Origin: a virus
Taxonomy: Duplodnaviria; Heunggongvirae; Uroviricota; Caudoviricetes
Reading direction: 5' to 3' (one strand)
Virus record (IMG/VR): IMGVR_UViG_645058835_000001
Location: 1-13,104 of that record
DNA: 13,104 nt
In this document: positions 1-13,104 of the stretch, piece after piece
Layout of the letters: each line of letters starts with the position of its first letter
Numbering within the stretch: position 1 is the stretch's first letter
Program-made: the position numbers and the translations under genes
The notes under the pieces: model-generated
What the model was told of the DNA's origin: nothing
Database searches by the model: none
Seen by the model: the letters and a program-made list of their open reading frames with translations, nothing else

Positions 1-1230
1 ATGTTTAACAAAATGGATGTAACCAAACTGAACCTCCCGAAGGTTGATATAGAAGAAATGCTTCGAAGGATAAATTCAGGAAAAGCCATTTTATTTACCG
101 GGGCAGGTTTTTCACGTAAAACAAAAAATATAACAAATGGTGAACCACCTCTTGCAAAAGCGCTATCTAAGAAAATAAGTCAGCTCGCAGGGTTAGGTTC
201 TGATAATGAAGATTTAATGTTCACTTCTCGTTTCTTTCTGAAGCACGGAAATAAAAGCGAACTTCTTAAACTATTAAAAGATAATTTTGTGTTGCGTGAA
301 GTTTCTGAATATCATGAGAAAATTTGTTCCTTACCATGGCGAAGGTTTTACACTACAAATTATGATAATTCTATTGAATTGGCATGTCTCAAAACCGGAA
401 GGAGAGTTGAGTCATTGGATATTGATGACCTTCCAAAGGATCATATTTCTCAAGGTGATTTATGTGTACATCTTAATGGCGCTATTGATAAAGCGATAAT
501 ATCCGACCTCGATTCTAAAATAAAGCTTACAAACTCATCTTATCTTTCCCCTCAATCTTTCATTAGCTCCCAATGGAATTACGTTTTTAAAAGAGATCTT
601 GAAACAGCAAGTGCTGTAATATTTGTAGGATACTCCATGTATGATATGGATGTACAAAGATTGCTCTACCAGACAGATAGTCTGGTAGAAAAGACATATT
701 TTATAGTTCATGAAAATGCTAGTTTCCAGGAAACATTTTTTTTGACTGACTTCGGACACGTTTTACCTATTGGAGTAGAAGGCTTTTCTAATTTAATCAA
801 TGATATTCAATTTCAATCCAATGAAAATCGAGAAGAAATATGTCTAGATTGTTTTGAATTAAAAGAAATTAGTTACAATCATGAAACAATTACAGATACT
901 GAAATAAAAGATTTTTTACTCTTTGGAAAGCATGATGATAATCAGATTAACACTTCTGTAAGCAATGATTTTTTAGATAATTTTTTGATAAATCGCGATC
1001 TACTTAAAGAAACTATAAGGTTAATTCAATCCAAAAATAATATTCTTATTCATAGTGAGTTAGGAAATGGTAAAACCGTTTTTCTTAAAATGATAACTTA
1101 TCTGCTCGCTCGTGAAGGATATAATGTTTATACCTTCTCTGAAAAAAGTGAATATGATGATGAATTATCCGAAATTGATTGGATCGTAAAAAAACAAAAA
1201 AAATGTAGTAATTGTGATCGAAGGTTATAA
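1..1230 (+). CDS. SIR2-like (SIR2_2-type) domain protein, N-terminal part of a SIR2-P-loop NTPase; the reading frame terminates inside the NTPase domain
   Basis: 409-aa ORF starting at ATG at position 1 (true start could lie upstream of the window). Motifs in the usual SIR2 order: AILFTGAGFS, RFYTTNYDNSIE, CVHLNGAID, VIFVGYSMYDMD. A beta-strand plus Walker A-like P-loop (ILIHSELGNGKTVFLKMITYLLAREG) sits only ~55 aa before the stop, so the NTPase domain cannot be complete in this ORF. Confidence 0.75.
   Translation: MFNKMDVTKLNLPKVDIEEMLRRINSGKAILFTGAGFSRKTKNITNGEPPLAKALSKKISQLAGLGSDNEDLMFTSRFFLKHGNKSELLKLLKDNFVLREVSEYHEKICSLPWRRFYTTNYDNSIELACLKTGRRVESLDIDDLPKDHISQGDLCVHLNGAIDKAIISDLDSKIKLTNSSYLSPQSFISSQWNYVFKRDLETASAVIFVGYSMYDMDVQRLLYQTDSLVEKTYFIVHENASFQETFFLTDFGHVLPIGVEGFSNLINDIQFQSNENREEICLDCFELKEISYNHETITDTEIKDFLLFGKHDDNQINTSVSNDFLDNFLINRDLLKETIRLIQSKNNILIHSELGNGKTVFLKMITYLLAREGYNVYTFSEKSEYDDELSEIDWIVKKQKKCSNCDRRL
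1188..1203 (+). repeat. Homopolymeric A7-C-A8 tract at the junction of the two SIR2-NTPase reading frames (candidate slippage or frameshift site)
   Basis: Read directly: cgt aaaaaaa c aaaaaaaa tgt. Frame 1 stops at 1228-1230; frame 2 is open from 1190. Removing one A joins them with no stop codon. Confidence 0.9.
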
Positions 1231-2482
1231 TAAAGCAGAACGATTGCTAAATCATATTAATATCAATTATCCTGATGAAATATCGATAATAATTACTGAT
1301 AGAAGTGCAATTGCTTTAAGAACAGCTTACTTCATCAATTCATTAGATATTGAGTTTTCTGAAGTTAGTTTAGATCAGTTAACCGAATCTGAAATTTCTG
1401 ATTTTGTTGATTTGATAGAAAATCAAGGTCTGTGGTCAGAACTTACATCATTGTCAAAGATTAACAAAATCAAAAAAGTTAAAGAAGATTACAATGGCCA
1501 AATCTCAGGGATATTATTAGGTTTACTTAAAAGCCCTTCAATTCAAGAAAGAATCAAATATTTAACAGATGAGTTGTTTAAATCTCAAGAGTATAAAGAT
1601 ACTGTGTTTGCCATAGCATTATGTGACATAATTGATGTAAGAAAAACATCTTCTATTATTTCTGAAATGGCAGGGAATGATAGTATTTATAAAATGAGTC
1701 TTAGATCAAGTGATCAGTTCAAATCTTTATATCGGTTCACAGAAAGCGGTACTGCAATTGAGACAAAATCAAGTCTAATGTCTCTTACGATCATAAATAA
1801 TAGTTTTAATGTGAGCTATGTTAGACATAAACTACTATCAATAGTCGAGACATTTAACAATCTTAAAAATGTATCGTATGATGCAAATAAAATATTTAAA
1901 TCTTTACTAAGGTTTCATGTTTTAGAAGTTTTGCTACCGCAAAAGCAAAAAGCATTGGATAGCTATTACATGGAATTGAAGCGGGTTTGCCCGTGGCTTA
2001 CTGACTCCCCACACTATTGGGTACAATATGCTATGTGTAGACTTTCAATAGGAGATTTAGACTCTGCTCAAACCTATTTAAATGATGCATACTCTTTAGC
2101 TAGATCAAAAGAAGATTATCATACGGAAAATATTGATACGCAGCAGGCTAGATTGCTAATAATGAAGTGTTTAAAAGAACCTGACTCTGGTAAGTGCTTT
2201 GATAGTTTCATCGAAGCTCATAACATACTTATTGGATTGCCTGATGATGGTTATAAGTATAGACAAATAATTCCGTATAAAGATGTCTATGAGCTAAAGT
2301 ATAAACACTTTAATAAAGGTAATAAAGTTCAATTTGAACATGCTTGCAAGGCTCTTTTAGCTCAAGTAAGTTCCGTTGATTACCACCAAGATGATCTTAC
2401 TTTAATTAAAAGAGTATCATTTATAAATAGAAGCAAGGTTATTTTAGAGGAAATAGTAAAAAGTATAACATCCAATAGATGA
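1214..2482 (+). CDS. Continuation of the same SIR2-NTPase protein (rest of the NTPase domain plus an alpha-helical, TPR-like C-terminal region); probably not an independent gene
   Basis: 422-aa ORF in the +1 frame relative to 1..1230, overlapping it by 17 nt. It begins at GTG with no Shine-Dalgarno and has no in-frame ATG for ~140 codons. Its frame opens at 1190, inside the A7-C-A8 tract. Helical repeat-like sequence near the C-terminus (YWVQYAMCRLSIGDLDSAQTYLNDAYSLA). Confidence 0.6.
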   Translation: MIEGYNKAERLLNHININYPDEISIIITDRSAIALRTAYFINSLDIEFSEVSLDQLTESEISDFVDLIENQGLWSELTSLSKINKIKKVKEDYNGQISGILLGLLKSPSIQERIKYLTDELFKSQEYKDTVFAIALCDIIDVRKTSSIISEMAGNDSIYKMSLRSSDQFKSLYRFTESGTAIETKSSLMSLTIINNSFNVSYVRHKLLSIVETFNNLKNVSYDANKIFKSLLRFHVLEVLLPQKQKALDSYYMELKRVCPWLTDSPHYWVQYAMCRLSIGDLDSAQTYLNDAYSLARSKEDYHTENIDTQQARLLIMKCLKEPDSGKCFDSFIEAHNILIGLPDDGYKYRQIIPYKDVYELKYKHFNKGNKVQFEHACKALLAQVSSVDYHQDDLTLIKRVSFINRSKVILEEIVKSITSNR

Positions 2483-2489
2483 TTTTTAT

Positions 2490-2514
2490 AAAGCAGTGGT
2501 TAATACACTGCTTT
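2490..2514 (+). terminator. Hairpin terminator candidate downstream of the SIR2-NTPase gene
   Basis: AAAGCAGTG (2490-2498), loop GTTAATA, CACTGCTTT (2506-2514): a 9-bp perfect stem starting 8 nt after the TGA at 2480-2482, followed by TATATTG. Confidence 0.5.
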
Positions 2515-2781
2515 ATATTGAGTTTCATGAATACACCATTACTGTTATTCAGTACTCATGGCTAGCGTTCTGGTATGTACTCGAGGATATTCTCCGACAT
2601 ATCGGGTTTTAAATACTCAAAACCTCAAGTGAGCGCTTTTATGACGCGCTTTTTGTATTGTTAACCCAACCGTAATCTACAGACAAAAAACCATCAGAAT
2701 CGTGCATAGGCGCTCAAATTTCACGGCTGGGGATTTCTACGTGCATTCAACCCAAAAAGTGACCGAAAAAGTGCTTACAGA

Positions 2782-2803
2782 GTTGACGTTACGTTGACGT
2801 TGT
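2782..2803. repeat. Tandem direct repeat GTTGACGTT x2 with 11-bp period (iteron-like); further TGACG cores at 2884-2891, 2972-2978 and 3005-3010
   Basis: Read directly: aGTTGACGTTacGTTGACGTTgt. Confidence 0.8.
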
Positions 2804-2830
2804 TTTCTGGTGATTTTTGCTCAGTGGTTG

Positions 2831-2856
2831 TTATTATATGTTTGATTATTATATGT
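2831..2856. repeat. AT-rich direct repeat TTATTATATGT x2 with 15-bp period
   Basis: Read directly: TTATTATATGTttgaTTATTATATGT. Confidence 0.8.
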
Positions 2857-2871
2857 ATTTTTAATGTATTG

Positions 2872-2911
2872 CTCACTTCAAACTCACGTCAACTCACTCT
2901 TATAGAGTGAT
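2872..2911. repeat. Three CTCAC repeats at ~10-bp spacing running into a 7-bp-arm palindrome TCACTCT-TAT-AGAGTGA (2895-2911)
   Basis: Read directly: gCTCACttcaAACTCACgtcAACTCACTCTtatAGAGTGA. Confidence 0.8.
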
Positions 2912-3024
2912 TAATTTCTATAAGTACTTTATCTCAAAATTTGATTTTTACGGATGGAAGCCCATCAAAGTAACGTCATTTTTTTCTAAGACTTTGATCT
3001 TTCGTTGACGGTGTTAGTGGGGAC

Positions 3025-3054
3025 TTCGGTCATCGAGCGCAATGCGCTCTTCTG
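3025..3054. repeat. Imperfect 30-bp palindrome with a perfect central 15-bp core GAGCGCAATGCGCTC flanked by GGTCA/TGACC
   Basis: Read directly: GGTCAtcGAGCGCAATGCGCTCttcTGACC. Confidence 0.75.
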
Positions 3055-3188
3055 ACCGTTTCAATGGATAGGTTCGCCTTCTTGCGCCTCTCGCGGCGTT
3101 TGCCGGCTCCGCGCTTTTGGCGGTTTGGCAGGCATATCTCTCTTATTATTGGTCGTTTTTTGCACTGCCTTGTCACGATCTGTCACTA

Positions 3189-4241
3189 CTAGTAGTAATG
3201 GTCATAACCTCCGCTTTCTCTTCTGGCTCTGGATGCTCTCACTCGTGCTTTTCTTAACATCCTTAACAGCGGGTGGGTTTGTACTTTGTTCGAGTTTATT
3301 ATCTGTGAGGATAGTAACTCCCTGCGCTCTGTCTCTGCCTCTTTGGTGACCGCTATCACTGATAAATCCCAATCGTGTTTGCTAATTAACGGTGCTTGGA
3401 ACGGGGTGATTGGTGAGCGATTTATGTCTTGTCGTTTCAATGTACGCTGTATCTGTCGCTTAGCTTTGTAGTTGTCTTTCCTTGATGCCTGAACGGCTTT
3501 TAGTATGCGTCTTACAGCATGAAAGCCAGTGATAGAAAGTGTTTCTTTTTTTATCACATGCCGCGCCCAGCCATTCGAATAACCCCAAACGTTGGCATCT
3601 GACCAATCATATAGGCTCTTGCTCGCCTCTCTATTAAAGTCATTTAACTTAGTTTCGGGCTTTGCCATGTAATCAATCTGTTTACCTATACACTTTGTAG
3701 GCTCTGAATATTGCTGACCTTTCAAATCTAGATCCCACTGGGGAGGAACATTTGATGGGATTGCATTGTTTGCCAGTGTTACCCATTTGCTGACAATTTT
3801 GCCAGCTTGCCCATTAATGCTTCTTTCGTTCACCATGATTATTGCGTGTACATGCGGCTCTGACTGGTGTTGAGCCCACTCCATGACGTAAACCCACTGA
3901 TTGCCTTTCGAAGTCAACCATCTGGTAAGTGCCTTTAACGCTTTGTTGAATTTCTCTGGCGTTGTTCCCTTAACGGGTCTGAAGGTAAAGGAGTAGGGGA
4001 TACCACTAGTTGATTCGACATCCAGAGTAAACAAAGCTCGCCTCATTGTACGCCATTTCTTCTTTGTCCAGGCTGGTGGTATGCAGTGGTTAGCCTTTGA
4101 TGATTGGCGTTTATTCTCTGCCTTTAATTCATTACGTTTGTGCGTAACTGATTTCACATAAGCTAATGTGCGACCATTGATGTGATTGATTACGGCTTGT
4201 GATTTTGTGGATAGACTCGCGTCTTTATCGTATAATTCCAT
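3189..4241 (-). CDS. HUH-endonuclease-type rolling-circle replication initiator-like protein (YfjJ/YagK, inovirus Gp2-like family)
   Basis: 350-aa ORF. Motif order typical of RCR Rep proteins: RALFTLDV / YSFTFRP (motif 1-like), EPHVHAIIMV (HUH), KQIDYMAKPETK (catalytic Tyr-x-x-x-Lys). Basic C-terminal tail. Last gene of a coupled leftward operon. Confidence 0.6.
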   Translation of the reverse strand: MELYDKDASLSTKSQAVINHINGRTLAYVKSVTHKRNELKAENKRQSSKANHCIPPAWTKKKWRTMRRALFTLDVESTSGIPYSFTFRPVKGTTPEKFNKALKALTRWLTSKGNQWVYVMEWAQHQSEPHVHAIIMVNERSINGQAGKIVSKWVTLANNAIPSNVPPQWDLDLKGQQYSEPTKCIGKQIDYMAKPETKLNDFNREASKSLYDWSDANVWGYSNGWARHVIKKETLSITGFHAVRRILKAVQASRKDNYKAKRQIQRTLKRQDINRSPITPFQAPLISKHDWDLSVIAVTKEAETERRELLSSQIINSNKVQTHPLLRMLRKARVRASRARRESGGYDHYY

Positions 4242-4268
4242 GTGTAAAGTTCATATATTTCAATTGCT

Positions 4269-4655
4269 TCAAAGCCGACTCTCGCAAAGTCGGCTTTCTG
4301 CTTTGTCAATCACAGGTATCTGTCTCCTCATCCGTTCTATTGCATGATTGAACCCTAAGTCTTCCGCGAGAGATACGTCATCCATATTGTCATTGTCATC
4401 CTCAATATCCCGTGATTCTGGAATTGCAGACTTTATTCCCGCATTCTCCGCCGCCAGCGCCGCGCACTTGGCCTCAAGGTTATCAATCGTGATTCCAGCA
4501 GAACGGCACTCCCGCAACGCCGTTTCTAGTTTTGATTCAAGTTCACCGAACTTACGGACAAGATATTCAGCGTTTGTTTCGTTAACATTTAAATCACTTG
4601 GGATGCATTTACCTTTCAGAAATCCATCCATCTCAATTAGTGTCATTTGTTTCAT
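4269..4655 (-). CDS. Hypothetical protein (128 aa), acidic C-terminal half
   Basis: ORF with GGAG-like Shine-Dalgarno upstream of the ATG at 4655; its ATG overlaps the stop of the upstream 54-aa ORF (ATGA). Confidence 0.55.
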
Positions 4656-4816
4656 TTCTTCCCACTCCGCAACATCGCATTCAGATATTTGTTTTGATTC
4701 ACTGATGGAAAAGAATTTCTCTTAAGCAATTCCTCTCTCGATGGCATTGGCTTTACGCGTTGGCGAATAATCATTTCTGCCGGAAGAATGCCGGGATTGT
4801 ATGCAAGTCCTCTCAT
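4652..4816 (-). CDS. Small hypothetical protein (54 aa, [54 protein letters not shown]), not in the supplied ORF track
   Basis: Hand-translated from the minus strand with no internal stop. Its ATG (4816-4814) overlaps the TGA of the upstream gene (ATGA) and its TGA (4654-4652) overlaps the ATG of the downstream gene (ATGA), so it exactly fills the gap between two accepted genes. Confidence 0.5.
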
Positions 4817-5103
4817 GATTTACTCTCCACGAACTGGTCAATAGCCATGCTAAGTGACACACCTAAAGTCTCGATATGCTGCTGAATATCCTGTAGCGTC
4901 TGCGCCTGAGATAACAGGATTTCACGGTTGCATAATTCTTTAACCAGATGCTCAAACTTGCTGTAATAACCGATACGGCTTAGTGTTTCTTTCCCTGCAT
5001 TCTCGCCTTCTTTGATAATTCCTCTTTCGCTAAGAATCAGATCGTGTTTGGTTCCGGTAATAACGTATTTTCCGAGGTCGATGTTTAGCTTCATTGTTTT
5101 CAT
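4813..5103 (-). CDS. Hypothetical protein (96 aa; start at [13 protein letters not shown] rather than the longer track ORF)
   Basis: GAGGAA Shine-Dalgarno 6-7 nt upstream of the ATG at 5103-5101; begins 10 nt after the stop of the upstream gene. Confidence 0.6.
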
Positions 5104-5113
5104 TGTTAATTCC

Positions 5114-5407
5114 TCAGTCATTACTGATAGCGCCATAGCGTGAGCGGTAATTACGCAGGCGCGGGTCAATTTCAGGGAAGTGTGTATATGTTGCTTTGCG
5201 GAATGGTCGGATTGATGTCTGGTAAATTCGCTCGCGTTCTTCTTTCTCTGCAAGCCATATACAGTGGCGAAATTCCTTTTCCTCTTTCGTTTCCTGCGGT
5301 AGAGACATTATTCGATCGTAGTTTTTTCTGAATTTATCCAGCACCTCCGATACGGAATTGCCGGAACAGCGGCGTGGGTCATCCGCACCATACAGAGGCG
5401 CTGGCAT
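5114..5407 (-). CDS. Hypothetical protein (97 aa)
   Basis: ORF with AAGGA Shine-Dalgarno ~8 nt upstream of the ATG at 5407; same strand and tight spacing with neighbours. Confidence 0.6.
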   Translation of the reverse strand: MPAPLYGADDPRRCSGNSVSEVLDKFRKNYDRIMSLPQETKEEKEFRHCIWLAEKEERERIYQTSIRPFRKATYTHFPEIDPRLRNYRSRYGAISND

Positions 5408-5430
5408 AATTAAATCCTTATTTTTCTAAA

Positions 5431-5814
5431 TCAGAATGGGATGGAATCGTCGTATACAGGAGTGTTCTGCTGGTTACTACTTTGCTGCTGCGGGCCATTT
5501 CCTGAAGCTGCAAATCCAATCTTTGCATTCAGTAATTCAAGAGTGATTGATTGACCATTTTGCCCCTGATAAACATCAACCCTGATGTTTTCTCCGGTAA
5601 TTTCCACAATGCCACCTTCAACAAGAACACTACGGTAGTAATCCGCTTGCGCTCCCGGCTTGGCAAATACAACGGCGCTGTAGTTTGTCCATTCTTTCTT
5701 TTTTGTCTGGCGATCGTAATACTGAACGCCAGCACGGATGTTGAATCCGATATTTTCCCCGGCCTGAAACTCTCTTGCGGGCTTGTTTAGTCTTACAGTA
5801 ATCGAATGTGCCAT
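5431..5814 (-). CDS. Single-stranded DNA-binding protein-like (short OB-fold SSB with an acidic C-terminal tip)
   Basis: 127 aa from MAHSITVRLNKP. C-terminus ...NTPVYDDSIPF resembles the conserved SSB tail DDDIPF; a Gln/Asn/Gly-rich linker precedes the tail. GGAG upstream of the ATG at 5814-5812. Confidence 0.55.
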   Translation of the reverse strand: MAHSITVRLNKPAREFQAGENIGFNIRAGVQYYDRQTKKKEWTNYSAVVFAKPGAQADYYRSVLVEGGIVEITGENIRVDVYQGQNGQSITLELLNAKIGFAASGNGPQQQSSNQQNTPVYDDSIPF

Positions 5815-5951
5815 TAAGCAGCCGCTCCTTCTAATTCGTCTCGTCTGATGTTGTAAACGCCCTGCGCTTTGTGCTGCTCCGGTGTGCCTTCGAGCATCTT
5901 CCACGCTTTGGCGAACGCCTGTTTAAGCTCTTCTACGGTGTTTTTCTGCAT
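5814..5951 (-). CDS. Possible small leader ORF (~45 aa, MQKNTVEELKQAFAKAWKMLEGTPEQHKAQGVYNIRRDELEGAAA) coupled to the SSB-like gene; start uncertain
   Basis: Its TAA stop (5816-5814) overlaps the SSB-like ATG (TAATG). No convincing Shine-Dalgarno; the longer track version (to 6113) overlaps the DnaB-like ORF on the opposite strand. Confidence 0.25.
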   Translation of the reverse strand: MQKNTVEELKQAFAKAWKMLEGTPEQHKAQGVYNIRRDELEGAAA

Positions 5952-5992
5952 TGCTGCGTCAGTGAATGCTTTTAGAACCTGTTCAGGTGTAG

Positions 5993-13104: not shown

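Follow-up and report, generated by a model that had tools for sequence, protein, structure and literature searches.

The window analysed here is the whole stretch of 13,104 nucleotides, the first 2,482 of which hold two overlapping open reading frames. ORF1 (1..1230, plus strand) encodes 409 residues from an ATG start, with an AGAGG Shine-Dalgarno sequence 5 nt upstream of nt 1 on the source contig, while ORF2 (1214..2482) encodes 422 residues from a GTG start that was assigned mechanically. ORF2 lies in the +1 frame relative to ORF1 and is open from nt 1190; an in-frame ATG is absent for ∼155 codons and no Shine-Dalgarno-like sequence was seen before nt 1214, bearing out the description given in an earlier note made from the letters alone. 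Conceptual fusion of the two ORFs yields a protein of 826 amino acids, in line with the ∼825 residues anticipated there. The GC content is 28-35% across 1..2500 versus 42-52% in most of the remaining window. The features of the locus are listed below, in the residue numbering of the intact 826-residue protein and with reference to EfAvs5 (PDB 9JAP), which derives from the Escherichia fergusonii PICI EfCIRHB19-C05 (PMC11897194).

Approximately -447 to -414, outside the window: left breakpoint of the cargo cassette.
1..1230, plus strand: ORF1, encoding Avs5 residues 1-397 followed by 12 residues out of frame (KQKKCSNCDRRL) before the stop; the native part comprises the SIR2 domain, linker/FISNA-like helices and the first half of the NBD with Walker A.
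49..801, plus strand: predicted SIR2 NADase effector domain (aa 17-267), placed by Pfam PF13289, the EfAvs5 residue map and AF2 secondary structure.
895..1864, plus strand: STAND NOD module (∼aa 299-621, approximate limits), interrupted by the frameshift and placed by sub-gathering Pfam nSTAND matches, alignment to the EfAvs5 NOD and the AF2 model.
1054..1077, plus strand: Walker A P-loop SELGNGKT (aa 352-359); K358 is the equivalent of EfAvs5 K379, and G355-N-G-K358 is invariant in 29 homologues.
1188..1194, plus strand: A7 homopolymer, containing the one-base insertion that divides the gene; A6 in 7/7 matching complete E. coli genomes.
1190..2482, plus strand: frame-2 continuation, encoding Avs5 residues 397-826 and the stop, without a start codon or Shine-Dalgarno sequence of its own; it contains Walker B, the remaining NOD and the C-terminal sensor.
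1205..1222, plus strand: Walker B VVIVIE (aa 402-407), in which E407 occupies the position of D426, the Mg-binding residue of EfAvs5.
1877..2479, plus strand: putative C-terminal sensor domain (∼aa 626-826), all-helical in the AF2 model and 40% identical to the EfAvs5 sensor.
2487..2517, plus strand: terminator-like hairpin, 5 nt past the stop codon.
2649..2716, no strand: right breakpoint of the variable cargo cassette; rightward lies island backbone common to strains with other cargo.
3189..4241, minus strand: HUH/rolling-circle Rep-like gene (Pfam PF23343, E 7e-07; phrog_30534; annotation), part of the island backbone and not of the defence gene.

The separation of ORF1 from ORF2 is due to a single extra A in the run at 1188-1194. 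The same DNA is present at 99.7-100% identity in seven complete E. coli genomes, all of which carry A6 and encode the intact 826-residue protein, the genome matches being 2699 nt in each of the seven versus 2700 nt in the query. The intact protein is annotated as WP_001469044.1 and occurs on 249 public contigs, whereas the 409-residue truncated product is found on one contig only, the source of the window (GCA_000158395.1, GG657384.1), in which the A7 run lies around position 243,897. Apart from the extra A the gene is 100% identical to the intact alleles, with no second lesion, and the additional base is the sole one-base indel across 21.2 kb when compared with a 99.8%-identical genome. A split of this kind was found in none of the 826-residue alleles read from a 284-member cluster and in none of the 120 homologues listed. 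These data support the proposal in the earlier note that the two ORFs are one gene. The window contains no uninterrupted reading frame for the protein; the locus is Avs5 by descent and a disrupted allele as written. We consider it very probable that positions 1..2482 represent one 826-residue Avs5 (AVAST type 5, SIR2-STAND) gene that the extra A renders non-functional in this form. ORF1 stops short of Walker B, the winged-helix domain and the sensor, and no translation start is available to ORF2; the A7 allele is therefore predicted to have lost function. A phage genome collection searched by both DNA and protein contained no match, and the gene is therefore not known on any sequenced phage; a scan of the whole window against Rfam also returned no match.

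The assignment to Avs5 is drawn from several comparisons. A phmmer search of the PDB aligned residues 17-826 collinearly with residues 23-844 of EfAvs5 (9JAP_A, E 8.4e-163). Scripted identity to EfAvs5 is 37% overall, and 43, 28, 33 and 40% for the SIR2 domain, NBD, HD-WHD and C-terminal domain, respectively. Since Avs5 clades are ∼20% identical to one another (PMC12931631), this value indicates that the protein most likely belongs with EfAvs5 in clade 3. The structure prediction and fold search suggested earlier also favoured this family. An AF2 model was made of P0001, an 87%-identical homologue (pLDDT 84, pTM 0.80), and in a Foldseek search with this model 9JAP ranked first (E 2e-55), the AVAST5 filament 9NC9 occupied ranks 2-7, and SAMD9, DSR2 and ThsA came next. 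The global TM-score to 9JAP was only 0.38, which probably reflects the comparison of a compact monomer model with a filament subunit. The resemblance to SIR2-STAND systems had been noticed from the sequence, together with the suggestion that the protein is shorter and perhaps a distinct variant. The family holds, but the latter view does not: EfAvs5 has 849 residues and the homologues retrieved by the search have 814-832. The gene product, judged from its sequence, is homologous over its full length to an Avs5 characterized in both structure and function, and the intact allele WP_001469044.1 is an uncharacterized member of this known family. The accessions of the protein were not found in the Avs5 papers, their supplements or the wider literature searched.

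All the SIR2-type motifs recognized in the earlier note were located by script in the intact protein (GAGFS 34-38, TTNYD 118-122, HLNG 157-160 and GYSMYD 210-215), together with SELGNGKT at 352-359, and SIR2_2 (PF13289) matched at E 2.7e-10 with 40.9 bits against a gathering cut-off of 24.5. Together with the full-length alignment to a solved Avs5, this match excludes a chance occurrence of the motifs. The pocket residues A35, T119, N120, Y121, H157, N159, Y181 and S212 are invariant in 29 homologues. Residues A35, T119, N120, Y121, N159, Y181 and S212 map to A41, T140, N141, Y142, N180, Y202 and S233 of EfAvs5, respectively, and are kept between the two proteins, as are K358, T359, R434 and R517. 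The histidine of HLNG had been put forward as catalytic. H157 is indeed invariant, but so is N159, and the pocket residue studied in EfAvs5 is the asparagine of its HING motif, N180, the equivalent of N159. The P-loop was likewise confirmed, although K358 lies 51 residues from the stop of ORF1 rather than ∼55. The NOD comprises FISNA-like helices, the NBD, a helical domain and a winged-helix domain; the TTR arginine R453 of EfAvs5 has R434 as its counterpart, and R537 has R517. In contrast to SIR2_2, the profile matches to this module were below gathering (nSTAND_NTPase5, 30.6 bits versus 34; nSTAND3, 22.2 bits versus 27.2). The column aligned with E407 contains Asp in 24, Glu in four and Lys in one of the 29 homologues. 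The C-terminal domain is all-helical in the AF2 model, with weak TPR matches at residues 671-708, so that the order SIR2, P-loop NTPase, helical C terminus deduced from the letters is upheld, the NTPase being of the STAND type. The subgroup of 826-residue proteins retains the catalytic and ATP-binding core.

Membership of a different SIR2 defence family, such as Thoeris ThsA, DSR1/DSR2 or SIR2-HerA, can be discounted almost completely. PADLOC-DB v2 returned no Avs5 match for the protein, only matches of its SIR2 domain to ThsA models (residues 17-229, E 2e-12) and, weakly, to Dsr1 (residues 115-217 only, E 1e-4), and the one NCBIfam match, also to Dsr1, was negligible (13.8 bits versus a cut-off of 1400). 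The ThsA and Dsr1 matches are confined to the SIR2 domain, whereas the full-length match is EfAvs5; furthermore, the protein has no SLOG domain, and its neighbours (resolvase, a 58-aa ORF and Rep) include neither a TIR (ThsB) nor a HerA gene. The protein architecture thus rules out a ThsA, DSR or HerA identity. As the validated EfAvs5, along with four homologues, gave the same outcome in PADLOC-DB v2, the missing Avs5 match represents a gap in that database.

The division into two ORFs could in principle be natural, with ORF1 encoding a SIR2 and P-loop effector and ORF2 a separate helical sensor that acts in trans. The source record does call two ORFs, but the break separates Walker A from Walker B within a single nucleotide-binding fold, ORF2 has neither ATG nor Shine-Dalgarno sequence, and the split is unique among the homologues and alleles described above. 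On these grounds a natural two-gene system is rejected as scarcely credible. Somewhat less remote, but still very improbable, is a programmed switch in which the A-runs, through slippage during transcription or slipped-strand phase variation, restore the frame in some of the transcripts or cells and so adjust how much toxic NADase is made. Long A/T runs cause RNA polymerase to slip, and the A7 run (1188-1194) and the adjoining A8 run (1196-1203) both lie within the 41-nt ORF overlap, where a change of frame would generate the full-length protein. Against this, runs of seven to eight A/T slip rarely; the frame is regained only if one A drops out or the ribosome shifts by +1, a -1 slip leading to the wrong frame; and the distribution is unlike that of a contingency locus, the off allele being a singleton among several hundred contigs and A6 being present in 7/7 complete genomes. 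The direction of the slip and the distribution of the alleles led us to reject a programmed frameshift. If it were nevertheless true, the A7/A8 tract would set the dose of a toxic NADase by slippage.

The preferred reading, a single gene divided by one base, leaves two origins for the extra A: the A7 allele is a pseudogene restricted to this strain, or else it arose as a homopolymer error in a single 2009-era draft assembly, with the chances roughly balanced. The same facts, a +1 within a homopolymer, one contig against 249, and no other one-base indel in 21.2 kb, enter into both. An error of sequencing or assembly, which would mean that the strain truly has a fully functional Avs5 gene, has a little under an even chance. 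The sequence comes from an early draft scaffold, of an assembly series that we presume was made by pyrosequencing, a method that miscounts homopolymers. The isolation of the indel within 21.2 kb argues the other way, as the assembly is not visibly full of such errors, and the adjoining, longer A8 run is correct. A genuine mutation, possibly selected since an NADase sensor may be costly or autoimmune, comes similarly close to evens. The break inside the NBD and the missing start signal of ORF2 fit inactivation. Defence by EfAvs5 is abolished by mutation of N141, K379 or the Walker B residue D426, or by deletion of the sensor, and the protein is toxic when over-expressed. Set against a mutation of any age is the 100% identity of the remainder of the gene to the intact alleles, which would date any inactivation to the very recent past.

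The gene is the sole cargo of an AT-rich cassette of ∼3 kb that has its own promoter-like site, Shine-Dalgarno sequence and terminator, consistent with the initial view of a one-gene defence system borne on a mobile element as AT-rich cargo. Between the breakpoints (window ∼-414 to ∼2649) the cassette holds only the Avs5 gene, a dedicated partner being absent. A partner gene upstream of the window had been left open in the earlier note; the upstream resolvase and 58-aa ORF, like Rep, are island backbone and remain in place under different cargo, which speaks against such a partner. The island is integrated at tRNA-Arg (argW), is bounded by a 23-bp repeat of the tRNA-Arg 3' end, and its backbone occurs in 543 of 5426 complete E. 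coli genomes. The cassette slot is variable. In other strains it holds either the GAPS6 antiphage system, as in EcPF15 (GapS6a/GapS6b, above NCBIfam cut-offs), or proteins without a match in any library. Strain EC529 carries the same gene in an int-AlpA-Rep island at tRNA-Arg, with a P4-type integrase, AlpA and HUH Rep; packaging genes, a feature of PICI-like satellites, were not identified in this island. P22-like prophage remnants and intS take the place of the int-alpA side in the window. No specific account of argW as a defence hotspot turned up in a literature search.

By homology with EfAvs5, the intact protein would be held as an inactive, ATP-bound monomer until recognition of a phage protein by its helical C-terminal domain; filament assembly, driven by the NOD and SIR2 domains, would follow, bringing SIR2 domains together, switching on NAD+ hydrolysis and starving the phage. 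NADase activity, filament activation and phage sensing are attributed here on the basis of a homologue that is 37% identical, and we infer them for the intact protein accordingly with caution. An unlikely but conceivable extension is that the 826-residue subgroup, found in E. coli, Serratia and Pectobacterium, is a functionally distinct Avs5 lineage, perhaps with another assembly mode and phage trigger. This is suggested by the absence of the bundling determinants (the insertion with E85, K792 and the basic tail), the four differing interface residues and the Walker B Glu, detailed below.

In terms of annotation, the locus becomes one disrupted Avs5 (AVAST type 5) gene instead of a ‘SIR2 family protein' and a ‘hypothetical protein'; beyond this the significance is slight, the family being known and the finding ordinary. 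The EfAvs5 clade, unrecognized by PADLOC-DB v2, will be undercounted with that tool. The gene also serves as a marker for a slot of variable cargo within an argW island carried by ∼10% of complete E. coli genomes, and novelty is more to be expected from the library-unmatched cargos of this slot, among them WP_231838864.1 with WP_020233472.1, and WP_000119352.1, than from the Avs5 gene.

The closest known system, EfAvs5, shares with this protein the order SIR2, NOD, helical sensor, as well as the NAD pocket, the Walker A lysine, the TTR arginine and the R537 equivalent, and each is carried as a single gene by an integrative island. The window copy differs in being frameshifted. The Walker B Asp (D426) is replaced by Glu (E407), a 9-residue SIR2 insertion with E85 is missing, K792 is replaced by G773, and the basic tail 845-849, required by EfAvs5 for bundling (PMC11897194), is absent. 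In addition, four filament-interface residues are changed (H362 to L341, K461 to A442, and H622/K623 to V604/S605). As these assembly determinants are not kept, the geometry of the filament or bundle may differ from that of EfAvs5, the trigger of which is T7 gp1.7 (PMC11897194). Other Avs5 proteins (PaAvs5-1/2/3 and EcAvs5, PMC12931631; ‘AVAST5 filament', PDB 9NC9) have the same size and the tripartite architecture that is common to all Avs5 clades (PMC12931631); the clades hydrolyse NAD+ upon sensing a phage protein, which for PaAvs5-1 is JADA (PMC12931631). With the model of the 87%-identical homologue, 9NC9 was matched at a Foldseek probability of 1.0, yet at only ∼16% identity. Thoeris ThsA, DSR1/DSR2 and SIR2-HerA possess a homologous SIR2 NADase effector domain. 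ThsA differs by its SLOG domain and ThsB partner, both absent here, and its models match residues 17-229 only; DSR1/DSR2 exceed 1000 residues and have a DSR C-terminal domain that is not found here; and SIR2-HerA is distinguished by its HerA neighbour gene, also absent. Human SAMD9/SAMD9L is matched at a Foldseek probability of 1.0 (E 5e-13) but with 11% identity, and is a eukaryotic multi-domain protein with a different effector; the resemblance of Avs5 to SAMD9 has already been published.

The first 2,500 nt of the window are AT-rich (G+C 28-35% over 1..2500, compared with 42-52% in most of the remaining sequence) and carry two overlapping open reading frames:

1..1230, plus strand: ORF1, 409 aa, ATG start
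1214..2482, plus strand: ORF2, 422 aa from a mechanical GTG start, one frame off ORF1

Translation of the window showed that frame 2 is open from nt 1190 and has no in-frame ATG for ~155 codons from that point; no Shine-Dalgarno sequence was found before 1214. The SIR2 and P-loop motifs that the earlier note reported for this pair are all present in the translations, at residues 34-38 (GAGFS), 118-122 (TTNYD), 157-160 (HLNG), 210-215 (GYSMYD) and 352-359 (SELGNGKT) of the intact protein. A megablast search of 5,426 complete E. coli genomes identified the same DNA in seven chromosomes (99.7-100% identity), each match covering 2699 nt against the 2700-nt query. In the alignment the window has seven adenines at 1188-1194 (A7), compared with six (A6) in the matching genomes. 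The A6 version encodes an uninterrupted 826-aa protein, annotated 'SIR2 family protein' (WP_001469044.1), which an exact-sequence look-up located on 249 contigs. By the same look-up the 409-aa truncated product occurs on one contig only, the window source (GCA_000158395.1, scaffold GG657384.1).

ORF1 consists of native residues 1-397 followed by 12 out-of-frame residues, and the frameshift separates Walker A (352-359) from Walker B (402-407) within one nucleotide-binding fold. ORF1 therefore lacks Walker B, the winged-helix domain and the sensor, while ORF2 has no start signal. By analogy with EfAvs5, the characterised Avs5 of Escherichia fergusonii, in which mutation of Walker B or deletion of the sensor abolishes defence (PMC11897194), the A7 sequence as it stands is a predicted null allele. 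The odds that the extra A is a sequencing or assembly artefact or, conversely, a real mutation are roughly even. An additional base in a homopolymer, in a singleton allele from an old draft assembly, points to an artefact, while the extra A is the sole single-base indel across 21.2 kb of scaffold GG657384.1 when compared with strain 357900, and the adjoining A8 run is correct, which argue for a genuine mutation. A programmed switch operating at the A runs is unlikely, as the frame would be repaired only if one A were removed or the ribosome shifted by +1, and the 'off' allele does not recur.

By every sequence criterion the gene is an uncharacterised member of Avs5 (AVAST type 5, SIR2-STAND). 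Pfam SIR2_2 matched residues 115-231 above threshold (E 2.7e-10), the STAND models nSTAND_NTPase5 (30.6 bits) and nSTAND3 (22.2 bits) scored below threshold, and weak TPR matches were seen at residues 671-708. Chain A of 9JAP was the one overwhelming match among PDB sequences, full-length at residues 17-826 (E 8.4e-163); 9JAP is an EfAvs5 filament solved by cryo-EM, and EfAvs5 is an AVAST type 5 SIR2-STAND protein from the E. fergusonii PICI EfCIRHB19-C05 (PMC11897194). A scripted count on the 9JAP alignment gave 37% identity overall, with 43% in the SIR2 domain, 28% in the nucleotide-binding domain (NBD), 33% in the helical and winged-helix domains (HD-WHD) and 40% in the C-terminal domain. 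Apart from the Walker B substitution, the residues to which the EfAvs5 study assigns a function are all conserved. The NAD pocket of EfAvs5 (A41, T140, N141, Y142, N180, Y202 and S233) is kept as A35, T119, N120, Y121, N159, Y181 and S212. In Walker A, K358/T359 align with K379/S380 of EfAvs5; R434 aligns with the TTR arginine R453, and R517 with R537. The Walker B residue D426 is E407 in the 826-aa protein, at a column occupied by Asp in 24, Glu in four and Lys in one of 29 homologues; across this set there is no variation in the pocket residues, in G355-N-G-K358 or in R434. A homologue with 87% identity was modelled with AlphaFold2 (pLDDT 84, pTM 0.80), and a structure search with this model returned 9JAP first (E 2e-55), then 9NC9, a second AVAST5 filament, followed by SAMD9, DSR2 and ThsA. 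The global TM-score of the model is low (0.38), for which the simplest explanation is that a predicted, compact monomer was set against a subunit taken from a filament; Avs5 homologues modelled with AlphaFold3 have been called 'closed' (PMC12931631).

A 23-bp direct repeat of the 3' end of tRNA-Arg (argW) lies beyond the gene (L001, 10261-10283; L002, the strain EC529 locus, 8683-8705), which places the gene within an island integrated at argW. The DNA common to strains 357900 and EC529 is limited to a block of 5.9 kb comprising a resolvase, a 58-aa ORF, the Avs5 gene and an HUH Rep-like gene. The remainder of the EC529 island encodes a P4-type integrase, AlpA and small ORFs, a layout that recalls the PICI carrying EfAvs5; in the window strain, P22-like prophage remnants and intS take the place of the integrase/AlpA side. 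The EC529 island end also contains an extra segment (L002 8683-11044, with the att repeat on one side and the intact resolvase on the other) that holds a resolvase pseudogene, sharing 88% identity with the intact copy, and a 263-aa ORF with weak similarity to the HslV peptidase family (phrog_1040).

Of the 5,426 genomes, 543 contain the Rep backbone but only 7 the Avs5 gene. When three other strains were compared, the cargo breakpoints fell at window ~-447/-414 and ~2649/2716, giving a cassette of ~3 kb in which Avs5 is the sole gene, together with a promoter-like site (TTGACT and GATAAT separated by a 16-nt spacer, with an extended-10 TG), an AGAGG Shine-Dalgarno sequence and a terminator-like hairpin. 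The variable slot, flanked by the 58-aa ORF and the Rep gene, extends from window ~-447 to 2716 (9553-12716 on the source contig, L003) and occupies L004 5251-8717, L006 7460-8872 and L005 5092-8718 at other loci. In EcPF15 it houses GapS6a/GapS6b (above NCBIfam cut-offs), in DA33137 an overlapping pair of ORFs (825 and 330 aa; WP_231838864.1, WP_020233472.1), and in O157:H7 TR01 a 470-aa ORF (WP_000119352.1). The DA33137 and TR01 proteins have no match in Pfam, PADLOC or NCBIfam and are candidate undescribed defence genes. All O157:H7 genomes among the matches listed share one match pattern across the Rep backbone, which describes the backbone and not the slot content. The genes upstream are island backbone and not the partner that the earlier note had allowed for, and the slot shared with GapS6a/GapS6b indicates a mobile, defence-associated context rather than a housekeeping one. 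The core of that note's interpretation, a single SIR2-NTPase-helical defence gene that is frameshifted and carried by a mobile island, was right.

Beyond the Avs5 stop codon the window contains the following:

2483-3188: non-coding stretch of ~700 bp separating the Avs5 stop codon from the Rep gene
3189-4241, minus strand: Rep-like gene (PF23343, weak MobA/VirD2 nuclease similarity)
4269-7000: degraded P22-like early region (Ea22-like, DUF2737, DUF5405, Abc2-like anti-RecBCD, truncated ERF, chimeric ORF)
within 7089-13104: Arc/Mnt-like repressor, HNH endonuclease, and intS beside tRNA-Arg
8033-10210: HK620-type tailspike
10388-11632: AT-rich O-antigen polymerase-like gene (G+C ~30-34%)

The non-coding stretch, which has no Rfam match, could contain the origin for the HUH Rep. 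It displays five terminator-like hairpins, compared with 0.5 in shuffles, among them perfect short palindromes at 2782-2798 and 2894-2910. Public annotation of the Rep-like gene is inconsistent (1053, 858 or 648 bp by genome), and phrog_30534 spans only its residues 135-349. The chimeric ORF (5993-7000, 335 aa), a DnaB C-terminal fragment joined to a P22 gp16 fragment, is a deletion scar, and 7089-13104 is the remains of a serotype-converting P22-like prophage.

The suggestion that the gene represents a new, shorter variant of SIR2-STAND is unsupported. EfAvs5 has 849 residues compared with 826 in the intact protein, the best 120 homologues are mostly 814-832 aa, and the same SIR2, nSTAND3 and repeat architecture extends across Avs5 clades that are ~20% identical to one another (Molecular Cell study, PMC12931631); the protein is therefore not shorter than its relatives. 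Its similarity to EfAvs5, compared with 16% identity to 9NC9, makes it most likely a member of the EfAvs5 clade. A second, commoner Avs5-like lineage in E. coli (814 aa, 43% identical to the window protein; P0029-P0062 and others in the homologue list) has at least one plasmid-borne member (P0043). Of the other SIR2 systems, ThsA was rejected as both a SLOG domain and ThsB are missing, DSR1/2 as the Dsr1 score is 13.8 bits against a cut-off of 1400, and SIR2-HerA as there is no HerA neighbour. PADLOC-DB v2 made no Avs5 call for the window protein. This reflects a gap in the library, since EfAvs5 itself (rebuilt from the 9JAP alignment) and four homologues matched only ThsA SIR2 models, and no Avs5 model, in PADLOC-DB v2.0.0, which would miss the Avs5 clade of EfAvs5.

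The most likely mechanism of the window protein is inferred from EfAvs5 and from PaAvs5, which senses the phage protein JADA (PMC12931631). The resting protein would be a monomer that binds ATP without hydrolysis; sensing of a phage protein by the C-terminal domain would lead to filaments built through contacts mediated by SIR2 and the nucleotide-binding module (NOD), and assembly would switch on the SIR2 NADase, lowering NAD+ and halting phage replication. The EfAvs5 filament-interface residues H362, K461, H622 and K623 are not conserved (L341, A442, V604 and S605). With respect to bundling, E85 sits in an insertion absent from the window protein, K792 is replaced by G773, and the protein terminates at the residue aligned with R844, without the basic tail 845-849. 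In view of the four altered interface residues and the missing bundling determinants, the assembly geometry, and certainly the trigger, may differ from those of EfAvs5. Structures, activators and a mechanism are known for the family to which the window gene belongs; the copy described here is an allele that is either disrupted or mis-sequenced.

What the first reader, a model, noticed from the sequence alone, without database searches (positions are those of the whole stretch)
1188..1203. A7-C-A8 homopolymer exactly at the frame break of the SIR2-NTPase gene: phase-variable switch, programmed frameshift, pseudogene or sequencing error
Seen: frame 1 stops at 1228-1230 and frame 2 opens at 1190; the two overlap across an A7-C-A8 run. 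Deleting a single A (or a +1 ribosomal slip) gives an uninterrupted ...DWIVKKQK-NVVIVIEGYNKAERLL... reading with the P-loop domain intact. Inference: homopolymer slippage could toggle expression of a potentially toxic NAD-depleting effector, a plausible ON/OFF mechanism. Assembly error at a homopolymer is equally possible.
Basis: partly seen in the sequence, partly recalled or inferred. Interest (0 to 1): 0.6.

Follow-up and report, generated by a model that had tools for sequence, protein, structure and literature searches.

The report
One-base homopolymer frameshift in Avs5 gene
A known type of antiphage gene (Avs5, a SIR2-STAND NAD-depleting sensor) is split in this record by one extra A in a run of As, and this looks like a sequencing miscall or a sporadic inactivating mutation rather than a built-in on/off switch.

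Summary
The A7-C-A8 tract (1188-1203) and the frame break are real in the sequence. The gene is a full-length homologue of the solved antiphage protein EfAvs5 (PDB 9JAP, E = 8e-163).

All seven complete E. coli genomes that carry the locus have an intact 826-aa gene, and so do one metagenome contig and three assemblies that are nearly identical to the window's source over 21 kb. In all of them the tract is A6-C-A8. The window therefore has one extra A in the first run.

Among exact-protein look-ups, the +1 allele occurs on one contig only, which is the window's own draft assembly GCA_000158395.1. Intact proteins occur on at least 383 contigs. A -1 allele (A6-C-A7) occurs on 5 contigs. The gene's other 8-base run (T8, 736-743) shows +/-1 frameshifts at a similar frequency, so the tract is not special.

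The tract is not conserved in orthologues. ORF2 has no ribosome-binding site and starts inside the Walker B strand.

Verdict: this is a non-programmed homopolymer indel, most likely an assembly artefact and otherwise a recent null mutation. A phase switch or programmed frameshift is not supported. Interest is low.

The parts
1..2482 (+). avs5-like gene (SIR2 effector, STAND NTPase, short C-terminal sensor), interrupted as assembled. It is 2482 nt here and 2481 nt (826 aa) in every intact copy.
   Evidence: Full-length phmmer match to PDB 9JAP (EfAvs5), residues 17-826, E = 8.4e-163. Pfam SIR2_2 at 115-231 and nSTAND_NTPase5 at 325-419. RefSeq annotates an intact 'SIR2 family protein' in 7 complete genomes.
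1..1230 (+). ORF1, 409 aa. It holds the SIR2 domain and the first half of the nucleotide-binding domain (through Walker A), followed by 12 out-of-frame residues (KQKKCSNCDRRL) and a stop.
   Evidence: This exact product is on record for one contig only, GG657384.1 of GCA_000158395.1.
358..360 (+). Codon for Asn120, which aligns with the catalytic Asn141 of the EfAvs5 SIR2 domain.
   Evidence: Alignment. The N141A mutation abolishes defence in EfAvs5 (PMC11897194).
736..743 (+). T8 run inside the SIR2 domain. It is the gene's other 8-base homopolymer and serves as a control site.
   Evidence: The predicted T7 and T9 frameshift products exist in the public collection on 4 and 2 contigs.
1063..1077 (+). 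Walker A motif GNGKT (Lys358).
   Evidence: Sequence. It aligns with the EfAvs5 GNGKS motif (K379).
1188..1194 (+). First A run, A7 here and A6 in every intact copy. It contains the extra base that breaks the frame.
1195..1203 (+). C followed by A8. This part is the same as in intact alleles. It is shortened to A7 in the separate -1 allele found in other assemblies (L010, L011, L012).
1208..1222 (+). Walker B-like strand VIVIE (Glu407), read in frame 2. The frameshift therefore separates Walker A from Walker B.
   Evidence: Alignment to EfAvs5 D426. PaAvs5-1 has the same single-acid Walker B, IIFIE (PMC12931631).
1214..2482 (+). ORF2, 422 aa if started at GTG 1214, which is codon Val405 inside the Walker B strand. 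It holds the rest of the NOD and the C-terminal sensor. No Shine-Dalgarno sequence lies upstream and no promoter-like site lies nearby.
2487..2517 (+). Terminator-like hairpin directly after the stop codon, consistent with one transcription unit for the whole gene.

Best explanation
The frame break is a non-programmed one-base insertion (A6 to A7) in a lysine/asparagine-rich loop codon stretch of an otherwise intact avs5 antiphage gene. It is most likely a homopolymer miscall in this one early draft assembly. In that case the organism's gene is intact, and encodes an 826-aa SIR2-STAND protein that senses phage proteins, oligomerises through its SIR2 and NOD domains, and depletes NAD+. Shown here: the insertion, its uniqueness to this assembly, and full-length homology to EfAvs5. 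Inferred: that the extra base is technical, and that the intact protein works like EfAvs5.
For: (1) All 7 complete E. coli genomes with the locus have A6-C-A8 and an intact 2481-nt CDS. So does a metagenome contig.
(2) Three independent assemblies with the same mosaic locus differ from the window's assembly by 1-2 SNPs in 21.2 kb, and the only indel is this A.
(3) The exact 409-aa product exists on one contig only, the window's own scaffold GG657384.1 of GCA_000158395.1. Intact 826-aa proteins are on 249 + 65 + 55 + 6 + 4 + 2 + 2 contigs.
(4) A +/-1 change in a 6-base run is otherwise unseen. A5-C-A8 and +/-1 variants at three other 6-base runs of allele 1 are all absent from the collection.
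(5) From memory, not verified with the tools: the accession series dates to 2009, and I recall a Broad HMP draft named 'Shigella sp. D9' from the pyrosequencing era, when homopolymer length miscalls were the dominant error. One paper excluded 'Shigella sp. D9' for 'very odd behavior' (PMC3575317).
Against: In 31.6 kb of this assembly there are 61 runs of at least 6 bases and 16 of at least 7. Only this one differs from relatives, so the assembly is not visibly riddled with homopolymer errors. Frameshifts at the adjacent A8 run and at the T8 run do occur in other assemblies that are probably Illumina-based (platforms not checked), so real slippage mutations in this gene do seem to occur. The sequencing platform and strain name of the assembly could not be verified with the tools. 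No reads could be inspected.
Confidence: 0.58

Rival explanations
1. This is a genuine, recent replication-slippage mutation that inactivates avs5 in this isolate, making it a sporadic pseudogene. The 409-aa product keeps SIR2 and Walker A but lacks Walker B, the WHD and the sensor. It therefore cannot form the NBD-WHD dimers and filaments needed for NADase activity, and the allele is null.
For: Other homopolymer frameshift alleles of the same gene exist. A6-C-A7 is on 5 contigs, including L010 from SRR5943576, an O7:H18 E. coli listed in PMC6562246. T7 and T9 variants at 736-743 are on 4 and 2 contigs. Together about 12 of 261 allele-1 contigs carry such a frameshift. EfAvs5 is toxic when induced, and Walker A, Walker B, sensor-deletion and dimer-interface mutants lose defence or NADase activity (PMC11897194; PMC12931631). 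Loss of function is thus plausible and probably cheap for the cell. The rest of the assembly looks clean.
Against: The event is private to one early draft, while clone-mates with 1-2 SNPs per 21 kb are intact. It lies in the 6-base run, where no other +/-1 variant was found in hundreds of assemblies. Real slippage should favour the 8-base run.
Confidence: 0.3
2. The tract is a contingency locus. Reversible slippage in the A runs toggles Avs5 ON and OFF within populations, letting lineages escape the cost or autoimmunity of an NAD-depleting effector and regain it later.
For: Three length alleles exist (A6-C-A8, A7-C-A8, A6-C-A7), and OFF alleles sit on backgrounds nearly identical to ON alleles. 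The window differs from L017-L019 by 1-2 SNPs in 21 kb. L010 differs from L004 by 0 mismatches in about 5.4 kb. The composite tract is uncommon in codon shuffles of the gene, at 0.2-1.7%.
Against: The ON form makes up about 98% of contigs. The runs are short (6 and 8) and interrupted, and E. coli is mismatch-repair proficient (general knowledge). The tract is absent from the 87%- and 70%-identical orthologues, and the loop is variable in the family. The unrelated T8 run shows the same frequency of +/-1 variants, so nothing singles out this site. No within-sample heterogeneity could be examined.
Confidence: 0.07
3. Programmed recoding makes full-length Avs5 from the A7-C-A8 template. This could be a +1 ribosomal frameshift on the Lys codons, or RNA polymerase slippage that drops one A.
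For: Poly-A runs are known sites of ribosome and polymerase slippage, and frameshift alleles rescued in this way are documented (PMC1088944; PMC4256274 listed). Deleting one A in the mRNA would give ...VKKQKNVV..., a change confined to a variable loop. Trace rescue is therefore conceivable.
Against: The frameshifted arrangement is not conserved in any orthologue or even in clone-mates. E. coli RNA polymerase needs at least 7 T, and more for A runs, and is inefficient at it (PMC6260861). Selection signatures for slippage appear at about 9 nt (PMC1088944). No stimulatory element was identified, and none was searched for in depth.
Confidence: 0.03
4. This is a genuine two-gene arrangement in which SIR2 and the NTPase-sensor are expressed as separate subunits.
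For: Gene callers output two ORFs that overlap by 17 nt.
Against: ORF2's only start is a GTG inside the Walker B beta-strand, with no Shine-Dalgarno sequence (AAAAAACAAAAAAAATGTAGTAATT upstream) and no promoter-like site. The split separates Walker A from Walker B within one nucleotide-binding domain. Every homologue listed is a single polypeptide of about 815-830 aa.
Confidence: 0.01

Closest known systems
Avs5 / AVAST type 5 (SIR2-STAND), e.g. EfAvs5 from Escherichia fergusonii (PDB 9JAP; PMC11897194), and EcAvs5 and PaAvs5 (PMC12931631)
   Same: The alignment runs end to end (residues 17-826, E = 8.4e-163). The gene has an N-terminal SIR2 domain with the catalytic Asn, Walker A GNGK[ST], a single-acid Walker B, and a short C-terminal sensor. 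It is a single gene on a mobile island.
   Different: It is a divergent allele group whose best E. coli and Vibrio relatives outside its own cluster are about 43% identical. The PADLOC v2 and NCBIfam models do not label it as Avs5. Its phage specificity and trigger are unknown. In this record it is frameshifted.
Simple-sequence-repeat phase variation (contingency loci, e.g. homopolymer-controlled surface and restriction-modification genes of Haemophilus, Neisseria, Campylobacter; named from general knowledge)
   Same: A mononucleotide run inside a coding region has a length that differs by +/-1 between assemblies and decides whether the full protein is made.
   Different: The runs are only 6 and 8 bases and are interrupted. 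OFF alleles make up about 2% of contigs rather than a large fraction. The tract is not conserved in orthologues. A control run in the same gene behaves the same way. No within-population switching has been shown.
Rescue of frameshift alleles by transcriptional slippage (Shigella mxiE, Citrobacter rodentium tssM, 9A/9T runs in IS elements; PMC1088944, PMC4256274)
   Same: An out-of-frame gene with an A/T run at the break point.
   Different: Those cases use runs of about 9 or more, and the arrangement is conserved. Here the runs are 7 and 8, the arrangement is unique to one assembly, and E. coli RNA polymerase slips poorly on A runs of this length (PMC6260861).
Homopolymer-length miscalls in early draft assemblies (general knowledge of pyrosequencing error profiles)
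   Same: A single-base length difference in a homopolymer, private to one early draft, set against many later assemblies of near-identical strains.
   Different: The platform of this assembly was not verified here. No other such indel is seen in the 31.6 kb that could be compared.

Membership tests
Avs5 (AVAST type 5, SIR2-STAND) | N-terminal SIR2 NADase domain with the catalytic Asn | tested here: met
   Pfam SIR2_2, E = 2.7e-10. YTTNYDN aligns with EfAvs5, with Asn120 matching Asn141 (PMC11897194).
Avs5 (AVAST type 5, SIR2-STAND) | Central STAND/NOD NTPase with Walker A Lys and a Walker B acid | tested here: met
   GNGKT (K358) and VIVIE (E407) align with EfAvs5 K379 and D426. Pfam nSTAND_NTPase5 scores 30.9 bits, below the 34-bit cutoff.
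Avs5 (AVAST type 5, SIR2-STAND) | Short C-terminal sensor domain that is collinear with characterised members | tested here: met
   The alignment to 9JAP continues to the last residue, 826 to 864.
Avs5 (AVAST type 5, SIR2-STAND) | Recognition by curated defence-system models | tested here: not met
   PADLOC v2 gives only ThsA SIR2 and weak Dsr1 hits. NCBIfam gives only a sub-threshold Dsr1 hit. This is a limit of model coverage, and the full-length match to the solved protein outweighs it.
Avs5 (AVAST type 5, SIR2-STAND) | Antiphage activity through phage-triggered NAD+ depletion | not testable with these tools
   This needs plaque assays and NAD+ measurements with the intact allele.
Phase-variable contingency locus | Repeat length differs between isolates and sets ON or OFF | tested here: inconclusive
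   Three alleles exist, but OFF is rare. One contig carries +1, five carry -1, and two carry an allele-2 C-terminal fragment of unknown cause. At least 383 contigs are intact. Some of these variants may be technical.
Phase-variable contingency locus | The tract is maintained or conserved in related genes beyond what the coding needs | tested here: not met
   The 87% orthologue reads AAA CAT AAA AAC AAT, and the 70% orthologue has only an A7 run. The loop is variable across 50 homologues.
Phase-variable contingency locus | The site is more unstable than comparable sequence elsewhere in the gene | tested here: not met
   The T8 run at 736-743 has -1 on 4 contigs and +1 on 2 contigs, similar to the A8 run.
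Phase-variable contingency locus | High-frequency reversible switching within a clonal population | not testable with these tools
   There is no access to reads or cultures.
Programmed frameshift / transcriptional slippage gene | The out-of-frame two-ORF arrangement is conserved among orthologues | tested here: not met
   All complete genomes, clone-mates and homologues are single ORFs.
Programmed frameshift / transcriptional slippage gene | A slippery run long enough for efficient slippage in the host (about 9 A/T) | tested here: not met
   The runs are 7 and 8. The thresholds come from PMC1088944 and PMC6260861.

The most novel reading that the evidence does not exclude
The two 8-base homopolymers of this avs5 allele (A8 at 1196-1203 with its flanking A6, and T8 at 736-743) may act together as low-rate, reversible mutational toggles. 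About 4-5% of allele-1 contigs are OFF through +/-1 changes at exactly these runs. This would let E. coli lineages shed and regain a costly NAD-depleting abortive-infection gene. It would be a weak contingency mechanism for a STAND defence gene in a mismatch-repair-proficient enterobacterium.
Probability: 0.08. Interest if true: 0.4.

Novelty: already known. Interest (0 to 1): 0.12.

Why it matters
It matters little in itself. In practice, the locus should be annotated as a single avs5 (SIR2-STAND) gene with a frameshift, or corrected if the reads show A6. It should not be treated as two genes or as a switch. Two minor points of value follow. First, this allele group is a full-length Avs5 homologue that current PADLOC and NCBIfam models do not name as such. 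Second, homopolymer frameshifts account for a few percent of public copies of this defence gene. That is relevant to anyone who counts 'intact' defence systems from draft assemblies.

Tried and rejected
- A scan of GTDB species-representative genomes for the tract with flexible length found 0 matches, so it added nothing.
- A plasmid collection search found no match.
- The metagenome scan found one contig, which is intact.
- PADLOC and NCBIfam gave no Avs5 label. The PDB sequence search settled the family instead.
- I tried to tie GCA_000158395.1 / GG657384.1 to a strain name and platform through papers and taxonomy. No accession link was found, so the recalled name 'Shigella sp. D9' and the pyrosequencing era remain unverified.
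The cause of that disruption is unknown.
- Hypothetical A6-C-A9 and A5-C-A8 products, and +/-1 products at three 6-base runs, are absent from the collection.
- I did not run a structure prediction, because a solved full-length homologue exists.
- I considered a deliberate split into SIR2 and NTPase-sensor subunits and rejected it. The break falls between Walker A and Walker B, and ORF2 lacks start signals.

Full report
**Observation.** The window reads GGATCGT-A7-C-A8-TGTAG, with A7 at 1188-1194, C at 1195 and A8 at 1196-1203.
- Frame 1 is open from ATG 1 to TAA 1228-1230, giving 409 aa.
- Frame 2 opens at 1190, after TAA 1187-1189, and runs to the stop at 2480-2482.
- The first start codon in frame 2 is GTG 1214, giving 422 aa.

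**What the gene is.** Joined, the two ORFs give an 826-aa protein.
- Pfam finds SIR2_2 at residues 115-231 and a sub-threshold nSTAND_NTPase5 at 325-419.
- PADLOC and NCBIfam recognise only the SIR2 part.
- A sequence search of the PDB gives one end-to-end match: residues 17-826 against 9JAP chain A, E = 8.4e-163.
- 9JAP is EfAvs5, the type-5 antiviral STAND protein of Escherichia fergusonii (PMC11897194).

In the alignment:
- Asn120 matches the catalytic Asn141.
- GNGKT (Lys358) matches Walker A K379.
- VIVIE (Glu407) matches Walker B D426.

A single-acid Walker B (IIFIE) is also described for PaAvs5-1 (PMC12931631). By sequence, the gene is therefore an Avs5 (SIR2-STAND) antiphage gene.

EfAvs5 has been shown to form SIR2- and NOD-mediated filaments on sensing a phage protein, and then to hydrolyse NAD+. 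Mutations in SIR2, Walker A, Walker B or the dimer interface, and deletion of the sensor, abolish defence. That this protein works the same way is an inference.

The A tract encodes Lys397-Asn401 (KNKKN). This is a loop between Walker A and the Walker B strand.

**Comparison with other copies.**
- Megablast against 5,426 complete E. coli genomes finds the locus in seven. All seven have an intact 2481-nt CDS annotated 'SIR2 family protein'.
- In all seven the tract is A6-C-A8. The window therefore carries one extra A in the first run.
- The window comes from NCBI assembly GCA_000158395.1, scaffold GG657384.1.
- Three other assemblies carry the very same mosaic: the avs5 island fused to P22/HK620-like prophage remnants and intS at tRNA-Arg.
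- These three differ from that scaffold by 1-2 SNPs over 21.2 kb. The only indel is this A, and they are intact.
- A further 17 places were collapsed by the tool as having mostly the same neighbouring proteins.
- A JGI metagenome contig also has A6-C-A8.

**Population counts by exact protein look-up**.

| Form | Contigs |
|---|---|
| Intact 826-aa proteins | 249 + 65 + 55 + 6 + 4 + 2 + 2 |
| Window's 409-aa product (A7-C-A8) | 1 (its own scaffold) |
| 401-aa product predicted for A6-C-A7 | 5 |
| Predicted A6-C-A9 and A5-C-A8 products | absent |
| Allele-2 C-terminal 422-aa fragment | 2 |
| T7 product at the T8 run (736-743) | 4 |
| T9 product at the T8 run (736-743) | 2 |
| +/-1 products at three other 6-base runs | absent |

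- I read the A6-C-A7 allele directly in three Logan assemblies, L010, L011 and L012. One of them, SRR5943576, is an O7:H18 E. coli listed in PMC6562246.
- I could not look up the contigs behind the allele-2 fragment, so its cause is unknown.
- The T8 run and the three 6-base runs served as controls.

The gene's two 8-base runs are thus ordinary hot spots for +/-1 differences, whether biological or technical, at about 1-2% of contigs each. The A tract is not special. The window's event, a +1 in a 6-base run, is the only one of its kind. Contig counts may include the same strain more than once.

**Conservation.** Across 50 homologues the KNKKN loop is variable, with sequences such as K-HKNN, S-RKEQ and K-NESN.
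- At the DNA level the 87%-identical orthologue reads AAA CAT AAA AAC AAT.
- The 70%-identical Pectobacterium orthologue has only an A7 run.
- An A8 run is expected in 54% of codon shuffles of this 31%-GC gene.
- The composite tract appears in 0.2-1.7% of shuffles, depending on definition.

Nothing indicates that selection maintains a long tract.

**Expression signals.**
- The 25 nt before GTG 1214 are AAAAAACAAAAAAAATGTAGTAATT, with no Shine-Dalgarno sequence.
- GTG 1214 is Val405, inside the Walker B strand.
- No promoter-like site lies near it.
- A terminator-like hairpin follows the stop of the whole gene at 2487-2517.

The two ORFs are not an operon of two subunits.

**Recoding.** Restoring the frame on the A7-C-A8 template needs either a +1 ribosomal shift or the loss of one A in the mRNA.
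- E. coli RNA polymerase needs at least 7 T, and more for A runs, and bypasses indels poorly (PMC6260861).
- Genome-wide avoidance and use of slippage appears at about 9 nt (PMC1088944).

Trace read-through is conceivable. A programmed mechanism is not supported, because the out-of-frame arrangement is not conserved even among clone-mates.

**Artefact or real mutation?** This cannot be settled without reads.

*For an artefact:*
- The change is private to one early draft.
- Clone-mates are intact.
- The changed run is the 6-base one next to an 8-base run. That kind of +/-1 is not seen anywhere else in the gene across hundreds of assemblies.
- From memory, unverified: the accession dates to 2009, and I recall a Broad HMP draft named 'Shigella sp. 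D9' from the pyrosequencing era. One comparative study dropped 'Shigella sp. D9' for 'very odd behavior' (PMC3575317).

*Against an artefact:*
- In the 31.6 kb of this scaffold that I could compare, there are 61 runs of at least 6 bases and 16 of at least 7. No other run differs from relatives.
- Frameshifts at the neighbouring runs in assemblies that are probably Illumina-based (platforms not checked) suggest that real loss-of-function slippage happens in this gene.

| Explanation | Probability |
|---|---|
| Artefact | 0.58 |
| Real recent null mutation | 0.30 |
| Contingency switch | 0.07 |
| Recoding | 0.03 |
| True split gene | 0.01 |

If the mutation is real, the allele is predicted to be null. 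The 409-aa product lacks Walker B, the WHD and the sensor, all of which are required in EfAvs5 and PaAvs5.

**Verdict.** This is an ordinary homopolymer indel in a known type of defence gene. Interest is low. The only mildly useful by-products are the Avs5 identification of a protein that current defence-model libraries do not name, and the observation that a few percent of public copies carry homopolymer frameshifts.

Noticed in passing
window 736-743: The T8 run inside the SIR2 domain is conserved in the 87% orthologue L013. The predicted T7 and T9 frameshift products of allele 1 exist in public assemblies on 4 and 2 contigs. This is a second hot spot for disruption of the gene.
   Followed up: partly
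window 3189-13104: Downstream of avs5 the window holds a rolling-circle Rep-like gene (3189-4241) followed by degraded P22/HK620-like prophage genes. These are Ead/Ea22, DUF2737, an anti-RecBCD protein, an ERF remnant, a DnaB-like fragment at 5993-7000, an Arc/Mnt repressor, HNH, a tailspike at 8033-10210, an O-antigen polymerase-like gene at 10388-11632, and intS at 11947-13104. Five of the other complete genomes (L004-L007 seen in full, L002 and L003 as far as fetched) instead carry a tyrosine integrase, AlpA-like and HTH module after the Rep gene. The island has therefore recombined with a prophage at the argW site in this lineage.
   Followed up: partly
L013 3001-5481 (87% orthologue, Logan ERR4782849): The residue aligned with the Walker B acid (E407 here, D426 in EfAvs5) is Lys (VIKGY) in this otherwise intact orthologue. 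This could be an NTP-binding-deficient or differently regulated variant.
   Followed up: no
upstream of the window (L001 9417-10043, L008 8417-9043): A 208-aa serine recombinase (resolvase/invertase family) and a 58-aa ORF sit next to avs5 in every copy examined. Some genomes have a second, degraded recombinase copy. They may be part of the mobile unit that carries avs5.
   Followed up: no
whole gene, window 1-2482: PADLOC-DB v2 and NCBIfam release 20 do not label this protein as Avs5, although it aligns end to end with the solved EfAvs5. This is an annotation gap for the allele group, which RefSeq names only 'SIR2 family protein'.
   Followed up: yes
L010 (SRR5943576), L011 (SRR024152), L012 (ERR1789995): A separate -1 allele (A6-C-A7) of the same tract gives a 401-aa N-terminal product. 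NCBI lists that product as WP_254593382.1 'SIR2 family protein [Shigella sonnei]'. SRR5943576 was reported as an O7:H18 E. coli misidentified as Shigella (PMC6562246). L012 carries an extra synonymous SNP and a different downstream context, so the -1 allele may have arisen more than once.
   Followed up: partly
window 2483-3188: A 706-bp non-coding stretch lies between avs5 and the Rep-like gene. It has several short hairpins (2782-2798, 2894-2910) and repeated GTTGACGT motifs around 2780-2800. It could be an origin or regulatory region of the Rep module. I did not analyse it.
   Followed up: no

What the first reader, a model, noticed from the sequence alone, without database searches (positions are those of the whole stretch)
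2740..2915. Dense cluster of short tandem direct repeats at helical-turn periodicity: candidate iteron-type origin or Rep-binding region
Seen within ~170 bp: AAAAAGTG x2 (2753, 2766); GTTGACGTT x2 at 11-bp period (2782-2803); TTATTATATGT x2 inside an AT-rich stretch (2831-2856); CTCAC x3 at ~10-bp period (2872-2897); then the palindrome TCACTCT-TAT-AGAGTGA (2895-2911). The TGACG core recurs five times between 2783 and 3010 on both strands. Established knowledge: iterons plus an AT-rich unwinding element plus a hairpin nick site is the standard plasmid and phage origin layout. Inference: the element encodes a HUH Rep, an SSB and a helicase homologue, so an origin is expected, and this is the only extended non-coding region near those genes. 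A transcription-factor binding array is the alternative.
Basis: partly seen in the sequence, partly recalled or inferred. Interest (0 to 1): 0.6.

Follow-up and report, generated by a model that had tools for sequence, protein, structure and literature searches.

The report
Probable origin of a plasmid-like island
The repeat cluster is real and lies in a roughly 400-bp non-coding block that travels with a rare rolling-circle replication gene in E. coli argW islands and in small Klebsiella plasmids, so it is most likely their uncharacterised replication origin, though this is not proven.

Summary

Only some of them matter. The tandem 11-bp GTTGACGTT pair is conserved in every relative. In two lineages both copies carry the same G-to-A change. 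The 86-87-nt AT-rich spacer keeps its length while its sequence diverges. The TTATTATATGT pair, the CTCAC triplet and the TCACTCT/AGAGTGA palindrome are specific to this lineage.

It lies 3' of a HUH Rep gene (Pfam PF23343; the catalytic H-x-H, Tyr and Lys are invariant across the family). The same ordered motif array and the same HTH-p128-Rep-...-resolvase backbone occur in 5.3-6.3-kb circular Klebsiella plasmids, which carry no other replication gene.

My best reading is a Rep-dependent origin region, at 0.55 confidence.

- There are no DnaA boxes and no long iterons.
- The "SSB" and "helicase" genes belong to a fused P22-like prophage remnant, not to the Rep element.
- The island in this window is truncated.

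Nothing has been tested experimentally. A transfer origin, a regulatory site or a cargo-recombination site remain open.

The parts
3189..4241 (-). rep: 350-aa HUH rolling-circle-type initiator. Motif I is FTF, motif II is HVHAII, motif III is IDYMAKP.
3027..3058 (.). GC-rich hairpin CGGTCA..GAGCGC-AAT-GCGCTC..TGACCG. Possible rep terminator or single-strand origin. Recurrent rearrangement junction.
   Evidence: Consensus structure has SCI 0.94-0.97. In Klebsiella L006 cargo is inserted right after GGTCA. L048 is fused to an integrase fragment at the same arm. Plasmid relatives have an analogous GGCGC-TTC-GCGCC hairpin.
3004..3010 (+). Fourth GTTGACG copy.
   Evidence: It varies between variants (CGTTAAC, CGTAAAC, CATCAAC).
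2979..2995 (-). Motif A, AAAGTCTTAGAAAAAAA. The most conserved sequence of the block.
   Evidence: Nearly invariant in the 11 variants: one substitution in one variant over these 17 nt. Present as AAAGTCyTAGAAAAAAA in plasmids whose Rep is only 24-29% identical.
2953..2966 (.). Motif B, a small hairpin GATGG-GCTT-CCATC, 29 nt from motif A.
   Evidence: Fixed +29 spacing in all lineages. The plasmid version is GAAGG-GCAT-CCTT(T)C.
2943..2951 (-). Motif F1, GTAAAAATC.
   Evidence: Fixed +44 position in the integrative and Klebsiella elements. The plasmids have GTAGAAAC at the same place.
2899..2924 (.). Conserved inverted repeat CTTATAGA - 10 nt (AATTAATCAC) - TCTATAAG (motifs C and E1). Candidate hairpin carrying or flanking the nick site.
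   Evidence: 8-nt arms, 100% complementary (I24). The arm at 2917-2924 and most of the loop are invariant in all 11 variants. The arm at 2899-2906 varies at one or two positions in some. Motif C sits at +70/71 in every lineage.
2894..2910 (.). Lineage-specific.
   Evidence: Found in only 3 of 11 variants. The others read GGATAAG.
2887..2893 (-). Single inverted GTTGACG copy on the rep-proximal side of the spacer.
   Evidence: Conserved as GTTGACG or GTTGATG in 10 of 11 variants. Absent in Klebsiella L006.
2802..2886 (.). AT-rich (73% A+T) hypervariable spacer of conserved length.
   Evidence: 86-87 nt in 10 variants. AT content 66-78%. Identity to the window falls to 47% while the flanks stay at 91-98%. 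Substitutions show no 3-nt periodicity. One variant, L048, carries a (CCAG)n expansion.
2782..2801 (+). Tandem 11-bp repeat GTTGACGTTAC / GTTGACGTT. Candidate initiator-binding sites.
   Evidence: Conserved in all variants and in Klebsiella. In L004 and L010 both copies carry the same G-to-A change, CATCAAC twice.
2774..2781 (-). Motif E2, TCTGTAAG. A direct copy of E1 about 125 nt away.
   Evidence: E1-E2 spacing is 124-125 nt in the integrative forms and exactly 119 nt in four plasmids.
2750..2773 (+). 12-bp tandem ACCCAAAAAGTG / ACCGAAAAAGTG.
   Evidence: Kept in the E. coli variants, degraded in L004, L010 and L006.
2732..2740 (-). Motif F2, GTAGAAATC, about 40 nt after E2.
   Evidence: Same E2-to-F2 distance (40-41 nt) in the integrative elements and the plasmids.
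2680..2733 (-). Imperfect hairpin plus T-run on the rep strand. Marks the end of the conserved block. Variable cargo starts beyond it.
   Evidence: Alignment homology among variants ends at about 2678-2680. The terminator-like shape is read from the sequence. The simple terminator scan did not call it.

Best explanation
The repeat cluster is the right half of a roughly 400-bp cis-acting block (window 2680-3060, read on the minus strand, which is the rep strand). The block is most likely the replication origin region of a plasmid-derived integrative element.

Proposed mechanism (inferred, not shown):
1. The element excises from argW, or exists as a free plasmid in the Klebsiella relatives.
2. 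The HUH Rep binds the GTTGACG repeats. Two copies sit in tandem at one-helical-turn phasing on one side of the 86-87-nt spacer. One inverted copy sits on the other side, with further copies in the left half.
3. Binding helps expose a conserved single-stranded target in the left half. Candidates are the CTTATAGA / loop / TCTATAAG hairpin at 2899-2924 and the nearly invariant AAAGTCTTAGAAAAAAA at 2979-2995.
4. Rep nicks there through Tyr191, and rolling-circle synthesis proceeds.
5. The GC hairpin at 3027-3058 would serve as the rep terminator and/or the lagging-strand (single-strand) origin.
6. The serine resolvase and its res site resolve multimers.

In this particular window the element has lost its own int-alpA-HTH-p128 module. 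The origin here is therefore probably a relic, or is dependent on read-through expression of rep from the fused prophage remnant.
For: 1. The cluster is highly non-random.
2. It lies between convergent genes, so it is not a promoter region for either neighbour. It is directly 3' of a gene with an intact HUH Rep signature and fold.
3. The block is part of the element backbone, not the cargo. Its sequence and its orientation relative to rep are the same in E. coli, E. albertii, metagenomic and Klebsiella elements carrying different cargo: SIR2, AIPR, HNH_2 and hypothetical genes.
4. Free circular 5.3-6.3-kb Klebsiella plasmids share the syntenic backbone DNA-binding protein - p126 - Rep - block - cargo - resolvase. 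Protein identities to the E. coli element are 44%, 40%, 24% and 45%. One record is a head-to-tail dimer. These plasmids have no other replication gene and no replicon type. Their origin must therefore lie in the shared non-coding DNA.
5. These plasmids carry the same motif array at fixed spacing: A at 0, B at +29, C at +70, E1 at +125, E2 at +244, F at +285. The integrative forms read 0, +29, +71, +90, +215, +255.
6. Both tandem copies carry the same G-to-A change in two lineages, which suggests concerted change.
7. Spacer length is conserved while its sequence is hypervariable.
8. Between E. coli and Klebsiella elements that are otherwise 96-100% identical at protein level, Rep (50%) and the block (about 76%) are among the most diverged parts, together with p58 (49%) and p251 (73%).
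9. There is experimental precedent for tandem 11-bp direct repeats placed about 84 bp from a nick hairpin in a rolling-circle origin: pMV158 (PMC1851628).
Against: - No experiment exists. No nick site is identified, and none of the nick motifs I recalled from memory occurs in 2680-3188.
- The GTTGACG/GTTGATG variants do not track Rep type. Both Rep types, only 50% identical, occur with both versions.
- The GTTGACG-type motifs sit in different places in plasmids (between C and E1) and in integrative forms (after E1 and before E2).
- In plasmid L035 a 0.6-kb cargo splits the block right after motif C. In Klebsiella L006 cargo separates rep from the block. This is unusual for a compact origin.
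- The spacer is not AT-rich in the plasmids.
- pEC4365 persists as a plasmid with Tn4401 inserted at rep codon ~73. An in-frame ATG could still yield a truncated Rep that keeps all three motifs.
- In E. coli the block is complete in 541 genomes while rep is at least 80% complete in only 221. The block therefore persists without an intact Rep. Many of those genomes are clonal O157.
Confidence: 0.55

Rival explanations
1. The block is a transfer origin (oriT), alone or doubling as the replication origin. The HUH Rep would act as a relaxase, so that the excised island or small plasmid is mobilised by a co-resident conjugative element. The repeats would bind accessory proteins.
For: - HUH Rep-like proteins serve as relaxases in some integrative mobilisable elements (established knowledge).
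- Rep gives a weak sub-threshold Pfam hit to the MobA/VirD2 relaxase family, E 0.008.
- Two 15,668-bp KPC-2 plasmid records of identical length, with the same match coordinates and statistics, come from Enterobacter cloacae and Klebsiella pneumoniae. This implies inter-species transfer of a replicon typed as non-mobilisable.
- The element also carries int and alpA, as mobilisable islands do.
Against: - The motif order in Rep (I, II, III) is that of replication initiators, not of classical relaxases.
- The structural neighbours are replication proteins of viruses and plasmids.
- The block has no blastn similarity to any of 72,556 plasmids, so it does not mimic a known oriT.
- The small plasmids still need a vegetative origin and have no other candidate initiator.
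Confidence: 0.12
2. The block is a regulatory or transcript-related region rather than an origin. It could be a binding array for the element's small DNA-binding proteins (HTH_17, AlpA, p128) or a host factor. It could also be a long rep 3' UTR or a small RNA bounded by the GC hairpin and the terminator-like hairpin at 2680-2733.
For: - The HTH and p128 genes are co-conserved with the block in both plasmids and islands.
- The GTTGACG variants do not co-vary with Rep type.
- The block persists where rep is truncated.
- A terminator-like structure closes the block on the rep strand (read).
- One sigma-70-like site, TTGACG-18-TACATT, lies on the minus strand.
Against: - The block lies between convergent genes, so there is no downstream gene to regulate.
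- The promoter-like site is not conserved in L004 or L010 and is no more than chance gives: 1 found against 2.0 expected.
- RNAalifold finds no conserved structure beyond the GC hairpin, and I saw no compensatory changes.
- No Rfam family matches.
- The spacer shows no coding signal.
Confidence: 0.15
3. The block is chiefly a recombination platform for swapping defence cargo. Rep (a Helitron/IS91-like HUH enzyme) or the resolvase would cut at repeated sites to capture or exchange cassettes.
For: - Three different cargo positions border or split the block: inside the GC hairpin (L006), right after motif C (L035), and after the block end (E. coli, L036).
- Two independent rearrangements, a cargo insertion in L006 and a fusion to an integrase fragment in L048, map to the same arm of the GC hairpin.
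- E-type motifs (yTrTAAG) recur at E1, at E2 and again at the block end next to the cargo.
- Half of the Rep family hits Helitron_like_N.
Against: - Junction clustering can equally be a by-product of replication nicks. Rep-mediated illegitimate recombination at origins is established for rolling-circle plasmids.
- The resolvase has its own res-like repeats next to its gene.
- No matching site was found at the far cargo boundary.
Confidence: 0.08
4. The lineage-specific repeats (TTATTATATGT twice, CTCAC three times, the 17-bp palindrome) are neutral slippage products in fast-evolving AT-rich DNA and have no function of their own.
For: They lie in or at the edge of the hypervariable spacer. They are absent from most variants. 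Another variant, L048, has a (CCAG)n expansion in the same spacer.
Against: This explains only part of the cluster. It does not account for the conserved tandem GTTGACG pair, the fixed spacer length or the motif array shared with the plasmids.
Confidence: 0.05

Closest known systems
Double-strand origin of rolling-circle plasmid pMV158 (nic locus with IR-I hairpin and proximal repeats, plus bind locus of three 11-bp distal direct repeats 84 bp away)
   Same: - A HUH initiator is encoded next to the site.
- Tandem 11-bp direct repeats lie roughly 100 nt from a conserved small hairpin.
- A further repeat copy lies beside that hairpin.
   Different: - Rep belongs to PF23343, not the Rep_2 family.
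- There are two tandem copies, not three.
- The nick sequence TACTACGAC is absent.
- The block lies 3' of rep, not upstream.
- The host is a Gram-negative bacterium.
- Binding and nicking are untested.
SaPI/PICI-type origins (iterons flanking an AT-rich region immediately 3' of the rep gene of an integrative, AlpA-carrying island); compared from my own knowledge
   Same: - The block sits 3' of rep in a tRNA-integrated island that carries a P4-like integrase and AlpA.
- Repeats lie on both sides of an AT-rich spacer.
- The island carries anti-phage cargo.
   Different: - The initiator here is a HUH nickase, not a primase-helicase.
- No packaging or capsid-redirecting genes are present.
- No helper phage is known.
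- Free plasmid relatives exist.
Integrative elements that replicate by rolling circle after excision (pSAM2-type AICEs with RepSA; ICEBs1 with NicK); compared from my own knowledge
   Same: - A tyrosine integrase combined with a HUH or Rep-type initiator on one integrative element.
- Two family members give weak hits to Pfam RepSA.
   Different: - No conjugation genes are present.
- The host is an enterobacterium.
- The element also carries a serine resolvase with a res site.
- The backbone is shared with small plasmids.
Iteron-type theta origins (pSC101, R6K, F, P1)
   Same: Direct repeats at helical-turn periodicity next to AT-rich DNA.
   Different: - No RepA-type initiator.
- No DnaA boxes.
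- No strict IHF consensus.
- Only two short tandem copies instead of several 17-22-bp iterons.

Membership tests
Rolling-circle double-strand origin served by a HUH Rep | A cognate HUH initiator with motifs I-III and a catalytic Tyr is encoded in cis | tested here: met
   PF23343 hit. H130, H132, Y191 and K194 are invariant in the family. The model shows a HUH fold.
Rolling-circle double-strand origin served by a HUH Rep | The site is inherited together with rep, in a fixed orientation, across autonomous replicons of the family | tested here: met
   Same orientation in all islands. The same motif order and spacing occur in five free plasmids that have no other rep gene.
Rolling-circle double-strand origin served by a HUH Rep | A Rep-binding repeat array near the nick region | tested here: inconclusive
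   A conserved GTTGACG array with the same change in both tandem copies is present. Binding is untested, and the variants do not track Rep type.
Rolling-circle double-strand origin served by a HUH Rep | Site-specific nick by Rep, and single-stranded replication intermediates | not testable with these tools
   Needs purified Rep and replication assays. No recalled nick motif occurs in the block.
Iteron-type theta origin | Several (3-7 or more) direct 17-22-bp iterons bound by a RepA-type (Rep_3) initiator | tested here: not met
   Only two 11-bp tandem copies plus dispersed 7-mers. The initiator is a HUH protein.
Iteron-type theta origin | DnaA boxes and an adjacent AT-rich unwinding element | tested here: not met
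   No DnaA box with 2 or fewer mismatches lies in 2682-3305, and the window-wide count equals chance. The spacer is AT-rich only in the integrative lineage; plasmid spacers are 43-52% GC.
pMV158-family origin | Rep_2-family RepB, and the nick sequence TACTACGAC in the IR-I loop | tested here: not met
   Rep matches PF23343 only. The motif is absent from 2680-3188. The resemblance is in layout only.
SaPI/PICI-type origin | Replication by an island-encoded primase/helicase initiator acting on iterons 3' of its gene | tested here: not met
   The position 3' of rep and the flanking repeats match. However, the initiator is a 350-aa HUH protein with no helicase or primase domain.
Origin of transfer (oriT) | A nic site cleaved by a relaxase and recognised by a conjugative coupling system | not testable with these tools
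   No nucleotide similarity to any PLSDB plasmid. The plasmid relatives are typed non-mobilisable. The Pfam Relaxase hit, E 0.008, is below threshold.

The most novel reading that the evidence does not exclude
The block is both an origin and a Rep-driven cassette platform. The Helitron/IS91-like HUH Rep would start and stop at the repeated yTrTAAG-type sites and at the GC hairpin. Defence genes would then be captured and exchanged at these points between small plasmids and argW islands. This would explain why three distinct cargo slots border or split the block, and why independent rearrangements share the same hairpin junction.
Probability: 0.1. Interest if true: 0.8.

Novelty: new variant of a known kind. 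Interest (0 to 1): 0.5.

Why it matters
If the block is the origin, it defines a previously uncharacterised enterobacterial replicon. The replicon combines a rare HUH Rep (27 relatives with E up to 0.001 among 1.84 billion representative proteins), a conserved non-coding motif array and a resolvase.

It exists in two life-styles:
- As 5-6-kb plasmids in Klebsiella and Enterobacter. One has picked up Tn4401 carrying KPC-2.
- As int/alpA-equipped islands at argW, in about 10% of complete E. coli genomes. These carry changing anti-phage cargo (SIR2-STAND, AIPR, HNH).

The finding would give plasmid-typing schemes a missing replicon, since these plasmids currently have no replicon type. It would also explain how such islands amplify after excision. 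Finally, it would offer a compact system for studying how defence cargo is exchanged next to an origin.

Tried and rejected
- **Resemblance to the phiX174 origin.** I compared ACTTATAGAAATTAATCACTCTATA with the 30-mer I recalled from memory. The local alignment score is not significant (P about 0.09 against shuffles), and another part of the window scores higher. Rejected as evidence.
- **Known nick motifs recalled from memory** (pMV158, pC194/phiX, pT181, Ff, gemini/nano/circovirus, R388, RP4, ColE1). None occurs in 2680-3188.
- **DnaA boxes and strict IHF consensus.** Neither is present in the block. GATCAAAGTCTTAG is only a near-match to IHF, and it is not kept in the plasmids.
- **Hydrophobic 38-aa ORF at 2794-2910 (+), a possible type I toxin.** It is open in 9 of 11 variants, but substitutions show no third-codon-position excess, the frame shifts between variants, and it is cut short in L004 and L010. 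Rejected.
- **Non-coding RNA.** No Rfam hit. RNAalifold supports only the GC hairpin.
- **Site for the serine recombinase.** No repeat links the block to the resolvase region, which has its own res-like repeats.
- **argW att site.** The att repeat lies beyond the resolvase, not in the block.
- **My early conclusion that Klebsiella elements lack the block.** This was wrong. The block is displaced behind the cargo.
- **First AlphaFold run on a 5-sequence alignment.** Unusable, pLDDT 40.
- **PDB sequence search.** No informative hit.
- **Scan of viral contigs for motif A.** Mostly chance hits.
- **Literature searches** for argW with rolling circle, PF23343 and pEC4365. Nothing found.
- **pHW126/pIGMS31 plasmids.** An unrelated, non-HUH family.
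Full report
**Observation**

The region reads as the first-stage reader described, with offsets of at most 1 nt.
- ACCCAAAAAGTG / ACCGAAAAAGTG at 2750-2773.
- GTTGACGTT twice, at 2782-2790 and 2793-2801, with an 11-bp period.
- TTATTATATGT twice, at 2831 and 2846.
- CTCAC three times, at 2872, 2883 and 2893.
- The palindrome TCACTCT-TAT-AGAGTGA at 2894-2910.
- Five TGACG/CGTCA cores between 2784 and 3010.

This is not chance. The 176-nt region holds three families of exact direct repeats of at least 8 nt spaced 8-20 nt apart. None of 2000 dinucleotide-preserving shuffles reached that, and tiles covering this region hold more such families than tiles anywhere else in the window. All four exact GTTGACG matches in the 13.1-kb window fall within 2782-3010, against 1.08 expected for the whole window.

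**Context**

The window is the E. coli argW locus.
- The repeat region lies in a 706-bp gap between convergent genes. One is a SIR2-STAND defence gene ending at 2482 on the plus strand. The other is a 350-aa gene on the minus strand (4241 to 3189). The gap is therefore 3' of both genes.
- The 350-aa protein is a HUH rolling-circle-type initiator. It hits Pfam PF23343.
- E121, H130, H132, Y191 and K194 are invariant across an 18-member family alignment, and the motifs run in the order typical of Rep proteins.
- All 18 members hit PF23343 and nine hit Helitron_like_N.
- An AlphaFold model with pLDDT 78 matches HUH replication nucleases: SIRV1 ORF119, parvovirus NS1, the RepB origin-binding domain and Helraiser. 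It also matches predicted microvirus, gpA-like and inovirus initiators.
- The family is tiny. Only 27 proteins score E of 0.001 or better among 1.84 billion representatives.

**The element**

In intact relatives (E. coli strains 600468 and 99-3165, and Klebsiella) the gene sits in a 9.5-10.4-kb island bounded by a 23-bp repeat of the argW 3' end. The gene order is:

argW - tyrosine integrase - p251 - AlpA - p63 - HTH_17 - p128 - Rep - non-coding block - variable cargo (SIR2-STAND, AIPR, HNH_2, hypothetical genes) - small ORF - serine resolvase with res-like repeats - att.

In the present window, homology to that island stops at 4319, only 78 nt upstream of rep. To the right lies a P22-like prophage remnant:
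- an Ead/Ea22-like ORF, DUF2737 and Abc2;
- an SSB-like ORF ending in DDSIPF;
- a DnaB fragment, Mnt, an HNH-AP2 gene and a tailspike;
- a Wzy-like gene and IntS.

The origin argument cannot lean on them.

**What is conserved**

I aligned 11 sequence variants of the 560 nt downstream of rep, in rep orientation, and measured variability along the alignment.
- **First ~130 nt after the stop codon.** These follow Rep's own divergence.
- **Window ~2890-3060.** Nearly invariant (91-98% identity), even in a metagenomic element whose Rep is only 49% identical. This stretch holds the GC hairpin at 3027-3058, the sequence AAAGTCTTAGAAAAAAA at 2979-2995, a small hairpin at 2953-2966, and the inverted repeat CTTATAGA-N10-TCTATAAG at 2899-2924.
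- **The AT-rich spacer, 2802-2886.** Hypervariable, down to 47% identity, yet 86-87 nt long in all ten variants where it could be measured.
- **The tandem GTTGACG pair.** Conserved. In E. albertii and in the metagenomic element both copies carry the same G-to-A change, which suggests concerted change.
- **The right flank.** Moderately conserved down to about 2680, where a terminator-like hairpin ends the block and the cargo begins.
- **Lineage-specific features.** The palindrome occurs in 3 of 11 variants.

I first thought the Klebsiella elements lacked the block. That was wrong. It lies behind their cargo, in the same orientation.

**Plasmid relatives**

A tblastn search of PLSDB found Rep homologues at 24-29% identity in small circular Klebsiella and Enterobacter plasmids. 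The fully annotated ones show a syntenic backbone:

68-aa DNA-binding protein - p126 - Rep - non-coding region - cargo - small ORF - serine recombinase - HTH protein.

- Identities to the island proteins are 44%, 40%, 24% and 45%.
- The plasmids carry no other replication gene, have no replicon type, and are typed non-mobilisable.
- One record is a head-to-tail dimer.
- Another, pEC4365, is the 5657-bp backbone plus Tn4401/KPC-2, inserted at rep codon ~73. An in-frame ATG could still yield a truncated Rep that keeps all three motifs.

The non-coding region of these plasmids carries the same motifs, in the same order and with rigid spacing:

| Motif | Sequence | Plasmids | Integrative forms |
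|---|---|---|---|
| A | AAAGTCyTAGAAAAAAA | 0 | 0 |
| B | GAwGGGC | +29 | +29 |
| C | CTTATA | +70 | +71 |
| E1 | yTATAAG | +125 | +90 |
| E2 | yTrTAAG | +244 | +215 |
| F | GTAgAAATC | +285 | +255 |

In the plasmids a TTGACG-type palindrome lies between C and E1. A replicon of 5-6 kb must have its origin somewhere. This shared array is the only extended non-coding sequence conserved with rep across the whole family.

**Interpretation**

The GTTGACG repeats would be the candidate initiator-binding sites. The closest worked-out analogue in layout is the pMV158 origin. There, three tandem 11-bp repeats lie 84 bp from the nick hairpin, and further repeats lie beside that hairpin (PMC1851628).

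This resemblance is one of layout only. The Rep family differs and the pMV158 nick sequence is absent. A classic iteron/theta origin is not supported:
- there are no DnaA boxes;
- there is no strict IHF site;
- there are only two short tandem copies;
- the initiator is a nickase.

**Caveats**
- Nothing has been tested biochemically, and the nick site is unknown.
- The GTTGACG/GTTGATG variants do not track the two Rep types.
- The GTTGACG motifs sit in different places in the plasmids and the islands.
- Cargo can separate rep from the block (L006) or split the block right after motif C (L035).
- The spacer is AT-rich only in the islands.
- In E. coli the block is complete in 541 genomes, while rep is at least 80% complete in only 221.

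**Rival explanations**
- **An oriT, or a dual-use origin.** Not excluded. Two 15,668-bp KPC-2 plasmid records of identical length, with the same match coordinates and statistics, come from two species.
- **A regulatory or transcript-related region.** Disfavoured. The flanking genes converge on it, no promoter is conserved, no RNA family matches and no covariation is seen, and the spacer shows no coding signal.
- **A cargo-recombination platform.** Suggested by three cargo slots at or within the block. In addition, two independent rearrangements map to the same arm of the GC hairpin. This could equally be a side-effect of replication nicks.

**Novelty and verdict**

I found no description of this replicon, its Rep family or its origin in the searchable literature. 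The kind of system, a HUH Rep with a nearby repeat-bearing origin on a plasmid or an excisable island, is known. This family and its motif array are not.

I rate interest as moderate, at 0.5.

Noticed in passing
window 1-2482 (A-run near 1188-1200): The SIR2-STAND defence gene is a single 826-aa ORF in strain 600468. Here it is split into two ORFs (1-1230 and 1214-2482) by one extra A in a poly-A run, A7 against A6. This is either a real inactivating frameshift or a homopolymer sequencing error.
   Followed up: partly
window 4319-13104: The window is a chimera. Homology to the intact Rep island ends at 4319, 78 nt upstream of rep. To the right is a P22-like prophage remnant: Ead/Ea22-like ORF, DUF2737, Abc2, SSB-like ORF ending in DDSIPF, DnaB fragment, Mnt, HNH-AP2, tailspike at 8033-10210, low-GC Wzy-like O-antigen polymerase at 10388-11632, and IntS at 11947-13104. 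As a result rep now sits at the end of a prophage early-left-type gene string.
   Followed up: partly
window 3027-3058; L006 ~9180; L048 10930-10960: The GC hairpin just 3' of rep is a recurrent rearrangement junction. In Klebsiella elements cargo is inserted right after GGTCA. In an IMG/VR contig an integrase fragment is fused to the same hairpin arm, and rep is absent.
   Followed up: partly
L034-L039 (PLSDB CP073059, AP022186, CP141860, CP103581, CP124881, NC_032098): Small Klebsiella and Enterobacter plasmids without a replicon type share the HTH-p126-Rep-block-resolvase backbone. pEC4365 is the 5657-bp backbone plus Tn4401/KPC-2 inserted inside rep, and a second record of identical length comes from K. 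pneumoniae. CP141860 is a perfect dimer of a 6066-bp unit.
   Followed up: partly
L001 vs L006, whole element: Between the E. coli and Klebsiella islands, Int, AlpA, p63, HTH_17, p128 and the resolvase are 94-100% identical. Rep is only 50% identical and the small ORF next to the resolvase 49%. This points to allelic replacement or fast diversification of the replication gene within a nearly fixed backbone.
   Followed up: no
L001 10548-10680 (upstream of the resolvase gene): Three copies of TGTCTCAATnGGGT in direct and inverted orientation look like a res site. They are nearly invariant across the E. coli, Klebsiella and metagenomic elements.
   Followed up: partly
window 2794-2910 (+): A 38-aa, very hydrophobic ORF with a TTG start spans the AT-rich spacer and stays open in 9 of 11 variants. 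Substitution phase gives no coding signal, so it is probably a by-product of composition.
   Followed up: yes
L048 11160-11190: One variant of the spacer carries a (CCAG)n microsatellite that lengthens it by about 15 nt. It is the only exception found to the 86-87-nt length.
   Followed up: no
window 2680-2700; L023 and L048 block ends: The block ends in a third E-like motif preceded by a T-run: TTTTTGTCTGTAG here, TTTTTATCTGTAAG in two variants. It lies directly next to the point where the cargo sequences diverge.
   Followed up: no
E. coli complete genomes: The rep gene is 95-100% identical across 538 genomes but is truncated in more than half of them. The adjacent block is nearly always complete yet only 80-95% identical. 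The non-coding block therefore evolves faster than the gene beside it.
   Followed up: partly

Follow-up and report, generated by a model that had tools for sequence, protein, structure and literature searches.

A same-strand gene block in Escherichia coli 357900 very probably combines a decayed P22-like prophage operon with the HUH Rep gene of a separate argW island

We analyzed a stretch of 13,104 nucleotides (here referred to as the window) that matches E. coli strain 357900 at 100% and carries a decayed P22-like prophage adjoining intS and tRNA-Arg (argW). The features of interest are listed in Table 1. Across positions 4428-6020, the window shares 96% nucleotide identity with HK446 (gp27-gp32), including gene order and overlaps, and the HK446 order of erf, SSB-like gene, abc2, DUF5405, DUF2737, and ea22 (the early-left, PL, set) is kept on a single strand. 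The order of erf, ssb-like gene, abc2, DUF5405 (gene-24-like), DUF2737 (orf56), and ea was also found in GPEC1292 and ES18, and ES18 and P22 retain the series erf-ssb-...-abc2-gp45-gp44(orf56)-ea. Values of dN/dS ranged from 0.08 to 0.36 across the genes of the phage block.

Table 1. Features discussed in the text, with positions counted from the first letter of the window
Feature	Positions	Strand	Remarks
SIR2-STAND NTPase cargo gene, 826 aa in RefSeq	1..2482	+	split in the window by an extra A at 1194
Conserved noncoding island backbone downstream of Rep	2681..3188	.	candidate origin
HUH Rep-like gene, 350 aa	3189..4241	-	PF23343; very probably serves the argW island, and not the prophage, as its replication module
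Chimeric ead/Ea22-like ORF, 3'-truncated	4269..4655	-	three-way DNA and protein alignments
Hairpin AAAGCCGACT-N7-AGTCGGCTTT	4271..4297	-	repeat search; RNA fold -21 kcal/mol, z -3.07
Prophage/island deletion junction	4313..4319	.	7-bp microhomology ATACCTG (minus strand)
DUF2737 gene, 54 aa	4652..4816	-	PF10930; equals HK97 gp38, P22 orf56, ES18 gp44
DUF5405 gene, Sf6 gene 24/ES18 gp45 type	4813..5103	-	PF17399, PHROG 154
abc2, anti-RecBCD protein 2	5114..5407	-	PF11043, PDB 8b1t chain A
SSB-like gene, 127 aa, HK97 gp40 type	5431..5814	-	C-terminal tip ...YDDSIPF
erf' remnant, pseudogene	5814..6020	-	last ~67 codons of the 201-aa Erf ssDNA-annealing protein
DnaB-type replicative helicase, internal gene fragment (Stx-phage P protein), lambdoid	6016..6789	+	orientation opposite to erf'

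The identities of these genes could be read directly from profile and homologue matches. The SSB-like protein matched PHROG 44 ("single strand DNA binding protein"; E = 2.9e-27) and shares 26% identity with the SSB of ES18 (gp48), which has the same post-erf position and the same C-terminal tip, so that the label given in an earlier note on this DNA was right. Its acidic tip, ...PVYDDSIPF, aligns with FDDEIPF of ES18 and FDDDIPF of E. coli SSB, and its dN/dS relative to HK446 is 0.20; searches for a Pfam family (E <= 0.01) and for a PDB sequence match gave none. The earlier note had proposed profile searches for the small proteins that follow, which it regarded as accessory factors, and these searches yielded PF11043, PF17399, and PF10930. 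Abc2 matched PF11043 over its full length (1-97 of 97; E = 6e-64) and the solved P22 Abc2 structure ("Anti-RecBCD protein 2"; E = 2e-58). The DUF5405 protein, for which RefSeq gives an alternative start at 5094, scored above the family cutoff of PF17399 (E = 1.9e-5) and matched its PHROG at E = 1.4e-32; it is identical to HK446 gp29 and has a dN/dS of 0.11 relative to ES18.

The 54-aa ORF, which had been noticed from its fit between two neighboring ORFs, proved to be a genuine conserved gene. It matched DUF2737 over its full length (1-53 of 53; E = 3.4e-32 in the Pfam search) and has an intact counterpart, at a coverage of at least 80%, in 223 phage records, P22 and ES18 among them, so that its presence in close homologues, on which the earlier reading depended, extends to distant ones. 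With a dN/dS of 0.36 relative to HK446, and 30 synonymous and 24 nonsynonymous differences over 54 codons relative to ES18, the gene is under purifying selection. Its flanking ATGA overlaps are directly seen at both ends in HK446 and GPEC1292 as well. The ORF is not unannotated, as had been thought, since RefSeq names it "DUF2737 family protein." The gene block as a whole is ordinary and already known: it is the lambdoid early-left set, annotated in RefSeq.

All of the stop/start junctions previously described are present on the minus strand (one TAATG and two ATGA within 4269-5814). The TAA at 5816-5814 and the ATG at 5814-5812 have one base in common, the ATGA overlaps lie at 4816-4813 and 4655-4652, and the abc2 stop TGA (5116-5114) is part of a GAGGA Shine-Dalgarno sequence followed 10 nt later by the ATG at 5103. 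Gaps from erf' through ssb, abc2, DUF5405, DUF2737, and ea22' to rep amount to -1, 23, 10, -4, -4, and 27 nt, respectively, and the five phage genes are preceded by Shine-Dalgarno-like motifs (GGAG, AAGGA, or GAGGA). The number of overlaps is greater than chance: ORFs of at least 50 aa share two ATG-type overlaps in the actual sequence, compared to none in 1,938 of 2,000 dinucleotide shuffles and two or more in only 2. The genes from the SSB-like gene to ea22 therefore form a single, tightly packed same-strand block, as had been proposed, with overlaps consistent with translational coupling. Overlaps of 1 and 4 nt with internal Shine-Dalgarno sequences are the usual layout for termination-reinitiation, and the genes within the block may be coupled in this way. 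The claimed linkage did not extend to Rep, which is preceded by a 27-nt gap holding a hairpin rather than by an overlap; a Shine-Dalgarno sequence was sought before this gene and not found.

At its upstream end, the block is truncated. What the earlier note called a possible leader ORF (5951-5814) corresponds to the final 45 codons of erf, which is truncated here and whose product is identical to HK446 Erf from residue ~134 to 201 and unrelated to it upstream in BLASTP comparisons. This remnant matched PHROG 1097 (Erf) at E = 5.5e-6 and is described in RefSeq as "ERF family protein, incomplete, missing N-terminus." Nucleotide identity with HK446 stops at 6020, and erf' directly abuts the inverted helicase fragment at 6016-6020. 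The match of that fragment to the P/helicase gene of VT2-Sakai and Stx1 phages (99.1% identity) is confined to 6016-6789; the fragment also matched Pfam DnaB_C at E = 1e-27 and is a pseudogene without both termini in RefSeq. Because the HK446 identity ends at 6020 with the inverted helicase fragment beyond it, we regard the block as a remnant and not as a functional operon. In HK446, PL and N are located ~2.3 kb upstream of erf, with kil, cIII, ral, and N standing between PL and erf, and the cut in erf next to the inverted fragment implies that both are gone here. The earlier placement of the promoter inside or upstream of the DnaB-like fragment was thus mistaken in origin, the promoter of intact relatives being PL, which is deleted here; nor does the fragment belong to the operon, being unrelated DNA brought in by another deletion. 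This first deletion, at 6016-6020, removed PL, N, and most of erf and abutted the inverted helicase fragment.

The downstream end of the block is marked by a second junction, which can likewise be observed directly. The Ea22-like ORF is composed of a part resembling HK446 gp27 (4428-4655), a part resembling another Ea22 variant (4313-4478), and a last 14 codons read from island intergenic DNA, while the intact Ea22 of NCCP15648 is 228 aa long and continues ...RRQIPETPTTDAFLAEVRAQ. Identity to the island covers positions 1-4319 and identity to Ea22 begins at 4313, with the three-way alignment meeting at the microhomology. Among the loci retrieved, only that of strain 357900 has the junction string; no other complete E. 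coli genome spans the junction, and this strain is the only one of 5,426 complete genomes to carry the prophage-island fusion. The tandem arrangement of ancestral type, with an att site between prophage and island, is directly visible in GPEC1292 and in IMG/VR prophage calls. A second deletion, at the 7-bp microhomology, would have taken the remaining ea genes, the excisionase, and the middle att site together with the integrase-to-128-aa genes of the neighboring island, leaving ea22' joined to the intergenic hairpin that closely precedes the island HUH Rep gene. Since the ea genes adjoining DUF2737 differ in GPEC1292, it is not the literal ancestor, and the extent of the deleted interval is reconstructed by analogy.

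The stable hairpin marks a module boundary. Intact islands have it in the intergenic space that separates the 128-aa gene from Rep, with the island gene ending at a TGA upstream of it; it is near-identical in Citrobacter, where divergence starts directly after the hairpin.

The HUH Rep-like label also held. The protein scored 29.8 bits against PF23343 (REP_ORF2-G2P; cutoff, 27.8; E = 7.4e-7), which distant relatives match too, and motifs I (IPYxFTF/LTL), II (PHxH), and III (YxxK) are conserved. Among 21 relatives at 18 to 52% identity, residues E121, P129, H130, H132, W153, Q177, Y191, and K194 are invariant, and T86 and L87 are nearly so. RefSeq places the Rep start at 4046, giving a shorter protein, and the 350-aa start is kept in the Klebsiella and Citrobacter homologues. 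A PDB sequence search gave no match, and an AlphaFold2 model from a six-sequence alignment was unusable (mean pLDDT, 39; pTM, 0.29). Judging from its motifs and from a Pfam score that narrowly exceeds the cutoff, Rep is apparently a genuine HUH protein. The family is very rare (28 matches in 1.84 billion cluster representatives); all 544 copies in E. coli are chromosomal, and tblastn against 50,697 phage records returned no match.

Rep belongs instead to an island of 8 to 11 kb at argW, consisting of an integrase, AlpA, the HUH Rep, variable defense cargo, and a serine recombinase. The backbone order is integrase, a 246/251-aa protein, AlpA (PF05930; E = 3.6e-18), a 63-aa protein, an HTH protein, the 128-aa protein, the hairpin, and Rep. 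Such int-AlpA-...-Rep-cargo-resolvase elements with 14-bp att repeats were found in E. coli Z1002, MIN14, and MB07011, and the same int-AlpA-Rep-cargo layout in Citrobacter and Klebsiella, in all cases as island copies without any prophage. Intact islands carry a P4-type tyrosine integrase adjoining a tRNA gene and flanking att direct repeats of 14 bp or longer. In the window, the integrase and the inner att site are deleted, leaving Rep, its noncoding tail, and the cargo. The cargo slot lies between that conserved tail and the serine recombinase and holds a SIR2-STAND gene in some copies and other genes elsewhere; the gene in the window matched Pfam SIR2_2 (E = 2.7e-10), with weaker nSTAND NTPase matches, and was called a ThsA-like SIR2 domain by PADLOC.

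As the replication initiator of this element, Rep presumably starts rolling-circle replication of the island after excision by nicking its origin; both the nicking activity and the location of the origin are inferred. From 2681 on, the noncoding backbone is shared at 97% with islands of other cargo, and parts of it are conserved in E. albertii and Citrobacter. Four GTTGACG repeats (2782, 2793, 2887 on the minus strand, and 3004) flank an AT-rich tract there, compared to 1.08 expected, and 3 of 200 shuffles reached four. The repeats with the AT-rich tract (2782-3010) and the hairpin at 4271-4297 are candidate origins.

Whether the chimeric block functions as an accidental new unit in strain 357900, cotranscribed by read-through from an upstream minus-strand promoter (in the mnt/HNH region or at a weak -35/-10 match at 6815-6786), has to be considered separately. 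No minus-strand terminator-like site was detected from 7500 to 2400, on the coding strand the hairpin in front of Rep has no U-tract, and, apart from erf' and ea22', every ORF is still intact and the same or nearly the same as in other strains. However, the promoter-like matches upstream of the block are weak (9/12) and no commoner than chance (7 found, compared to 8.5 ± 2.6 in shuffles), a hairpin of -21 kcal/mol may terminate or pause transcription, and the intact ORFs may be explained by a recent deletion. We consider such a unit unlikely; the remnant may at present be silent or expressed by read-through.

A native coupled operon that begins with a leader ORF, continues with the SSB-like gene and accessory factors, and ends with the HUH Rep, its promoter being in or beyond the DnaB-like fragment, as the earlier note proposed, is highly improbable. 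The common strand, the close spacing, the three overlapping junctions, and the DNA-replication type of both SSB and Rep would fit it, but Rep and the SSB block are parts of different elements separated by an att site in GPEC1292, the point where they meet is a deletion scar unique to this strain, the "leader" is a piece of erf and the DnaB fragment foreign, inverted DNA, and Rep has neither a match in the phage records searched nor an overlap or Shine-Dalgarno sequence. The fusion of ea22' to island DNA by deletion means that Rep stands outside the phage operon, and in no other case does it lie in one; it is part of a separate argW-integrated island and adjacent through a strain-specific deletion. 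Equally implausible is a moron cassette of Rep and SIR2 gained by the prophage at the end of its PL operon with no independent island: prophage ends often carry defense genes and IMG/VR prophage predictions (made on isolate genomes rather than on DNA from particles) have Rep at their edge, but in these predictions the att core of the island is present 3.5 kb upstream of Rep, indicating tandem elements, and islands that carry an integrase, AlpA, and att repeats of their own exist without a prophage.

We thus conclude that 4269-6020 is very probably the remnant of the PL operon of a P22-like/HK97-like lambdoid prophage at argW, with Rep coming from a separate island and joined to it by deletion. 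The known counterparts of the block are HK446 gp27-gp32, HK97 gp37-gp40/erf, ES18 gp41-gp49, and P22 erf-abc-orf56-eaE...eaD, with which it shares gene families, order, and the stop/start overlaps of 1 and 4 nt. Unlike these regions, it no longer has PL, N, kil, cIII, ral, and the first two thirds of erf on the 5' side or the distal ea genes and excisionase on the 3' side, and what remains of its ea22 is a chimeric stump that runs out into island DNA. In intact relatives, the block is transcribed from PL with N antitermination and supplies phage recombination functions: Erf anneals ssDNA, the SSB-like protein would coat ssDNA and dock partners via its acidic C-terminal tip, and Abc2 hijacks RecBCD, with small "ea"-region proteins coming after abc2.

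The island family is the sole mildly new item, and our literature searches found no description of an argW-integrated Escherichia/Citrobacter/Klebsiella element family. Islands at tRNA or tmRNA genes that combine defense cargo with AlpA, a tyrosine integrase, and a Gp2-like (HUH) protein of inovirus type have been described; examples of this integrase/AlpA/Gp2-like type are the Pseudomonas islands I23, I44, and I55, which are transduced by a jumbo phage, and the "phage defense elements" (PMC12595487). In gene content, the argW island resembles the I55-type elements: it has a tRNA-adjacent P4-type integrase, att repeats, AlpA, a PF23343 G2P-like HUH protein, and variable SIR2-STAND-type cargo, with no structural or conjugation genes. 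It differs in its smaller size (8 to 11 kb, the Pseudomonas islands and especially I55 being described as larger), in its host and target (Enterobacteriaceae argW), in the serine recombinase at the cargo end, and in having no YqaJ or RadC among the backbone genes scanned against Pfam. With PICIs, PICMIs, and P4-like satellites, it shares a small size, an integrase with AlpA, its own replication gene, and defense cargo, and PICMI concatemers are consistent with rolling-circle replication (PMC10803314). However, those satellites have primase/helicase-type initiators and mostly packaging or capsid-redirection genes, whereas the argW island has an HUH Rep. We rejected a PICI/P4-like identity for the island, as Pfam and PHROG scans of all its genes revealed no primase/helicase replicase, packaging, capsid-redirection, or structural genes; transfer or conjugation genes were likewise not found. 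Tentatively, Rep might mark an undescribed family of argW elements, possibly minimalist satellites or phage-defense elements in which Rep would act by rolling circle after excision and cargo would be exchanged as cassettes in association with the serine recombinase.

The phage block itself matters little, and its apparent link to Rep is a deletion artifact in one strain. It calls for caution, since same-strand adjacency in decayed prophages can mimic operons that join genes of different mobile elements. The argW integrase-AlpA-HUH Rep island with its variable cargo may be of modest use for work on defense islands and satellites.

Phage HK446 and related phages (HK97, Sf101 and Stx phages among them) share 96% identity with positions 4428-6020, and HK446 gp27 to gp32 have the same gene order and the same overlaps of 4, 4 and 1 nt. 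In HK446, this block lies 3' of kil, cIII, an anti-restriction gene, N and the annotated PL promoter. Taken with the family searches (see table), the HK446 match thus identifies the block, on sequence grounds, as the portion of a lambdoid early-left operon that carries the recombination and "ea" genes, rather than the replication operon that the earlier note had proposed. The SSB-like protein shows 26% identity to the SSB of phage ES18, which occupies the equivalent position. For DUF5405, the PHROG label "replication initiation protein" is no more than an annotation name. A search of seven proteins against NCBIfam gave no match except one at chance level, and a PDB sequence search gave none for the SSB-like protein, DUF5405, DUF2737 or the profile of Rep, the HUH Rep-like protein.

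Features of the window, with family matches and RefSeq annotation
Feature	Position	Strand	Match or property	RefSeq annotation
SIR2-STAND NTPase cargo gene	1-2482	+		SIR2 family protein
Conserved non-coding DNA	2681-3188		~0.5 kb, 3' of Rep
GTTGACG repeats	2782-3010		three direct, one inverted
Rep	3189-4241	-	HUH Rep-like	rolling circle replication-associated protein
ea22'	4269-4655	-	Pfam Ead_Ea22	ead/Ea22-like
Hairpin	4271-4297		-21 kcal/mol, directly upstream of Rep
Junction microhomology	4313-4319		ATACCTG, 7 bp
54-aa ORF	4652-4816	-	Pfam DUF2737 (PF10930), E 3.4e-32, whole profile covered	DUF2737
DUF5405 gene	4813-5103	-	Sf6 gene 24 type (Pfam, PHROG)	DUF5405
abc2	5114-5407	-	PF11043, E 6e-64; PDB 8b1t, E 2e-58	phage anti-RecBCD protein
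SSB-like gene (127 aa)	5431-5814	-	PHROG 44, E 2.9e-27; C-terminal ...DDSIPF tip	hypothetical protein
erf'	5814-6020	-	HK446 Erf residues ~134-201	ERF pseudogene without N-terminus
Helicase fragment	6016-6789	opposite to block	Stx-phage P/DnaB-type, 99.1% identity	DnaB-like helicase fragment without either terminus
mnt-like gene	7089-7382			Arc/Mnt
HNH_3 + AP2 gene	7481-8020	-	homing-endonuclease type (Pfam); between mnt-like and tailspike genes	HNH endonuclease
Tailspike gene	8033-10210			tailspike
O-antigen polymerase gene				O-antigen polymerase
intS				IntS

Every stop/start junction listed in the earlier note was found in the sequence. A single base at 5814 is common to TAA and ATG, ATGA overlaps occur at 4816-4813 and 4655-4652, and the abc2 stop TGA (5116-5114) forms part of a GAGGA Shine-Dalgarno sequence, with ATG 5103 following 10 nt on; a Shine-Dalgarno-like motif precedes each of the five phage genes. 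Within the 1.8-kb stretch, ORFs of 50 aa or longer form two ATG-type overlaps, a number reached or exceeded in 2 of 2000 dinucleotide-preserving shuffles (zero such overlaps in 1938). The 54-aa ORF, described as unannotated though already present in RefSeq, is indeed a real gene: it matches DUF2737, 223 phage records carry it intact, among them P22 ("orf56") and ES18 (gp44), and it is under purifying selection. Its absence from close homologues had been named as a refutation; the ORF is kept in them, and the gene therefore stands. The sole literature match for the term DUF2737 was one mention in a Salmonella phage-therapy paper.

The tight packing and the small gene thus survive from the earlier interpretation, whereas a native replication operon running from the SSB-like gene to Rep under a nearby promoter is contradicted by deletion scars at both ends. 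The window matches the E. coli strain 357900 chromosome (NZ_CP038859.1) over its full length, with one additional A at 1194 and four substitutions (3793, 7872, 10790 and 11086), in a region annotated as a heavily decayed prophage beside intS and tRNA-Arg. Because of the extra A, which falls in an A-run, the 826-aa SIR2-STAND gene reads as two ORFs (1-1230 and 1214-2482); a homopolymer sequencing error could account for this frameshift, or the gene may truly be inactivated. One of the four substitutions turns Rep V150 into A in the record. Rfam gave no match at the gathering threshold across the entire window.

Positions 1-4319, comprising SIR2, Rep and the hairpin region, recur at 99.6-100% identity in other E. 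coli strains, where their counterpart sits within a discrete element at tRNA-Arg (the argW island). Strain GPEC1292 carries what appears to be the undeleted layout: tRNA-Arg, intS and a P22-like remnant; then erf, ssb, abc2, DUF5405, DUF2737, more ea genes, Ea22, further genes and torI; and finally an att site, the island from its integrase through Rep, SIR2 and a resolvase, and a last att site. The middle att copy is absent from strain 357900. A three-way alignment placed the junction at the 7-bp microhomology; to its right the sequence matches an intact 228-aa Ea22 gene, and to its left the intergenic DNA of the island. What is annotated as a 128-aa "Ea22-like" protein is thus a stump, its final 14 residues being read from the island hairpin. 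The downstream end of the block is a deletion scar, and Rep belongs to another element. None of the other genomes among 5,426 complete E. coli genomes spans the junction, and the junction string does not occur in any other fetched locus.

The upstream end is likewise a deletion scar. The "leader ORF" of the earlier note (5951-5814) is actually the final 45 codons of erf; upstream of the erf-derived stretch the sequence is unrelated to erf, identity to HK446 ends at 6020, and an internal piece of a helicase gene follows on the opposite strand. The prophage has therefore lost PL, N and two thirds of erf, and a promoter inside or upstream of the helicase fragment, as had been suggested, would not be the native one. 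Minus-strand promoter-like matches upstream were weak and no commoner than in shuffled sequence. A second internal deletion junction lies at ~6789, where the Stx-phage helicase identity ends ~300 nt ahead of the mnt gene, and the prophage lacks any replication-distal, nin, lysis and morphogenesis genes.

In P22- and lambda-type phages, PL transcription and N antitermination express the early-left block upon induction. The overlapping stops and starts and internal Shine-Dalgarno sequences would let ribosomes reinitiate in intact phages, keeping the small proteins in step. In strain 357900, with its native promoter gone, the block would be silent or expressed by read-through. Since the minus strand from 7500 to 2400 contains no terminator-like site, the block may be accidentally co-transcribed with Rep in this strain. 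In an excised island circle, Rep would nick an origin and start rolling-circle replication; because neither integrase nor AlpA remains in the strain 357900 island, Rep is probably a stranded gene there.

The hairpin upstream of Rep was rejected as an intrinsic terminator of the phage operon; since it lacks a U-tract on the coding strand and belongs to the island, we treated it as a module boundary only. In Citrobacter, backbone identity stops and Rep divergence starts at this hairpin. The conserved non-coding DNA 3' of Rep is a plausible candidate origin, judging from its iteron-like GTTGACG copies (4 found versus 1.08 expected; 4 reached in 3 of 200 shuffles), which flank an AT-rich tract of ~60 nt and are partly retained in E. 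albertii. An Arg-rich 48-aa ORF downstream of Rep (3030-3176) was dropped, as its reading frame is not conserved in Citrobacter.

Rep scored slightly over the cut-off for Pfam REP_ORF2-G2P. Across 21 relatives (18-52% identity), its invariant residues P129, H130, H132, Y191 and K194 are exactly HUH Rep motifs II and III, and T86 and L87 of motif I are nearly invariant. The 350-aa frame (start 4241; RefSeq start 4046) is kept in homologues at 50% identity, whose conserved N-terminus MxLYDKDA supports the longer protein; RefSeq start calls vary among genomes (285 or 350 aa). A 27-nt gap without a Shine-Dalgarno sequence precedes the gene. An AlphaFold2 model from 6 sequences (pLDDT 39) was too poor for use. 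The family is very rare (28 matches at E <= 1e-3 among 1.84 billion cluster representatives), and tblastn found no match in 50,697 phage records, which argues against a phage gene. A match to PHROG 30534 was not accepted as a sign of a phage Rep, since the source of that 215-aa family was a prophage copy truncated at its 5' end. In E. coli, Rep occurs on chromosomes only (543 of 5,426 genomes); the O157:H7 and O55:H7 copy is 5'-truncated, and residues 112-350 there adjoin a P22-like "tail needle knob" gene (loci L017-L020, 10001-10717). The protein database holds further deletion fusions at Rep, a Rad52-family/Rep and an integrase/Rep chimera (P0007 and P0008). The argW locus is evidently a recurrent site of prophage and island decay.

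The island encodes, in order, a P4-type tyrosine integrase, a 251-aa protein, AlpA, a 63-aa protein, an HTH protein, a 128-aa protein, the hairpin, Rep, cargo, a 58-aa protein and a serine recombinase, with the tRNA 3' end, GGTGTCCCCTGCAG, directly repeated at its borders. Citrobacter and Klebsiella carry the same backbone at the same chromosomal site, with Rep merely 50% identical and different cargo. The element spans 8-11 kb at tRNA-Arg(CCT) in E. coli, Klebsiella and Citrobacter (copies in fetched loci L005, 5686-16769; L003, 3776-14097; L021, 5659-13433; L009, 6421-12476), with a conserved backbone whose second protein has 246/251 aa. Its cargo slot, with a small ORF and serine recombinase at its end, holds SIR2-STAND, an 821-aa plus 330-aa pair, or HNH_2 with 136-aa and 105-aa proteins. 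Two consecutive serine-recombinase modules occupy the distal end (L005, 5841-8043; L006, 2842-5044). One is a pseudogene with a 263-aa HslV-like peptidase (PHROG 1040) behind it; the arrangement suggests that cargo cassettes with associated recombinases were added step by step. PADLOC gave no match for Rep, the island backbone proteins or the cargo of strain Z1002, which has an intact island.

The island resembles Pseudomonas defence islands with integrase, AlpA and inovirus-Gp2-like genes, for which jumbo-phage transduction has been shown (PMC12595487), and the minimalist satellite PICMI (PMC10803314), although size and host differ in both cases. Its initiator is of the HUH type, whereas PICMI, PICI and P4 use a primase. 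In the literature searched, which took in an E. coli defence-island survey, no paper was found that describes a Rep-bearing island at argW. The phage gene block is of an ordinary, known kind, the same as the P22/HK97/ES18 early-left region; only the island family that owns Rep is mildly novel.

What the first reader, a model, noticed from the sequence alone, without database searches (positions are those of the whole stretch)
3189..4241. Rolling-circle (HUH) initiator-like protein in an integrase-bearing island
Seen: HUH motif (PHVHAII) and a Tyr-x-x-x-Lys motif (IDYMAKPETK) in the expected order. Established knowledge: YfjJ/YagK-like (inovirus Gp2-like) proteins are frequent in P4-type cryptic islands of enterobacteria but are poorly characterised. 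Inference: it may drive element replication after excision, with a nick site in one of the nearby palindromes (2895-2911 or 3025-3054).
Basis: partly seen in the sequence, partly recalled or inferred. Interest (0 to 1): 0.45.

Follow-up and report, generated by a model that had tools for sequence, protein, structure and literature searches.

The report
Rolling-circle Rep gene, stranded island remnant
The gene is a real, intact nicking-type (HUH) replication-initiator gene, but it belongs to the decayed remnant of a small plasmid-like island carrying anti-phage genes at the E. coli argW tRNA site, not to the integrase-bearing prophage wreck next to it, and public annotation already names it correctly.

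Summary

It is a Rep-class HUH initiator with one catalytic Tyr. It is not a member of the YagK/YfjJ family, only a distant relative.

The window lies at argW of E. coli 357900. The IntS integrase belongs to a degraded P22-like prophage. That prophage integrated in tandem and then fused by deletion (junction 4319|4320) to an older ~11-kb island. In intact copies the island reads: tRNA-Arg, own integrase, 251-aa gene, AlpA, three small genes, Rep, origin-like module, variable cargo (mostly defence or candidate-defence genes), serine recombinase.

Four backbone genes, and a noncoding core (window 2919-2988), are shared with untyped 4.5-6.3-kb circular elements (small Klebsiella plasmids and related circular contigs). 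In the one plasmid fully scanned, Rep is the only replication candidate.

Most likely Rep nicks this origin and drives rolling-circle replication of the excised island. Here it is stranded.

PGAP already calls it "rolling circle replication-associated protein". Similar islands were described in 2025. Modest interest.

The parts
3189..4241 (-). rep: 350-aa Rep-class HUH endonuclease. Motif I is F84-T-F-R-P (3978-3992), HUH is P129-HVHAII (3837-3857), and the Tyr motif is I189-DYMAKPETK (3648-3677, Y191). It has a helical, basic C-terminal domain and no helicase domain.
4271..4297 (-). GC hairpin (AAAGCCGACT-TTGCGAG-AGTCGGCTTT) immediately upstream of rep. It is identical in the Klebsiella island. 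A hairpin of different sequence occupies the same position in four of the five small circular elements examined. It looks like a terminator or attenuator.
   Evidence: (dG -10.9, z -3.8)
2919..2988 (-). Conserved noncoding core TAGAAAA-N(12-22)-GANGGG-N(30-50)-CTTATA, on the rep-sense strand. It occurs once per element in both islands and in five small circular elements whose Reps are only 24-29% identical. It is the best candidate for the replication origin (nick region).
   Evidence: 0 of 200 shuffles
2719..3010 (-). Origin-like module as a whole. It comprises four GTTGACG copies (2782-2788, 2793-2799, 2887-2893 inverted, 3004-3010), an AT-rich stretch (about 2825-2870), and blocks 76-77% conserved with the Klebsiella island, where the module lies after the cargo genes.
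2895..2911 (.). Palindrome CACTCT-TAT-AGAGTG. It holds the inverted second copy of CTTATAGA (inverted-repeat arms 2899-2906 and 2917-2924). It is shared with the 4.5-kb circular element L015 but not with the other elements.
3028..3056 (.). Stable hairpin GGTCA..GAGCGC-AAT-GCGCTC..TGACC downstream of rep. It is not conserved in the Klebsiella island and is probably not the origin.
   Evidence: (dG -12.7, z -5.2)
4319..4320 (.). Junction between the island remnant (<= 4319) and the P22-like prophage remnant (>= 4320). It lies 8 nt upstream of the stop codon of the island's deleted 128-aa gene. As a result, ORF 4269-4655 ('Ead/Ea22-like') is chimeric in its last 17 codons.
1..2482 (+). Island cargo: an 826-aa SIR2 + STAND-NTPase gene, split here into two ORFs by a 1-nt insertion in a poly-A run near 1190-1210.
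11947..13104 (-). intS, a P4-type tyrosine integrase belonging to the prophage remnant. It is NOT the Rep element's own integrase.

Best explanation
The ORF encodes the replication initiator of a small plasmid-like replicon that has been joined to a P4-type int/alpA integration module. Together they form an ~11-kb argW-specific mobile island with a cargo slot that mostly holds anti-phage genes.

Inferred mechanism: Int and AlpA excise the island as a circle. Rep binds the origin-like module about 200-270 bp downstream of its own gene (TTGACG repeats) and nicks one strand in or near the conserved core (window 2919-2988). H130, H132 and E121 hold the metal ion, and Y191 forms the 5'-phosphotyrosine link. 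A host helicase and Pol III then carry out rolling-circle synthesis, since Rep has no helicase domain. The serine recombinase resolves multimers.

In this window the element is a remnant. A P22-like prophage integrated in tandem at argW, and a later deletion removed the island's int, alpA and the 251-, 63-, 64- and 128-aa genes. rep, its origin and the cargo are therefore stranded next to a foreign integrase.

Shown: motifs, fold, synteny, the conserved core, the junction and the att repeats. Inferred: nicking, the origin assignment, and replication after excision.
For: HUH/Rep class. The order HUH then Tyr is the Rep order, not the relaxase order (direct reading plus established knowledge of HUH enzymes).

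Native island and variable cargo.

Boundaries: 20-23-nt direct repeats of the tRNA-Arg 3' end.

Plasmid link: homologues at 24-29% identity sit on circular 5.3-6.3-kb Klebsiella plasmids and on small contigs of 4.5 and 5.6 kb whose ends overlap by 30 and 13 nt. Four genes are syntenic: HTH E 2e-12, 126/128-aa protein E 6e-32, Rep E 4e-22, serine recombinase E 2e-56. In the 5.7-kb plasmid the HUH protein is the only one with any replication signature. No RNAI-type RNA was found, and PLSDB reports no replicon type.

Conserved core: it lies on the same strand as rep in all seven elements aligned.

Tandem intermediate: seen in other genomes.

Purifying selection.

Comparable islands: tRNA-integrated E. 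coli MGEs with integrase, AlpA and an HUH initiator, carrying defence cargo, are described computationally in bioRxiv 10.1101/2025.09.15.676423.
Confidence: 0.68

Rival explanations
1. The protein is a mobilisation relaxase. It would nick an oriT (the conserved core) so that the excised island or small plasmid can be transferred by a co-resident conjugative system, rather than initiating vegetative replication.
For: HUH nickases include relaxases, and there is a weak Pfam Relaxase (MobA/VirD2) match, E 0.0078. Rep-like relaxases exist (MOBT; own knowledge, also listed in PMC8152469). The conserved core is strand-specific, as an oriT would be.
Against: The Relaxase score is 16.9 bits against a cutoff of 24.6. 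The catalytic Tyr lies C-terminal to HUH, which is the Rep arrangement, whereas classical HUH relaxases have it N-terminal (established knowledge, Chandler et al. 2013). The small plasmids would be left without any replication initiator or RNAI-type origin. MOB-suite types 14 of 16 as non-mobilisable. No coupling-protein or accessory mob genes are present.
Confidence: 0.12
2. It is a domesticated or non-replicative HUH protein, like the uncharacterised YagK/YfjJ proteins of cryptic islands. For example, it might be a regulator, or a nuclease that interferes with phage DNA, retained for host or island benefit rather than for replication.
For: It is distantly related to YfjJ. It is always next to defence cargo. 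It is chromosomal and single-copy in 543 of 5426 E. coli genomes. It persists intact in this remnant.
Against: Synteny and a cis-element are shared with autonomous small plasmids. There is no PADLOC hit. It is frequently truncated when the island decays, as in the O157:H7 lineage, which argues against host-level selection. Identity with the intact island copy (100%) points to a recent deletion rather than retention.
Confidence: 0.1
3. It is an HUH transposase (IS91/ISCR, Helitron-like or IS200/IS605-like) or the gpII of an integrated filamentous (inovirus) prophage.
Against: The gene is single-copy and always at argW (median 1 place per genome, none on plasmids). No inovirus morphogenesis or coat genes are among the neighbours. 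There is no tblastn match in 50,697 phage records. It has one Tyr rather than the two of IS91-type enzymes.
Confidence: 0.03

Closest known systems
YagK/YfjJ proteins (Pfam PF11726) of CP4-6 and CP4-57 type islands in E. coli K-12
   Same: Both are Rep-order HUH proteins with a Y-x-x-K motif and both touch PF23343 at about 30 bits. The island grammar is the same: P4-type int, alpA, HUH gene, then defence cargo on the opposite strand (abpAB and rnlAB in CP4-57).
   Different: There is no PF11726 match. BLASTP gives only E 0.002 at 22% identity. This protein is 350 aa with a conserved basic C-terminal domain, against 208 aa for YfjJ. The conserved core pattern is absent from the CP4-57 locus. 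The integration site and accessory genes differ.
tRNA-integrated E. coli MGEs with integrase, AlpA-like excisionase and HUH rolling-circle initiator that deliver defence islands (bioRxiv 10.1101/2025.09.15.676423, section 11)
   Same: The architecture and proposed life style are the same, including sequential integrations at one tRNA gene followed by immobilisation of the older element. That is exactly what is seen here.
   Different: [quoted passage not shown] This one is an ~11-kb argW element. The link to small plasmids and the conserved origin-like core are not described there. Both cases are computational only.
AICEs such as pSAM2 of Streptomyces (int-xis-repSA; te Poele et al. 2008, PMC2440964)
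   Same: Both are tRNA-integrated elements of about 11 kb that excise and then replicate by rolling circle using their own initiator (RepSA in pSAM2).
   Different: They occur in Actinobacteria, carry a conjugative TraSA, and use a pC194-family Rep. There is no sequence relationship, and this island has no transfer gene.
Phage satellites: P4-like elements, PICIs and the minimalist PICMIs (PMC10803314)
   Same: Shared features are the int + alpA module, a size near 10 kb, defence cargo, and tRNA or hotspot integration. PICMI115 replicates as concatemers consistent with rolling circle.
   Different: This island has no primase-helicase (P4 alpha, PICI Pri-Rep) and no sid/psu/terS/ppi or capsid genes. 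No helper phage is known. The initiator is an HUH nickase shared with small plasmids.
Inovirus/plectrovirus and microvirus initiators (gpII/G2P, SpV1 ORF2, phiX174 gpA)
   Same: They share the Pfam family (PF23343) and the fold (BFVD hits). All are single-domain nickases that depend on a host helicase.
   Different: No virion genes are present. The element is an integrated dsDNA island or plasmid, and there is no sequence match in phage records.

Membership tests
HUH endonuclease superfamily, Rep class | HUH metal-binding motif on a beta-strand, conserved across homologues | tested here: met
   H130 and H132 are invariant in 20 sequences and lie on strand 130-137 of the AF2 model.
HUH endonuclease superfamily, Rep class | Catalytic Tyr (Y-x-x-K) on a helix C-terminal to HUH, plus motif I | tested here: met
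   Y191 and K194 are invariant. T86 and L87 are near-invariant. Y191 lies in helix 185-192.
HUH endonuclease superfamily, Rep class | HUH nuclease fold | tested here: met
HUH endonuclease superfamily, Rep class | Site-specific ssDNA nicking with a 5'-phosphotyrosine intermediate | not testable with these tools
   This needs biochemistry.
Pfam PF23343 REP_ORF2-G2P | Score at or above the gathering threshold | tested here: met
   29.8 bits against 27.8, which is narrow. Homologues carry PF23343 in the precomputed tables.
YagK/YfjJ family (PF11726) | Match to the YagK_YfjJ_C profile | tested here: not met
   No hit at E <= 0.01. The positive control YfjJ gives 1e-63.
Integrated inovirus (filamentous prophage) | gpII accompanied by ssDNA-binding, coat and Zot/pI morphogenesis genes | tested here: not met
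   Neighbours are AlpA, HTH proteins, unknowns, a defence gene and a recombinase. There is no phage-record match.
HUH conjugative relaxases (MOB F/Q/P/V) | Catalytic Tyr N-terminal to the histidine motif; Relaxase profile above threshold | tested here: not met
   The order is HUH (130) then Tyr (191). PF03432 scores 16.9 bits against 24.6.
P4-like satellites / PICIs | Primase-helicase or Pri-Rep initiator plus capsid- or packaging-hijack genes (sid/psu/delta, terS, ppi) | tested here: not met
   No such Pfam, PHROG or NCBIfam hits in the intact island L002. Only int and alpA are shared. SatelliteFinder itself was not run.
Classical RCR plasmid Rep families (pC194/pUB110 Rep_1, pMV158 Rep_2, pT181 Rep_trans) | Match to the respective Pfam profiles | tested here: not met
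   None is listed at E <= 0.01. RepB is similar in fold only.
HUH transposases (IS91/IS200-605/Helitron) | Multiple copies or variable insertion sites; two Tyr (IS91) | tested here: not met
   544 places in 543 genomes, all chromosomal, and at argW in every locus inspected. There is a single invariant Tyr.

The most novel reading that the evidence does not exclude
Rep plus the conserved core would define an unrecognised enterobacterial replicon type that exists in two states. One is free 5-6-kb plasmids in Klebsiella. The other is an argW-integrating 'integrative rolling-circle plasmid' that ferries anti-phage genes. In the strongest reading the island is a phage satellite. Infection or induction of the P22-like phages that share its att site would trigger excision and rolling-circle amplification into concatemers, which are packaged by headful packaging and so spread the defence cargo.
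Probability: 0.2. Interest if true: 0.65.

Novelty: new member of a known kind. Interest (0 to 1): 0.35.

Why it matters
Many E. coli defence islands are 'integrase-only' elements with no known means of movement (PMC10121019). This family may fill that gap. It carries a plasmid-type rolling-circle replicon, Rep plus a conserved origin-like core, which also runs untyped small Klebsiella plasmids. That gives a concrete, testable mechanism for how such islands amplify after excision and how their cargo slot is exchanged. It also supplies a marker, Rep plus the core motif, for typing plasmids that replicon schemes currently miss. For this particular window the practical message is smaller. The gene is correctly annotated in RefSeq, apart from inconsistent start codons, and sits in a dead composite of two elements.

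Tried and rejected
(1) AF2 with the shallow 6-sequence alignment gave pLDDT 39. I discarded it and used the 20-sequence model instead.

(2) The word-indexed homologue search returned only 8-11 proteins, even with profiles. The exhaustive HMMER search was needed.

(3) NCBIfam gave no family for Rep or the small island proteins. PADLOC gave nothing for Rep.

(4) The phage collection gave no tblastn hit.

(5) Scanning IMG/VR with the loose three-block core pattern returned more than 120 hits in unrelated contigs. That many are expected by chance for 18 specified bases with two variable gaps, so the result is uninformative.

The afdb50 library was unavailable.

(7) RNAalifold on the core found no convincing conserved hairpin.

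(8) Rfam found no known RNA in the window or the small plasmids.

(9) The promoter and terminator scan around rep was at background level for promoters.

(10) I first thought the junction arose by homologous recombination between an island 'ea22-like' gene and the phage ea22 gene. I rejected this because the two 128-aa ORFs share only the last ~50 nt, which are island sequence. The equal lengths are a coincidence.

(11) The genome-contig scan found relatives in only two further species, E. albertii and a Citrobacter sp..

Full report
**Observation.**
The ORF 3189..4241 is real, lies on the minus strand, and encodes 350 aa. Read directly from the sequence, PHVHAII is residues 129-135 and IDYMAKPETK is residues 189-198, so the order is HUH then Tyr. 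Pfam places residues 85-146 in PF23343 (REP_ORF2-G2P) at 29.8 bits against a 27.8 cutoff, which is a narrow pass. A MobA/VirD2 relaxase match falls below threshold. NCBIfam has nothing. PHROGs has only an 'unknown function' family built from a truncated version.

**Is it more than chance?**
- The family is rare. Word-indexed searches of 5.8 billion proteins gave 8-11 hits. An exhaustive HMMER search of 1.84 billion representatives gave 28 clusters.
- I aligned 20 full-length members at 17-52% identity. The only invariant residues after the initiator Met are E121, P129, H130, H132, W153, Q177, Y191 and K194. Motif I (T86, L87) is nearly invariant. This is the classical Rep motif I/II/III set with a single catalytic Tyr.
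- AF2 with this alignment gave pLDDT 75, about 90 in the core. HUH lies on a strand and Y191 in the following helix.
- Foldseek against PDB was dominated by HUH nucleases, but none reached E <= 1e-3.
- BFVD gave 46 hits at E <= 1e-3. The named ones are ORF2/G2P-domain proteins, microvirus initiators and CRESS Reps.
- The frame is intact in 7 of 7 E. coli and E. albertii alleles examined. dN/dS is 0.21-0.43 in the six comparisons that show substitutions. Against Klebsiella it is about 0.13, with dS saturated.
- The N-terminus MELYDKDA is conserved in Klebsiella and W59-T60 in distant members. The 350-aa start is therefore right, and the 285- and 215-aa starts in some RefSeq records are too short.

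**Where the window comes from.**
The window matches E. coli 357900 (NZ_CP038859.1) with 4 mismatches and a 1-nt insertion. It lies at the argW tRNA-Arg locus between yfdC and the csc/dsd genes. PGAP already names the gene 'rolling circle replication-associated protein'.

**The window is a composite of two elements.**
From 4320 to 13104 it is a wreck of a P22-like prophage. In order this holds:
- an ea22-like gene, DUF2737, DUF5405 and abc2;
- an SSB-like gene and a truncated erf;
- a dnaB fragment fused to the end of a DNA-transfer gene;
- mnt, an HNH endonuclease and the tailspike;
- an O-antigen polymerase and intS.

From 1 to 4319 it is the distal part of a different element.

**The intact island.**
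In other E. coli strains, and in Klebsiella pneumoniae and Citrobacter, rep sits in a compact island. Its order is tRNA-Arg, a 428-aa P4-type integrase (32% identical to IntS), a 246/251-aa protein, AlpA, 63-aa, a 64-aa HTH protein, 128-aa, Rep, noncoding module, cargo, a small ORF, and a serine recombinase. The island is bounded by 20-23-nt direct repeats of the tRNA 3' end and measures 11.1 kb in strain MB07011. In the window's genome the same repeats enclose a 15-kb composite with no internal att copy.

**The cargo differs between strains.**
- SIR2 + STAND NTPase in the window strain;
- GapS6a/b;
- a ParA-family protein;
- two unknown proteins;
- in Klebsiella, an HNH nuclease matching candidate system PDC-M68A.

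**How the composite arose.**
Identity to the intact island stops abruptly at 4319|4320. That is 8 nt before the stop codon of the island's 128-aa gene. IMG/VR prophage calls from other isolates preserve the predicted intermediate: phage ea genes, a partial att, then int428 through rep. The history is therefore island first, then tandem integration of the prophage at the tRNA-proximal att, then deletions. O157:H7 and O55:H7 genomes carry a different scar, with rep truncated at window 3907 next to a P22-like tail-needle gene. Overall the rep region occurs in 543 of 5426 complete E. coli genomes. It is always chromosomal and essentially single-copy, and 226 genomes cover at least 80% of it.

**Link to small plasmids.**
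tblastn against PLSDB found homologues at 24-29% identity (E down to 5e-21) in 16 records from Klebsiella and Enterobacter. Most are circular plasmids of 5.3-6.3 kb, typed non-mobilisable and with no replicon type shown. Two small contigs carrying distant members have terminal overlaps of 30 and 13 nt, consistent with circles of about 4.5 and 5.6 kb. These replicons share a four-gene synteny with the island:
- HTH protein: 44% identity, E 2e-12;
- 126/128-aa protein: 40% identity, E 6e-32;
- Rep: E 4e-22;
- serine recombinase: 44% identity, E 2e-56.

In the 5.7-kb plasmid no other protein has any replication signature. No RNAI-type RNA is detected. By elimination the HUH protein is the plasmid's initiator. 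The island is thus a plasmid replicon welded to an int/alpA module.

**Cis elements.**
- All four GTTGACG copies in the 13-kb window fall within 2782-3010.
- The stretch 2719-3002 is 76-77% conserved with Klebsiella, where it lies after the cargo rather than directly after rep.
- Within it, a core TAGAAAA-N-GANGGG-N-CTTATA (window 2919-2988, rep-sense strand) aligns with a segment of every small circular element examined. blastn E-values run from 1e-7 to 2e-3, always at the same Ec segment and in the same orientation relative to rep.
- The pattern occurs once per element in 13 loci, is absent from CP4-57, and appears in 0 of 200 shuffles of the window.
- TTGACG palindromes or repeats follow the core in two plasmids and in both islands.

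A noncoding block better conserved than the proteins around it is what an origin looks like, but no universal hairpin or covariation marks the nick.

It recurs in one distant circular element. The hairpin at 3025-3054 is stable but not conserved.

A GC hairpin just upstream of rep (4271-4297) is identical in Klebsiella. Hairpins of different sequence occupy the same place in four of the five small circular elements examined, one with a clear T-run. That suggests a terminator or attenuator controlling rep.

**Comparison with known systems.**
- K-12 YfjJ hits PF11726 at 1e-63 and PF23343 at 7e-7. This protein hits only PF23343, and BLASTP against YfjJ gives E 0.002. It is a distant relative and not a family member, although CP4-57 has the same island grammar.
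- A 2025 preprint describes tRNA-integrated E. coli elements with integrase, AlpA and HUH initiators that deliver defence islands and pile up by sequential integration.
- Hochhauser et al. list many integrase-only defence islands of unknown mobility.
- pSAM2-type AICEs are the experimentally proven precedent for tRNA-integrated elements that replicate by rolling circle after excision.
- PICMI satellites show int/alpA elements amplifying as concatemers.

**Verdict.**
The family assignment, the 'integrase-bearing island' context and one of the two nick-site guesses need correction. The most likely function is rolling-circle initiation for an excised argW island of plasmid ancestry (confidence about 0.7). 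The main rival is a relaxase role. In this window the gene is part of a stranded remnant. Because the gene is already correctly named and similar islands have been described, the finding is a new member of a known kind. The plasmid link and the conserved core are the parts worth following up.

Noticed in passing
window 1-2482 (poly-A run near 1190-1210): The 826-aa SIR2 + STAND-NTPase defence gene is split into two ORFs (1-1230 and 1214-2482). The cause is a 1-nt insertion in AAAAAAACAAAAAAAA relative to NZ_CP038859.1. It could be a sequencing error or a fresh pseudogene.
   Followed up: partly
window 5993-7000 (+): This ORF fuses a DnaB-like helicase fragment (aa 8-272) to the C-terminal end of a P22-type DNA-transfer/ejection protein (aa 266-335). 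It is the scar of a large internal deletion that removed most of the prophage.
   Followed up: partly
window 4269-4655 (-): The ORF annotated as 'Ead/Ea22-like' is chimeric. Its last 17 codons are island intergenic sequence read in a new frame. Its 128-aa length matches the deleted island gene only by coincidence.
   Followed up: yes
window 7481-8020 (-): An HNH endonuclease with an AP2-like DNA-binding domain sits between mnt and the tailspike gene. It looks like a free-standing homing endonuclease insertion.
   Followed up: no
window 8033-11632: A tailspike gene (725 aa) lies next to an O-antigen polymerase (Wzy-like, 414 aa) and intS. This is a serotype-conversion module that survived the prophage decay. 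attP appears to lie upstream of int, as in P4-type systems.
   Followed up: no
E. coli O157:H7 / O55:H7 genomes (hits H46-H79): The whole lineage carries rep truncated at window position 3907, abutting a P22-like tail-needle gene. This truncated form is probably the source of PHROG 30534 and of the 215-aa 'replication protein' annotations.
   Followed up: partly
RefSeq annotations of L001, L010, L011 and L012: PGAP gives the same intact 350-codon ORF three different starts (350, 285 and 215 aa) and two names ('rolling circle replication-associated protein' and 'replication protein'). The short starts cut off conserved residues.
   Followed up: yes
L019 (NZ_CP141860.1, 12,132 bp): This Klebsiella plasmid record is a head-to-tail dimer of a 6,066-bp unit. 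It could be a real multimer or an assembly artefact. Either way it fits a replicon that carries its own resolvase.
   Followed up: no
L002 11976 and 20246; L001 16976 and 30756: The 12-mer ATACCCGCTAAT occurs just outside tRNA-Arg and again between the small ORF and the SIR2 cargo. It may be chance (about 0.1 expected) or the trace of an older att or cargo-exchange site.
   Followed up: no
P0007 and P0008: Database proteins fuse parts of Rep to a Rad52/Rad22-family protein or to an integrase N-terminus. These indicate further independent deletion junctions inside rep in other strains.
   Followed up: no
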